The translations under genes were made by a program, and so were the position numbers. The notes under the pieces are model-generated. The model ran no database searches. It had not been told where the DNA came from and saw only the letters and a list, made by a program, of their open reading frames with translations. This document shows, piece after piece, positions 1 through 64,000 of a DNA stretch of 64,000 nucleotides. The DNA is from Polyangiales bacterium (GTDB taxonomy: Bacteria > Myxococcota_A > Polyangia > Polyangiales > Ga0077539): NCBI GenBank assembly GCA_044229975.1, contig JBGARZ010000011.1:224001-288000 (forward strand). The letters run 5' to 3'. The first letter of the stretch is position 1; each line of letters starts with the position of its first letter.

Positions 1-2013
1 CAACGCCGCCGCGCCCGCTCCCTGGTCGCGCTCCCACGCCCGACGCGCGAGCCGCTCGGCATCCTCCAGCCGCTCCATCTCCACCAGCGCCCGCGCGCCC
101 AGCTCCAGCGGCGCCGCCCAGTCCCCCGTCGCCCACGGCTCCAGCAACCGCCACGCCCCCGGCGCGTCGCGCAGTCGCAGCAGCACGTCCGCCAGCGCCG
201 CCACCGCCGTCACCTGCACCGCGGCATCACCCCGACGCGCCACCAGTGGCTCCAACATCGCTCGCGCCCGCGCCAGCTCGCGGCGGTCGATGAGCGCCAG
301 CGCCCACTGCACCCGCAGCCCCGCATCGTCGTCGACCAGCGCCTCCCACACCGCGTCCTGCGCGCCCGCGTCCGGCCCCGCCGCGCGCCCCAGCGCCCGC
401 AGCGCCGCGACCCGCCCCTCCACCGTCACCGACTCGCCGCGCGCCAACGCCAGCAGCGCCGCCCGATCGCCCCGCAGCGCCGCGCCCCGCACGCTCGCCA
501 CGGCGTCCACGCCGGGCCCCTGCTCGGTGCCTTCGTCCAACAGCGACTGCGCCCGCGGAACGTCCCGCGCCACGTCGAGCATCAATCCCCCCAGCGCGAG
601 CCGATGCGCCGGGCGTTGGTCCATCTGCTCCGCGAGCGAGGCCAGCACCGCGATCACCCCGGGCGTGCCGTCCTGCCCCTCGCGCACCAGCGACCGCAGG
701 CTCCGCACCCGCGCCGCGACCCCCAGCGATCGCAGCCCGCCGACCTCCTGCGCCAGCGCCCCGCGCGCCGCCGCGCCGCCGCTCGTCACCACGTGCTCGC
801 GCGCCCACCGCAGCCACTCGGTGCTCATCGGGTCGTCCGCCGCGCCCAGCGCCGCGAGCACCTCCTGCGCCTGCGCGGGCGTCGCCGCCACCGCCAGCGT
901 CGCCGCCAGCACCCGCGACAGCCCGTCGCCCCAGCGCGACCGCCGCTGCGCCTGCGTCACGCCCGCGTCCGTCCACGCGCCGCCCGATCCGCCCGCCACC
1001 TCCAGCGCCGCGAAGCGCGCAAACGCCGTCGCGCCGGGCGCCGACATCGCGGCCTCTTCGCGCTCCAGCGCCGTCAGCACCCGCGCGAGAATCTCCGGCG
1101 CCGCCCGCCGCGCCGCCGCGATGTCCGCGGGTGACTCCGCCCGCGACTCCGCCCCGTCGCGCAGCCACCGCGCCGTGCGATCGCCGTCGCGCACCAACAC
1201 CTCCAACCCCGGAACATCCCCCCGCAACCACGCGCCCACCGCCGGGTCGTCCGACAGCCCCCCCGCCCGGTACGCCGCTTCGGCCGTGTACGTCATCGCG
1301 CGGCACAGCACCGCCTCGCTCGCCGCATCCGTCGCGCCTGCCGCTCGCGCCAACGCCAGCGCCGCCAGCGCGCGGCCCGCGACCGCATCGCCTACGCCCA
1401 ACGGATCGGGCGTCAGCGCCGCCGTCCACGCCAGCGCGCGACCCACCGCCACCACGTCGGAGACGTTGCGCGCCCCCGCGGTCCAGCGAGCGTCGGCCGC
1501 GCGCGCGGAGCCCCACGGGTCGCGCAGCGTCGCGACGTTGACGGCCCCGACCTGGCCCGACGCGTCGATGTGGAGTCGTTGCGGGAGCTGCTGCGCTCGC
1601 GCGTAGTCCGTCGCCGCGGTGAGCATCGCTTCGAAGGTGACCTCCGTAGGCAGCGTGGCCGCGGGAGCTCCCCCGACCAGCACCGTCCAGCGACCGTCGG
1701 CGAAGCGCACCTCGGGCGCTGGCGCGTTGGGCGCGGCGAGCGAGGCGAGGTGATGCAGCGCGAGGCCGAGGCGCGCGTCGGGCCGCAGCCGCCAGCGAGC
1801 GTCGAAGCGGGCGCGCAGCGCGTCGAGCGAGGCAGGCAGCACCGTGCGCTCCGGCGGAGGAACGTCCCTCGCCATCGGCCGCACCACCCGCGGCGCGATG
1901 GGACCCGGTGAGGTCGGTGTTCGAGACGAGCGACGTAGCATCACCGCCCCGGCGCCCGCTCCCGAGAGAGCGACCACGACGCCGAGGACGATGAGTTGTA
2001 GGCGACGTTCCAT
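1..2013 (-). CDS. Large Ala-rich helical/TPR-like protein with N-terminal membrane anchor (runs off the window's left edge)
   Basis: Manually read frame from ATG at 2013 (MERRLQLIVLGVVVALSGAGAGAVML...) appears open to position 1 with GC3-rich codons; missing from the ORF track because it has no stop in the window. Confidence 0.7.
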   Translation of the reverse strand, partial: MERRLQLIVLGVVVALSGAGAGAVMLRRSSRTPTSPGPIAPRVVRPMARDVPPPERTVLPASLDALRARFDARWRLRPDARLGLALHHLASLAAPNAPAPEVRFADGRWTVLVGGAPAATLPTEVTFEAMLTAATDYARAQQLPQRLHIDASGQVGAVNVATLRDPWGSARAADARWTAGARNVSDVVAVGRALAWTAALTPDPLGVGDAVAGRALAALALARAAGATDAASEAVLCRAMTYTAEAAYRAGGLSDDPAVGAWLRGDVPGLEVLVRDGDRTARWLRDGAESRAESPADIAAARRAAPEILARVLTALEREEAAMSAPGATAFARFAALEVAGGSGGAWTDAGVTQAQRRSRWGDGLSRVLAATLAVAATPAQAQEVLAALGAADDPMSTEWLRWAREHVVTSGGAAARGALAQEVGGLRSLGVAARVRSLRSLVREGQDGTPGVIAVLASLAEQMDQRPAHRLALGGLMLDVARDVPRAQSLLDEGTEQGPGVDAVASVRGAALRGDRAALLALARGESVTVEGRVAALRALGRAAGPDAGAQDAVWEALVDDDAGLRVQWALALIDRRELARARAMLEPLVARRGDAAVQVTAVAALADVLLRLRDAPGAWRLLEPWATGDWAAPLELGARALVEMERLEDAERLARRAWERDQGAGAAAL

Positions 2014-2130
2014 GGCGGCAGTGCGCGGGTGCCACGCGGTAGGGTGCGTGGCCGCTCAGCGCGGAAAGGTTGCCGACCAAGGGGGGGTCGTCGTCAACAG
2101 ATTCGCGACGATGGGGTATAAGCTGCGACG

Positions 2131-3240
2131 ATGACGACGCTCACCCTTGAACAGATCCGCAAGCTGCCGAAGACCGACCTGCACGTTCACCTCGACGGCT
2201 CGCTGCGCCTGACGACCATCCTCGACCTCGCGAAGCAGGACGGCATCGAGCTGCCGGCCAACACCCCCGAAGGCCTCGCCATCGCGATGAACGCCGGGCA
2301 GAACACCGGATCGCTCACCGAGTACCTCAAGGCCTTCGACGTGACGCTGCGGGTGCTGCAGACCGAGGCGTCGCTGATGCGCGCGGCCTACGAGCTGGGC
2401 GAAGACGCCGCGGCCGAGGGCGTGCGGTACATGGAGGTGCGCTACGCCCCGATGCTGCACACGCAGCGCTCGCTCTCGCTGACCAAGGTGGTCGAGGCGG
2501 TCATCAACGGGCTGCGGCGCGCGCAGGACGACTTCGGCATCCACTCCAACGTCATCATCTGCGGCATCCGGCACATCTCGCCCGAGGGGTCGCTGGAGAT
2601 GGCCGAGCTCGCCGTCGCCTATAAAAACCGCGGCGTGGTGGGCTTCGACCTCGCGGGCGCCGAGTACGACCACCCCGCCAAGCACCACCGCGACGCGTTC
2701 CAGTTGATCCGCAACAACAACATCAACTGCACCATCCACGCGGGAGAGGCGTACGGGCCGGAGTCCATCAAGCAGGCCATCCACGTGTGCGGCGCGCACC
2801 GCATCGGGCACGGCTGCCGGCTCCGCGAGGACGGCGACCTCCTGCACTACATCACCGACCACCGTGTGCCGTTGGAGTGCTGCCCGTCGAGCAACGTGCA
2901 GACCGGGGCGGTGCGCGACCTGCGTTCGCACCCGCTGAAGTTCTATCAAGACCTCGGCGTGCGGGTGACGGTCAACACCGACAACCGGCTCATCACCGAC
3001 ACCACCGTGAGCAAGGAATTGTTCATCGTGCACACGGAGATGGACGTCGCGTGGCCGAGCCTGAAGAGCATCATCCTCAACGGGTTCAAGAGCGGGTTTC
3101 TCCCCTTCCACGAGCGGCGCGCGATGCTCCGAACGGTCTCCCACGAGCTGGAGCAGCTCGAGCGCGAGTTCCATCTGGTGCCCGGCGACGCTCCGCGCCG
3201 CGACGAGGGCTCGCAGCCCTCCCCCAACACCCTGTCGTAA
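2131..3240 (+). CDS. add: Adenosine deaminase
   Basis: PKTDLHVHLDGS, TIHAGEAYG, RIGHG, CPSSN and VNTDN motifs. Confidence 0.93.
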   Translation: MTTLTLEQIRKLPKTDLHVHLDGSLRLTTILDLAKQDGIELPANTPEGLAIAMNAGQNTGSLTEYLKAFDVTLRVLQTEASLMRAAYELGEDAAAEGVRYMEVRYAPMLHTQRSLSLTKVVEAVINGLRRAQDDFGIHSNVIICGIRHISPEGSLEMAELAVAYKNRGVVGFDLAGAEYDHPAKHHRDAFQLIRNNNINCTIHAGEAYGPESIKQAIHVCGAHRIGHGCRLREDGDLLHYITDHRVPLECCPSSNVQTGAVRDLRSHPLKFYQDLGVRVTVNTDNRLITDTTVSKELFIVHTEMDVAWPSLKSIILNGFKSGFLPFHERRAMLRTVSHELEQLEREFHLVPGDAPRRDEGSQPSPNTLS

Positions 3241-4472
3241 TGAGCACCACGGACCACGACGAGTCGCTCCAGGCGACCATCGCGGGGCCTTCGCAGGGGG
3301 CGGCGGGTCGCGCGCCCGCGCCCGTCTCCTCGCTGCCGAAGGCGTCAGGGGGATCGAGCACGGGCAGCCGGGCGGGGGCGGTGCTGCCGCGGAGCGTTCC
3401 GACCGACGAGGGCATCCAGCTCGTGGAGCACGCGCGGCCGCGCTACGAGTCGCTGAAGCGCTTGGGCGAAGGGGCCTTTGGCGAGGTCGAGCTCTGCGTC
3501 GACAACGACATCGAGCGACGCGTCGCGCTCAAGCGGCTGAAGCCCGAGATGCGCGACCCCGACACCGTCTCCCGCTTCACCAGCGAGATCCAGACGATCG
3601 GCCAGCTCGAACATCCGGGCATCGTCCCGGTGCACGACGTGGGGCTCGACGAGCGCGGGTTCTTCTTCGTGATGAAGTTCGTCGAGGGCGACAACCTCGA
3701 ACACGTCATCGATCGCCTCCGCGCGAAGGACCCCGACTACCGCTCGCGCTTCAGCGTCGAGATGCGCGTGGAGATGTTTCAGCAGCTCTGCCGGGCGGTG
3801 CAGTTCGCGCACCACAAGGGCTGGGTTCACCGCGACATCAAGCCGGCCAACGTGATGGTCGGGCCCCTCGGCGAGGTGATGCTGATGGACTGGGGCCTCG
3901 CCAAGAAGGTGGGCCCCGGCGGCAAGCGCGAGGTCGGCGCGACGACCCCGAGCGGCGACGGCTTCGGCACGATGCTGGGTCACGCCATCGGAACGCCCGC
4001 GTACATGTCCCCGGAGCAGGCGCGCGGCGAGCACGACAAGACCGACGCGCGGAGCGACGTGTACTCGCTGTGCGCGGTCTTCTACGAGCTGCTGGGGTTG
4101 CGGCACTACCTGCGACCAAAGGCGACCCTGGAGGAGCTACTGGAGTCGGTGAAGACCGAGCAGCCGATGGGCGCGCTGGCGATGCACCACAAGCTGAAGA
4201 TCCCGCCGGAGTACGCGTGGATCATCGCGCGCGGCCTCGACAAGGACCCGGCGCGGAGGTTTCAGTCCGTCGCCGAGCTCTCCCAGCGCCTGCAAGCGGC
4301 GATGGAGGGACGCGGCCCGGTGCAGTGCCCGTGCACGGGAATGAAGCGGGTGGGCGGGTCGTGGTCGCGCTTCATCGACGCGCAGCCCAACCTGGCGATC
4401 GCGGCGGCGGTGCTGCTCACGAGCGCGGCGGTGTTCGGCGTGGTGTCGGCGGTGCTGCTGGTGGTGCGCTGA
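3240..4472 (+). CDS. Serine/threonine protein kinase with C-terminal TM helix
   Basis: LGEGAFGEV, VALK, HRDIKPAN, DWGLAK, GTPAYMSPEQ; ATG overlaps the add stop (TAATG). Confidence 0.92.
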   Translation: MSTTDHDESLQATIAGPSQGAAGRAPAPVSSLPKASGGSSTGSRAGAVLPRSVPTDEGIQLVEHARPRYESLKRLGEGAFGEVELCVDNDIERRVALKRLKPEMRDPDTVSRFTSEIQTIGQLEHPGIVPVHDVGLDERGFFFVMKFVEGDNLEHVIDRLRAKDPDYRSRFSVEMRVEMFQQLCRAVQFAHHKGWVHRDIKPANVMVGPLGEVMLMDWGLAKKVGPGGKREVGATTPSGDGFGTMLGHAIGTPAYMSPEQARGEHDKTDARSDVYSLCAVFYELLGLRHYLRPKATLEELLESVKTEQPMGALAMHHKLKIPPEYAWIIARGLDKDPARRFQSVAELSQRLQAAMEGRGPVQCPCTGMKRVGGSWSRFIDAQPNLAIAAAVLLTSAAVFGVVSAVLLVVR

Positions 4473-4515
4473 CAGGGTCATTGACGCCCCTGCGGGCGCC
4501 CGGCAGGGTGGAGTG

Positions 4516-5520
4516 ATGAGCCCCCAACCGACCACCACACCGCTCGCACCGCCACGCCCGCGAGCACCTCGCCAGGAGGTGTGGGACGCGATGAGCGCGG
4601 CCGAGCGCGCGGCGGTGGTCAAGGCGCTGTCGGTGGGCATCCCGGCGATCGAGGTGGCCTCCGAGGGGGACGTGCACTTCGAGTCGAAGGCCGACACCCG
4701 CGCGACGCTGCGGAAGTACTTCGAGCGCGCGGGGCGCAAGGTCTACGTGGGCGCCGAGGTCGGGGTGTACTACCCCGACGAGGAGCGCTTCGTTCCAGAC
4801 CTGTTGGCGGTGGCCGACGTGGAGACCCACCGACGGAGCTCGTGGGTGGTGTCCGCCGAGGGCAGGGGCGTCGGTTGGGTGATGGAGATCCTGGTGGAGG
4901 GCGTCCGACGCAAGGACGTCGTCACCAACGTGCGTCGCTACGCCGCGCTCGGCGTCGAGGAGTATTTCGTCTTCGATCACGCGTACAAGATCATCCGCGG
5001 GTGGCGCCAGGCGTCGCCGGGGGTGCGAACGTTCGTCCCCGTGGTGGCGCAAGGCGGGTGGATGCACTCGCAGGTGCTGGGGCTGGAGATCGCGGCGCTC
5101 GACGGGCGGGTGCGATTGCGCCAGGGCACCGCGGAGCTACGCACCGCCGACGAGATCATCCAGTGGCTCGAAGACCGGGCCGACGAGATGCTCGAAGAGG
5201 CCGACCAGCAGCTCGCGGCGGCGGAGGAGACAGCGCAGGCGGAGACCCGGCGACGCGTCGAGGCCGAAGTGAGGGCCGTGACCGCCGAAGCGAAGGCCGT
5301 GACCGCCGAAGCGAAGGCCGTGACCGCCGAAGCGAGGGGCGCAGTCGGGGCGACGAGGGGCGCGCTGCTCACGGTGCTCGACGCGCGGGGATTGGTGATC
5401 GACGACGCGGCGCGCCAGCGCATCGCGACCTGCGAAGACCCACATCGGTTGCATCGGTGGATGCGGCGCGCGGTGAGCGTGGGTGACGTCGCCGCGCTCT
5501 TCGACGACGCGGAGGAGTGA
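4516..5520 (+). CDS. Uma2 (DUF820) family PD-(D/E)xK endonuclease-like protein with coiled-coil repeat and Rpn-like C-terminal tail
   Basis: EGDVH, VPDLL, VMEIL, YAALGVEEYFVFD motifs; tail LLTVLDARGL...RIATCED...RWMRRA. Confidence 0.8.
   Translation: MSPQPTTTPLAPPRPRAPRQEVWDAMSAAERAAVVKALSVGIPAIEVASEGDVHFESKADTRATLRKYFERAGRKVYVGAEVGVYYPDEERFVPDLLAVADVETHRRSSWVVSAEGRGVGWVMEILVEGVRRKDVVTNVRRYAALGVEEYFVFDHAYKIIRGWRQASPGVRTFVPVVAQGGWMHSQVLGLEIAALDGRVRLRQGTAELRTADEIIQWLEDRADEMLEEADQQLAAAEETAQAETRRRVEAEVRAVTAEAKAVTAEAKAVTAEARGAVGATRGALLTVLDARGLVIDDAARQRIATCEDPHRLHRWMRRAVSVGDVAALFDDAEE
5263..5337 (+). repeat. 21-bp in-frame tandem repeat, about 3.5 copies (AEAKAVT)
   Basis: gccgaagcgaaggccgtgacc repeated inside the Uma2 CDS. 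Confidence 0.9.
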
Positions 5521-5545
5521 CGTCGGGGCGAGCGGCTACGCCGGG

Positions 5546-6556
5546 CTACGGGGAGGTGTCGACGAACAGCGCGCCCATCAGCTCGTCGGGCGGCATCACG
5601 GCGGGGCCCGCGGCGGTGCTCGTCGCTGGCAGCGGGCGCAGCACACCGTCGCACCACCAGTAGAGGTCCGACGAGAAGCGCTGGTCGGCGAACAACGGAT
5701 CAGACGCCACGCCGTCGAGCAGCGTGAGCGCGGTGGAGACCGCGCGGGTGAGGCGCTCCATCGCGGCGGCGTCGGCGCCGTTGCGCAGCGGGATGGCGAA
5801 GATCATCGAGCGCGCGGGCAGGCCGACGATGGCGCCCGCGGGGTACCGCCGCCCGAGGTGGTTGCCGAGGAAGTGCACCTGCGACGTGACGGTGTGGTTG
5901 CCGCCAGAGACGATGACGCCGGGGAGCGCGTGCGAGGGGAAGGTCTCGCGGCGCACGCGCTGGCGCTCGACGTTGGCGAGGCCCACGCGGAAGAGCTCGT
6001 CCTCCGAGCGCCCCCAGCGCGCCGGCAGGTCGGATGGGAGTGATGCGATGGCGTGGCCGAGGTCGACCGCGAGGGCGGTGACGAGACCGTCGCAGAGCGG
6101 GCGCGCGACGACGCGGTCGCGAGCGTCGCCGATCACGTCGGCGCGGTACACGTGCGCGATGAGCCGCGGCGCGACATCGGCGTAGGCCACCTCGCCGAGG
6201 AGGCCCGACCCAGGCGTCATGATCGGCCCGAGGGCGGCGTCGAAGTGGGCGCGGGCGAGGTCATGGTGAAGGTCGACGTCGACGCCGCGGCAGCGCGCCG
6301 CGAGGTTGACCAGCCCGAGCTGGGCACGGCGGCCGTCGGGGAAGGTCGCGCTGAAGTAGTCGCCCTGGAAGCGCGCGAGGAGGCCGCGGGCGCGGAGGTC
6401 GCGCTCGACGGCGCCGAGCAGTGAGCGCCACTGCGCGAGCGAGAGGTACGACGCCCACGCGGGGACGGAGGTGACGCACTCGACGCGGAGACCGGCGATG
6501 TGTGGCTGGCAGGAGTCGTGGACGCGAGCGGCGGACTGGCGACGAGGCATGCGCAT
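5546..6556 (-). CDS. Hypothetical protein (true start may be downstream)
   Basis: 336-aa ORF with protein-like composition (GLVNLA, ALAVDL, FSSDLYWW). Confidence 0.65.
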   Translation of the reverse strand: MRMPRRQSAARVHDSCQPHIAGLRVECVTSVPAWASYLSLAQWRSLLGAVERDLRARGLLARFQGDYFSATFPDGRRAQLGLVNLAARCRGVDVDLHHDLARAHFDAALGPIMTPGSGLLGEVAYADVAPRLIAHVYRADVIGDARDRVVARPLCDGLVTALAVDLGHAIASLPSDLPARWGRSEDELFRVGLANVERQRVRRETFPSHALPGVIVSGGNHTVTSQVHFLGNHLGRRYPAGAIVGLPARSMIFAIPLRNGADAAAMERLTRAVSTALTLLDGVASDPLFADQRFSSDLYWWCDGVLRPLPATSTAAGPAVMPPDELMGALFVDTSP

Positions 6557-6678
6557 GGTGGAACCCTTCCCGGTGGTGGCGAGGAGCGTCTCGCGGAGGA
6601 AGGCGTGAGCAATCGCGGCGCCAACGGCGGACGACGCGCGACTGGCTTGTTTTCATGTCATTTCAGCGGGTGCCCGGA

Positions 6679-6723
6679 GGTGGCGGCGGGTGGCGGCGGG
6701 GTGGCGGCGGGGGTGGCGGCGGG
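6679..6723 (+). repeat. G-rich tandem repeat (TGGCGGC-G3-5)x4 matching a canonical G-quadruplex pattern
   Basis: GGG TGGCGGC GGGG TGGCGGC GGGGG TGGCGGC GGG at 6688-6723 in a divergent intergenic region. Confidence 0.7.
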
Positions 6724-6801
6724 CCTGTCACGCGAGCCGCGATCATCCTCCTCCTCTCCCAAAACGCCGCTCCGCCACCGCTGGTGTATACGATTCGCAC
6801 C

Positions 6802-8826
6802 ATGCGCCGCCTGCTCCTCCCGCTCTGCGCGCTCGCCCTCGCCGCGTGCTCTTCGTCCGCCACCACGCCCGCCACCGACGCCGCGACCGCCACCGACATC
6901 CCCGCGGCCATCGACACGCCTGTCGTCGCGACCGACGTCCCGGTCGACGCCGGTGAGCCGCCGCCTCCGATGGCCTGTCGCTCGGGCGCCGGATGGGACC
7001 GCACGATGCCCGCCTTCCGCGAGGTCACCGCCGCGTACGGGCTCGCCGAGCTCACGGCCAAGCGCATGGCCACCGCCGACCTCGACGGCGACGGCTACGC
7101 CGACCTCGTCGCCTGGAACGACGTCGTCAACACCCGCACCAACTTCACGCTCCCGGTCACCGGGTGGCTCGTTCGTGTGCTCATGAACCGACCACGCGCC
7201 GACGGCGCCACGGGTCGCCGCTTCGTCGACAACACCCGCGAGTCCAACTTCCTCGCGCTGCGTGAAGGCCCCGCCGACCGCGGCCGCCTCGTCACGGCCG
7301 TCGCCTTCGCCGACGTCGACAACGACGGCGACATCGACGCGTACACCGGCGCCATCCCCACCGCCTCACCCGCCGCGGGTCAGGACGCCGACCCCGGCGA
7401 CCGCGGGACCATCCTCCTCAACGACGGCCACGGCGTCTTCTCGCTTGGCCCCGTGAGCGACGCCACGCCCGGCGCAGACACCTCCCCGCAGACCATCGGC
7501 GCCGTCTTCAACGACCAGAACCTCGACGGCCACATCGACCTCCTCGTCGGCTACCACAGCGCGACCTTCGGCCTCCCCATCGGCCAGCAATCACAGATGT
7601 TTCGCGGCGCGGGCGACGGGACCTTCTCCGAGGTCACCGACGACGTCGGCATGACGCTGGAGTCGTCCAACCAGTCGCTCCTCGACGTGACCAACAACCG
7701 CCCGCTCTACGGCATCTCCGCCTGCGACGTGAACAACGACGGCCGCCTCGACATCATCGGCGCGGCCTACGGTCGACAGTTCAATCTGTTGATGACCAGC
7801 GACGGTGACACCTTCCGTGACGAGTCCGTCGCGAGCGGGGTGGGCGGCGACGACAACCGCGACTTCAGCGACAACCAGACCTACCGCTGCTACTGCGCCG
7901 CGGTCGCCGGTCGCTGCCCCGCCACCGTCCCCGCCGTGGGCCGCGGGTACACCTGCCCGGTTCGCGGCGACTGGCGACCCACCGTCGATCAGCAGCCCTG
8001 GCGCCTCAACGGCAACACCTTCTCCATCGCCTGCGGCGACATCGACAACGACGGCGACATCGACCTCTACACCGGCGAAATCGCCCACCCCGACGTCGGC
8101 GCCAACAGCGACCGCGCCGAGCTGCTCGTCAACGACACTGCGCCGGGCGGGCCGACGCACTTCAACCGCCCGGGTCGCATGGCGACGGGGCTCGTCATCC
8201 CCGGAACGGGCGACGAGGGCGTGCTCAGCAACGCGATGTTCGACTTCGACAACGACGGCCGGCTCGACATCTGGGCGGGCGGCAGCGACTACCCGAGCCA
8301 GTTCGGGTGGCTCTACGCGCAGAGCGCCGACGGGACCTTCACCGAGGTCTCGCGCCTCGCGCAGATCCGTCACGCGTGCCCGCTCGGCGTGGCCTGGGCG
8401 GACTTCGACCACGACGGCGACGTCGACATGGTGGTGGGCTCCTCGACCGCGCGCACCTGCTCGGCAGCCTGGATGGGCCGCTCGGCCGTCCGCGTCTACG
8501 AGAACATCGCCAGCGAGGCCAACTGGACCACCGTCCGACTCATCGGCGCGGGCAACGGCGGCGCCAACCGCGCGGCCCTCGGGGCGCGGGTGCGCGTCAC
8601 CGCCGGCGGCGTCACGCAGACCCGCGAGGTGGTCAACACCTGGGGCCTCGCGGGCTTGTCCGCCGAGCTCCCGGTGCACTTCGGTCTCGGCGCCAACTGC
8701 GCCATCGATCGCATCGAGGTGCGCTGGCCCGACGCCACCAACACCGTCGAGACCTTCACCGACGTGCGCGCCAACTACGCGCTGGAGATCACCCAGGGGT
8801 CCGGCCGCGTCCACTACGTCCGCTGA
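6802..8826 (+). CDS. CRTAC1-family FG-GAP/VCBS repeat lipoprotein with C-terminal ASPIC/UnbV domain
   Basis: Lipobox LALAAC; multiple D-x-D-N-D-G-D-x-D repeats; NRAALGARVRV...HFGLG...IEVRWP. Confidence 0.88.
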   Translation: MRRLLLPLCALALAACSSSATTPATDAATATDIPAAIDTPVVATDVPVDAGEPPPPMACRSGAGWDRTMPAFREVTAAYGLAELTAKRMATADLDGDGYADLVAWNDVVNTRTNFTLPVTGWLVRVLMNRPRADGATGRRFVDNTRESNFLALREGPADRGRLVTAVAFADVDNDGDIDAYTGAIPTASPAAGQDADPGDRGTILLNDGHGVFSLGPVSDATPGADTSPQTIGAVFNDQNLDGHIDLLVGYHSATFGLPIGQQSQMFRGAGDGTFSEVTDDVGMTLESSNQSLLDVTNNRPLYGISACDVNNDGRLDIIGAAYGRQFNLLMTSDGDTFRDESVASGVGGDDNRDFSDNQTYRCYCAAVAGRCPATVPAVGRGYTCPVRGDWRPTVDQQPWRLNGNTFSIACGDIDNDGDIDLYTGEIAHPDVGANSDRAELLVNDTAPGGPTHFNRPGRMATGLVIPGTGDEGVLSNAMFDFDNDGRLDIWAGGSDYPSQFGWLYAQSADGTFTEVSRLAQIRHACPLGVAWADFDHDGDVDMVVGSSTARTCSAAWMGRSAVRVYENIASEANWTTVRLIGAGNGGANRAALGARVRVTAGGVTQTREVVNTWGLAGLSAELPVHFGLGANCAIDRIEVRWPDATNTVETFTDVRANYALEITQGSGRVHYVR

Positions 8827-8849
8827 CCTTCGCAGCCTTTCCGTGGCCT

Positions 8850-9290
8850 TCAGGCCGCGGAAGAGGGTCGCCGAAACACCCGCTCATCCAGCGAGTACCG
8901 CCCCGGCCCCGTCAGCATCAGCAGCGCCGCCGTCACCAGATATCCCAGCGCGGGCTCATACGACCCGCCGCGCCCCACGAAGGGATCTCCCTTCGACACA
9001 TGCTTGAACACCGCCACCACCATCGTGCACGCGATGCCGAAGGCCGCGATCGGCGTGAGCAACCCCACGATCAGCCCAAGCCCTCCGCCAAACTCCGACA
9101 CCGCCGCGAGCGCTTGAAACACCCCCGGCGGCGCGTCCGGCGAACGGTCCATCCAATGAAAGGGGTCCTGGATCTTCTTCAGCCCGTGGGCCATCAGCGC
9201 GGCCCCCGCGTACACCCGGATCAGCAGCAGCCCCACCGAGGCCCGCGCGCCCGGCGCCTCGGGCCACACCGTCTTCTTCCAGTCGCTCAT
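8850..9290 (-). CDS. DoxX family membrane protein
   Basis: GLLLIRV...HGLKK...EFGGGLGLIVGLLTPIAA...GPGRYSLD. Confidence 0.88.
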   Translation of the reverse strand: MSDWKKTVWPEAPGARASVGLLLIRVYAGAALMAHGLKKIQDPFHWMDRSPDAPPGVFQALAAVSEFGGGLGLIVGLLTPIAAFGIACTMVVAVFKHVSKGDPFVGRGGSYEPALGYLVTAALLMLTGPGRYSLDERVFRRPSSAA

Positions 9291-10365
9291 CGCGAAGCAA
9301 CCCGCTTCGTCGCGACCTTCTTCCTCCCCTGCGGCTCCGCGTCGTGCGCCGCCCACCACGTCGAGATGGTCGGCCACAGCGTCGTCAGCGCCTTGCGCGA
9401 GATCACCGCCCCCACGTGCCCGCCCGGCAGATGAACGCGCTCCTTGTCCGTCGAGCCGATGCGATCCATCAGCGGCGCGGCGCTCTCCTCGGGGACGATG
9501 TTGTCGTGCGCGAAGGTCACCGCCAGCGTCGGGCACTTGATGTCTCCCAACAACACACGCCGACCCGACAGCGTAAAGGTCTCCTTCATCAGACCATCGG
9601 CCCGATAGAGCCCTTCGATGTAGCGACGGTACGCCTCGCCCGGAAACGACACGTTGTCGTTGCCCCACGTCTCCAGCGCGAAGAACCCGTCGAGAAACTC
9701 GTCGTCCCACGCCCGGTCGAGCACGTGCGCCGCCTTCGACAGCGGCAGCGTCGGCCGCAGCATCTGAAACGCGCCCTGCATCAACTGCCAAGGGACGTTG
9801 CCCGTCGCGTCGATCATCGCGCCCAGGTCGAAGGTCGACGAGCGCGTCCACAGCGAGAGCAAGCCCTCGTCGTGAAAGGCCACCGGCGCCGCGAGCACCG
9901 TGAGCGAGGCGATCTTCTCGGGACGCACCGCCGCGTGGATGACGGCGAGCGTTCCGCCGAGGCAGTAGCCGAGCACATGCGCCTTGCCGCGCGAGCCATG
10001 CTGCGCCGCAACACGAACGGCCCGCCCGAGGTACCCATCGGTGATCGCGTCGAAGGTGAGGTGCCGGTCTTCGGGACCGGGTGTTCCCCAGTCGACGATG
10101 AACACGTCGTGACCGCGCGCGACGAGCGTCTCGGCGACGCTCTTGCCCGCTTGCAGGTCGAGCACGTAGTGCCGGTTGATGAGCGACGGGACCAGCAGCA
10201 CCGGCGTCGCGTACGCCACCCCCTCGGGCCGCGGTCGGTAGCGCAGCAGCGACCACTTGTTTTCGCGGTGCACCACGTCGGCGGGCGTGACGCCCACCGC
10301 GGGCTTCTTGCGCGCGACCATCCCGAGCAGGTTGCGCCAGCGGCGGGTCTCCTTGCCCGCGTCGC

Positions 10366-10369
<4 letters not shown>
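9287..10369 (-). CDS. phaC: Class III-type poly(hydroxyalkanoate) synthase subunit PhaC
   Basis: [28 protein letters not shown], lipase box GYCLGG (catalytic Cys), HDNIVP, GGHVG; PHA gene context. Confidence 0.85.
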
Positions 10370-12072
<1,703 letters not shown>

Positions 12073-12096
12073 CGTCTGTCGGTGCTCCTGCGAGGC

Positions 12097-12215
12097 GGGG
12101 ACGGTTTCAGCTTTTCACCTTTGGCGCACAGGAGGCTGGGGACGGTTTCAGCTTTTCACCTCTGGCGCATTGCCTCCGGAGAGTGTGCACAAGGTGAAAA
12201 GCTGAAACCGTCCCC
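12097..12215. repeat. REP-like cluster: two direct copies and one inverted copy of ggggacggtttcagcttttcacct
   Basis: Copies at about 12097-12120 and 12138-12161; reverse complement aggtgaaaagctgaaaccgtcccc at 12192-12215. Confidence 0.85.
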
Positions 12216-12220
12216 ACCCG

Positions 12221-12526
12221 TCACTCCTTCGGCGCCGCCTGCTGCGCGCGAATCTCCGCGAGGGTCTCTTCGAGGTCGATGAGCCGGCTCTGGAGCTGGT
12301 TGAGCGCGTGGAGCGAGCGCTCCTGATCGCGCCGCGTGGGCAGGCCCACCGCCGACCACCACGCGTCCATCGCCCCGTCGACGGCCGTCTTGGAGCGCAT
12401 CACCGCCGTCAACATCGCCCCGCCTGGCGTCAGCACCAGGGGCGACCGCATCCACGCCTCGACGTACTTCGCCGTCGCGGCCTCCCAGGTGTCGAAGCCC
12501 TTCTTCCACTGGTCCCAACCGAACAT
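12221..12526 (-). CDS. Small PhaE-like protein (PhaC partner)
   Basis: 101 aa, MFGWDQWKKGFDTWE...GLPTRRDQERSLHALNQLQSRLIDLEE; resembles the PhaE C-terminal LPTR + coiled coil; upstream of phaC. Confidence 0.65.
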   Translation of the reverse strand: MFGWDQWKKGFDTWEAATAKYVEAWMRSPLVLTPGGAMLTAVMRSKTAVDGAMDAWWSAVGLPTRRDQERSLHALNQLQSRLIDLEETLAEIRAQQAAPKE

Positions 12527-12559
12527 GGCCGCCGCTCCTTCCGCGCCGCACCACCGCGT

Positions 12560-12643
12560 TGCCGCAGCGCAACAACCGACGCTCCCCAACGGATAGGTCA
12601 GCTCCACAAATGGTGTCAACCGCTCCAATGGTGCGACGCACAA
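12560..12643. promoter_or_regulatory. Putative PhaR boxes in the divergent phaE-like/phaR promoter
   Basis: TGCGACGCACAA at 12632-12643 (+) fits the TGCRNYGCASMA consensus as recalled for alphaproteobacterial PhaR; 11/12 match TGCGCTGCGGCA on the minus strand at 12560-12571. Confidence 0.6.
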
Positions 12644-12694
12644 TCCGATGGCTTCCCAGCGCCCCGCGGTTGCCGGTATGCTCCACTCCCCCCG

Positions 12695-13321
12695 ATGAGC
12701 AAGCGCCCCGCCCCGCCGAGGGTCATCAAGAAGTACGGCAACCGCCGCCTCTACGACACCACCCTCAGCCGCTACGTCACCCTCGACGAGCTCGCCGACT
12801 CCATCCGCGTCGGCCACGACGCCCGCATCGTCGACGCCCAGACCGGCGACGACCTCACCCAGACCACCCTCACCCAGATGATCCTGGAGGGCCGCGGCGC
12901 CGCGCAATTCCTCTCCGTCCCCATCCTCACCCAGCTCCTGCGGATGAGCGACGACGCGCTCGCGGAGTTCTTCGGCCGCTACGTCAGCATGGCCCTCGAC
13001 CTCTACCAGCAGACCCGCACCGGGATGCAGTCGTTTGGCCCCTTCGCCCCCTTCGCGATGCCCTACGCCGCCACCAACGCCTTCGCCCGCCTCGTCGGCA
13101 ACGCCCTCCCCTTCCGTGGTGCACCGCAGCAACCTGCCGCCCCGCAAGCACCCCTCGAAGCCCCCGCCGAGGAAGATCCGCCCCCGCCCACGGCCGACTC
13201 CCTCGCGCTCGACGACCTGCGCCGCAAGCTCGACGCGCTGGAGAAATCCGTGCGTGCCGCCCAGCGCCCGGCGGCCCCGAAGAAGCCCGCGACGAAGAAG
13301 AAGCCCGCCCGCACCCGCTGA
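12695..13321 (+). CDS. phaR: PHA synthesis regulator PhaR
   Basis: VIKKYGNRRLYDTTLSRYVTLDEL...VDAQTGDDLTQTTLTQMILE, the PHB_acc_N signature. Confidence 0.9.
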   Translation: MSKRPAPPRVIKKYGNRRLYDTTLSRYVTLDELADSIRVGHDARIVDAQTGDDLTQTTLTQMILEGRGAAQFLSVPILTQLLRMSDDALAEFFGRYVSMALDLYQQTRTGMQSFGPFAPFAMPYAATNAFARLVGNALPFRGAPQQPAAPQAPLEAPAEEDPPPPTADSLALDDLRRKLDALEKSVRAAQRPAAPKKPATKKKPARTR

Positions 13322-13324
13322 TGT

Positions 13325-13336
13325 TGCAGCGCACAA
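13325..13336 (+). promoter_or_regulatory. Putative PhaR box upstream of the phasin-like gene
   Basis: TGCAGCGCACAA, same consensus as 12632-12643. Confidence 0.6.
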
Positions 13337-13396
13337 CGCATCGTTGACAGCACACCCGCCGCTGCTCTATCCGTCGACGAGGGAGCACCGACCACC

Positions 13397-13717
13397 ATGA
13401 GCGACACCACCGAGACCCCGAAGCCGCCCAGCCCCTTCGCGGCCTTCTTCGGCGCGAGCAACCCCTTCATGGCCCTCGGCGCAGAGGCGTGGCGCAAGGG
13501 CGTGGCCGATCACGTCGCTCGCGTGGAGGCCGTCACCGACGAGCTCGCCCGCGCCGAAGCCCAGGGCATCGCCCACACGCGCATGATGATCGACGAGAGC
13601 GCGAAGCTCGCCCAGGAGACCCTCTCCTACGCGACGCAGCTCTCCAGCGAGTGGCGCAAGATGATGTTCGAGGCGGCCCGCAAGGGCTTCGACCTCGTCA
13701 ACCCGTCGGCCCGCTGA
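13397..13717 (+). CDS. Phasin-like amphipathic helical protein
   Basis: 106-aa helical Ala/Glu-rich ORF with RBS (gagggag), directly after phaR and a PhaR-box-like motif. Confidence 0.6.
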   Translation: MSDTTETPKPPSPFAAFFGASNPFMALGAEAWRKGVADHVARVEAVTDELARAEAQGIAHTRMMIDESAKLAQETLSYATQLSSEWRKMMFEAARKGFDLVNPSAR

Positions 13718-13783
13718 GTGGCGCCGCGTACGCCACAACGCACCACTGCCCAACCGCGCCGCGGCGGAGTAATCACGGTGGCG

Positions 13784-14692
13784 ATGCGCTGCTCCATCCT
13801 CCTCACGCTCACCGCCCTCGGCTGCGCCACAGGCGACGTCGAGCCGCGCGTCGACGCTGGCGTTCGCGACGTCGGCACGCAGCCGCGCGACGTCCCCGCC
13901 GTGACGACGGACAACCCCGCGGTGCCCACCGACGAGGGCACTCCCGAGGTGGACGTGGCGCCGGTGGGTGATGGTGGCGCGCGCTGCATGGGCGATCGCG
14001 ACGGCGTCATCACCCGCGCGGAGATCAACTTCCTCGTCGGCGCCTCGGTGCTCTACGCCGTCAACGACGACGGCACCACCGTCGAGCCCGTCGACACCGC
14101 TGGAACCATCGTCGAAGGCACGCGCCGCTGGGACTACTCCGCCCCGCGCGCGAGCGACCGCCGCGTGCTCGACGAGGTGATGCGCCCGACCGGCCGCTGG
14201 TGGAGCGGGCGCTACCCCGACGCGACCTACGCCGCGCTCATCGACCGCACCAACAACATCCTCGGCGTGTACCGCGCGAGCGCCTCGTCGCTGGAGCTGC
14301 TGGGCACCGTCTCCGTCGCGGACAACGCCACCGACCTGCGCATGACGCCGCCGGTGCAGGTGCTGCGCTTCCCGCTGCGCGTCGGTGATACGTGGACGCA
14401 GTCGGTCACCGCGACGGGCTTCTACAACTTCACCCCGAACACCAACGTCACCAGCTACACCACCCGGGTCGACGCGCAGGGGGAGGTGTGGACGTCGGCG
14501 GGGAGGTTCCCGGCGCTGCGGGTTCGCACCGACCTCGACCAGGCGATTCCGCTGACCATCATCCGCCGCACGCGCCGGACGTACACCTTCCTCAGCGAGT
14601 GCTGGGGCGTGGTGGCCCGCGTGGCGAGCGTCGACAACGAGTCCGCCGAGGCCTTTGGCCGCGCGTCGGAGTACCGTCGGCTGTCGCTGTGA
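13784..14692 (+). CDS. Hypothetical lipoprotein (paralog of 17324-18121)
   Basis: Lipobox TALGC; shares CxGxRDGxI, LGVYRA, LRFPL..G.TWT, EC.G.VAR and E.RRL.L with the paralog. Confidence 0.8.
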   Translation: MRCSILLTLTALGCATGDVEPRVDAGVRDVGTQPRDVPAVTTDNPAVPTDEGTPEVDVAPVGDGGARCMGDRDGVITRAEINFLVGASVLYAVNDDGTTVEPVDTAGTIVEGTRRWDYSAPRASDRRVLDEVMRPTGRWWSGRYPDATYAALIDRTNNILGVYRASASSLELLGTVSVADNATDLRMTPPVQVLRFPLRVGDTWTQSVTATGFYNFTPNTNVTSYTTRVDAQGEVWTSAGRFPALRVRTDLDQAIPLTIIRRTRRTYTFLSECWGVVARVASVDNESAEAFGRASEYRRLSL

Positions 14693-15609
14693 GAGCCGCC
14701 CTCCTCTGTTGCGTCGCAGCATTCGCGCCCGCCTGCGCGACCTTCCAGGAGCCCGGAGAGCCCCTCGGCGCGCGCCTCGGCCCCGACGCCCGCTACGTCC
14801 ACACCCGCTCGGGGCGCTCCATCTACACCGAGGTCCGCGGGCCCGCCGAAGGCACCGCCACGCCGGTGCTGCTCGTCCACGGCTTCGCCTCCAACCACGA
14901 CGTCTGGGACACGCTCGAACCCGGTCTCCGTGAGCGCCGCCGCACCATCAACGTCGACCTCCCCGGCTTCGGCTGGTCGTCGCGCACCGACGGTGACTAC
15001 TCCCCCGTCGCCCTCGCCAACGACCTCGTCGACGTCCTCGACGCCGTCGCCCCCAACGGTCCCGTCGACGTCGTCGCCCACTCCTGGGGCAGCTCCGTCA
15101 GCCTCGCGCTCGCGCTCGACCACTCCGACCGCGTGCGCCGCGTCGTCCTCGTCGGCGCCTGGATCTACGACGAACAGATCCCCCCGTTCTTCCGCTGGGC
15201 GCGCCTGCCCGGCGTCGGCGAGATGCTCTTCTCGGGCTTCTACCGCGAGCGCCCCGACGACCGCTTTCCGTCCGCGTTCGAAGACCCCTCCATCGTGTCG
15301 CAAGACCTCGTCGACGCCATCGAGCGCTCCTTCGACCGACCCGGAACCTCCCGCGCCGCCCTCGCCGCCGCCCGCGGCCAGTGCTTCCTCCAGCTCCAGA
15401 CCCGCTACCGCACCGTGCAGCAACCCACGCTCCTCCTGTGGGGCGCCGCCGACCACGTCGCCCAGCTCCGCTTCGGTGAGCGACTCGCGCGCGAGATCCC
15501 CGACGCACGCCTCGCCGTCGTCCCCGCCGTCGGGCACTTCCCCATGATCGAGGCCGCCGGCGTCACCCGCCGCGAGGTGCTCACCTTCCTCGATGGGACG
15601 GGCCGGTGA
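14689..15609 (+). CDS. Alpha/beta hydrolase, probable lipoprotein
   Basis: LLVHGF, VDLPGFGWS, AHSWG nucleophile elbow, WGAAD, GHFP; GTG overlaps the upstream stop. Confidence 0.88.
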   Translation: MRAALLCCVAAFAPACATFQEPGEPLGARLGPDARYVHTRSGRSIYTEVRGPAEGTATPVLLVHGFASNHDVWDTLEPGLRERRRTINVDLPGFGWSSRTDGDYSPVALANDLVDVLDAVAPNGPVDVVAHSWGSSVSLALALDHSDRVRRVVLVGAWIYDEQIPPFFRWARLPGVGEMLFSGFYRERPDDRFPSAFEDPSIVSQDLVDAIERSFDRPGTSRAALAAARGQCFLQLQTRYRTVQQPTLLLWGAADHVAQLRFGERLAREIPDARLAVVPAVGHFPMIEAAGVTRREVLTFLDGTGR

Positions 15610-17240
15610 CGCGACGCAACACGGTCACCGCGCTCGCTTGTTGCGCCGCGACATGGCTGTCGACCGTCACGGCGATTGCCCAGCCGCGCGCGGCCGGAGA
15701 CGAGCGGCGCGCCATCGATCGCGAGCCCTCCCGCGATGCACCCGGGGTGACGCCCATCGGTGATGCGCTGCGCGCGACGGCCGACACGCCCGACACGCGG
15801 GTGCGCCTCACGGGCTTCCTCCGAACGCGCGGCGACCTCGCCCACAACTGGGACCTCGCGCGCGGCCCGACGCCGTCGCTGTCGTCCATCTGGCCGCTGC
15901 CGTATGTCGACGACGGGGCCTCGCACACGCAGACCAGCGCCGACCTGAGATTGCGCGTCGACCTGGGCATCGAGGTCGGTTGGGGCGTCTCCATCCACGC
16001 GCGGGCCCACGTGCTCGACAACCTGCGCCTGGGATCGCTCCCGTCCGGGGACTTCGTCGGCGGCAGCGTGACGCAGCGCGGACCCGATCTGCCCATCGAT
16101 CTGCGGCAGGTCTACGGTCAGGTGCTGCTGCCCTTTGGTGTGCTCACCGCGGGTCGCATGGGCGCGCTCGTCGATTGGGGGACGGGGTTCTTCCTCAACG
16201 CGGGCAACGGGCTCGACGACGACTACGGCGATGTTGGTGACCGCGTGGCGTTTACGACGCCGCTCGCGGGCCTGCTCTGGACGGCGCTCTACGAGATCAG
16301 CGCGACGGGTCCGTCGAGCGAGGCGCTGCGGCCGGAGATACGCCCGGCCTTCGACCTCGACCCGCGTGATGACGTTCGGACGGTGGCGTTTTCGGTGGCC
16401 CGCTACAACACCCCGACGACCCGCAATCGAAGGTTGCGGGCGGGGCGCAACACCTTCGAGTTCGGGCTCGTCGGGAGCTACCGCTGGCAGAGCTACGACA
16501 TCAACGCGACGGACGTCCCGTCGGCGCGCACGGCGCTGGTGCGCGACCTGACGGCCTTCGTGGGCGACGCGTGGGTGCGGGCCGACCTCGGGCGCTTCAC
16601 CATCGAGGGCGAGTTTGCGTACGTGGGCTTCCGCATCGGCAACGCGTCACTCGACCCGGCGGCGATGCTCAACCTCGCGGTGACGGGCCGGCAGATGGGC
16701 GGCGTCGTGCGCGCGGAGTATCGGGGCGGGGAGAGGTTCTTCGCGCGGGTGGAGGTGGGCTTCGCGTCGGGCGACGACCGGCCGGGCTTCGGCGCGCGGC
16801 CGACGGCGCAGAGCGGGCGCGCGGGTGACCTGGACGGGTTGCAGTTCGACCTCACGCGAACACCGCGCGACGTCAACGTGCAGAACTTCCGCTTCAGCCC
16901 CAACTACCGCGTCGACCTCATCCTCTGGCGGCGCCTCATCGGAACCGTCACCGACGCCTGGTACGTGCGCCCGATGGTGCGATATCGATTGGCGTCGATG
17001 CTCACCGCAGAGGCGGCCGTCATCACCAGCGTGGCGATGGAGCCCAACAGCACCCCATCGGGCAAGACACCGCTCGGCGTCGAGACCGACATCGGGTTGA
17101 TCTACGAACAGGAGCACGGCTTCGTCATGCGACTCGACTACGGGCTGCTGCTGCCATTGGCGGGCTTCGACAACGTCGCGGCGCGGGTGAGCCCGTCGCC
17201 CGCGCACGCCCTGCACGCGGTGCTCGCATGGCGGTTTTGA
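15606..17240 (+). CDS. Outer-membrane beta-barrel protein, TIGR04551-like
   Basis: Signal peptide; GFASGD, NFRFSPNYRVDLILWR, VTDAWYVRP, LGVETD; terminal aromatic residue (AWRF). Confidence 0.75.
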   Translation: MTRRNTVTALACCAATWLSTVTAIAQPRAAGDERRAIDREPSRDAPGVTPIGDALRATADTPDTRVRLTGFLRTRGDLAHNWDLARGPTPSLSSIWPLPYVDDGASHTQTSADLRLRVDLGIEVGWGVSIHARAHVLDNLRLGSLPSGDFVGGSVTQRGPDLPIDLRQVYGQVLLPFGVLTAGRMGALVDWGTGFFLNAGNGLDDDYGDVGDRVAFTTPLAGLLWTALYEISATGPSSEALRPEIRPAFDLDPRDDVRTVAFSVARYNTPTTRNRRLRAGRNTFEFGLVGSYRWQSYDINATDVPSARTALVRDLTAFVGDAWVRADLGRFTIEGEFAYVGFRIGNASLDPAAMLNLAVTGRQMGGVVRAEYRGGERFFARVEVGFASGDDRPGFGARPTAQSGRAGDLDGLQFDLTRTPRDVNVQNFRFSPNYRVDLILWRRLIGTVTDAWYVRPMVRYRLASMLTAEAAVITSVAMEPNSTPSGKTPLGVETDIGLIYEQEHGFVMRLDYGLLLPLAGFDNVAARVSPSPAHALHAVLAWRF

Positions 17241-17323
17241 GCGCGGGGAGAAGGGTGGGTGGTCGCTTCCCCTCCCTCACGGTCGGGGTCTGGCTCGGAG
17301 CGGTGGCGGCGATCGGTGGAGCA

Positions 17324-18121
17324 ATGGGCTGCGCGGCGGCGCCGGAGGGGAGCGACGCCGGAGCGCGTGATGGCGGCGGCTTCGTCGTCATCCCCGACAG
17401 CGGGTCGACGGTGGTGTGCCGGGGCAACCGCGACGGGACCATCGCGCGCAACGAGGTGGTGTTTGTTCCGGGCGTGGAGGTTCGCTATCGCATCAACCCG
17501 CCGGGGACGCTCGCGCGGGTGTCGCCCCGCGGCGTGGACGTCGGCGGGGTGCGCACGTGGGACTTCACCGACGGCAGCGGCGACGCCGTGACGTTGACGC
17601 TCTCGACCAGCGAGGGGCAATGGTGGCTGCCGCGCTTTCCGACGGCGCAGTACGCGTCGCGGCTCGATCCGCGCAGCCCCAACCTCGGCGTCTATCGGGC
17701 GGGAGATACGAGCGTCGAGCTGCTCGGTCTCGTCGCGCCGATGGAGTCGACGATGACGGTGGTTCCGTATGAGCCGGGCGTCGCGGTGCTGCGCTTTCCG
17801 CTGACCATGGGCGCGACGTGGACCGCCGACAGCACGACGAGCAACGCGATGGTGGAAGGGACGCCCGTCGCGTCGCGCGATCGGTACAGCTTCGTGGTGG
17901 ATGCGCGCGGGACGGTGCGGCTTCCTGACCTGACCTTCACCGACGCGCTGCGGGTTCGCATCGAGCTCACGCAGCAGTTTCCTGCGGGCGCAGGCGTGCG
18001 GAAGATCCAGTACCTCTGGATGGTGGAGTGCTACGGCGAGGTCGCGCGGATGACGTCGCAGGACGGCGAGGTCGACCCGGACTTCACCATGGCCACGGAG
18101 TTTCGACGCCTCGGGTTGTAG
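17324..18121 (+). CDS. Hypothetical (lipo)protein, paralog of 13784-14692; start may extend upstream to 17228-17237
   Basis: Collinear motif identity with the upstream paralog; hydrophobic stretch then AMGC in the ORF starting at 17228. Confidence 0.78.
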   Translation: MGCAAAPEGSDAGARDGGGFVVIPDSGSTVVCRGNRDGTIARNEVVFVPGVEVRYRINPPGTLARVSPRGVDVGGVRTWDFTDGSGDAVTLTLSTSEGQWWLPRFPTAQYASRLDPRSPNLGVYRAGDTSVELLGLVAPMESTMTVVPYEPGVAVLRFPLTMGATWTADSTTSNAMVEGTPVASRDRYSFVVDARGTVRLPDLTFTDALRVRIELTQQFPAGAGVRKIQYLWMVECYGEVARMTSQDGEVDPDFTMATEFRRLGL

Positions 18122-18164
18122 GAACGCTTTCAGCGCCCGCCCTCCGCGCAGTACAGTGCGGTGC

Positions 18165-19004
18165 ATGCGCAGGCTCCGCTGGTTGATCCCGGGTGCGTCG
18201 CTGCTGGTGGTTGCGTGCGGCTCCGTCGATCGCACCGCCCTCGACGGTCTCAACCCTGTCGACGCGGGTGCGACCGCGACGGGCGACGTCGGGAGCGCCG
18301 ACCTGGGGAGCCCGGTGCTGGGTGCCGATGCGGGCTCTCCGATGACGGCCACCGACGCGGGCAGCGCGGGTGAGCGCGACGTCGGGAGCACCGTGGCGAC
18401 GGACGTCGGAGAGCCCGTGACGCCACCACCCGTGGACGGGGGCGCACCGGCGGTCGACGCGGGCGTGGTGGCCAGCGTCGATGCGAGCGTGGCGACGGAC
18501 ACGGGGTGCCGGGCGTGCACGGCGTTTGCGCCGGTGGCGTTCTGCCCGGGCAGCGGGCTCGGCTACTGCCTCGCGTACCAGGGGTGCACGACGGCGAGCT
18601 GCGCGGTGTGCGCAATGCCGACGACGGGCGGCGACGACTGCGCGAGCGCGGTGGTGCTGAGCGCGACGGGGCGACAGCGCTCGGTGGTGACGACCTGCGG
18701 CGCGCGCGACAACGTCGACACGTCGTGCAACGGCGCCGGGCCCGACATCGTGGTCGGGGTGCGGGTCGCGCGGCGGGGGCGGGTCGCGGTGCGGATGACG
18801 GTTCCGGCGGGCGTGACGATGAACTTCGGGTACGACCTGCTGGGCTCGACGTCGTGCGCCAACGACCGCATCGGGCGGCAGTGCGTGAGCCGTACGGCGG
18901 CGGTCACGCAGAGCACGGAGCTCATCCTGGATGCAGGGACGTACTACCTCTACGTGGTGACATCGCAGCCCACGTCGGTGGTGGTCGAGACCGAGCTTCC
19001 GTAG
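18165..19004 (+). CDS. Cys-rich lipoprotein with DAG low-complexity linker
   Basis: Lipobox LVVAC; DAG repeats; GDDCASA...GPDIV...LDAGTYYLYV beta-sandwich end. Confidence 0.72.
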   Translation: MRRLRWLIPGASLLVVACGSVDRTALDGLNPVDAGATATGDVGSADLGSPVLGADAGSPMTATDAGSAGERDVGSTVATDVGEPVTPPPVDGGAPAVDAGVVASVDASVATDTGCRACTAFAPVAFCPGSGLGYCLAYQGCTTASCAVCAMPTTGGDDCASAVVLSATGRQRSVVTTCGARDNVDTSCNGAGPDIVVGVRVARRGRVAVRMTVPAGVTMNFGYDLLGSTSCANDRIGRQCVSRTAAVTQSTELILDAGTYYLYVVTSQPTSVVVETELP

Positions 19005-19054
19005 AGCATCCGTGGGTTGTCTTCTCCGCACCTCGCGCGCGACACTCCGCGCCC

Positions 19055-19510
19055 ATGAACCCCCATCAGCTCGTCCCCTGTGCCGCGTGCGGCCGCCACG
19101 TCCGCCGCGTCGAGAGCGTGTGTCCCTTCTGCGGTGACACCACGCTCGCGGCCTCGGCCACCACCATCCCCGACGCCCCGGCCCGCCTGAGCCGCGCGGG
19201 CGTGCTCGCCTTCGCCGCGGTCATCGGCGCCGCCGCGTGCTCGTCGCCGCAACCAGCGCCCGTCGCCCCGGCCCCTGCGCAGCCCGAACCGCCGCCCCCC
19301 GCGCCGCCTCCGCCGGTGCCCGAGGTGGTCGACGCGGGCGCTCCCGAACCGATCGATGCTGGTGCTCCCGAGCCGGTCGACGCGGGCTCTCCCGTGGTCG
19401 ACGCAGGCCCCGCCCGTCGCGACGCCGGCGCCCGCCGCCCCGGAACCAACCGGGTCATCAACGGCTCCATGAGCGTTCGCTACGGCGCCCCGCCGCGGCC
19501 CGAAGACTGA
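19055..19510 (+). CDS. Zinc-ribbon (CxxC...CPFC) membrane/lipoprotein with C-terminal YGAPP motif
   Basis: MNPHQLVPCAACGRHV...CPFCG; hydrophobic segment ending in AAAC; Pro/DAG linker; YGAPP. Confidence 0.72.
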   Translation: MNPHQLVPCAACGRHVRRVESVCPFCGDTTLAASATTIPDAPARLSRAGVLAFAAVIGAAACSSPQPAPVAPAPAQPEPPPPAPPPPVPEVVDAGAPEPIDAGAPEPVDAGSPVVDAGPARRDAGARRPGTNRVINGSMSVRYGAPPRPED

Positions 19511-19519
19511 CCTTTACCC

Positions 19520-20782
19520 CTACCGCGGCCACTGCCGATCGGCGTACGCGAGGAAGGTCTCCCAGTCCTCCGCGCCGAGGCTATGAACGCCCGGCCGCGT
19601 GCGCCAGCTCAGCCTGCCCCCCAGCGAATACCGCCCGTCCCCGTCACGCAGCAGCCCCGGTTGTCCGTAGAGCGACCACGCCGCGTCGGCCGCCTCCGCG
19701 GCCCCGCGCGCGCCCGGCGGATCGGCCCACGAGTCATCATCGCCATCGGTGAGCAGCAACCGCCGCGGCGCCATCAACGCGACGAGCTGGTGCTGGTCGA
19801 TGGGGAGCCGCGACTCCCTCCCCGCAAAAGTCGGAAACACGTCATTGAACCATGATGGAAACGTCAGGTTGATGATCTGCACCGACTCGCCGATGGGGCT
19901 GCGCGAGAGCGCCGCGCCGGCCGTCCCCGACTGGTGCGCGATGACCATGGCGATGCGGTCGTCGTTGGCGCCCGCCCAGAGCGCGGCCTTCCCGCGACGC
20001 GAGTGACCCACCACGGCGATGCGCGACGCGTCGACGCGTCCGCTCGTGACGAGCCAGTCGACGGCGCGCGACAGACCCCACGACCACGCGGCGATGCGCC
20101 CCCAGCGAACCTCCCTCGCCCTCCCATCGGGGACGAAGTGCGGATGCACCCCGTCGGAGAAATCGCGATCGGCGGAGGTGTCAGGGTCGATGTCGCTCTC
20201 GTGGAAGGTCACGAACGCATACCCTCGCCGCACGATGGCCTCGACCGGCCAGTTGGACGCGCGCCCTCCGCGCGACGCCTCGGCGGTGGCGCCGCAGACG
20301 GCGGTGTCGATCCATGACGTGGTGGCCGTGATGCGCGGGTCGGCGGAGACCTCCTGGTTGCCGCACTTGTTGAGCGCGACGAAGACCGGAGGTGATGCGA
20401 CGCCGGTGGGCAGATAGAGCGACAGGTGGACGCGCGGCGCCGCGCCATCGCCGAGGGTGAGCTCGACCTCCTCGTAGCGCGCGACGCCAGGGAGGAAGTC
20501 CTCGACGGTGGAGGTGCTGCGACCGGTGACGGCGACGGTCTGCGTCGGCGCGTAACCGTAGATGTAGTGGGCGAAGCGGTCGCGCAGCTCGGCGCGGCGC
20601 CAGCCCTCCCAGTCGGCGACGGTGGTGACGCGGCGCGAGCCCGCGAAGGAGTCGAAGAGGGCGGGGAGCTCGGGGCGTTCGGGGAGTTCATCGGCGGTGG
20701 GGTAGGCGAGCGCGTCGGGCGGCGTCGACGGCGACGAGCAGGCGACGAGCAGCGCGAGTGCGGCGACGGAGGCTTTGCCCAT
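19520..20782 (-). CDS. CE15 glucuronoyl esterase-like lipoprotein
   Basis: WGRIAAWSWGLSRAVD, GHSRRGKAALWAGA, QSGTAG, LPIDQHQLVALMAPR; lipobox LVAC. Confidence 0.85.
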   Translation of the reverse strand: MGKASVAALALLVACSSPSTPPDALAYPTADELPERPELPALFDSFAGSRRVTTVADWEGWRRAELRDRFAHYIYGYAPTQTVAVTGRSTSTVEDFLPGVARYEEVELTLGDGAAPRVHLSLYLPTGVASPPVFVALNKCGNQEVSADPRITATTSWIDTAVCGATAEASRGGRASNWPVEAIVRRGYAFVTFHESDIDPDTSADRDFSDGVHPHFVPDGRAREVRWGRIAAWSWGLSRAVDWLVTSGRVDASRIAVVGHSRRGKAALWAGANDDRIAMVIAHQSGTAGAALSRSPIGESVQIINLTFPSWFNDVFPTFAGRESRLPIDQHQLVALMAPRRLLLTDGDDDSWADPPGARGAAEAADAAWSLYGQPGLLRDGDGRYSLGGRLSWRTRPGVHSLGAEDWETFLAYADRQWPR

Positions 20783-21866
20783 GGGTCGCATCGTAGAGCA
20801 TGGTCGCGGCGTGTTGTTCGATCCACCGGCGGTTGAAGCGGTGAGCGCCGTGCTCGGGTTGCGTCGGCTGGGCGGTCTCGGGGCCGAGCGAGCGGGCGTC
20901 ATCGACGGCGTCGCGGTGCGGCTGCGAGGGCCGTTGGGTCGACGCTCCGACCTCGACCTCGTCGTCGAAGCGCGACCCGCCCATGGGCTCGACCTCGGGC
21001 TGTGGGTGCGACAGGCGGGTCTCGTCGTGGGCGGCCCACCGGGGCTCGACACGGGCGACGCCGCGTTTGATGGCGTGTGCGAGGTGACCGTCGGCGAGGG
21101 CGCGGCCGACGCCGCTCGTGCGCTGCTCGACGACGCGACCCGATCGAGCCTGCTGGCGATGCTCTCGTCGGGTCGGCCGGAGATCACCGATGAGGTCGTG
21201 GCGTTCAATCTGTCGTCGGTCTACCTCACGGCGGAGACGCTCACCGCGCGGGTGCGGGAGTGCGTCGCGATCGCTCGCGCCGTCGACGCGCTCGGGGCGC
21301 GGCTGTCACCACCCACTGCCATCCCGGCGGGGCACGCCGCGGCCTTCGTCGACGCCTGCCGCGAGCACGGCCTCACATCTCGCGCGCACCCGATGAGCGC
21401 GTGGGGCGACACCTTGGAGAGCGCGGTGTGGGTTCGGTGGAGGTCGCACCCGGTGGCGGGGTCGCTCGCGACCAACGACAACACCGAGCCGGTGGGCTAC
21501 CGCGTGATGGCGCGCTTCCACGAGCCGCTCGGGGTGGGTCTGCGCGTCGAGCCCGCGGGCCTCGCCGATCGCCTGAAGGACCTCGTCGGCTTCGGCGATC
21601 TGAGCCTCGGCGACCACGCCTTCGACGCCGCGTGGCGGGTGCGCGCGACGAGCCCCGACGCTGCGATGGGGCTGCTGCACGAGGGCGCCCGCGCGCAGCT
21701 CCAACGGCTCCGCGCGCTGGGGTTGCGGCTCACCCTCGACGACGCGGGCATCGAGGGCCGCGGGGAGATTCCGGGCGACCCCGGCGTCGTGCCGGAGGTG
21801 CTGCGGCTCGTCGTCGACCTGCGCGGAGTGCTACGCCAGCGCGTCTCCCGCGGGGCGTATCGATAG
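20781..21866 (+). CDS. Hypothetical protein with internal duplication (start uncertain, possibly 20842)
   Basis: Two similar halves: LDLGL...TGDAAFD and LGVGL...LGDHAFD. Confidence 0.65.
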   Translation: MGRIVEHGRGVLFDPPAVEAVSAVLGLRRLGGLGAERAGVIDGVAVRLRGPLGRRSDLDLVVEARPAHGLDLGLWVRQAGLVVGGPPGLDTGDAAFDGVCEVTVGEGAADAARALLDDATRSSLLAMLSSGRPEITDEVVAFNLSSVYLTAETLTARVRECVAIARAVDALGARLSPPTAIPAGHAAAFVDACREHGLTSRAHPMSAWGDTLESAVWVRWRSHPVAGSLATNDNTEPVGYRVMARFHEPLGVGLRVEPAGLADRLKDLVGFGDLSLGDHAFDAAWRVRATSPDAAMGLLHEGARAQLQRLRALGLRLTLDDAGIEGRGEIPGDPGVVPEVLRLVVDLRGVLRQRVSRGAYR

Positions 21867-21884
21867 GCTGGTCGGACCACCAAC

Positions 21885-24936
<3,052 letters not shown>

Positions 24937-24948
24937 TACCGGGCGAGG

Positions 24949-25189
24949 GCCGGGGTTCACGGTGCAGGCTTCGCGTCCGTCGCGCTCCGTTCACCCCGGG
25001 CAATGGTAGGGGGTCACCCCGCCGCTGCGCGACGGGGTTGCAACAGAGGCCGTGATCTTCACGGTGTCGATTGCAAGCGCGATGGATCCCAGAACTGCAA
25101 CCCCGTCGCGCAGCGGCGGGGTGACCCCCTACCATTGCCCGGGGTGAACGGAGCGCGACGGACGCGAAGCCTGCACCGTGAACCCCGGC
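24949..25189. repeat. Long inverted repeat (94-bp arms, 53-bp spacer) between convergent genes; MITE/REP-like or bidirectional terminator
   Basis: 24949-25042 is the reverse complement of 25096-25189. Confidence 0.9.
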
Positions 25190-25229
25190 GCGATTGGACA
25201 AACGAACTCGGGGCGAATCGGTATGACTC

Positions 25230-26651
25230 TCACCCCACCCGCGCGAAGCTCCCGTGAAAACCGAGCGGGAGCGGCGTGTCCACGCTCGCCGTCGCCACGC
25301 GCTCCAGGTCGCGCGCTCGCAGCACCGCGAGGTGCGACTGACCCTTTGACGGCGACGATCCCACCGCGAGCAGCACGCCGTCGTCTTCGTCCGTCGACCC
25401 CGGCCGCGCCACGAACACCGGCTCGCCGTACACCACATCCCCGTCCGCGTAGCGCGCGACCTCGCCCCGCTCGGGATCGACGCGCAGCAGCGTCGAGCGC
25501 ATGCCTTCGCCCGCGTCACCGAGCCGCGCGCCCCACACCGCGCCGTGTCGCGCGCCGCTCACCTTCCGGTAGCTCACGCTCGGAAACTCGAAGCCGTCTT
25601 CGAGCAGCACCTCGCGCTGCACCGTCCCTCGCGCGAGGTCGAGGCGCAGCCGAACGAGGGACGCTCGCAGGTCGACGCGCTCGGTGGTGAGTCGCTCGAC
25701 GCGCAGCGCCTCCACGATGCTCGCGTCGCGGTAGGCGAGCACGTCCATCACCACCCCGTCGCCATCATCGAAAGCATTGACCGTATGGAACACGAACATC
25801 CCATCGGTCTCCACCACACGATTGGGCCCGCCGGCGCGATCGATGACGATGAGCCGCGTCGGGCTCGCAGCGTCCCAGCGGAAGTGGTCGATGTATCCCT
25901 GGTTGGACCACAGCATCGACACCGGGCGCACGCGCAGCGGGTGGTCGATGAGCACCACCTTCGTCGCCGTCAGCGCGAACGAGTGCACGTACGGCATCTC
26001 CTTCCCCTTCCAGCGCCCGACCTCGACGCGGCGCCGCTCGTCGGGGGCGTGCTCGAACACCACCAGCTCGGCCTGCGCCCCGAGCTTCGACCCGACGTTG
26101 ACGGCCTTGCCTCGCGCGAAGTCGAAGTGGGGGTGGGCCAGCATCGCGAGCTCGTGGCCGAGCGCGTCGTCGTAGCGGACGGCGCCGCGCGTGGAGAGCG
26201 TCTCCGGGTCGATGGCGTACTGCGTGGCCGTCTCGGTCATCGCGACCCAGTCGGGTCCGAGCTTGAGCACGTTGACGTTGGTGTTGTCGCTGACCTGCGG
26301 GATGGGCTGCACGACGCGCTTCCACCACGGTCGACCGTTGGGCGTTCCGAAGGAGGACACCGGCATGCGACCGGCGAGCGCGTGGCGCGCGACGTCGCAC
26401 TCCAACAGCCGCTGCGCCCAGGTGACCTCGGTGGGTGACTTCACCGAGAAGCGGTAGAGCATCCCGACGGCGTCGAACCAGTGCGCCGCGGCCCAACCGC
26501 CATGGGCGAAGAGCGCGGGCGCGGTGCGGAGCAGGTCGCCGCGGAGCCAGTCGGGGATGGTTCCTTCGATGCGGGCGGCGCGGGGGGCGTAACCCTCCAT
26601 CACGGTGGTCGCGAACATGCTGCGAGCGGGGAGCGGGGCGTTGGTGCTCAT
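25230..26651 (-). CDS. Carotenoid oxygenase (RPE65) family protein
   Basis: EGTIPDWLRG, HWFD, AHPH, YVHSF, FHTVNAF, EFP, EPVFV, EDDG, GFHG. Confidence 0.92.
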   Translation of the reverse strand: MSTNAPLPARSMFATTVMEGYAPRAARIEGTIPDWLRGDLLRTAPALFAHGGWAAAHWFDAVGMLYRFSVKSPTEVTWAQRLLECDVARHALAGRMPVSSFGTPNGRPWWKRVVQPIPQVSDNTNVNVLKLGPDWVAMTETATQYAIDPETLSTRGAVRYDDALGHELAMLAHPHFDFARGKAVNVGSKLGAQAELVVFEHAPDERRRVEVGRWKGKEMPYVHSFALTATKVVLIDHPLRVRPVSMLWSNQGYIDHFRWDAASPTRLIVIDRAGGPNRVVETDGMFVFHTVNAFDDGDGVVMDVLAYRDASIVEALRVERLTTERVDLRASLVRLRLDLARGTVQREVLLEDGFEFPSVSYRKVSGARHGAVWGARLGDAGEGMRSTLLRVDPERGEVARYADGDVVYGEPVFVARPGSTDEDDGVLLAVGSSPSKGQSHLAVLRARDLERVATASVDTPLPLGFHGSFARVG

Positions 26652-26771
26652 CGGTTGATCTCCTTGGATGAGAGCCATCATGGCGGGCGGAAGGGCGCAC
26701 GTCGTGACCGGAAGCGCCGAGGCGTTGGCAGTTCACGCCACGGGCGGTGAGGCACTATCGTCGGAGCCGTG

Positions 26772-27770
26772 ATGGAGGAGGTACCCGCGCAGACCATCGA
26801 GGCGTTGTTCGCGGGCATGGCCGCGCTCGGCGTCGACGTGGCCGCCGTGCGCGCGGAGGCGGGTCTGCCGGCGGGCGAGGCGACGGCGGGTGATCGCTGG
26901 CCCGAAGAGACGCTGCGCATCGCGTGGGACCACGCGCTCGCGAAGCACCCGCGCCCGACGCTGCCGGCGGAGGTGGGGCGGGTGGTTCCGTTCGGGGCGT
27001 TTGGGGTGGTGGACTACCTGGCGGCGAGCGCGGACACGCTCGAAGGGTCGCTGCGCGGGCTCACCGCGCACTTCCGCGGCATCATCGCCGACCCGTCGCT
27101 GGTGCTCGTCGACGAGGACGACGGCGCGCGCCTGGAGGTCCACGTCGGGCCGGGCGAGCGCCGCTGGATCAGCGAGGAGTTCACGCTCGCGGTCTCCCTG
27201 AAGAACTTCCGCCACACCCTCGGCGATGGCGCGCTGCCCGACGCCGTGGTCGCCGTGACGAGAGCGGATCCGTCGCCGGGTGCGTTGGCGGAAGCGTTCG
27301 GTGCGAGGGTGGTGTTTGGCGCGCCGGTGGGGTCGCTGTGGTTTCCGCGGGCGTCGTTGGGGCTCCCGATGCGCACGGCCGACCCGCAGCTCCGGCGCAC
27401 GCTCGGGGGCATCGCCGCGTCGATGGGGCTCGGGGATGCGCGCGATCCGTTCGAGCTCGCGGTGCGGGCGCGGCTGCGTGATCTGCTGCCGCATGGGGAT
27501 GCAGATGCGGTGGTGATGGCGCGCGTGCTGGGGACGAGCGAGCGGACGCTGCACCGGCGGCTGCAAGAGCGCGGGACGACGTGGCGCGCGGTGCTCGATG
27601 GGTTTCGCGCGGACGAGTCGCGGCGGTATCTGCGCGAGGGCAGGCGGTCGCTGGCGGAGATCGCGCTGGCGGTGGGGTTCTCCGATCAGAGCGCGTGGAC
27701 GCGGGCGTTCAGGCGATGGACGGGGCAGAGCCCGACGGCGTGGACGCGGGGCGGGCGTCAGGCGGGGTGA
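26772..27770 (+). CDS. AraC family transcriptional regulator
   Basis: SERTLHRRL...SLAEIALAVGFSDQSAWTRAFRRWTGQSP; divergent from the oxygenase. Confidence 0.92.
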   Translation: MEEVPAQTIEALFAGMAALGVDVAAVRAEAGLPAGEATAGDRWPEETLRIAWDHALAKHPRPTLPAEVGRVVPFGAFGVVDYLAASADTLEGSLRGLTAHFRGIIADPSLVLVDEDDGARLEVHVGPGERRWISEEFTLAVSLKNFRHTLGDGALPDAVVAVTRADPSPGALAEAFGARVVFGAPVGSLWFPRASLGLPMRTADPQLRRTLGGIAASMGLGDARDPFELAVRARLRDLLPHGDADAVVMARVLGTSERTLHRRLQERGTTWRAVLDGFRADESRRYLREGRRSLAEIALAVGFSDQSAWTRAFRRWTGQSPTAWTRGGRQAG

Positions 27771-27941
27771 TACTGGTTGGGAGTCGGTATTGCCGCTTTG
27801 CTGCGCCATCCGTTGGCGAGACAAGCAAAGCGATAACACTGATGACCATTGAACATGACACGGCGCGCTGTGCCTCGTTGAGCGTGGGGCAGACCCGAGC
27901 AGGAGGTCCAAGCCCCAGATCGCCCGTGGGCACCACCCGGA

Positions 27942-28364
27942 TCAGACCACCCTCGCAAACAGGCTTCGCACCTGCTCGCGCACCGTCTGGCCTCGACCGG
28001 TGATTGGCGTTGGCGCCGTCGGCCGAGGGATAGAGAGCTGATCGTATTCCCGCAAGATACGTCGAAGCTCGTCTCGCCCGAACGACGTCAACGCGTCTCC
28101 TTCGGCGAGCATCCGCCGCCCGAATTCGATTGCCCGACCGAAGTCGCCTGACTGGGAGAAGCTCGCGACCGCAGCAATGGCGAGGTCACTACGCGTATTG
28201 GGGTGATCGGCGGGAACACCCAATGCAATGCTGGCCAGAGACTCTGCCGATTGGTGGTAGAGAGCGCGAGCTTCGGCCGGGTTCCCTCGTCGTTCTGCAC
28301 GTTCTGCCAGGAAGACGTCCGCCTCGGCTTGGGCCACCAACGGACCTCGCATCCACTTGCTCAT
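27942..28364 (-). CDS. Hypothetical helical protein in a lower-GC patch
   Basis: MSKWMRGPLVAQAEAD... 140 aa; atypical codon usage. Confidence 0.55.
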   Translation of the reverse strand: MSKWMRGPLVAQAEADVFLAERAERRGNPAEARALYHQSAESLASIALGVPADHPNTRSDLAIAAVASFSQSGDFGRAIEFGRRMLAEGDALTSFGRDELRRILREYDQLSIPRPTAPTPITGRGQTVREQVRSLFARVV

Positions 28365-28656
28365 CGCGACCACCTTGCGACATGAATCGAGATCATGTCC
28401 GAGCAGAAGTCCGTGACCACCGTCGGACCAGTTGACTGCAAGCCAAACGGAGTCGTCGCAGTACCACGCTCGCCGACAACGCAGTCGACATGCCTCGGAA
28501 CCTACCAGATCACCGGTCGCCTCGGTCGAACGTCGTCTCCAGGCGCCGTGCGTCTGGCGCGCGGCGATGTGAGCGACCCGATCCGAAGTCGCGACACCCA
28601 CTCAAGGTGCGACGGACCGTCCGTTGCAGTGTCTGCCCATCGATTGGAGACACACC

Positions 28657-29352
28657 ATGCACCCCTGTTCCATCTCGCGGCTCGCCCCTGGCGCGCTGCT
28701 TCTGCTCGCGGCCTGCAATGGCAACCAATGGCTCCCCAACGGCGGCGTGGCGTCCGATACCGCGACCCCGACGACGCGCCCCACCACCGCGACTGGCTCG
28801 TCCAGCCTCGCGAGCGCCATCGCCGTGTCGCTCTCCCCCACCGGTGCCGACGCATCGCCTGCAGCGGTTGCCGCGCCCACGTATGTTCCGCCGTCGACCG
28901 AGGTGGCCGATGCCGCCGCACCGTCGAGCGTCGCTGCCGCGGACGGCGGGGCCGCGCCTGCGACAGTCGTGGTCGCGCCGGTGTTCGTCCCGGTGTTCGT
29001 CCCGGCCGCGGTGGGTGCGGGCGCCGTGGCGTCGCCGAGTGCCGTCGTGCCTAGCACGTTCGCCACACCTGTCCCCACGCAGGGATCGACCGCAGCGCCT
29101 CAGCCGACGGGCTCGCTGCTGCCCACCGTGGCGCAGCCGCCCACCATCGCGGGAGGCAACCTCCCCGTGCCCACGGCCGCGCCGGTGATGGGCGTTCCGG
29201 TTCCCGCGGGAGGCGCGCTCACTCCTGCGCCACAGCCCGTGACAAACCCGCCCAGCATCGCGGGCGGGCCCAGCTTCGCGCCGACCCCTGCCCCAGCCAC
29301 CATCCCGAGCATCGCGGGTGGACCGCTACCCACGGGCGCGTTGCGTCGGTAG
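28657..29352 (+). CDS. Pro/Ala/Thr-rich lipoprotein
   Basis: RBS ggag; lipobox LLAAC; repeated P(S/T)IAGG motif. Confidence 0.6.
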   Translation: MHPCSISRLAPGALLLLAACNGNQWLPNGGVASDTATPTTRPTTATGSSSLASAIAVSLSPTGADASPAAVAAPTYVPPSTEVADAAAPSSVAAADGGAAPATVVVAPVFVPVFVPAAVGAGAVASPSAVVPSTFATPVPTQGSTAAPQPTGSLLPTVAQPPTIAGGNLPVPTAAPVMGVPVPAGGALTPAPQPVTNPPSIAGGPSFAPTPAPATIPSIAGGPLPTGALRR

Positions 29353-29363
29353 CGCGACGACGT

Positions 29364-30197
29364 CTACGAAGCGGAGCGTTCGAGCGCGTCGGAGGAACCC
29401 GGCAGCAGGCGCTCGACAGCATCGCGCGCACCGTCGCTACACGGCAGCGCGGCAGCCCGACGGACCGACCCGCGGTAGACGCCGCCGAGGCGTCGCACGG
29501 CCATCGTGTGGAGGCCGACGGCGAGCAGCGCCCACTCGCCCGTCAGGACGTAGTCGAGCGCCGCGCGAGAACGATCGAGCCGCTCGATGACGGCATCGGG
29601 ACGGCCGCGTCGGAGATCGACGAAGGCACGCGCGAGAGCAAAGTGGGCGCGGGCATCGACGGTGTCTTCGGTGGCCGTGAGGAGCGCCTCCGCTTCGTCT
29701 GTTCGGTCGAGGCGGGCCAGCGCGATCGCGTGTCGCGCGCGGATCAGCACCTTCACCGGCGCGCCGTCGGCCCACCCGCGACCGGCGGCCCCGTCGGCGG
29801 CGCGGAAGAGAGCCTCGGCCGCGCCGAAGTCACCCGCGAGAAGAGCGAGGTCGCCGAGGTTGTGTAGCGCCGACGCGGCGAGGGTGCGCGAGCACACCGG
29901 ACCGAGCAGGGCGCAGAGGGTGCGGCGGGCGCCGTCACGATCCCCGGCGCCGAGCGCGGCGATGGCGGGGTTGTACCGCCGGACGATGAGCGCGCTCCAG
30001 ATCCACCACAGCCCGAAGATCACCATCGGCGCGAACACCCCGGCGATCGAGGGCTCGCGCGGGCTCGCGAACGCCACCGCCACGAGAGCCGCCACGACAC
30101 ACGCCGCCAGCACCCCGCGTCCGTCGTCGAAGACCACCATCCACGGGCGCGAGACCCATGTCCGCGCGGCCTCGGGAATCGACACGATGCGGATCAC
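29364..30197 (-). CDS. Membrane-anchored TPR-like protein
   Basis: Two TM segments then ALHNLG helical repeats; GTG overlaps the upstream stop. Confidence 0.6.
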   Translation of the reverse strand: MIRIVSIPEAARTWVSRPWMVVFDDGRGVLAACVVAALVAVAFASPREPSIAGVFAPMVIFGLWWIWSALIVRRYNPAIAALGAGDRDGARRTLCALLGPVCSRTLAASALHNLGDLALLAGDFGAAEALFRAADGAAGRGWADGAPVKVLIRARHAIALARLDRTDEAEALLTATEDTVDARAHFALARAFVDLRRGRPDAVIERLDRSRAALDYVLTGEWALLAVGLHTMAVRRLGGVYRGSVRRAAALPCSDGARDAVERLLPGSSDALERSAS

Positions 30198-31099
30198 GCG
30201 GCACCTCCTTCCGCGGCAACCGCGAAGACGAGGCCGGGGACACGAGCAGCGATCCAGCGACGGAGCTCGGGGTCTTCGGGGAGAGCGTCGTCGGGCACGT
30301 GACCGCGGCGCGCGAGGTGCTCCACGGCGCGCAGCAGCCAGCGCTCGCGGAGCCGGGTCATCCGTTCGATGGAGGGCGCGTGCTCGTCGAGCAGGCGCAG
30401 CACCGTGGCGTGGTCGCGGCGGAGCGACGCGAGGCGGATGGAGAGGGTGATCGCATGAACGCGTTCGGCGGGCATCCAGTCGGGCGGCGACGGCGCGATG
30501 GCAGCCTCGGCCTCGTCGAGGCGACCGAGCGCGAGCAGCGACTCCGCCCGCTCCAGGCGGAGCTGCACATGAAACAGGTCGCCCTCGGCGGCCGACCCGG
30601 CGAGCGGCGGGCCGAGGGTGTTCTGGGCTTCGTCGAAGACGCCCAGGGCCTCGGTGTGGTCGCCACGCTCGGAGGCCACGCGGCCCAGGCACATGAGCAG
30701 CCCGGCGTGCACGCCGACCTCGGGGCGCCGCCCGAGGGCTTCGCGGAGCACGATGGTCGCGCGGTCGGTCGCGCCTTCGGACAAGGCGAGATCGACCTCC
30801 CGCAGCGGCGCCAGCGCCCGCCGTTGGCGACGGTTCGACCACGCGAGGGAGCCCGCGACGAGGCCGAAGAGGACGAGGTCGATGCCGAGGATCAACGCGC
30901 GACCATCGACGGGAGAGTCCGTCGACGGCGCCTCGTCGCGGGCCTCGTCGTCGTAGCGGGGCGCGGGCGCGTTGTGGACGATGCGCCACACCATCACGAA
31001 CATCACCGCCAGGAAGAGCCAGAGCAGCAGGGTCCGCCACGATTGCGAGCGCGGCGCCGACACGCGGGGGATCCCGTCCAGGTACTTCTCAGCACTCAT
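30194..31099 (-). CDS. Membrane-anchored TPR-like protein
   Basis: Two TM segments; LLALGRLDEAEA TPR-like motif. Confidence 0.68.
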   Translation of the reverse strand: MSAEKYLDGIPRVSAPRSQSWRTLLLWLFLAVMFVMVWRIVHNAPAPRYDDEARDEAPSTDSPVDGRALILGIDLVLFGLVAGSLAWSNRRQRRALAPLREVDLALSEGATDRATIVLREALGRRPEVGVHAGLLMCLGRVASERGDHTEALGVFDEAQNTLGPPLAGSAAEGDLFHVQLRLERAESLLALGRLDEAEAAIAPSPPDWMPAERVHAITLSIRLASLRRDHATVLRLLDEHAPSIERMTRLRERWLLRAVEHLARRGHVPDDALPEDPELRRWIAARVPGLVFAVAAEGGAA

Positions 31100-31118
31100 G
31101 CGCCGCGACTCTATCGCG

Positions 31119-32102
31119 TCAGCGCGCGTTGGGGCCGACGGTGAGCGCGCGCGTCAGTCGGTCGATCCACGCCTCGACCGGCTCCAGTGGTTGGCCGCGG
31201 CGGCCCATCTCCAGCACGAAGTTGTCCCAGTCGATGGTGCCTTCGACGCGCGCCAGGTCGAGCCGTGCGACCACCTGCTTGAGGTTCGCGACGCCCGGGT
31301 CGACCCGCGACATGACCTCATCGAGCAGCGCCGCCGGGAGCGCGGTCGACTCGGCGAGGAGCACGGCGTCGTAGAGGTCCTTGCCTTGCGGGTACACGTC
31401 GGAGAGCAGCCAGAGGAGCTTCCACGCGAGCGACAGCGCCGGCGTCGCGCACAGAACCGTGACGGGCCGTGAGCCGGGCGGCTCGGTCGCGAGCGACACC
31501 CGCACGGGCGCCTCGGGCATCGGCTCTTCGAAGACGAAGTCCATCTGGACCTCGCCGTCGGGAACACCCTGCGCCGTCCACGGCATCACGAGGCGGTAGC
31601 CAGGGACGCGGTCGTAGGTCCAGAGCTTCGTGTAGAGCACGGCGCCCACGAACTCGATGCCCTCCCGCACCGCGCGCCCCTGACCGGAGAAGCGCTTCGT
31701 GAGGTCGCGGCGCAGGTCGGCCGCTTCGGTTCCGTCGAAGCGCCACCCTGCGGGCGCGACCCAGTCGAGGTCGCCCGGCTCGCGCGCGGCGTCGCCGTAC
31801 CACGCACGCATCACGCGGCTGCCGCGCAGCGCGAGAGACGAGCCCAGCGGGTGGGCGGTCACGGTCGTGAGCGCGTAGTCCATCGCGATGCGCCGCGCCG
31901 CGCGCCACGCGGCCTCGGCGTGGGGGTCGTCGAAGTCGGGGTCGCCGCGACGAAAGCCCGCAGCGTAGTGCCGCAGCGCGGGGTCGAAGATCTCGGCGCG
32001 CTTCGTCCCGTCGGGCGACGGCGGGTCGATGAAGGTGGGCGGGTACGAGGAGTTCCACGACGGCGAGCCCACCTTGCGACGGAGATCGTCCCATCAGCTC
32101 AT
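31119..32102 (-). CDS. AbiEii/AbiGii-like nucleotidyltransferase; in-frame TGA at codon 3 of the coupled start, alternative GTG at 32072
   Basis: LALRGS...AREPGDLDW nucleotidyltransferase motif, QMDFVF, LAWKL, QGKDLYD. Confidence 0.75.
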
Positions 32103-32707
32103 CGCCACCCCTCGTCCAGCGCCTCGTGGTCGTCCCACAGCACCGCCTCGTCGTGAACCTTCACCACCGTCACGTCACGGTGCCCGGCGAGCGCCCGGCC
32201 GAGGTCGTCCATCCAGGCGCGGTGCCGCGCTCCGGTCTCGTCGAAGGACCCACGATCGCGCCGCGTGAAGAACCGCTCGACGGCCCCGCCATCCGCCTCG
32301 CGCCGCACGCGGCGGGAGAGCCGGGCCCCGTGCCGATGGACCACCGCGCGCACGTCGTCGCCCGGCGCGTCGAACCAACCGCGCGGTCCGCGCAGCAACG
32401 CGTGCGACTCGCGGTAGAGGGCGCGCGAGTCGGCGCGCGACGGGCTCTCCACCTTCACGCGCAGGACGCGCACACCGTGCTCGGCAGCGAGCGCAACGAC
32501 TCGCGCGCGGAGCTCGGCGAGCTGGTGCTCGTCGTGGTCGACGGCGAAGGTCACCATCGATTGGAGGAGCGATGAGCGCGCGTCGCCGGTGGGGAGTTCG
32601 ATGGTGACGATCCTCGCCCGGAGCGCGTCGCGGAAGCGCTCGGTGGCGGCGGCGTCGTCGCGCTGGTCGATGGTCGCGTGCACCTCCAGCGGACGTCGGT
32701 GGGCCAT
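32099..32707 (-). CDS. Hypothetical protein, partner of the AbiEii-like gene
   Basis: EVHATI...RVKVE...YRESH...ERFFT...EAVLWD..LDEGW; ATGA overlap with the downstream gene. Confidence 0.72.
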   Translation of the reverse strand: MAHRRPLEVHATIDQRDDAAATERFRDALRARIVTIELPTGDARSSLLQSMVTFAVDHDEHQLAELRARVVALAAEHGVRVLRVKVESPSRADSRALYRESHALLRGPRGWFDAPGDDVRAVVHRHGARLSRRVRREADGGAVERFFTRRDRGSFDETGARHRAWMDDLGRALAGHRDVTVVKVHDEAVLWDDHEALDEGWR

Positions 32708-32907
32708 GCCGATCGCAGGCTCGCGCGGGGCGCAGCAGCGGTCAAACGGGCGGAGGGGGCACCCGGGGGGCGGTGCCGCGGGCGCTCGGCGGCTTGAGCA
32801 GGTGCGTGTGGGCGGGGCAGCGCGGGGCAGGACGGGGACGGGGCGCGGTGGAGTGGAGGAGTGGAGAGGAAAGGAGAGTAGGAGAGGCTGGCGAAGAGCG
32901 CCGAAAT

Positions 32908-33033
32908 GGGGTTATGGAATTGGGCAGCGAGCGGGCGAACAACGCGAACGGGGATATGGAACTGGGCAGCAAGCGGGCGAGCAGCGCCAGGGCGGGATTC
33001 GGTAATGGGGCGCGGGTGAATGAGATGTTGGGC
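32908..33033 (+). promoter_or_regulatory. Putative attI-like site: two 42-bp imperfect direct repeats followed by a GTTGGGC core
   Basis: Repeats at 32908-32949 and 32950-32991; GTTGGGC at 33027-33033 followed by the same leader as cassettes at 35354 and 35955, with no attC left arm upstream. Confidence 0.55.
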
Positions 33034-33134
33034 AGCTTCGGCGAGCGGCAGACCACGAGCTGCCAAGGCCAACCGCGCGAAGACTTGCATGGCTTGTTTC
33101 GGCGGCAGACCGCCCCACCGATAAGCGTTAATCG

Positions 33135-33638
33135 ATGAGAGTCGTCAGTCCTCTAATCTTCAGTCTTTGGCAACGAAGCGTAGGTCTTGCGCTGTGGATA
33201 TTATTGCTTGGGCTCACGGTTGGGATCGGCGCATTGCTGAAATGTTTTATAGACATTAGCTGGCTGGAGCTTGCCATGACAGGTGTCGCAGGTGGGCTTG
33301 GCTCCCTCGGCTACGTAGCGTGGGCCGCGAGTAACGATTGGAATGGCCTCGTTTGGAAGCCACGAAGAGCATGGCAGGTGTCATTCGATGGACTCAGTCT
33401 GAGTGTCCAATCGAGCTACCTGAAGACAAATATTCCCCTGAGGTGCATCCACTCCGCATGTGTCGTCTCGGATGGATCGTGGGAGACTCTGAGGGGAATA
33501 GAAGATGTGTGCTTGGTCCTGAAAGTTAAGGGTTCCTTGCAAATTAGCATCCCTGGCTCTTCCGACGGTTTTGATGGAACGCGGAGCGCACTTGGGGCCT
33601 TGATCGATGTGAGTTTCAGGGAACTGGGAACAGATTGA
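33135..33638 (+). CDS. Cassette 1: hypothetical membrane protein (2 TM + PH-like beta region)
   Basis: 167-aa ORF, AT-richer codons, ends 15 bp before attC. Confidence 0.75.
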   Translation: MRVVSPLIFSLWQRSVGLALWILLLGLTVGIGALLKCFIDISWLELAMTGVAGGLGSLGYVAWAASNDWNGLVWKPRRAWQVSFDGLSLSVQSSYLKTNIPLRCIHSACVVSDGSWETLRGIEDVCLVLKVKGSLQISIPGSSDGFDGTRSALGALIDVSFRELGTD

Positions 33639-33652
33639 TGTGCAGTGGTGCA

Positions 33653-33743
33653 GCCCAACAAGCCGATGGTGCCGACCGCCCCCGTTTCACCCGCCGCCAA
33701 CCCGTCGCGCCCGATGCGGCGGCACATCGGCCAGCCGTTGGGC
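33653..33743 (+). repeat. attC site 1 (91 bp)
   Basis: GCCCAAC aagcc gatggtgccgaccgc ... gcggcggcacatc ggccagcc GTTGGGC. Confidence 0.9.
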
Positions 33744-33836
33744 GGCCTCCACGCGGCAGTGCGTGGGTCACGGGCAGCGAGCGACGGGGCACGAACGGCG
33801 GTAAAGAAGATCGACGAGACCTCGGAGTGAAGTCGC

Positions 33837-34145
33837 GTGCGACGTGAGAACGGATCCCTGCGATGGTTGCGGCATCTCCCCGCTCTAGCGCTTGCGTGCC
33901 TGGCCGTTGCGAGCGTTGTATTGCTTCAACTATGGCCGAACATCCCGCGAACGAGGGGACAATGGGTCTTGCTTTGCGTGCTCGGTCCTCCACTCTACGT
34001 CTTGGCGGAGGCTCTCGCGGAGAGAATTTTCTCGGGAAAGGGCGGCAAGATTTCGCCAGAGGGGTTCCCTCTCAATCCCATCGCCGCAAGTGTAGCGGCG
34101 GCTCTGGCGATTTTCGCGGGCATATCATGGCTACTCGCCCAGTAG
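33837..34145 (+). CDS. Cassette 2: small 3-TM membrane protein
   Basis: 102-aa hydrophobic ORF ending just before attC. Confidence 0.7.
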   Translation: MRRENGSLRWLRHLPALALACLAVASVVLLQLWPNIPRTRGQWVLLCVLGPPLYVLAEALAERIFSGKGGKISPEGFPLNPIAASVAAALAIFAGISWLLAQ

Positions 34146-34149
34146 TAGC

Positions 34150-34240
34150 GCCCAACAAGCCAATGGTGCCGACCGCCTCTACTTCACCCGTCCCCACCCC
34201 GCCGTGCCCGCTGCGGCGGCACGTCGGCCAGCCGTTGGGC
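34150..34240 (+). repeat. attC site 2 (91 bp)
   Basis: GCCCAAC...GTTGGGC, same family as site 1. Confidence 0.9.
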
Positions 34241-34295
34241 AGACAGAGATGGCTCCGTGCCTACGCTCCGGACGCACCGCATCGAGGGGTAGAAG

Positions 34296-34724
34296 ATGAC
34301 TCTCGATGACCTCGCCCAAGACCTCCCCAACGGGTTCCATGATGCGGAGGTCTGCAAGCTCACGTTCGACATTGCCCACCGCGTGGCGACGATAGAACTG
34401 GACGTCTGGATTGGCAGTATGGAAGCGCCCCCGGAGTTTGGCCGAGAAACGTATCGTCCGGCGGAACTGAACCTCCACGGTGTCGCTTATCTGGTGATTG
34501 AGGCACCAGACCCGACCTATCGGTATGCGAAGACGGGGCCAGTCTGCGTAGACCTCTGCGAGCCCGCCGACTCGGGGCAACTGCCTCCGGCTCAAGCCGG
34601 TGAGTTCGCCGCGCGCTTCTTCGTGAGCGACTGGAACTCCTTCATCAGCGTTTCCGCGAGAGACGCCGCACTTCGTTGGACCGGTGAGCCCTACGAGGCG
34701 GGGTGGAGAGGAGTCGACGAGTGA
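34296..34724 (+). CDS. Cassette 3: hypothetical acidic protein (LPNGFHDA motif)
   Basis: RBS gagggg; 142 aa; ends before an attC-like site. Confidence 0.8.
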   Translation: MTLDDLAQDLPNGFHDAEVCKLTFDIAHRVATIELDVWIGSMEAPPEFGRETYRPAELNLHGVAYLVIEAPDPTYRYAKTGPVCVDLCEPADSGQLPPAQAGEFAARFFVSDWNSFISVSARDAALRWTGEPYEAGWRGVDE

Positions 34725-34729
34725 GTGCC

Positions 34730-34780
34730 ACCCAGCAAGCCATTGCTGATGACGGGCCGCTGAACGGCAGGCCGTTTGAC
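34730..34780 (+). repeat. Short degenerate attC-like site of a different family (51 bp)
   Basis: ACCCAGC aagcc attgctgatgacgggccgctgaac ggcaggcc GTTTGAC lying exactly between two cassette ORFs. Confidence 0.5.
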
Positions 34781-34784
34781 CGCG

Positions 34785-35132
34785 ATGCAACGTGACGAAA
34801 TGCTCGCCGATGTTCTCTCGGAGATCACCCAGCGCCTCGGCGGGTCGGTCACAGGTCGGATTCGCGCAGATGCGCTTGTCTTGGTCTGCGAAGCGAACGG
34901 CGCAACCATCAGTATCACTGTGGACGCTGCAAGTCGTCGCTCGTTCTGCGTCACCTATCCTGGCTTCCGTCCAGAGGCCGCGTCTTGGAAAGACCGACAA
35001 GAACTTGTCGCCCAGAATGTTCTGCTGCCCGGCGTGCTGTGGATCGTTCGCGCGGTCGAGAAGGATGGCGCTGTCCTGCCAGAGTTTCCCAGACCAGGCC
35101 TTTGCAAGTGTGCGAATCGGACGCCTTCGTAG
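34785..35132 (+). CDS. Cassette 4: hypothetical protein
   Basis: ATG 5 bp after GTTTGAC; about 115 aa. Confidence 0.55.
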   Translation: MQRDEMLADVLSEITQRLGGSVTGRIRADALVLVCEANGATISITVDAASRRSFCVTYPGFRPEAASWKDRQELVAQNVLLPGVLWIVRAVEKDGAVLPEFPRPGLCKCANRTPS

Positions 35133-35269
35133 TAGTCACCCCGCGTATGGGTGGCTGAGGGATGCGACGTGACAACGGCTAGAATCACATGCGAGACGAG
35201 GAGTGCCGGCAAAGTCAGGCTTTCGGGTGAGCCCTCAGTGACCACACCCACTTCTTCGATGATGGGCGT

Positions 35270-35360
35270 GCCCAAACAGCCGATGCTGCCGACCGGCCAC
35301 GCCTCACCCGCTCGCAACCCGTCGCATCCGCTGCGGCGGCACATCGGCCAGTCGTTAGGC
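35270..35360 (+). repeat. attC site (91 bp, altered left core GCCCAAA)
   Basis: gcccaaacagccgatgctgccgaccg...gcggcggcacatcggccagtc GTTAGGC. Confidence 0.85.
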
Positions 35361-35452
35361 GGCTTCAGCGAGACGATCAGGCAGCAGGAGTTGTGCGCGA
35401 ACGACGAAAGAGCGAGTAGCGGCCAAGCCACTACGTGATGAGAGACTGAAAG

Positions 35453-35824
35453 ATGACGGCGCGAGGCAGTGGACCACTGGCCATAGGATGTGCAGCCCTC
35501 GCGATGATCTCAGCGTGCGGCGCTGGCGACTCGTTCTTTATCCTTGAGGCGCGTGTGACCTCTTGCCGCTCCGGTGCTCCCGTAAACGGGGCGAGGGCGG
35601 TCCTGAGGTTGGACAGAGGTTATGGCGAACCCGATCTAGCCGTTCAGGTCGACGTGAACGGACGACTCCATATGGCGATCAACGAGCCAGCATCGGCATG
35701 GGCCACGCTTACGGTCGAAGCTTCCAACCACAAACGGTGGACACACCAGTTTCGAGGTCGACCTCGTCCTGGAGTTGCCATCTGCCTTGAACCTCAGGAC
35801 AATCGTCCTGCGAGTACACCTTGA
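35453..35824 (+). CDS. Cassette 5: lipoprotein with small beta-sandwich domain
   Basis: Lipobox ISAC; 123 aa; flanked by attC sites. Confidence 0.75.
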   Translation: MTARGSGPLAIGCAALAMISACGAGDSFFILEARVTSCRSGAPVNGARAVLRLDRGYGEPDLAVQVDVNGRLHMAINEPASAWATLTVEASNHKRWTHQFRGRPRPGVAICLEPQDNRPASTP

Positions 35825-35870
35825 GTGAGCCGGGCGACTATCGCGTGCCGAATCAGATTCGCGGGACACG

Positions 35871-35961
35871 GCCCAACAAGCCGATGGTGCCGACCGCCCC
35901 CGCTTCACCCGCCGCCAACCCGTCGCGCCCGATGCGGCGGCGCAGCGGCCAGTCGTTGGGC
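35871..35961 (+). repeat. attC site (91 bp)
   Basis: GCCCAAC...GTTGGGC. Confidence 0.9.
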
Positions 35962-36029
35962 AGCCTCGGCGAGAGGCGTTTTGGCCGAGCGAACTCGCGA
36001 CCCCGCGTGAGGAGGAGTAGAACCAACCC

Positions 36030-36281
36030 ATGAACGACGTTGAACATGTCTTGGCTGCTGCGCTGCAACTGCCGGCCACCGAGCGCGCGGCGGTCGTCGC
36101 TGAATTACTCGACAGTCTCGACGATCTCGGGCCGGCCGACGAGGGGGTCGAACGGGCGTGGGCTGAGGAAGCCCAGAGACGGCTAGCGGAGGTGGACTCG
36201 GGGGCGGTGACGCCAATCCCGTGGGCCGAGGCCCGGCGCCGCATTCTCGCCGCGGCGAACGGTCGACGTGAAACCCCTTGA
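36030..36281 (+). CDS. Cassette 6: addiction module antitoxin (TIGR02574-like)
   Basis: ALQLPATERA...LLDSLD...AWAEEAQRRLAEVDSG.V..IPW; RBS gaggagg. Confidence 0.88.
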   Translation: MNDVEHVLAAALQLPATERAAVVAELLDSLDDLGPADEGVERAWAEEAQRRLAEVDSGAVTPIPWAEARRRILAAANGRRETP

Positions 36282-36555
36282 GCTACACCCGCGCGCCCTC
36301 GTTGAAAGCGAGGACGCCGCGGCATGGTATGCGGAACGCGATCCGCGAGTGGCGGCGCGTTTTGTTGAAGAACTCGACGTGACTCTTGGGCTCATCGTCG
36401 AGGCGCCAAATCGCTGACCAATCTATCTCGATGTCCGCCGGGCTCTCCTCTCCAAGTTTCCGTATGCCGTTCTCTACCGTGATGAGCCGACACGCATCCT
36501 CGTGGTAGCCATTGCTCACGCCAAGCGACAACCGGGGTACTGGCAGGGTAGGTGA
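36268..36555 (+). pseudogene. Cassette 6: RelE/ParE-family toxin with internal nonsense codon (TGA 36415-36417)
   Basis: MKPLELHPRA...WYAERDP...APNR*PIYLDVRRALLSKFPYAVLYR...VVAIAHAKRQPGYW. Confidence 0.88.
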
Positions 36556-36561
36556 CGGCGT

Positions 36562-36652
36562 GCCCAACAAGCCGATGGTGCCGACCGCCCCCACCTCACC
36601 CGCCGTCAACCCATCGCGCCCGCTGCGGCGGCCCATCGGCCAGTCGTTCGGC
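36562..36652 (+). repeat. attC site (91 bp, right core GTTCGGC)
   Basis: GCCCAAC...GTTCGGC. Confidence 0.88.
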
Positions 36653-36725
36653 GGGGCGCGGGCGGCGTGCTAGGACGCACACCATGCTGCTGACCCCTCA
36701 CCTCTCAATCATGAGGAGACGTACA

Positions 36726-37259
36726 ATGCCAAATACAGGCGCAGACCTTTCTGCTGTAGAGGGGGTCGTATCCTCCAGGGTCCTCGACGCCATGCGCACC
36801 GCTTCGGACGAGTTGTCCCGCCTCGGCGTGCGGCATGCGCTAGTGGGCGGCCTCGCCGTTGGCGCGCATGGCTACCCGCGCGCCACGAAGGACGTCGACT
36901 TTCTCGTGGGTGATGAGGCCTTCGAGCATCACGGAGGTGGGATCGTCACGATGAAGCCAGGCATTCCGATCCAGATCAACGGGGTTTTGGTCGATCTGCT
37001 CTCGGCACAGCCAGATGAAGGTGCGCTTGGTGCTGTGCCTGTCGTCCGGAATGGCGTCGACGTCCCTATCGCACCAATCGAGGCGCTGGTTTATCTCAAG
37101 TTGAAGTCGCCGCGCCTCAAAGACGCCGCTGACATCATTGAGTTGCTCAAGGTCGGCATTGACCATACGCGTTGCCGCGCGTGGCTCACAACGAACGCGC
37201 CAATGCTGGTACCTCAGTTCGAAGAATTGATCGAGCGCGCCCAGCGAGAAAGCGAATAG
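36726..37259 (+). CDS. Cassette 7: nucleotidyltransferase-fold protein
   Basis: LVGGLAV..HGYPRATKDVD...LKL...R.KDAAD; RBS gaggag. Confidence 0.82.
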   Translation: MPNTGADLSAVEGVVSSRVLDAMRTASDELSRLGVRHALVGGLAVGAHGYPRATKDVDFLVGDEAFEHHGGGIVTMKPGIPIQINGVLVDLLSAQPDEGALGAVPVVRNGVDVPIAPIEALVYLKLKSPRLKDAADIIELLKVGIDHTRCRAWLTTNAPMLVPQFEELIERAQRESE

Positions 37260-37342
37260 GCAATGGGGGACAACGGACACTCCGCGCGGGATCATGGGCA
37301 GGTCGCGACAAGCCAAGTTCATTGATAGTACACCGCATGGGA

Positions 37343-37430
37343 GCAGAACAAGCCGATGGTGCCGCCCGCTCCCACCACACCCGCCAACCCGCTTCACCCA
37401 ATGCGGCGGAACATCGGCCAGCCGTTGGAT
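37343..37430 (+). repeat. attC site (88 bp)
   Basis: GCAGAAC aagccgatggtgccg...gcggcggaacatcggccagcc GTTGGAT. Confidence 0.85.
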
Positions 37431-37461
37431 TGCCCCGGCGCATGCCCGGAGGACTGGTCTT

Positions 37462-37950
37462 GTGGCTCCTGAACACGCGGAGTTCATCGTCACGCCGCGG
37501 TCGTTCGACCGTTCAGGCCCCAACGCGGTCACCGGTCCGATCTGGCTCCGACGCAGCGCCCGCGACGGGGCGCATGCGGACTTCCCCTATACCGGCTGGA
37601 CGGACTTTCCAATCCGCATTCTCGCGGCTTGGTTGACTGGCCTGGCCGTCCTCGCGAGCGGTGAGGTCAGCGAGTCCATGTGCCACTTCGCGGATGGCCC
37701 GTTCATGCTCGCTGTGGCCGACGCGGGGAATACGCTGCTGCGCGTACGCTGCGTCGAACACCATGCCGACAGCGACCCGCTCGTGGTCGGTGACTTCTTT
37801 ACGCCCGCCAGAGTGCTTTACGGGAGCCTTCGTGCCGCGGCGGTGGCCGCGCTGGCTGAGTGCGACCGGCGTGGCTGGTCGAACGATGACGTTGACGAGC
37901 TCAGAGACGTGCTGGTCTCTTGTAACGATGCCCGCAGTCGAGTCCCGTAG
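37462..37950 (+). CDS. Cassette 8: hypothetical protein, possibly immunity-protein-like; no downstream attC seen
   Basis: RBS ggagga + GTG; VTGPIWL...FP..GWTDFP..IL.AW...F.DGPF. Confidence 0.7.
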   Translation: MAPEHAEFIVTPRSFDRSGPNAVTGPIWLRRSARDGAHADFPYTGWTDFPIRILAAWLTGLAVLASGEVSESMCHFADGPFMLAVADAGNTLLRVRCVEHHADSDPLVVGDFFTPARVLYGSLRAAAVAALAECDRRGWSNDDVDELRDVLVSCNDARSRVP

Positions 37951-38113
37951 CCCTACGAGACCCGATGAGTTGTTCGGACGGGGACTGCGAGCCTGACCGT
38001 TGCGCACCGCGCCGACGCTGCGGTGGGGGCCCGGCAACCGCGGGCCGGACCGTCGCGCGCCCGATGTCCATCACCGATAGCCCGACTGGTGTTCTAGAAC
38101 ACCCGCGGCGACG

Positions 38114-38473
38114 TCAGGCCGGCGGATCAGCCTTCTTGCGCGGCCAGAAGACCATCGCGAGCACCGCGCCCCACACGACAAGCGCCGACCCGTACACGAT
38201 GCCGAAGCTCTTCGGGTAGACGTTGCCCCCGAGGTCGTGGCCGCCCGCGTCGACGCAGAACGCCTCGTCGGCCTCATGCGTACGGCCGCCCGAGTACGTC
38301 CGGTAGGAGTGGAAGCGCATATGATGGCTGCCCTCCGGGCACACCAGCGTCTTCGTAAACCCGATGCCGCCCGGCGCCACGTGCGTGACGCAGCTCGTGA
38401 ACATCGCTGGGATGATCAACAGCGCCACCAGTCCCGCCGCGATGAGGTTGCCCTTCGAGATCTGTATGCCCAC
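38114..38473 (-). CDS. Small 2-TM hypothetical protein
   Basis: GTG start with upstream aaggga; TM - LVCPEG loop - TM. Confidence 0.6.
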   Translation of the reverse strand: MGIQISKGNLIAAGLVALLIIPAMFTSCVTHVAPGGIGFTKTLVCPEGSHHMRFHSYRTYSGGRTHEADEAFCVDAGGHDLGGNVYPKSFGIVYGSALVVWGAVLAMVFWPRKKADPPA

Positions 38474-38676
38474 GGGGTCCCTTCGTATCACGAGGCCCCG
38501 CGAGTGGTCAGGGGTTCGATCGGCCCGTCGACCGTCGTCCACGTCGACGGCTGCGATGCACGCCATGCAGCCGCCCATGCCGTACCCGCCGAGCGATGAA
38601 CCGATGCCCGAGTGGAGGTTCTCCGACGGAGCAACCCGGTCGACGTATCCCCGCGATGACCGTATCTGTCTCCGCG

Positions 38677-38970
38677 ATGATCGTGATGGATCAACCCCGC
38701 GACTGGGGCGGCGCGTTCAACCGTCGGTGGGGGCCGTCCAACCACCTGCTGTCCGACCTCGTCGGCGAGGAGGGCTCGCGCGAGCTCGCGGCCTTCGTCG
38801 CGGCGATGGGCGTCTCGTGGGCGCCCGTCCAGCACCCCGGCACCTACCGCGAGCACCACGACCTCGCGGGCGAGTGGATCGACCGCGCCCGCTCCCTCGG
38901 CGCGACGACGCTCGACCGCGCGGCCTTCGTCGGCGTCCTGCGCCGCAAGCGCGAGGCGATGGGCGTGTAG
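38677..38970 (+). CDS. DUF4031-like protein
   Basis: MIVMDQP...HLLSD...EL.AF...HHDL...A.SLGA. Confidence 0.7.
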   Translation: MIVMDQPRDWGGAFNRRWGPSNHLLSDLVGEEGSRELAAFVAAMGVSWAPVQHPGTYREHHDLAGEWIDRARSLGATTLDRAAFVGVLRRKREAMGV

Positions 38971-39259
38971 CGCGACGGCGCGTCAGTCCGGCAGCGGCGC
39001 GGGCGTCTCCAGCGCGGGACGAGCCGCTTCGATCCAGTCGGGTTCGAGCCCCGGCGTCGGTCGACACCGGCGTGGTGCCAGCGTCGTCCGCCGCCGGGGA
39101 TGTCCTCGTTGCCGGAGCGTCGCCACCGCGAGGTAGCGGCCGTCGGGTGAGTACTCCAACGTCCGCGACTCCAGCTTCCACGCGCGGCGGGCGCGGGCGC
39201 GGCACGCGGCGCGGGCCTTGGCTGTCCCCCGTTCGGTGGCGCGCGGGTAGAGTCCGCGC

Positions 39260-40096
39260 ATGGCAACCACGAGAGAGATCACGACACAGACGCTGGCGCT
39301 GAACTCGGGCGCAGCGATTCCCACGGTCGGCCTCGGCGTCTGGCAGGCGGCCGCGGGCGAGAGCACACGCGAGGCGGTGCTGGCCGCGCTGCGCTTCGGC
39401 TATCGCCATATCGACACGGCGCGCATCTACAACAACGAGGCCGACGTCGGCGCCGCCATCGCCGAGAGCGGCATCCCCCGCGCCGAGATCTTCGTCACCA
39501 CGAAGCTCTGGAACGCCGACCACGGCTACGACAAGGCGCTGCGTGCGTTCGATGCCAGCGCCGCGCGCCTGAAGCTCGATTACGTCGACCTCTATCTCAT
39601 CCACTGGCCCGTGGCGGGCAAGCGCCTCGACTCGTGGCGCGCGCTGGAGACCCTGTTCGAAGCGAAGCGGGCGCGCTCCATCGGCGTGAGCAACTACCTG
39701 GTGCCGCACCTTGAAGAGCTGCTCGCGCACGCCAGGCACCCGCCCGCCGCCAACCAGATCGAGCTCTCGCCGTTCTTGCAGCGCCGCGAGACGCGGGCGC
39801 TGTGCGAGAAGAACAACATCGTGCTGGAGGCGTACAGCCCGCTCACGCGCGGTCAGCGGCTCGGCCACCCCGTGGTGACGGCCGTCGCCCGGGAGAGTGG
39901 CCGCTCGCCCGCCCAGGTGCTCTTGCGCTGGGGCGTGCAGCACGGCTTCGTGGTGCTGCCCAAGTCGGTGCACGCCGCGCGCATCGCCGAGAACGGAACG
40001 CTGTTCGACTTCGCCCTCGACCCGGCGCAGATGGCGCGGCTCGACGCGCTCGAAGAGAACCTCGCGACAGGATGGGACCCGGCCGATCAGGCGTGA
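39260..40096 (+). CDS. Aldo/keto reductase (2,5-DKG reductase-like)
   Basis: GYRHIDTA..Y.NE, FVTTKLW, DLYLIHWP, IGVSN, NQIELSP, LPKS. Confidence 0.95.
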   Translation: MATTREITTQTLALNSGAAIPTVGLGVWQAAAGESTREAVLAALRFGYRHIDTARIYNNEADVGAAIAESGIPRAEIFVTTKLWNADHGYDKALRAFDASAARLKLDYVDLYLIHWPVAGKRLDSWRALETLFEAKRARSIGVSNYLVPHLEELLAHARHPPAANQIELSPFLQRRETRALCEKNNIVLEAYSPLTRGQRLGHPVVTAVARESGRSPAQVLLRWGVQHGFVVLPKSVHAARIAENGTLFDFALDPAQMARLDALEENLATGWDPADQA

Positions 40097-40479
40097 GACG
40101 TCGCTGCGACGAGGGGTGACGGTCGCGATGGCGGCTCACCGTTCGCGAGCGGTGGCGAGGCGAAGGCCGTCCCGATGTCCAACACCTGACCAGACGCCCC
40201 TCATCATCTGAGGGATCCATGCCGCCACTCCGCAACGAATGACGAAATACGTCATCCTTTGCGGAGTGGCGGTGCCGAGGTTCGTCCGCGTCGCGTGTAG
40301 CGAATAACGCCATGATTTAAGACAAAACGCGCGTCTGTCGTGGGCTCCTGGCGGTCGAGGCATGTGGCGGCAGACAACACATCGAGCGGGCGGAGAAGCC
40401 AGCGGCAAATAAGTCCGTGGTACGCGCTTCGCTACCGCGGTCGGTCGGGATGAAGCGCATCACGAAGGGTGGCTGGGGC

Positions 40480-41358
40480 ATGGCTCCAGGCTCGTTGCTG
40501 TTGTTGGTCTGCCTCCGCTTCGCGTCTTGCGGGCAGATCGCGGGCGAGGAGTCGATCGCCGAGGCAGAGCCGATACCCTCTGCGAAAGGGGGCCGGGTCG
40601 CGCGGGTAGCCGTCGCACCCGAGGCGCCCGTTGAGCGCCCGCCGCCCGCACCGACCGAGGAGCCCGACGTGCGGTCGCAGCGCCCTGTCATCGTCGAGGC
40701 GCCCGCGCTCGACCCGGCGGTGGAGTTTCCCGACGAGCCGCTGTGGCGCGCGACCTGGCTGGCCATCGACGATCCCGTCCGCGCGGCGCTCCCCGAGACC
40801 GCGCTCATCGACCGCCTCGTCGACGCACGGCCGGGTCAGTCGGTCGCAGACATCGGCGCCGGGGGCGGGTTCTACACCTTCCGATACGCCAGCCGCGTCG
40901 GGCGTCGCGGGGCCGTCCACGCCATCGACGTCGACCCGCTCGCCGCCCGGAAGATCGCCTGGGAGGCCCATCGGCGATCGGCCCGCAACGTGACCGTCGC
41001 GCACGTGCCGCGGCGGCGCTTCGGACTCGACCCGGGGCGCTTCGACGTCGTGCTCATGGTCAGCACCGGGGTGTTCGCCACCTGCGACCGCGCCGCGCGG
41101 GCCAGCTCGATGCGACAGGTCGCCACCGCGCTCCGGGTGGGTGGGCGTTTCGTGTTCCTCGACGCCACGGACTCCATCCATGTGCCGCCCCCGCTCCCGC
41201 GCTGCCCGATCCCCTCGGCCGACGAGGTGATCCGTCTGGCCGCGCCCTACTTCGAACTCGACGACCGGGTCGACACCCGCCACGCGACGGGCCCCTCGAA
41301 CACCGCCCTGCGCTTCCGGCGCGTGGCCTTCCGGCCCGCCATGGTTCCTGAGACGTGA
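40480..41358 (+). CDS. Class I SAM-dependent methyltransferase with N-terminal signal/anchor
   Basis: PGQSVADIGAGGGFYT...VHAIDVD; start uncertain (40417-40480). Confidence 0.75.
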   Translation: MAPGSLLLLVCLRFASCGQIAGEESIAEAEPIPSAKGGRVARVAVAPEAPVERPPPAPTEEPDVRSQRPVIVEAPALDPAVEFPDEPLWRATWLAIDDPVRAALPETALIDRLVDARPGQSVADIGAGGGFYTFRYASRVGRRGAVHAIDVDPLAARKIAWEAHRRSARNVTVAHVPRRRFGLDPGRFDVVLMVSTGVFATCDRAARASSMRQVATALRVGGRFVFLDATDSIHVPPPLPRCPIPSADEVIRLAAPYFELDDRVDTRHATGPSNTALRFRRVAFRPAMVPET

Positions 41359-41453
41359 CGCAGAGCCGGCGGTCCGGACGGGGCACCGTGGACGTCGCCG
41401 ACCGCGCGAGAGCGCGGTAGCTCATGGTGCCTTCCGCCGAGGCTCCCGGTGAT

Positions 41454-42725
41454 TCAGCCGAAGGCCCGCGTGACCTCGGCCCAGCGGTCGCCCAGGCAGA
41501 CGAAGAGGCGGGTGCGGTCTTCGAAGAGCACGGTGGCGGTGATGGTGCGGGCGCCGGCGCGGAGCGTCTCGGACGCGTGCGTGACGACGCCGACGCCCCA
41601 GGCAGGGTGCTCGACGCAGGGGCCGCCGCGGGTGTGCGGCGAGAGGTCGTCGAGGGCGATGGGCGCGCCGGCGGCCTTCACCTTGCGGGCCCAGAGCGAG
41701 CGTCGCGCGGCGGCCTGCTTCGCGGCGCGCTTGTCGAAGCTCACGCGCTTCTCCTGTCGTAGCGCGGCGAGGTCGAACTCCCACGCGTGGCGGTTGTGCG
41801 TGACGAGCACGGCGTCGCGCGCGGCGACCCACACAGGCTTCGGCATGAAGAGCGGCATGGTCGGCGCGAGGCGCATCGGGCGCAGGTCGACCTCGGCGAT
41901 CTCGCGCTCGCGGGTGAACACCACCGACAGGGTCTCTTCGCCGGTGAGAAACCACAGCCCGTCCGGACCGGGCACAGCCCCCGTGGTGCGACCGACGCCG
42001 GGCGCCATGAGCTCATACGCACCGTCGCGATCGACGGCGAGGAGGCGGTCGCTCACGACGGACACGGCGCGCCCGCGATCGTCGAAGCCGGGCTGACGGC
42101 CTTCGCGCAGGGTCGTCCAGGCGGCGAGGAGGTGATCGGAAGGGAGCGCGGTGACAACGTCGCCCGACACGCGGTGCAGGCGCTCGAACCAGAGGAGCAG
42201 CGCGTCGCCGTCGGGCAGGGCGAAGGCGTCGACGCGGTCGTCGCGGTCGGGCATCACATAGCGCTGGCCGCCGTGCGTGACGGGTTCGGGCAGGGCCGGG
42301 GGGTCGAGGTCGAGCGGCGTGAGGACACCGTCGCGCCACCACGAGGGGCGGTGACCGTGGGCGCGGTAGGTTCCGCCGGGGACGACGAGGACGCGGTCGC
42401 CGATGGCGAAGACGGCGTGCGGCTCGTGCCACGGCGCGCCGAGGTCGAGCGGGCGCACCGCGCACGAGGCGAGGTCGAGCTCATAGAGCCGATAGGGGTT
42501 GGGGTGCCCGTAGCGCGCGGAGGCCAGCACGCGGCCCGACGTGGTGCGCGCCATGCTCGACGCGAAGAAGCCGGGAGCGCTGCGCGAGGAGGGCGGCCAC
42601 GCGCGGAGGTCGAGCACGTGGGTCGCGTCGGGTGAGGTCGACGTGAGCACGAGGTGATCGCCCCAGGCGAGCGACGTCTCGGCGCTCGCGGGGAGCGTCG
42701 CGGTGCGGGTCGGCGCGAGAGCCAT
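41454..42725 (-). CDS. Hypothetical beta-rich protein with C-terminal SH3-like (HPAWGVGVV) domain
   Basis: Long GC3-biased ORF; VEHPAWGVGVV...TVLFED. Confidence 0.65.
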   Translation of the reverse strand: MALAPTRTATLPASAETSLAWGDHLVLTSTSPDATHVLDLRAWPPSSRSAPGFFASSMARTTSGRVLASARYGHPNPYRLYELDLASCAVRPLDLGAPWHEPHAVFAIGDRVLVVPGGTYRAHGHRPSWWRDGVLTPLDLDPPALPEPVTHGGQRYVMPDRDDRVDAFALPDGDALLLWFERLHRVSGDVVTALPSDHLLAAWTTLREGRQPGFDDRGRAVSVVSDRLLAVDRDGAYELMAPGVGRTTGAVPGPDGLWFLTGEETLSVVFTREREIAEVDLRPMRLAPTMPLFMPKPVWVAARDAVLVTHNRHAWEFDLAALRQEKRVSFDKRAAKQAAARRSLWARKVKAAGAPIALDDLSPHTRGGPCVEHPAWGVGVVTHASETLRAGARTITATVLFEDRTRLFVCLGDRWAEVTRAFG

Positions 42726-42972
42726 GCGCGACGCTATCGCAACGCCACACCGCGGTGAACACTGCCCATCGGGGGCGAAGGCTCCCTGGAGGAGACTCGG
42801 CCCAAAGACTGAACTGCCGCGGATCAGCGGTACCGCCCCGAGCGCTCGGCGTGGCCGGCGTGGACGTGGCGGGTTCTCAACCTCGGACACTGCGAATCAA
42901 ACCCCGACGCTGCGACGACCTCACCGACGGCCCTCCATCGGCTCCATCGTCCGACGATGGTAGACAGACGGA

Positions 42973-44373
42973 GTGATCGCTCGCGCGCACAGTGCCATTC
43001 CCCGCACCCCTGCCCCGCGCCTCTTCGTCGCCGCGAGCGCGCTTCTCCTCTCCGCTGTCGCGGCAGCCCCGGTGGCATCCGCGCAGCCCCGCGCGTCGCT
43101 CCACGTCGAGCTCTCCGCGGGCCTGCTGCCCACGGCCGCACAACCCCCGGCGCCCGACCTCGGACCCGTCGTCGATGCCTCGGCCCGCGTCGGCGTCGAC
43201 CTCGTGGGACCGCTGTCGCTCCAGCTCTCGGGTGCGTACCGCCGCGCCTTCGGCAGCGAGCGTGACTCCGCCGTGAGCGCCCTCACCCTCGGCGCGCGAT
43301 TCAGCCCCCGCGTCGGCTCCGTCGGTCGCGCCTTCGTCGACCTCAACGTCGGCCCCGCGGTGACCTTCCGCGAGCCGCGCGTGTACGCCGCCTTCGACGT
43401 CGGCGCGGGCTTCGAGTTCGCTCTCTCGCGCAGCCTCCACGTGGGCCCAATGGTGCGGTACAGCCGCCTGCTCGCGACCTCCGATGACCCCATCGGCGAC
43501 GCGCAGGCTGTCACCTTCGGGGTGTCGTTGAGCTACTACACCGCGTCGGTCGTCGGCAGCGCGGCGCCGCCACCCCCGCGACTGCCCCCGCCCGAGCGCG
43601 ACACCGACACCGACGCCGACGCCGACGGCGTGCTCGACCGCGACGACGTGTGCCCCTTCAGCGCGGCGGGAGCGCTCCCCGACCCCGACGCCCCCGGATG
43701 TCCGCAGCCCGATCGCGACCACGACAGTGTGCCCGACCGCGCCGACGCGTGCCCCGACGAGCCGGGCGTGGTGGTGTCGGATCCCAGCCGCGACGGCTGC
43801 CCGGCCTCCCTGGTGCAGATCGACACCGCCGCGGTCGTCATCCTGCAGCCGGTGTTCTTCGAGCCCGCGGGCGTGACGTTTACGGCGCTGAGCGTGCCCG
43901 CGCTCACGAGGGTCGCCGATGCGCTGCGCGCGATGCCCACCATCCAGGTCATGCGCGTCGAGGGCCACGCCGACGACCGCCTGCCCGCGCCCCGCGCCCT
44001 CGCGCTCTCCCAGCGCCGCGCCGATGCCGTCGTCGCGTGGCTCGTCGCGCACGGCATCGAGCCCGCCCGCCTCACCGCCGTCGCCTACGGCTCCACCCGC
44101 CCGCTCGGCCGCAACTGGACCGCCGCCACCCGCGCCCGCTTCAACCGCGTGGAGTTCACCGTCGCTGATCCACCGTCGACCCCCGCGCGCACGGCGATGT
44201 GCCCGCTCGTCGTCAACGACCGCTCCCGCCTCGCCACGGCCTTCGACGGCGGCCCGCCCGACCGCGACCGCGACCGCGTTCCCGACGCCCAGGACCACTG
44301 CCCCGACGTCCCGACGGGCGCGCATCCCGACCCGCAGTGCACCGGGTGCCCCGTGTGGCCTATGGAGCCGTGA
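42973..44373 (+). CDS. OmpA family protein with thrombospondin type-3 repeats
   Basis: N-terminal barrel; D-x-D-x-D-G-V-x-D-x-x-D-x-C-P repeats; VEGHAD, LSQRRADAV, RVEF. Confidence 0.88.
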   Translation: MIARAHSAIPRTPAPRLFVAASALLLSAVAAAPVASAQPRASLHVELSAGLLPTAAQPPAPDLGPVVDASARVGVDLVGPLSLQLSGAYRRAFGSERDSAVSALTLGARFSPRVGSVGRAFVDLNVGPAVTFREPRVYAAFDVGAGFEFALSRSLHVGPMVRYSRLLATSDDPIGDAQAVTFGVSLSYYTASVVGSAAPPPPRLPPPERDTDTDADADGVLDRDDVCPFSAAGALPDPDAPGCPQPDRDHDSVPDRADACPDEPGVVVSDPSRDGCPASLVQIDTAAVVILQPVFFEPAGVTFTALSVPALTRVADALRAMPTIQVMRVEGHADDRLPAPRALALSQRRADAVVAWLVAHGIEPARLTAVAYGSTRPLGRNWTAATRARFNRVEFTVADPPSTPARTAMCPLVVNDRSRLATAFDGGPPDRDRDRVPDAQDHCPDVPTGAHPDPQCTGCPVWPMEP

Positions 44374-47257
44374 CGAGCGCCCGGTCGAGGGCCGCTTGCG
44401 CGCGCTGTTCGAGGGCGCCCTCGTAGCCCGTGCGAACGCATCCTCCTGGCACGGTCGTTCCGTCGACCCGCGCGGCGTAGGCCGTTGGACCGTCGACGCC
44501 GCACACCGTGAGTCGACCCAGGTAGAGGCGCTCTCCCACCGAAGCTGCGTCGCAGAGGCGGGTGGTCCAATCGCCCTCGGCGCGCACCGTCGCGGCGTCG
44601 GCCTCGCGCCACGCGACGCCCACCGTCAGCCCCAGCGCCAGCTCACAGAACTGTAGAAACGCCGCGCTCTCCGCGTGCACCAGCACCAGCCAGTAGCGAC
44701 GGAAGGTGGGCGCGGCCGACCAGCGGCGGAAGGTGTTGATCCATCCCTGGTGGCGCGCGACGACGTACGCACCCGGCACGTCGAGCCCCAGCTCATTGAA
44801 CACCGTCACCATCAGATGCACCTGCCGCGTGACCACCGTGAACAGCCGCTCGGGCGGCGGCGCAATCACCGCGACGTCTGCAACGGTCGGAGCGGCGAGC
44901 TCGGGGTACAGCTCGGCGAAGTACGGCGCGAGGGCAGCCTCCTGGAGCATGGCCTCGACCTCCTCCAGCTCGTCGCGCATCTGCGCGAACGCGGGCTCCA
45001 CCGAGGCGTCGCGGGAGAGGCGCGCGTGGAGGTCGTCGATCCAGCTCGCCACGAGGTCGTCGGAGCCGACGGCGGCGCGCGCGACGACACCCTCGACGAC
45101 GTGCGTGCCGAGCGAGCGGTAGGCCTCGAACTGCGCCTCGTCGAAGAGCTGGTCGGAGGTCGATTGGTGGGGGAAGTCGCCGAAGCGCGAGCGGTACTCG
45201 CGGATGAGCTCGTCCTCGTCGGCCGTCAGCGACGACTTCAGGTAGACGAGCCGGCCGTGCTCTTCGGGCGTTCCGTCGTCGAGCGCGGGGTACGTGATGA
45301 GGCCGAGCGCGGCGTGGCGGCGGGAGGTTCCGTCCTCGTTGCAGCGCAGGTCGCCGAGGTCGAGGTCGATGCGGGTCTGGAGGTCGAGGCGCGCGTAGCG
45401 CAGCAGCGCCGCGAGGCCGCCGAAGCGCACGAAGCGGTCTTCCTCCGCGTCGCTCACGATGATGACCTTGCAGCGGCGGCGCAGGAGCTCGTACGCGCCG
45501 GTGTTCTCCAGGTGCCCGCCGTCGGTGAGGTAGACGTGCTGCCCGCGGTCGTCGATGCGGCTCGCCAGCTCGCGGAAGAAGTACCGGACGGCGGGGTACC
45601 ACTTCCACATCGCGAGCGAGCGCCACTGCGCCGAGCGGCTCGCCCAGTCGGTCGGGAGCCAGCGACGGAGGCGACCGGGGTGCGGGAGCCAGAAGCCCAG
45701 CCGCAGGTTGAGGAAGGTCATGAGCACCACGAGGGCGCGCAGGGTGTACGTGCCCATGTTGGGCGACGCGGCGGCGGCGGAGACTGCGACGGCGGTGGCG
45801 AGGGTCATCCCCGGCACGACCGCTTCGAGCGCCTCGGTGGGGCAGTAGCCGGTACGGTCGGAGCCGACGTGGCGCGCGCTGAAGACGAAGAAGTCTCCCT
45901 GCCGACCCGAGCGCGAACGATCGGTGGTGGCCTGGAGGTTGAGCGACGCGTTGATGAGCGCGTAGGGCGCTGTCGATCCGGGGCGGTTGAGCTCGGAGAG
46001 GCGGAGGTCTTCGTAGGGTTCGGACTGCCCGTAGGGCTCGACGGCGCGGTCGGTGGGGCGGCGGCGCAGGATGAAGGTGCGCGCGATGCGGTCGCGGAAG
46101 ATGCTGTGGAGCGAGACGTCGTTGGTGTCGAAGCTGCCGATGAGGAGGAAGACGAGCAGCGCGACGGGGAGCGCCACGTCGGTCATCGGGGCGTAGTCGA
46201 AGCCCGAGTCGAGCGCGGTGCGGATCACCACCGCGGAGCGATGCACGAAGAAGAGATACGGGGTGGCGACGCTCACGACGAAGGCGAGGCCGAGGGCGAG
46301 CGGGCGGGCGACGCGCGGCAGCATGGCGGCGAGCGGACCGAAGGAGAGCGTCGAGAGGGCGAGCGCGGCGAGCTGCGGGGCGTAGCGCCCGAAGGAGGGC
46401 GCGTCGTCGTCGGCGTTGAAGACGAAGCGGGCCCAGCGGACGATGATGAAGGGCTGGAGCTCGAGCGCGAAGAAGGCGAGGGCGGCGCCGAGGAGGATGC
46501 TGTTGGAGCGTTCGAGGCGGAAGCGGGCGCGCGGCCCTGGGCGGAAGACGAGGGTGTAGACGAAGCCGACGAGCATCCAGGCGCCGACGGCCGCGAGGGC
46601 GGGTCGCGCGTGGCGGGTGAACCACGTCCACGGCAGGCCGCGGAGGTCGGCGACGTCGGCGGTGCGGAGGTAGGCGAGCACCAGCGGGGCGGTGACGATG
46701 GCGAGGAGGAGCGCGGCGGGCAGCAGCAGCGCGACGGTGACGAGCTGTCCGCGGATCATCGACGCCGCGAGAAACACCCCGCCGCGCAGCCCCGACGGGA
46801 GCAGGGCGTTGGAGCGCCCGCGGAGGTACGAGACGACGCGGCTCTCGGTCGGGACACCGGACTCCGGGGCGAAGGGAAAGGGCGCGCCGGGTTCGCGGAG
46901 GAGGGACTGGAGGGCAGCGCCGATCCAGCCGCCGCCCGAGACGGTGGAGAGGTAGTCGACGGCGCCGAGGAGGCCCGCGCGGTGCAGCGCCTGGAGCACG
47001 CCGAGGTTGAACGCCGCCGAGCGCATGCCGCCCCCCGAGAGGGCGAGACCGACGAGGCCGTGACGGGTGGAGGGACGTTCTGCGGGGTCGACGGGCGACG
47101 GCTCGGTGGGCAGCGGCGAGCCAGCGAGGGCAGCGGCGTGGGCGAGGCGGCGGTCGCGCACGGCGGCCATCTCGGCGGGAAACACGTCGCGGCGAAACTG
47201 CGCCTGCCACTCGCGCTCGTCGTCCGCGGTCGTCGTCGCGCTCCTCGGTTGCGTCAC
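44360..47257 (-). CDS. Multi-TM patatin/cPLA2-like phospholipase
   Basis: GLALSGGGMRSA, YLSTVSGG, LTDGGHLEN, FPHQSTSDQLFDEAQFEAYR. Confidence 0.85.
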   Translation of the reverse strand: MTQPRSATTTADDEREWQAQFRRDVFPAEMAAVRDRRLAHAAALAGSPLPTEPSPVDPAERPSTRHGLVGLALSGGGMRSAAFNLGVLQALHRAGLLGAVDYLSTVSGGGWIGAALQSLLREPGAPFPFAPESGVPTESRVVSYLRGRSNALLPSGLRGGVFLAASMIRGQLVTVALLLPAALLLAIVTAPLVLAYLRTADVADLRGLPWTWFTRHARPALAAVGAWMLVGFVYTLVFRPGPRARFRLERSNSILLGAALAFFALELQPFIIVRWARFVFNADDDAPSFGRYAPQLAALALSTLSFGPLAAMLPRVARPLALGLAFVVSVATPYLFFVHRSAVVIRTALDSGFDYAPMTDVALPVALLVFLLIGSFDTNDVSLHSIFRDRIARTFILRRRPTDRAVEPYGQSEPYEDLRLSELNRPGSTAPYALINASLNLQATTDRSRSGRQGDFFVFSARHVGSDRTGYCPTEALEAVVPGMTLATAVAVSAAAASPNMGTYTLRALVVLMTFLNLRLGFWLPHPGRLRRWLPTDWASRSAQWRSLAMWKWYPAVRYFFRELASRIDDRGQHVYLTDGGHLENTGAYELLRRRCKVIIVSDAEEDRFVRFGGLAALLRYARLDLQTRIDLDLGDLRCNEDGTSRRHAALGLITYPALDDGTPEEHGRLVYLKSSLTADEDELIREYRSRFGDFPHQSTSDQLFDEAQFEAYRSLGTHVVEGVVARAAVGSDDLVASWIDDLHARLSRDASVEPAFAQMRDELEEVEAMLQEAALAPYFAELYPELAAPTVADVAVIAPPPERLFTVVTRQVHLMVTVFNELGLDVPGAYVVARHQGWINTFRRWSAAPTFRRYWLVLVHAESAAFLQFCELALGLTVGVAWREADAATVRAEGDWTTRLCDAASVGERLYLGRLTVCGVDGPTAYAARVDGTTVPGGCVRTGYEGALEQRAQAALDRALVTAP

Positions 47258-48888
47258 GGCGACGGGTCGCGCGGCAACGGCGGCGGCGGTCGACTCGACA
47301 CCATGCGAATGGCGGGGCCCGGCCGCACCGACGGGCGGTGCTCGGGGCGCGTCGCCTCGTCGTGGACCCCCGGCGCCGCGGACCTCCGCTCGGTGCGGGC
47401 GTTCGCGGCGGCGGCCTCCTCGGCGGACCACGCGAGGTCGAGCGCGCCGAGGGCCGTGTCGAGGGTGGCCATGTCCGAGAAGCGCTGCGCGGGGACGGCG
47501 GCGAGGCAGCGCAGCACGACGGCGTCGAGGCGGGCGGAGACGGCGGGCGCCCGCGACGAGGGCGGATCGGGCCGCGCGCTGCTGATCGCGCCGACGAGGG
47601 CGAGGCCCGAGAGCCCCTCGAAGGGGCGCGTCCCGGTGAGCAGGAAGTAGAGCGTCGCGCCGAGGCCGTAGAGGTCGCCGCGCGCGTCGGAGTCGTCGCC
47701 GAGCAGGGACTCCGGCGCGATGAAGTGCGGCGTGCCGATGGCGTCACCAGTGGCGGTGAGCCGGGCGTCGCGGGTGTCGACGCGGCGGGCGATGCCGAAG
47801 TCGATGACCGTGAGGTGGTCGCCGCCGGTGTGCTCGCCGAGGAAGAGGTTGGACGGCTTCACGTCGCGGTGCACGATGCCCGCGGCGTGGGCCTCGCCGA
47901 GCGAGCTGCACGCCTGCCGCACGAGGTGGACGGCGCGCGCCGGGGGCAGCGGGCCGGACTCGCGCACGAGGCGGTCGAGGTCGATGCCGACGAGGCGCTC
48001 CATCGCCAGGAAGCGCACGCCGTCGTCGCTCGCGCCGAAGTCGAGCACCCGCACGGTGTGGGGCGACGACAGCGCCCGCAGCGCCTCGGCCTCGCGCTCG
48101 AAGCGCCGCGCGACGGCCGACGAGGGCGCGTCGTGCAGGATCTTCAGCGCGACGTCGCGCTCGTGCACCTCGTCCCAGGCGAGCCACACCTCGTTCATGC
48201 CGCCGGCTCCGAGGCGGAGCTTGAGCCGGTAGCCCGCGAGCTTGCGCGCCTCGCGGAGCTGGCGGCGGAGGGTGCCGATCTCCATGGCCGCCTCCATGCC
48301 CACCACGTACACGGCGGCGATGAGCACCCACTCGCCGAAGTAGGTGGCGACCGACGCGACGTCGCGCCACTGCCGCGCCACGGCCGGGTACGTCTCGACC
48401 ACGGCGACGAGCATCGCGGTCCAGATGACGAACCAGGTGAGCACGACGAGGTAGAGGCGCGAGCGGCGCACCTCGGCGACGAGCGGCGAGGCCATCACGA
48501 AGGTCGTGAGCCCGAAGAGGTACGGGCTGTTGAGCCCGCCGAACTCGACGCCCTGGCGCGCCATCAGCGCCACGAAGATGAAGTTGGAGAAGAGCGCGAG
48601 CAGGCCGACGGTGGTGGCCGGCAGCCGCCCCGAGCGCGCCAGCCACGTGAGCAGCGGGTGCAACGGAGCGCCGATGAGGCGGCAGCCGAGCACGACGCGC
48701 CACGACGCGCCGGGCCACACGAGCCACAGCCCGAAGACGTCGAAGACGAGGCCGACGCACCACGCCCAGCGGTGCCAGCCGAGCACCGCCATGTGGTGCG
48801 CGAGGGCAGAGAGTTCGTCGTCCGAGGCGAGGGCCGCGAAGAGACCGGGAGGCGCCGGGCGAGCTGTGGTGGCGTCCGCGGAGGGCAT
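47254..48888 (-). CDS. Ser/Thr protein kinase with N-terminal multi-TM domain
   Basis: LGAGGMNEV, VALK, HRDVKPSN, DFGIA, GTPHFIAPE. Confidence 0.9.
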   Translation of the reverse strand: MPSADATTARPAPPGLFAALASDDELSALAHHMAVLGWHRWAWCVGLVFDVFGLWLVWPGASWRVVLGCRLIGAPLHPLLTWLARSGRLPATTVGLLALFSNFIFVALMARQGVEFGGLNSPYLFGLTTFVMASPLVAEVRRSRLYLVVLTWFVIWTAMLVAVVETYPAVARQWRDVASVATYFGEWVLIAAVYVVGMEAAMEIGTLRRQLREARKLAGYRLKLRLGAGGMNEVWLAWDEVHERDVALKILHDAPSSAVARRFEREAEALRALSSPHTVRVLDFGASDDGVRFLAMERLVGIDLDRLVRESGPLPPARAVHLVRQACSSLGEAHAAGIVHRDVKPSNLFLGEHTGGDHLTVIDFGIARRVDTRDARLTATGDAIGTPHFIAPESLLGDDSDARGDLYGLGATLYFLLTGTRPFEGLSGLALVGAISSARPDPPSSRAPAVSARLDAVVLRCLAAVPAQRFSDMATLDTALGALDLAWSAEEAAAANARTERRSAAPGVHDEATRPEHRPSVRPGPAIRMVSSRPPPPLPRDPSP

Positions 48889-49006
48889 CGGGTTCGACCT
48901 GGCACTGTATCGTGCCCAGAAGGCCGCAGCGCTGACAGAAGTCGTCACCGGCGCGGCGGTGGGTGCGACGATCTACGTCACGACGGACGCGAGTGTGGAG
49001 AGCGCG

Positions 49007-50308
49007 TCAGCCGACGCCGAGTACGCGCCGCGCCCAGTCGTTGGCGAGCTTTCCGTCGGGGTCGTACCGCGCCGCGAGCTCCCGGAAGTCTTCGAGTCGC
49101 GGGAGCTGCCCGCGCAGGTACGCGGGGTCGAAGCTCGCCTCCTTCCCCCAGTGCGGGCGCCCGCCGTTGCGCACCGCGAAGGCCTCGAACGCCCGGAGCT
49201 GATCGGCCCAGCGCTCGTCGGAGTCCATGTTGTACATGCCGAGCCAGATCGAGTCGCGGCCGTACGCGGGGCTCAGCCAGAAGTCGTCGCCGCGCGAGAA
49301 GCGGATCTCCTGGATGAAGTTGTACGTGTGCCCACTGTCGAGCAGACAGCGGCGGTACTCGCGCAAGAGGCGCGGCGCGTCGGCCAGGTCGAAGGCCCAC
49401 TCGGTCTCGCGGTGCACCGGCGGATCAGGCGTGAGGAAGCCCACGTGGCTCTTGCAGATGCGCTCGTAGCGCTTGCCCACCTCGCGGCCGAGGAGGCGGT
49501 TGACGAGCGGAACGAGCCGCTTGCGGTCGAGGCGCTCCAGCGCGACGAGCGAGCGGTACACCGCGACCGACAGGAGCTCGTCCTTGAACCACCGGACGAA
49601 CTCGCTGTCGTTGCGGGGCGCGTCGGTGCGGCGGTTCTTGAAGACGATGACGTGGTCGTCGGGGACGAGCCACCAGAGCTTGAAATGGTCGTAGGCCCGC
49701 AGGTGCTCGTCGAGGCGATCGACCACCTCGTCGAAGGGCGCGCGCTCGGTGATCGCGTGCATCTGAAACGCGCGCACCACCTGGAGCGTCACCTCGTAGA
49801 CCACGCCGCAGCAGCCGAGCCCGACGACCACGGCGTCGAAGTCCGCGTCGCCCTTCCGCAGCGCGCGCTCCTCGCCGCGCCCGTCGACGAGCCGCAGCGC
49901 GACGACCTGCGAGGCGAGGCACTGAAACGCGAGGCCCGTCCCGTGGGTGCCGGTCGAGATGGCGCCCGCGACGGTCTGTCGGTCGATGGAGCCGAGGTTG
50001 GCGAGCGCCAGTCCGCGCCGGTCGAGCTGCGCGATGAGCGCGCGGAGCGTGACGCCCGCCTCCACGGTCACCCGCAAGGTCGCCTCGTCGACGGCCACGA
50101 TGCGGGTCATGTGTTCGAGCGAAACCAGCGTGTCGTCGGTGACGATCGCGCGCGACCACGAGTGCCGCGACCCCATCACCCGCACCCGCGCCGAACGCCG
50201 GACGACCTCCCGCAGCTCGGTGGCGGAGCGCGGGGTCGCGATCTCGGCGGGCGCGAACACGACGTTGCGACCGTAGTTGACGACCTGTCGGAGCGAACCT
50301 CGGCGCAT
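49007..50308 (-). CDS. FAD-binding sugar-1,4-lactone oxidase family protein
   Basis: GSRHSW, QTVAGAISTGTHG, EIRF, GGRPHWGK, DPDG. Confidence 0.9.
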   Translation of the reverse strand: MRRGSLRQVVNYGRNVVFAPAEIATPRSATELREVVRRSARVRVMGSRHSWSRAIVTDDTLVSLEHMTRIVAVDEATLRVTVEAGVTLRALIAQLDRRGLALANLGSIDRQTVAGAISTGTHGTGLAFQCLASQVVALRLVDGRGEERALRKGDADFDAVVVGLGCCGVVYEVTLQVVRAFQMHAITERAPFDEVVDRLDEHLRAYDHFKLWWLVPDDHVIVFKNRRTDAPRNDSEFVRWFKDELLSVAVYRSLVALERLDRKRLVPLVNRLLGREVGKRYERICKSHVGFLTPDPPVHRETEWAFDLADAPRLLREYRRCLLDSGHTYNFIQEIRFSRGDDFWLSPAYGRDSIWLGMYNMDSDERWADQLRAFEAFAVRNGGRPHWGKEASFDPAYLRGQLPRLEDFRELAARYDPDGKLANDWARRVLGVG

Positions 50309-50394
50309 GCGGAGAGGGTAGTCGAAGGATCGCCGACGCGTGCCCGTCTCCTGCCGACGCCTCGTCCGAGCGCGTTATCGTGGCCCCCTCCGCC

Positions 50395-51537
50395 ATGGAG
50401 CTCGTGAACGATCTCCCGACCATCGACCTGCTCGACCGCAAGACGTGGCGCTCCCACCCGCTCTGGCCATGGCGGCGGAACAACCGCCGCGCCGAGTGTC
50501 TCGCCGCGGTCGAGGGCCTCACCGACCCACGCGAGGCGTGGGAGGTGCTCGCGACGCGGGGGTTCATCCCGCTCGCCGCGGTCGACGACGCGACCCGGCG
50601 GTACGCGCAGCGCGAGCCACCACCGGAGCCTTCGTCGGTCCGTACGCTCGGGGACGCGCCGCAGGCGTCGTCGGACGACGGCATCGGGTCCGAAAGTCTC
50701 CCGTACACACAGCGGGTGATGGGTCCGATCGGGCCGTGTCCGCCCAGCGTCGCGGCGTGCGTGCAGATGGCCTCGAGATGGGACCGTCTCGCGGTCGTCG
50801 AGGCGCTGGCGCGCCAGTCGTCGCAGTCGCTGTCCGGTTGGGTGCTGCCGCTCGCGACGACGCCCTCCGTGCACGCCCCCTTCCCGCGCGAGCGCGGGGA
50901 AGGTGCCTGCGTGTGGACCTTCATCCAACCGGCCCTGTATCAACCGCTGGAGCTTCTCGGCGAGACGCTGGGCACCGCGGCGCCGCACGCCGCGGGTCGG
51001 GCGGGCGCCGCCGTGCGATCACTGCTCGACGACTACGGGCTGGTCGACCTCCTGCGCCCCGTGACGCCCCTTCTCCTTGGGCACGCGCTCCTGCGCCGCG
51101 CCGCCGAGAATCCGTCGGAGGCGCCGCTCCTGCGCACGCTGCTCGTGGACGACCCTCCGGGCGATCCGCGCTGGCCCGACCCCTTCACGCCCGCGCTCCT
51201 CGCCTACGCGACCGACGACTGTCTCATCTCGATCGAGGGCGGGCTCGCGCCGCTCATCCACCCGTTTACGGGCTTGCGCAAGTCGTGGGGTGTTCGCATC
51301 GAACCATGGGACTGCAGTTATCAGCTGCCGTGGAATCAGAGCGCCCCCCGCGCGCGACGCCCCCGGCGCTGGCCGCGTCTTCGCTCGCCCGTCGACCGCG
51401 GGCTGGAGTGGTACCGCATCCTCGCGAACATCGACGCACGGGCTCCAACCGCAGCACGCTCACCGGGTCCCACGTCGCAGGGGAGGCGGGAGGTTGGAGA
51501 GGCCGCAAGGGCGCGAGGGTCGCAAGGACGACGATGA
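50395..51537 (+). CDS. Hypothetical protein; 3' end runs into a palindromic repeat
   Basis: DPREAWEVLATRGFIP motif, long ORF; C-terminus looks degenerate. Confidence 0.55.
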   Translation: MELVNDLPTIDLLDRKTWRSHPLWPWRRNNRRAECLAAVEGLTDPREAWEVLATRGFIPLAAVDDATRRYAQREPPPEPSSVRTLGDAPQASSDDGIGSESLPYTQRVMGPIGPCPPSVAACVQMASRWDRLAVVEALARQSSQSLSGWVLPLATTPSVHAPFPRERGEGACVWTFIQPALYQPLELLGETLGTAAPHAAGRAGAAVRSLLDDYGLVDLLRPVTPLLLGHALLRRAAENPSEAPLLRTLLVDDPPGDPRWPDPFTPALLAYATDDCLISIEGGLAPLIHPFTGLRKSWGVRIEPWDCSYQLPWNQSAPRARRPRRWPRLRSPVDRGLEWYRILANIDARAPTAARSPGPTSQGRREVGEAARARGSQGRR

Positions 51538-51627
51538 GATGAGGTGTTCGTGAGGCGTTCTGGTCGTTCCTCCCTTGCGACCCTTGCGATCTTGCGGCCT
51601 CTCCAACCTTTCACCTCCCCTGCGACG
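51473..51627. repeat. REP/MITE-like imperfect inverted repeat (about 55-bp arms), family shared with 52621-52813
   Basis: ...gggcgcgagggtcgcaagg / ccttgcgacccttgcg...; arms 51473-51527 and 51573-51627. Confidence 0.8.
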
Positions 51628-51756
51628 GGGTGCTGGTACAGCCGCGCCCGCGCCGCGACAACGGACTGAGAATCGTGGTTGGACCCGGTCGCGGAATCAG
51701 GGCGCCGATCACGCGGGTTCGGAACGACGCGTGATCGGCGGGGGTGGCCGCGCAGA

Positions 51757-52026
51757 TCAGCCGTTGGGGTGGTCGTGATCGCAGACGGCGAGCGGCGCGC
51801 TCCGCACCGGCACCATGCACACGCGGAGGTTGGTGGCCGACGGGCAGCTCGCCGTGCCGCCGATGCGACCGCCGCGCGCCTCGCAGCCATGGCGGTTGGC
51901 GTAGGTGTCGGAGCCCGAGTAGTGGCAGTAGTCGCGACACGAGGCCGAGCTGCCCCGCGCGCAGATGTAGCAGCCGTCCGCGGAGGCCGTCCGCGAGACC
52001 GCGACGCCGCCGCCGGGGCTCCGGGC
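51757..52026 (-). pseudogene. Start-less Cys-rich small protein frame, in frame behind the stop of 52027-52521
   Basis: ...VAVSRTASADGCYICARGSSASCRDYCHYSGSDTYANRHGCEARGGRIGGTASCPSATNLRVC...; no ATG/GTG before the Cys-rich body. Confidence 0.5.
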
Positions 52027-52521
52027 TCAGCGATGCACCAGCACGAAGGGGTAGGCGATGCGTGTCGTCGTCGTCGTGCTCTCGACGTTCGCCATCCCGC
52101 CCCGCGGCAACGGGCGGTACGTCTCTCGGCCGATCACATCGCTCCCCACCACGAACGGCTCGAACGCTCCGACAAGCGTCTGCTGAACGCACGCATCGAT
52201 CGCCTCATCGCCATCGACATGCGCGCTCACCCGCCCCGCCTCGGGCTCGATCCGCGCCCGCACCCGGACCGTTGCGCCCGCACGCGTACACGCGCAGACG
52301 GCATGGATCACCGGTCGAAGCGCCCGCCCCACGTGCGTCACGGGCACACGAATGACGGCGTTGATCGCGGGTAGCGCGACGTCCTCGCAGCCCGGGTCGA
52401 CGACGGCATCGACCGCGCGAGCCGCGGGCGGCGACACGACCGGCGGCGCGACCCGCGCACGAGGCAGTGCCGGGTGGACGCACCCCATCACGAACACCAG
52501 GCCGAGCGCGGAGCGATGCAC
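52027..52521 (-). CDS. Hypothetical lipoprotein
   Basis: Lipobox VMGC; C-terminal YPFVL. Confidence 0.65.
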   Translation of the reverse strand: MHRSALGLVFVMGCVHPALPRARVAPPVVSPPAARAVDAVVDPGCEDVALPAINAVIRVPVTHVGRALRPVIHAVCACTRAGATVRVRARIEPEAGRVSAHVDGDEAIDACVQQTLVGAFEPFVVGSDVIGRETYRPLPRGGMANVESTTTTTRIAYPFVLVHR

Positions 52522-52620
52522 CCCGACATCGATGCCGGATTGGCCGTGAGGTTCCCGATGAGCGCGACGTTCGCTCCTCGTCGTGGCGGTGGCGCAGCAC
52601 GCGGCCGCCGTTGGTACCCA

Positions 52621-52813
52621 CTAGTACCTCGCCACGGGGGACTTGAAGGGTTGAAGAAGCCACCAGGGCGCGAGGGTCGCAAGGGAGAAACGACTGGACC
52701 GCGCACTCACAACCGACCCCCGCCGAGCGAATCACCCTCACCCCGTCTCGTCCTTGCGACCCTCGCGCCCTGGCGGCTTTCAACCCTTCAGGTCCCCTGT
52801 GGCGAGGTACTAG
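52621..52813. repeat. REP/MITE-like inverted repeat bounded by CTAG at both ends
   Basis: ctagtacctcgccac...cagggcgcgagggtcgcaagg / ccttgcgaccctcgcgccctgg...gtggcgaggtactag. Confidence 0.82.
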
Positions 52814-52996
52814 AACACCCCGTCGGGTTGTCGGTGATGGAGCGCATCGCGATACCGCGAACGGTGAGCATCGTGATGCGCGCCGTACGACAGACTCGTC
52901 GTACGACGCGGCCGTCGCAACTCAAGGATCGGTTTGCAGGCGCTGGGACGTGGGCGAGTCGTGGAGAGCGCCGCGCACGCACGGCGCAACCCGCTC

Positions 52997-55942
52997 CTAC
53001 AAGCTCGCGTACTCGCTCATCGGCGGGCACGTGCACACCAGATTGCGGTCCCCATACGGGTTGTCGATGCGCCCCACCGCCGGCCAGAACTTGTGGTCCT
53101 TCAACCACGCCACCGGGTACGCCGCCTGCTCGCGTGAGTACGCGTGCTTCCACGACTCGCTCGCGATCGCCGCCGCCGTGTGCGGCGCGTGCTTCAGCGC
53201 GTTGTCGTTGCGATCGCTGCGCCCCTCTTCGATCGCGCGGATCTCTTCGCGGATCACGATGAGCGCCTCGCACAACCGATCGAGCTCGCTCCTGGACTCG
53301 CTCTCCGTCGGCTCGATCATCAGCGTCCCCGGCACCGGGAAGCTCATCGTCGGCGCGTGGAACCCGAAGTCCATCAGCCGCTTCGCCACGTCGTCGACCT
53401 TCACCCCCGAGGTCTTCTCGAAGGGTCGCAGGTCCATGATGAACTCGTGCGCCACGCGCCCGCGCGCGCCCCGGTACAGCACCGGGTACACGCCCTCCAG
53501 GCGCTTGGCCATGTAGTTGGCGTTGAGGATCGCCACCTGCGTCGCGCGCTTCAACCCATCACCGCCCATGAGCGCGATGTACACCCACGGGATCGTCAGG
53601 ATGCTCGCGCTCCCGTAGCCCGCCGCGCTGATCGGCCCGATGGCGTCGGGGCCCGCCACCGCGGGCGCGCTCACCGGGTGACCCGGCAGGTACGGCGCGA
53701 GGTGCTTCGCCATCGCGATGGGTCCCATGCCCGGTCCGCCGCCGCCGTGCGGGATGCAGAACGTCTTGTGGAGGTTCATGTGGCAGACGTCCGCGCCGAT
53801 GTCGCCGGGGCGGCACAGGCCCACCTGCGCGTTGAGGTTGGCGCCGTCCATGTAGACCTGACCGCCGTGCGAGTGGACCTCCTCGCAGATCGCGCGGATC
53901 TCCTCCTCGAACACCCCGTGCGTCGACGGGTACGTCACCATCAGCGCCGCGAGGTTGTCCTTGTGGGCCTCGACCTTCGCGTGCAGGTCGGCCACGTCCA
54001 CGTCGCCGTTGGCGGTGCACTTCACGGCCACCACCCGCATGCCCGCGATGACGGCGCTGGCCGGGTTGGTCCCGTGGGCGGAGTCGGGGATGAGGCAGAT
54101 GTCGCGGTGGAAATCGCCGCGCGCGCGGTGGTACGCGCGGATGACCATGAGCCCGGCGAACTCGCCCTGCGACCCGGCGTTGGGCTGAAGGCTCACCGCG
54201 TCGAAGCCGGTGATCTCCGCGAGCCAGCGTTCGAGGTCGGCGAAGAGCTTGTGGTAGCCGCGGGTCTGCTCCGACGGCGCGAACGGGTGCATGTCGCCGA
54301 AGGCCGCCCAGGTCACCGGGAGCATCTCGCTGGTGGCGTTGAGCTTCATCGTGCACGACCCGAGCGGGATCATCGAGTGCGTCAGCGACAGGTCGCGCCC
54401 GCGCAGCTTGGTGATGTAGCGAAGGAGCTGCGTCTCCGAGTGGTACGCGCTGAACACCGGGTGCGTGAGGATCGCCGACCTGCGCGCGAGCGACGCAGGC
54501 AGCGCGACGGGCGACTCGCGGAGGAGCGCATCGGGCGACATCGTCGCCGAGCGGTTGCCCGCGAGGTCGAAGACGGTGAACAGCGTGCGCAGCTCGTCGC
54601 GCGTGGTGGCCTCGTCGAGGGCGACGCCGAGGGTGCCGTCGGCGTGCTCGCGGAGGTTGATGCGGTGCTGGTGGGCGCGCGTGATGACGTCGCTCGCGCG
54701 GCCGCCGGCGACCTGCACGCGCAGCGTATCGAAGAACTCGCCGTGCACGATGGTGTGCCCGAGGCGACGCAGACCCTCGCCGAGCGCGCGGGCCATGGCG
54801 TGGGTGCGCACCGCGATGCGCCGCAACCCATCAGGACCGTGATAGACGGCGTACATCCCGGCCATGATGGCCAGCAGCGCCTGCGCCGTGCAGATGTTGC
54901 TCGTCGCCTTGTCGCGGCGGATGTGCTGCTCGCGCGTCTGGATCGCCATGCGCAGCGCGACCTGACCGTGAGCATCACGCGACACGCCGATGATGCGGCC
55001 GGGCATACGGCGGGCGTGTTCGCTCTTCGTCGAGATGAACGCGGCGTGCGGTCCGCCGAAGCCCATGGGGACGCCGAAGCGCTGGCTGTTGCCGACGGCG
55101 ATGTCGGCGCCGAGCTCGCCCGGCGAGGTGAGTGAGACGAGCGCGAGGAGGTCGGTGGCCATCACGACCTGGGCGCCCGCGGCGTGGGCGCGCTCAATGG
55201 TCTCGCGCCAGTCGGCGATGGAGCCGTCCGTTGCGGGGTACTGGAGGAGCAGACCGCAGACGGGCGCGCTCGCATCGACGGGCAGCGCGGCGTGGGCGTC
55301 GACGGTGGTGACCTTGACGCCGAGGGCTTCGGCGCGGGTCGCGACGACGGCGATGGTCTGCGGGTGGCAGCCCTGGTCGACGAGGAAGGTGCGCGGGGTG
55401 TCGTGACCGCCGGCGATGGTCACGCACATGGCCATGGCTTCGGCGGCGGCGGTTCCTTCGTCGAGGAGGGAGGCGCCGGCGAGGGGGAGGCCGGTGAGGT
55501 CGGAGACGAGGGTCTGGAAGTTGAGCAGGGCTTCGAGGCGGCCCTGGGCGATCTCGGCCTGGTAGGGCGTGTATTGCGTGTACCAGCCCGGGTCTTCGAG
55601 GATGTTTCGCTGGATGACGGGCGGCGTGATGGTCGGGTGGTACCCGAGCCCGATACACGACCGGAACCGCTGGTTTTCCGAGGCGACGCGGTGGAGGAGC
55701 GAGAGCAGGCCGTGCTCGCTGCGGGCGGTGGCATCGTCGACGCCGTGCTGCGAGAGCTCGATGCGCAATGGGCGCTGGAGGCGGATGTTGGCCGGGACGG
55801 TCTCGTCGGCGAGGGCGTCGAGGGAGGCGGCGCCGATGGTGGCGAGCATGGCCGAGACGTCATCGTCGCTGGGGCCGACGTGGCGGTGGACGAAGGTGTC
55901 GGAGGGGTCGAGGAGGGCGCTGGTCTCGTGCTCGGATCGCAT
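52997..55942 (-). CDS. gcvP: Glycine dehydrogenase (glycine cleavage P protein)
   Basis: [60 protein letters not shown]. Confidence 0.98.
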
Positions 55943-56102
55943 CGTAGGGGGGTCAATCCTTTCCGGGGGAGCGGACGGGCCGTGAGGGCATCGGAGGGGC
56001 TCAGAGGGCTGAGACGCGGGGGGAGATAGGTCAAGCTGACGCGGTGGGTCAACCGCGGGACATCTGTCATCCGTGTGAGTGATGGGCGTAGTCTCCCGGC
56101 GC

Positions 56103-56510
56103 ATGGGCGACAAGGTGAAGGGATTGATCGTTCTGGCCCTCATCGCTGCGGCGGGATGGAAGGGCTACGACTGGTGGAAGGGGCGCAACGTGGCGCACCA
56201 GTTTGCCTTCGCGGTGGAGGGGCCGCAGGGCTGCGAAGTGGCGCTCGACTACGCGGTCGGCGAGGCGGCCCACACGGACCGTCAGGCGCTGCCGTGGGAG
56301 GGCGAAGGCATCGCGAGCACCGGGCACCAGACGGTGCGCTTGAAGGCCGTGGTCCCGGCGAGCTGCCACTGGCAACCCGAGCAGGTGCGGTGCGTGGTGA
56401 CGCGCGACGGAGCTCCCTGGCAGAACGTGACGTCGCACCGGCAGACGGATCCGAGCAATGGGGATCCCAACGGCGCGCTGTGCGAAGTGGAGCGCGACGC
56501 GACGCAGTAG
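56103..56510 (+). CDS. Hypothetical membrane-anchored protein
   Basis: N-terminal TM, four Cys. Confidence 0.65.
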
Positions 56511-57581
56511 CTACGCGCGGGTCAGCACGCCGAAGTCCACCAGCATCGCGACGGCGTCCGCCGGCACCTCCTCGCCCGCTGCGCCCGTCGCTGCTGCGAT
56601 CGCCGCGTCGGTGGGCCGCCCATCGAAGTGGTGGAGCTGATCGAAGAGCACCCGCGGCACCGTCAGCGGATCGAGGTGGCTGTACCCCTGCACGCGCACC
56701 GTGTCGGCGGTGAGACCGACGACCTGCGCGCGGCCGAGCGCGAGCCGTGACGGCAGCGACTCCTCGCGGAGCTGCGCCTGCGCGAGACGCACGGTGCGTG
56801 CGAGGGCGAGCACCTCGGCGCCACCGAGGGCGAGCGCGTCGCGGGCCGAGAGCGACTCGGCGACGACGGTGCAGGCGATGAAGTACCCATCGATGTCGGA
56901 GGCCCAGCGGCCCCACGCCGCGTCGGCGGAGACGAGGACATCGGCGCGCGGGTTGCCGTGCGGTTGGTCGAGCGGCGCGAGGCGAGCGATGGCTTCGGGG
57001 GGAATGTCGAGGGTGAGCGCGCAGTGCCAGGCGACGGCGCGTTCGAGGCGGGTGAGGAGCTGTTGGAGGCGGTTCCAGAGGGCCTTGGAGCGCTCGCCGC
57101 GGGTGTGCTTGCAGAACCACGTCGCGCAGGTGGCCTCGCGCCACGCCCAGACGCCGCAGCGTCCCGTGACGGGCTCGTAGTGGGGACAGCGCAGCGAGAC
57201 GTCGCGACCAAAGTGGGCAACGTCGGTGTGATGCGAAGAGACCGTCGCGTGGTCGGCGAGGAGGCCGAGCGGGGAGAGGTCCGACGCATCAGCGATGCGG
57301 CGACGGATGGACGCGGCGGCGACGGGCGAAGCATCGCGGAGCGCACCACCGACGAGGAAGTTGGCGAGCGTCGGGAGGAAGGTGCAGCAACGGGTGTCGG
57401 GCGAGAAGACCATCGCGCCGGGCGGAGCGGCGGAGTCGATCATCGCGCAGTCGTCGCAGGTGGCGTTGACCTCGTCGGGCAGCGACGGGTCGTCGAGCGC
57501 GGCCGTGAGCCAGCGCGCCTGGAGCGGCGGCAGCGCCGAGTCGGGCGAGCGCTGGAGGAGCGGGAGCGAGCGGCGGGTCAT
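56511..57581 (-). CDS. Cys-cluster protein (YkgJ-like putative Zn/Fe-S binding)
   Basis: CDDC...RCCT...CPHY...CGVW..REATCATWFC. Confidence 0.7.
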   Translation of the reverse strand: MTRRSLPLLQRSPDSALPPLQARWLTAALDDPSLPDEVNATCDDCAMIDSAAPPGAMVFSPDTRCCTFLPTLANFLVGGALRDASPVAAASIRRRIADASDLSPLGLLADHATVSSHHTDVAHFGRDVSLRCPHYEPVTGRCGVWAWREATCATWFCKHTRGERSKALWNRLQQLLTRLERAVAWHCALTLDIPPEAIARLAPLDQPHGNPRADVLVSADAAWGRWASDIDGYFIACTVVAESLSARDALALGGAEVLALARTVRLAQAQLREESLPSRLALGRAQVVGLTADTVRVQGYSHLDPLTVPRVLFDQLHHFDGRPTDAAIAAATGAAGEEVPADAVAMLVDFGVLTRA

Positions 57582-57702
57582 CGCGAGGGAGCGGAGCGTA
57601 CCAGGGGTTCGCAAGGGCGCGTCAGGGTATGTCACCGACGGGTTGCAGCGGACGCGGGCTCTGTTACGGGAGGGCGATGCCTTCATTGGAGCATCAGCCT
57701 CC

Positions 57703-58195
57703 GTCGACGAAGAGACGGCTCGGGCCGCACCCGAGTTCACCATCGCCGCGGCGCTCGCCCATGCGGACAATCCCGACGCTGTGGACCTCGTGCGGGCGAT
57801 TCCAGCGGCCCTCGACGTGCTCGACGCTCCCCATGTGCGCGTATCTTCTGGCCCTGCGGCGCGCGCTTTCACCAGTCCTCCGCGACCTCCTGGAGAACCT
57901 CACCATGAGCACCGAAAACATCTTCGAGCTGCCAGCGCCTCCCTGGCTGGAGAAGATCGAGTCCGCGGCCAGCGCCCGCGGTGAAGCCCGCGGTGAGGCC
58001 CGCGGTGAAGCCCGCGGTGAAGCGCTCGCGGTGCTCAAGGTGCTCGAAGCGCGCGGCGTCGCGGTGAGCGAGGCCATTCGCGCTCAGGTTCTCGCCTGCG
58101 CCGACCGGCCTACCCTCGACCGCTGGCTCAAGCGCGCCGTCACCGCGAAGACCGCCGCCGCAGTCGTCCGCGCACCCCGCGCTACGCGTCCTTGA
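57703..58195 (+). pseudogene. 5'-truncated, frameshifted Rpn/YadD-like gene remnant with intact C-terminal ORF (57905-58195)
   Basis: ARAAPEFTIAAALAH in one frame; shift near 57841 to YLLAL...(ARGE)4...VLEARGV...LDRWLKRA; 12-bp tandem repeat x4 at 57974-58021. Confidence 0.65.
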
Positions 58196-59348
58196 GGGCC
58201 TGCCGCCACTGCGCCGGGAGGTCGAGCAGCCCCTCGCTGTGCAGGTGGTCGTAGAACGCGTCGCACATCACCGCGCACGCCGTGCTGAACACCCGCGGAT
58301 CAGCCACGAACCCTCTCGTCTCGGGCCGCAGCGAGGCGTCCGTCGCGTCGAGCCGCGCCACCAGCGGGTCTTGCACGTTGAGCACGAGGTCTTCCAGGAA
58401 GTGCTTCTCGAACACCTCGCGAAACCGCGGAAACGCCCGCGGCCCGACGCGCGGCATCCCGTGGATGGGGTCGCCCGCGCGCGCCACGTTGGCCTCGCGC
58501 ACCACCGCCCAGCAGAACTCTCCCAGGTTGCTTCGAAACCCATCCCGGAAGAACTCCGTGAACACCTCCACCACGATGGGCAGCAGCCGACCCAGCTCCG
58601 GCGCGCGCTGCGAGAGGTACGCCGACTGGAGGTCGCGCTCCCACCGCGACAGCTTCTCCAGCGCCGTGTCGTGAAACTCCTCGCGGTCGTACTTGAGTGA
58701 GCGCAGGTCGTCGCGCAGCCGCTGCTGGTTGCGCAGCACCGCGGTGTAGAGCGCCTGCTCGGGGCTGTGCACCACGCGGGCGGCGAGCTCCTTCGGGCTC
58801 GCGTTGACCCCCAGCGCGAACTCGAAGAACAGCGTCGTGAAGCGCCGCGAGAGCAGGTCGAGCTTGAGCTTGAGGAAGGTGCCGCGGCGGGGGTCGAGGA
58901 TCTGCTCCAGGCTCTTCCTGAGCACGGCGATGAGGTCGATCTCGTAGTCGGCGCTGCTGACCTTCGACTCGGGCCGCTGCGACTGCCGAACGTCCTGGAT
59001 GGCCTTGAGCTCGTCGATCACCTGCTGCGTGATCGCGTCGAGCTCGGCGTTGGTCCGCTGCTCGGGGTTGAAGAACACCACCCGCGCGCTCACCTGCTCG
59101 CCGCGCAGCTTGAGCGCCGCGCTCGCGAGGTCGAGCCGCTGCTGGGTACTCCCACCGCCGATGAGTGAGCCGCTCGCGGGGTCGCCCGCGCTCGCCGGGG
59201 GTCGCGGGGCGGGCCGCGCGCCCGAGTCGGTGCGCTTGGTCAGGAGCATCGGCGTGCTGTCGCGCACCTCGGTGTTGTCACGCCGCGCGTCCGCAGGCAC
59301 AGGGGGCGGCGCCGTCGATGGGACTCCCGGTCGGTTCTTGTCGCTCAC
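58182..59348 (-). CDS. Hypothetical helical protein
   Basis: Long ORF with strong GC3 bias. Confidence 0.7.
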   Translation of the reverse strand: MSDKNRPGVPSTAPPPVPADARRDNTEVRDSTPMLLTKRTDSGARPAPRPPASAGDPASGSLIGGGSTQQRLDLASAALKLRGEQVSARVVFFNPEQRTNAELDAITQQVIDELKAIQDVRQSQRPESKVSSADYEIDLIAVLRKSLEQILDPRRGTFLKLKLDLLSRRFTTLFFEFALGVNASPKELAARVVHSPEQALYTAVLRNQQRLRDDLRSLKYDREEFHDTALEKLSRWERDLQSAYLSQRAPELGRLLPIVVEVFTEFFRDGFRSNLGEFCWAVVREANVARAGDPIHGMPRVGPRAFPRFREVFEKHFLEDLVLNVQDPLVARLDATDASLRPETRGFVADPRVFSTACAVMCDAFYDHLHSEGLLDLPAQWRQALKDA

Positions 59349-59431
59349 AGCGCGGCGGAGTCTATCGGTCCTCGCCTGCGGTGCCCACTCCCTGCATGAT
59401 CGCGCGTTCAACCTCCCCACCCCCTCTTCCA

Positions 59432-60355
59432 ATGAGCAACCGCGAACTCCTGGCCCTCGGGACGGCGTCCCAGGTTCCGACCCGCCGCCGCAACCACAAC
59501 GGCTATTTCCTGCGCTGGGACGACGAGGGATTCCTCTTCGACCCCGGCGAAGGAACCCAGCGCCAGATGGTCTTCGGCGAGCTCCCCGCCAGCGCCATCC
59601 ACCGGGTGTTTGTCACCCACTTCCACGGCGACCACTGCCTCGGCCTCGCGGGCATCCTGCAGCGCCTCTCCCTCGACCGCTGCGCCCACCCGGTCACGGT
59701 GCACTACCCCGCCTCGGGGCAGGTGTACTTCGAGCGCCTCCGCGACTCGTCGATCTACCACCACGCCGCGACCATCATCCCCGCACCCATCGAGATCGCC
59801 CCCGACACCCTCGCCGTTGTCGCCGAGACCGAGAGCTACCGCCTCCTCGCGCACGTGCTCGACCACCCCGTCCCGACGCTCGGCTACCGCTTGGAAGAGC
59901 GCGCTGGACGAAGGTTTCTGCCCGATCGTCTCGCCGCGCTCGGCGTGCACGGCCCGATGGTGAAGGCCCTCTCCGACGCCGGCTCACTGCCCGTCGGCGA
60001 GCGGCTCGTGACCGTCGACGAGGTGAGCGTTCCGAAGGAGGGCAGCGTCGTGGCCTTCGTGATGGACACCCGCGCATGTGCTGGTGCCGTGGCCCTCGCC
60101 CGCGACGCCGACCTCCTCGTGATGGAGGCCACCTTCGCCGCGCGCGACCAGCAGCTCGCCGACGCCTACGGCCACTCCAGCTCCGTCGACGCCGCGCGCA
60201 CCGCCCTCGCCGCGGGCGCGAAGAAGCTCGCCATCACCCACTTCTCGCAGCGCTACACCAGCACCGACGACCACCTCGCCGAGGCGCGCGCCATCTTCCC
60301 CGCGACCGTGGCCCTGCGCGACCTCGACCGCGTCGACGTCCCCCGCCGCCGATAG
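59432..60355 (+). CDS. rnz: Ribonuclease Z
   Basis: LGTASQVPT..RNH, FDPGEGTQRQ, THFHGDHCLGL, EATF, GHS, THFSQRY. Confidence 0.93.
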   Translation: MSNRELLALGTASQVPTRRRNHNGYFLRWDDEGFLFDPGEGTQRQMVFGELPASAIHRVFVTHFHGDHCLGLAGILQRLSLDRCAHPVTVHYPASGQVYFERLRDSSIYHHAATIIPAPIEIAPDTLAVVAETESYRLLAHVLDHPVPTLGYRLEERAGRRFLPDRLAALGVHGPMVKALSDAGSLPVGERLVTVDEVSVPKEGSVVAFVMDTRACAGAVALARDADLLVMEATFAARDQQLADAYGHSSSVDAARTALAAGAKKLAITHFSQRYTSTDDHLAEARAIFPATVALRDLDRVDVPRRR

Positions 60356-60374
60356 GCGGTATCGTCCCCACCCC

Positions 60375-61007
60375 ATGGACCTCGACGCCCTCTTCCGCAC
60401 GCTCGAACCCGTCGCGCGCGCGCGCTGCACCGACGACCCCGCCCACGACTGGCTCCACGTCCGGCGCGTCGTCGCGAGCGCCCGCACCATCGCCGAGGCC
60501 GAGGGCGCCGACCGCCACGTCTGCACCACGGCGGCGCTGCTGCATGAGCTGTTCAATCACCCCAAGGGGCACCCGGAGTCGCACCGCTCGGGGGAGGTCT
60601 GCGCCGAGCATGCGCGGCTGCTGCTGCGAGAGCACGACGCGCCCGACGGCTTCGTCGAGGCGGTGGGCTACGCCATCGCGGTGCACCCGTTTTCACTGGG
60701 CGTGACGCCGACGACCCTCGAAGCGAAGGTGTTGCAGGACGCCGACCGCCTCGACGCCATCGGGGCCATCGGGCTGGCGCGGTGCTTCGCGACCTGCGCG
60801 GTGATGCGGCGGCCGTTCTATGAAGTGGATGACCCGTTCTGCGAGCGGCGCGCGCCCGACGACAAGCTGTGGGGCATCGACCACGTCTACAAGAAGCTGC
60901 TCAAGCTCCGCGACGGCATGAACACCCCCACCGGACGCGCGATGGCGGGACGTCGCAACGAGGTGATCGAGCGCTTCATGGACGACCTGCGCGCCGAGCT
61001 CGGATAG
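60375..61007 (+). CDS. HD-domain phosphohydrolase (HE variant)
   Basis: AHDWLHVRRV, ALLHE, QDADRLDAIGAIG. Confidence 0.88.
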   Translation: MDLDALFRTLEPVARARCTDDPAHDWLHVRRVVASARTIAEAEGADRHVCTTAALLHELFNHPKGHPESHRSGEVCAEHARLLLREHDAPDGFVEAVGYAIAVHPFSLGVTPTTLEAKVLQDADRLDAIGAIGLARCFATCAVMRRPFYEVDDPFCERRAPDDKLWGIDHVYKKLLKLRDGMNTPTGRAMAGRRNEVIERFMDDLRAELG

Positions 61008-61014
61008 CGCCCGG

Positions 61015-61671
61015 TCAGCGCGGCGGCGTGGCTACGACTGTGTGGGGTGACGGCACGGGCGGCGCCTCGTCGCGCTCACCGATGGGCTTCCACCCGTGGC
61101 GACGCAGGAAGGTACGCACCTTCCCGAACTGCTCCATGCACATGAACACCGGCGCGTATTCGTCGGTCAGTCGCACGGGCGCGTCGGGCTCGTCGAGCAC
61201 CACGACGATGCGCGCGACGTCGCGAGCGCCGGTCAGCTCCGTGGGCGCAGTGACCGGCCCGAAGCGCTGCTTGTCCGTCGCGCGCTCGATGCCCTTGCGC
61301 TCGACCTCGACGTCGCGAACGGCGGAGAGCGCCAAGACCGCGGGCTCTGGTTGTCCCGCGCGGGTGATGGTGAGGGCGCCGTCGTGTACGTCGAGCGTGA
61401 AGCCCGGGTCGACCTGCCTGGCCCGGCGAACGCCGTGATAGACCGCGAGCGCCAGCGCGCAGCCGATCGCGACCTCGGGCAGCTCGATCGCCACCACCGA
61501 CAGCACGAAGACCTCCAGCATCAGCAGGTAGTAGCCGCGCAGCGCCACCTTGCTGCGGGTGTCGCGGGTGGAGTCCTTCCACACGACGACCAGCGTCGGC
61601 TCCACGGTGCGCGCCTCGGTCTTGGGGGGCGTGCGGTATGGCGTGGCGCTCGACATCGCAGGTTCGTTCAT
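61015..61671 (-). CDS. Hypothetical membrane protein
   Basis: Two TM segments then a PH-like region; TPYR N-terminal motif. Confidence 0.65.
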   Translation of the reverse strand: MNEPAMSSATPYRTPPKTEARTVEPTLVVVWKDSTRDTRSKVALRGYYLLMLEVFVLSVVAIELPEVAIGCALALAVYHGVRRARQVDPGFTLDVHDGALTITRAGQPEPAVLALSAVRDVEVERKGIERATDKQRFGPVTAPTELTGARDVARIVVVLDEPDAPVRLTDEYAPVFMCMEQFGKVRTFLRRHGWKPIGERDEAPPVPSPHTVVATPPR

Positions 61672-61672
61672 A

Positions 61673-62134
61673 TCACGGCGGTGGGTGCAGGGACTCGTCC
61701 CGCGGTGTGGTGATGCCCTGGAGCATCACGCCCGCCGCCGCGATGAGCAGCGTCGTCATCACCGGCACGAAGCGCGCCCCGGCCGTGAAGAGAAACGTCG
61801 CCCCCAGCGCCGGGAGCTGCGGAACCGACGTGGCGATGTAGAGCGCCGTCATCCGGGCGTTTTCCTCCGCGTCGGGTCGGCCCACCTTCAGCTTCGCGGC
61901 CGCGAGCGCGCGCCGCAACACCACGCGGTGCACCAGCACGCCCAGCACCGAGGCCGCCACCGTCAGCGGAACGAACCCCCACGCGATGGGCGTCAGCGTG
62001 TCGCGCACCATCAACCGCAGGTCGCGCATGTCGCTGGTGAACATCACCGTGCGGATGGCGGTCTCCACCGCGAGCGAGAGCGGGCTCGACAGCGCGATGA
62101 GCGGGAGCAGCACGCGTCGACTCACCTTCGCCAT
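61673..62134 (-). CDS. Hypothetical 4-TM membrane protein
   Basis: Hydrophobic ORF; start uncertain (62134-62224). Confidence 0.62.
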   Translation of the reverse strand: MAKVSRRVLLPLIALSSPLSLAVETAIRTVMFTSDMRDLRLMVRDTLTPIAWGFVPLTVAASVLGVLVHRVVLRRALAAAKLKVGRPDAEENARMTALYIATSVPQLPALGATFLFTAGARFVPVMTTLLIAAAGVMLQGITTPRDESLHPPP

Positions 62135-62198
62135 GGCGCGCCCACCGTACACCGACCGGTAGGACGCCGCGGGCACTCCTCCCGTATGTTCGTCGCGC

Positions 62199-64000
62199 AT
62201 GGCCCACGCCGACCCACCGACCACGCGTGACCGACGACTCGCCTGGGCGGTGGTCCTCCTCGGTGGGCTCGCGACGAGCCTCTACCGCATCACGCCGGTC
62301 TTCGACCCCGACGCGTTCTGGCACCTGCACACCGGTCGCTTCGTCGCCGCCACGCGCTCGGTGCCCTCCGTCGACAGCTTCTCCCACACCGCCGCGGGCC
62401 GCCGCTGGGACTTCGTCGACTGGCTCGCCGACGTCATCCTCTACGCCTCGCACCGCCTCGATGGCCTGCGCGGCGTCGTCCTCCTCACGGCCCTCCTCGG
62501 CGGCCTCGGCGTCGCCATCACCCTCCGCCGCGTCACCCGCCACGTCGCTCCCCTCACCGCCCTCGCCCTCTCGCCACTGGTCATGGGCGTCGGCGTCTTC
62601 CGCGTCACGCCGCGCCCGCAGACCTTCACCTTCGCGCTCTTCTCCGCGACGCTGCTGCTCCTCGACCGACCCAACGGCGCGTGGCTCGTCCCGCCCCTCC
62701 TGGTGCTCTGGCAGAACCTCCACTCCAGCGCCCCGCTCGGCCTGCTCGCCCTCGCCGCGCATGCCGTCGGCCGTGCCTTCACCGCGCGCCGCGACAAGAC
62801 CCCGCTCGACCTCCGCAACACCCTCGGCCCCGTCGCCCTCGGAGCCCTCGCGCTCTTCGTCGCCGTGCACCCCGTCGACCGATTGCGCGCCGGCTTCGGC
62901 CACATGGTCGACCCCTCGCTGATGGCGCTCATCACCGAGTGGAAGCCCATGTACCGCATGCCGCTCGGCGTCCCGGTCAACCTCGCGCTCGAAGCCCTCC
63001 TCGCGCTCGCCGTCGTCGCCGTCGTGCACCGCCCGACCCGCGCCCGCCTCGACCCCACCGCCGTCCTCGTCGCCCTCGGAACCACCGTCCTCGCCGTGCG
63101 CGCCATGCGCTTCGTCCCCCTCGCCGCCATCGCCGTCGCGCCGCTCTCCGCCCTTGGCCTCGCGGCCCTGCTCCAGCGCACCACCGTCGTCCGCGCGCTC
63201 ACCGCCCTCGCTGTCGTCGCGCTCGGATTCACCACCATCACGATGCAGCGCAAGCCCGTCGGCGTGGGCCTCCTGCCCGGTGCGTTTCCCGTCGGCGCCG
63301 CGCGCTGGGTCAACCAGCACCAACCGCGCGGTCGCCTGCTCAACGATTTCGATGACGGCGGCTACCTGATGTTCACGCTCGGCGCGCGGCACCCGGTGTT
63401 CTCTGATGGGCGCTCGTGGGCGCTGTACGACCCGGGCTTCCTGCGCGACGCGTTGCAGCCCGACTTCGAGCGCCTCGAACGCCTCGTCCCCCGCTACGAC
63501 ATCGGCCTCGCCATCGTGAACAGCGACGCCCGCATCGAGTGGTTTCAGCGCCACCCCGGCTGGTCGCTCACCTACTTCGACGACCGCGCCTTCGTCGCCC
63601 TTCGCGACGCCGACAACCCCCACCTCGCCCGCTTCGCGTACCGCGCGCTGCGTCCCATGCACTGGTCCGAAGACATCTCCGCCTGGGCCGCCGACCCCAC
63701 GCTCGCCACCGCCTCCTGGGAAGAGTCCGCGCGCGCCATCACCGACGCGCCCGACGCCTCCATCGCGTGGGTGCTCCGCGCCGCCGCGGCCGCAGCGAAC
63801 CACCGCGACCAGGTCGCCGACGAGGCCGCTCTCCGCGCGCTGCGGCTGCGACCCGATGGCGTTCCTGCGCATCGGGCGGTGCTCTACCGCTGCGCCGTCC
63901 ACGAAGACCGGGCGTGTGTCTGCCAACACGCCGCGTGGGTGCTGGGACGCGCTCCACGCAACGGCTTCGCCCGCGGACTCTCGCAGCGCTTCCGCTGCCA
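62199..64000 (+). CDS. Multi-TM GT-C-like glycosyltransferase with TPR-like tail (runs off the window's right edge)
   Basis: Manually read frame: DPDAFWHLHTGR...DSFSHT.AG..W..VDWL, RPQTFT, LWQNLH, ITEW, GGYL, DGR..LY. Confidence 0.75.
   Translation, partial: MAHADPPTTRDRRLAWAVVLLGGLATSLYRITPVFDPDAFWHLHTGRFVAATRSVPSVDSFSHTAAGRRWDFVDWLADVILYASHRLDGLRGVVLLTALLGGLGVAITLRRVTRHVAPLTALALSPLVMGVGVFRVTPRPQTFTFALFSATLLLLDRPNGAWLVPPLLVLWQNLHSSAPLGLLALAAHAVGRAFTARRDKTPLDLRNTLGPVALGALALFVAVHPVDRLRAGFGHMVDPSLMALITEWKPMYRMPLGVPVNLALEALLALAVVAVVHRPTRARLDPTAVLVALGTTVLAVRAMRFVPLAAIAVAPLSALGLAALLQRTTVVRALTALAVVALGFTTITMQRKPVGVGLLPGAFPVGAARWVNQHQPRGRLLNDFDDGGYLMFTLGARHPVFSDGRSWALYDPGFLRDALQPDFERLERLVPRYDIGLAIVNSDARIEWFQRHPGWSLTYFDDRAFVALRDADNPHLARFAYRALRPMHWSEDISAWAADPTLATASWEESARAITDAPDASIAWVLRAAAAAANHRDQVADEAALRALRLRPDGVPAHRAVLYRCAVHEDRACVCQHAAWVLGRAPRNGFARGLSQRFRC

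Follow-up and report, generated by a model that had tools for sequence, protein, structure and literature searches.

The locus considered here raises the question of whether an integron cassette array that lacks an adjacent integrase gene is an orphaned fragment or may still receive cassettes through an integrase encoded elsewhere. It lies on contig C2 of a Polyangiales genome (G000), within the 64,000 nt stretch of DNA that was analysed, termed the window.

Structure of the cassette array

The window array (Table 1) is a real integron cassette array with no intI beside it, headed by a conserved attI-like site. Six related imperfect palindromes (76–96% pairwise identity, mean 84%) occur where a preliminary description, made from the window alone, had placed them, each ~5–140 bp past the stop codon of a co-oriented ORF. 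As described there, these ORFs are short and AT-richer than their surroundings (GC 0.53–0.66, against 0.71 for the window), and the palindromes have RYYYAAC-like left and GTTRRRY-like right cores, with three of the six deviating from these patterns. The R'' RYYYAAC and R' GTTRRRY cores (some copies deviate in one core) and the lengths are those of attC sites, for which the available text of PMC7370490 gives a range of 55–141 bp. Folded singly, the bottom strands of the window copies give weak signals (z from −2.9 to +0.85). Taken together, 35 copies of the family pair at 95.6% of the stem, against 19–51% in slid controls, and in all 35 the bottom strand folds more stably than the top. The predicted hairpin has R and L stems, an unpaired central spacer and extrahelical bases on the R''–L'' arm. 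These bases are C and T, not G and T, and the spacers are of 5 and 8 nt; in the available text of the respective sources an extrahelical C is tolerated in VCR (PMC2727003) and spacers of up to 10 nt are allowed (PMC7370490).

The units of co-oriented ORF and attC, chimeric after shuffling, are those of an integron array, and the cassette architecture and lineage-specific attC family recognized earlier are thereby upheld, as is the lack of a tyrosine recombinase: there is no PF00589 or TIGR02249 match on contig C2. Upstream, where a complete integron would have intI, there is an AbiEi/AbiEii operon. Since it has two or more attC and intI is not close by, the locus is a CALIN and not a complete integron, in which intI adjoins the array. 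The cassette ORFs gave no match in PADLOC and one weak match among the PHROGs. The N-terminal 42 residues of the cassette 7 protein match PDB 8an4 (E 3e-4); it has 2355 homologues, and among the matches listed almost all are unnamed or hypothetical.

Table 1. Features of the array, in window coordinates
Feature	Position	Strand	Remarks
attI-like site	32881..33033	+	array head; repeats, core and crossover; aligns to the C20 and C23 heads
Direct repeats of attI-like site	32905-32945, 32947-32987; partial third from ~32990	+	two, of ~42 bp
Core TGAGAT of attI-like site	33021-33026	+	crossover G|TT at 33027/33028
Cassette 1 ORF	33135..33638	+	167 aa, N-terminal half hydrophobic; no family above cut-off
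attC 1	33653..33743	+	91 bp
Cassette 2 ORF	33837..34145	+	102 aa, likely membrane protein; weak PHROG match, E 0.0065
attC 2	34150..34240	+	91 bp
Cassette 3 ORF	34296..34724	+	142 aa; Atlas look-alikes unnamed; DUF6258/Imm50 merely leads
Degenerate attC	34730..34780	+	51 bp, shortened internally
Cassette 4 ORF	34785..35132	+	115 aa; family searches without assignment
attC after cassette 4	35270..35360	+	91 bp; left core GCCCAAA
Cassette 5 ORF	35453..35824	+	123 aa; weak DUF6276 match, below cut-off
attC after cassette 5	35871..35961	+	91 bp
Cassette 6 antitoxin	36030..36281	+	PF09720, E 1e-16
Cassette 6 ParE/RelE-like bacterial toxin gene	36268..36555	+	in-frame stop at 36415-36417
attC after cassette 6	36562..36652	+	91 bp
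Cassette 7 ORF	36726..37259	+	177 aa; likely nucleotidyltransferase fold
attC after cassette 7	37343..37430	+	88 bp, most diverged copy
Last cassette ORF	37462..37950	+	162 aa; no attC after it
REP-like repeat	37930..38115		closes array; outside integron

The attI-like site and its distribution

The core of the window head is complementary to the R'' of the first attC. Across 20 sites, the head core matched the R'' of the first cassette better than did the attC's own R' in 14 against 2 cases (10 against 2 of 16 at sites without a full intI), and none of 5000 shuffles matched as well; the same comparison for internal cassettes gave 17 against 3 of 32. Because the head core matches the first cassette's own attC end, the head is the true insertion point: the first cassette of the window array was inserted there, at a G|TT crossover.

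Other parts of G000 carry such sites too. The genome search for IntI and more attC that the preliminary description had proposed recovered 43 family attC in 10 clusters and one intact IntI on contig C4, so that the window array, there taken for a single orphan, proves to be one of about ten and has kept an attI-like site. Eight of the 10 clusters have a head on their own contig, and at least seven integrase-less places besides the window begin with such a site. An attI profile model, trained on 19 of the sites and scoring 145 candidates per genome, gave 17 matches in G000, all falling on nine heads; the motif does not occur there away from arrays. Of 49 sites in relatives, 38 are followed within 4 kb by a family attC, in every case on the strand of the site itself. 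The model misses the sites of G019 and G023, both with intI. It replaced a strict pattern that was found in only two of 61 genomes; a looser pattern gave matches outside the family at control level. A strict generic attC scan of G000 returned 23 matches (19 of the window family and four lone) and, at its low sensitivity, no array of a second attC family.

The motif adjoins intI, divergently, in G000 (C4), G014 (C22), G021 (C47), G002 (C5) and others, and the site beside the C4 intI carries the same core and repeat unit as the window head. The exact core is kept at most sites. The window head is 92% identical to that on C20 over 156 nt and 95% identical to that on C23 over 130 nt; these three heads are unlinked, and their flanks and first cassettes are unrelated. 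The repeat subtype of the window stands at rank 37 of 58, far from that of the C4 site. The repeat unit is not significantly palindromic (70.7% paired; 16–57 of 500 shuffles, and 203 of 2000 in a second test, were as high). A search upstream of cassette 1 for a Pc promoter of sigma-70-like rather than host consensus gave no match.

Integrase genes, remnants and cassette turnover

The C4 IntI (316 aa; TIGR02249 score 414.8 bits, cut-off 265) has the RKHRHY motifs, the IntI-specific insertion and an intact frame. The nearest named IntI proteins are from Polyangiales (71–85%), in line with the myxobacterium-like host suggested earlier. A tyrosine recombinase on C19 was rejected as an IntI, scoring 201 bits, below the cut-off, and adjoining an IS91 transposase.

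Among the 58 sites in 18 family genomes, a full-length intI lies upstream of nine, a short antisense remnant of 17 and neither of 32, at a threshold of 15 bits (the best of 200 random control windows reached 3.4 bits). All 26 genes and remnants are antisense to and upstream of the site, with none in sense; 15 of the 17 remnants measure 76–258 nt. In G011, a platform with an intact intI is accompanied by a copy with a 97% identical flank and an internally deleted intI. In G000, remnants are retained at sister heads; those on C20 and C28 resemble the C4 intI no more than they do intI of other species (67–78%), and are thus not recent copies of it. No intI trace was found in the window by tblastn or an intI DNA HMM, a weak, G-rich likeness at its head not being significant (p about 0.05–0.07).

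The toxin–antitoxin cassette of the window recurs in the C23 array at 94% identity with exact cassette limits. Three more sharings and one short partial match occur within G000, and window cassettes are found in other arrays of relatives, complete integrons included. The common cassettes of G000 are mostly 91–97% alike, which indicates that they are old. First cassettes differ between homologous integrase-less platforms: G004 (C134) and G002 (C151) are 86% identical over 941 nt up to attI, with unrelated first cassettes, and the same is seen in a G001 pair and in a G020 pair with the same intI remnant, although in pairs from a single draft genome the two platforms may represent alleles of strains binned together. 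The closed chromosome of a Sorangium (G043, from L095) has an attI motif of its own in eight copies, against 0 in the control, and the accompanying intI ranges from full-length to absent. At two heads, a 100% identical first-position element encodes its own recombinase. The AbiEi flank was not found in eight congeners and the flanking DNA matches only as scattered single genes, so that insertion borders could not be set. Four DNA runs yielded contig fragments of low depth and nothing more; some of them were nearly identical to cassettes and none contained an attC joint, which has no bearing on excision.

Origin of the array and comparison with known systems

The window locus is likely to be one of several G000 platforms from which intI was deleted, its attI probably still being used in trans by the C4 IntI. 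The locus would once have had an intI of its own. The C4 IntI may bind the attI repeats and core and cut at G|TT; circles excised from any G000 array, with attC folded from the bottom strand, would be taken by it and inserted at any of the nine sites, a process that may be ongoing. Mobilization in trans and loss of intI, which the preliminary description offered as options, both find a place here, as two halves of what looks like one history and not as alternatives, with the action in trans presumed.

Several observations count against this explanation. The window head and five other G000 heads have no detectable intI remnant, the C20 and C28 remnants and the shared cassettes point away from recent events, the 100% identical first-position element brings its own recombinase, and the core test gives no dates, so that insertions may precede intI loss. 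The window subtype is divergent from the C4 site, and attI sites are reported, in the available text of PMC2095811, to be recognized by the cognate integrase only.

Alternatively, the locus may be a frozen relic, in which the attI-like site persists passively, or because it carries signals for transcription, and cassette entry ended with the loss of intI. On this view, cassettes common to several arrays were exchanged while intI was still present, were gained horizontally more than once, or moved by homologous recombination where attC are nearly identical. The decay in the window, where one attC is degenerate, the toxin gene is interrupted by a stop and the last cassette lacks attC, would fit, as would its diverged attI subtype and the 91–97% likeness of common cassettes. 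This account is nevertheless rather unlikely, given the exact core at most sites, the different first cassettes on homologous integrase-less platforms and the likeness of three unlinked heads despite unrelated surroundings.

It is less probable still that a site of ~130–150 bp is itself mobile or convertible, copied by gene conversion or as an IntI-made circle to a window locus that never had intI, with arrays then growing in trans. The window, C20 and C23 heads do have only repeats and core in common (128–156 nt, 92–95%) and no flank, and over half of the 58 sites lack any intI trace. Set against this, the differing deletion points of the 17 remnants form a simple decay series, other platform pairs share 0.6–2.5 kb of flank, neither target duplication nor a common left border was seen, and attI1 did not insert into genomes according to the available text of Loot et al. 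(10.1101/2022.09.11.507474).

It is very improbable here that the array was seeded at a secondary attG site (GWT) or that an insertion sequence severed it from the C4 integron. Both routes are described (PMC4889954, 10.1101/2022.09.11.507474, in the text available), and the headless C8 cluster comes after transposase-like genes; but attG is a 3-base consensus, whereas the window head is ~150 bp long and homologous to an intI-flanking site, the array starts exactly at its crossover, and the motif is confined to arrays. Readings of the repeats as REP-like elements or as an artefact of assembly can be dismissed even for a 39-contig draft with other repeat families. Of the 43 attC, 40 sit in clusters of at least three on one strand and not singly or in both orientations between housekeeping genes, the stem pairing and the shuffling signature of the core test refute such readings, the locus is mid-contig and a closed genome shows the multi-site pattern as well.

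By itself, the array is an ordinary CALIN; what is new is a head of the kind that flanks intI. As in the CALINs described in the available text of PMC4889954 and PMC9024848, there are at least two attC without intI nearby, about six cassettes and mostly unknown genes, and an IntI elsewhere in the genome, as in half of CALINs. In contrast, CALINs are defined there without attI and 95% have no recognizable intI pseudogene, whereas here most arrays have attI and many have short remnants beside them. Sedentary chromosomal integrons of the Vibrio and Xanthomonas type resemble this system in their homogeneous lineage-specific attC, toxin–antitoxin cassette, chromosomal location and, at the complete locus, intI divergent from attI. 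They differ in forming one long array at one ancestral locus, unlike the short clusters and nine heads of G000, at whose loci gene order was not conserved among the congeners searched. The extra CALINs of Xanthomonas (10.1101/2025.06.18.660453) also lie away from a retained intI locus, with mobilization in trans proposed, but no attI or intI remnant is described at them in the text available. attG insertions and SALINs (Loot et al., 10.1101/2022.09.11.507474, available text) likewise place cassettes outside the main platform, but in a 3-base target and not in a conserved repeat-bearing site. The attI1 of class 1 integrons has a G|TT crossover adjoining intI and upstream direct repeats (DR1, DR2); its sequence appears unrelated, and the repeats here are units of 31–42 bp in 2–5 copies, with putative IntI binding. 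Searches of openly accessible literature listed no paper describing several attI sites without integrase, or integrons in Polyangiales; the supplements of PMC4889954 may include myxobacterial CALINs.

More tentatively, the Polyangiales may have a distributed integron, in which one intI serves up to about nine free-standing live attI, each with an array, swapping cassettes of one family; CALINs elsewhere may in many cases be satellites of this kind, with attI unseen because its sequence is unknown, and the attI module might even spread without intI. If the satellites are live, several cassettes would hold first position simultaneously and gene capture would outlast the loss of most intI genes. 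According to the available text of PMC4889954 and PMC9024848, CALINs and complete integrons are of about equal frequency, attI outside classes 1–3 is unknown or undetected, and the origin of CALINs and their capacity for cassette gain are open largely because attI is known only in few clinical classes. This lineage offers a defined attI motif, an intI decay series beside it and one cognate integrase, and so opens that question to direct experiment.

Some details of the array had been overlooked in the preliminary description, among them the attI-like head and the degenerate attC, at which the match to an 85% copy of cassette 3 in a G001 array ends. It had likewise gone unremarked that the ParE-like toxin gene has an in-frame stop; the C23 copy of this gene is uninterrupted. 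The last ORF, also passed over as a cassette lacking attC, runs into the REP-like repeat, which occurs at about 35 places in G000.

Attachment sites and cargo of the array

Re-examination of the window bears out the six repeats of the preliminary description, each preceded by a short, co-oriented and AT-richer ORF (GC 0.53–0.66 vs 0.71 for the window). The lack of a tyrosine recombinase claimed there extends to the whole contig (C2, of which the window spans positions 224001–288000), to which none maps. The repeats are 88–91 bp long, with mutual identity of 76–96%. Folded one at a time, the six do not stand out from shuffled sequence (z −2.9 to +0.85). The named attC structure consists of an R stem, an unpaired spacer and an L stem that bears two extrahelical bases. 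Across 35 of the 43 family copies in the genome, a set without the partial copies and a small number of full ones, this structure is 95.6% paired, whereas slid controls reach 19–51%. In all 35 the bottom strand folds more stably than the top. Spacers of 5 and 8 nt, and C and T as extrahelical bases, lie within the limits given in the accessible portions of PMC2727003 and PMC7370490. A seventh, shortened attC is present, and the array therefore comprises eight cassette units, the last of which lacks an attC and terminates in a REP-like repeat. This locus is almost certainly an integron array; by definition it is a CALIN, an attC cluster without intI nearby, and in how it would work it resembles a sedentary integron's satellite.

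The cargo includes one toxin–antitoxin cassette, encoding a PF09720 antitoxin and a ParE-like toxin whose gene has an in-frame stop in the window copy, and a protein that is likely to have a nucleotidyltransferase fold. The remainder is six unnamed proteins. At three fetched loci, L041, L042 and L045, some cassettes are large (up to 784 aa) and low in GC and may be defence genes; motifs suggest that one is HNH-like, one ATPase-like and one GmrSD-like. A near-perfect palindrome of ~245 bp elsewhere in the window, found at ~23 places in the genome and with almost no match in congeners, is MITE- or REP-like.

Features of the window, the studied genome (C, contigs) and related genomes (G001, G002, Sorangium); L numbers are fetched loci
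Feature	Location	Strand
Near-perfect palindrome	window 24947–25190	
AbiEi/AbiEii operon	window 31119–32707	minus
Head, direct repeats	window 32905, 32947	
Head, TGAGAT	window 33021	
Head, GTTGGGC	window 33027	
Six attC repeats	window 33653, 34150, 35270, 35871, 36562, 37343	
Shortened attC	window 34730–34780	
Intact intI	C4:248120–249070	
Tandem cassette pair	L044:1–1110 (C23 start)	
XerD-like/IS91 unit	L042 (C19:433340–436054); C2 end; L218, L216 (G001)	minus at L042
Promoter-like motif	L041, L042, L038 (300–420 bp upstream of heads); L219; Sorangium L168, L171, L173, L174	
attI repeats parted from intI	L247 (G002:C5:37900–44500)	
Head with replaced core	L245 (G002:C151:~96403)	

The head as a putative attI

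The array had been proposed to be mobilised in trans or orphaned by intI loss. The genome contains 43 attC copies in all, in 10 one-strand clusters (HMM built from the six window sites, E<0.1), and one intact IntI, on contig C4. This gene is divergent from an array of six attC, and its closest named relatives are from Polyangiales (71–85%). Among other genomes, matches to the attC family occur in 19 of 24 members of the taxonomic family and in two of 16 non-members.

On C4, three direct repeats, TGAGAT and GTTAGGT follow one another from intI to the first cassette. The window head has the same layout, and the same type opens arrays on C14, C19, C20, C23 and C28; further heads are a contig-end site on C2 and a degenerate one on C39. 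A profile trained on 19 such sites, which match by construction, gives 17 matches in this genome, all on the nine heads. With 145 candidates scored in each genome, it has matches in 17 of the 30 other genomes of the family and misses the sites of G019 and G023. In G019, three intI matches above the cut-off, and fragments, are present (contigs C3, C24, C29, C23, C35). Merged across sub-repeats, the matches represent 49 distinct sites, every one of which was fetched; in 38 cases the same strand carries a family attC no more than 4 kb downstream. Two attC clusters lack a head on their own contig. To judge from shared cassette sequence, the cluster that opens C23 is probably linked to the C2-end head across a collapsed repeat; that on C8 comes after transposase-like genes. 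The C23-start locus carries one cassette as a tandem pair, with a third copy in the C19 array (97–99%).

When a circular cassette inserts, the R′ letters at its front come from its own attC. In arrays with an attC fitting a regular expression within 2.6 kb, the head core was compared with the R″ of the first attC and with that attC's own R′. It is nearer R″ in 14 and R′ in two of 20 scorable first cassettes (10 vs two of 16 at sites without full intI); the corresponding figures for internal cassettes are 17 vs three of 32. None of 5000 shuffles attains any of these three results. The window's first cassette matches at 4/4 positions, yet ties with its own R′. The head is a true insertion point, at which integrase-type insertion, left undated, has occurred. 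The window head is very probably an attI.

Probable decay of intI beside retained heads

A DNA HMM from 14 intI genes (best score in random control windows, 3.4 bits) detects antisense remnants adjoining two heads, with 44 bits on C20 and 72 bits on C28, and none at the window head or five other heads of this genome. Across 58 sites in 18 genomes, intI is full-length at nine, a remnant at 17 and without trace at 32, four of which have <400 bases of upstream contig. Two of the nine are frameshifted or degenerate, and in one case an insertion lies between the gene and its core. In L247, an element of ~1.2 kb parts attI repeats, of the window's subtype, from an intact intI. Fifteen remnants cover only 76–258 nt, and are likely to fall below the 50% profile cover of Cury et al. 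(PMC4889954), whose accessible text reports pseudogenes at 15/279 CALINs. G011 combines an intact platform with a copy of it whose flank is 97% identical and whose intI carries an internal deletion. The closed chromosome of Sorangium sp. So ce1014 carries its own attI motif eight times, and the state of intI there varies between full-length and missing; one and three copies are present in two further closed Sorangium genomes.

At the window head, the place that intI has at complete loci is occupied by a defence operon, AbiEi/AbiEii (PADLOC E 2e-25 and 2e-95), which lies on the opposite strand, points away from the head and starts 320 bp upstream of the crossover; AbiEi was not found in eight congeners searched. 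A promoter-like motif (TTGAC-N17/19-TAGCT or TACGCT) is directed toward several integrase-less heads, beside which an intI deletion could place it; it is absent from the window head.

Two observations count against a simple history. The remnants in this genome are no nearer to one intact intI gene than to another, and the window, C20 and C23 heads have in common only 128–156 nt (92–95%), with unrelated flanks; this leaves room for the bare attI site to have been copied.

Shared cassettes and relation to known systems

The window toxin–antitoxin cassette has a 94% copy between attC sites of a C23 array; cassettes are likewise common to C20 and each of the two C23 arrays, and to C19 and one of these. 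In relatives, window cassettes 3, 6 and 7 are found in other arrays, among them complete integrons, one copy being first at an integrase-less head. Where integrase-less platforms are homologous for 0.6–2.5 kb up to attI, their first cassettes are unrelated, both across species (G004:C134 vs G002:C151) and within genomes (G001, G002 and G020, where the pairs could be co-binned strains). Most economically, these sequences suggest that cassettes were gained after intI loss, in trans. However, the window attI subtype is far from the C4 site, and attI recognition is reportedly cognate-specific, according to the portion of PMC2095811 available. In sequencing reads, no informative signal was seen. 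The full in-trans model is, on balance, moderately favoured.

The cassette array itself is of a known kind; what is new is the retained, multiplied attI with its series of intI decay. In the sections available, Cury et al. (PMC4889954) name intI loss as one route to CALINs and describe attI as not searchable, Neron et al. (PMC9024848) again call attI poorly described, and Loot et al. (10.1101/2022.09.11.507474) add attG seeding as a route. A Xanthomonas preprint (10.1101/2025.06.18.660453) reports extra CALINs, with no attI described in the text available; the accessible parts of PMC13616975 and 10.1101/2022.02.06.479319 contribute nothing further here. Within limited literature coverage, no published account of genomes with many attI-headed arrays lacking an integrase was found.

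Four attI-like heads, spread over two genomes, have as their first cassette a unit of ~2.7 kb that encodes a XerD-like tyrosine recombinase and an IS91-family transposase and terminates with a 111 bp attC-like hairpin of its own. The unit's copies are identical across the 140 bases seen in the studied genome (89% in G001). It is likely to be a selfish cassette or attI-targeting element, on which a limited literature search found no paper. In L245, the core of the head is swapped for letters matching the end of this element's attC, possibly the scar of an imprecise excision.
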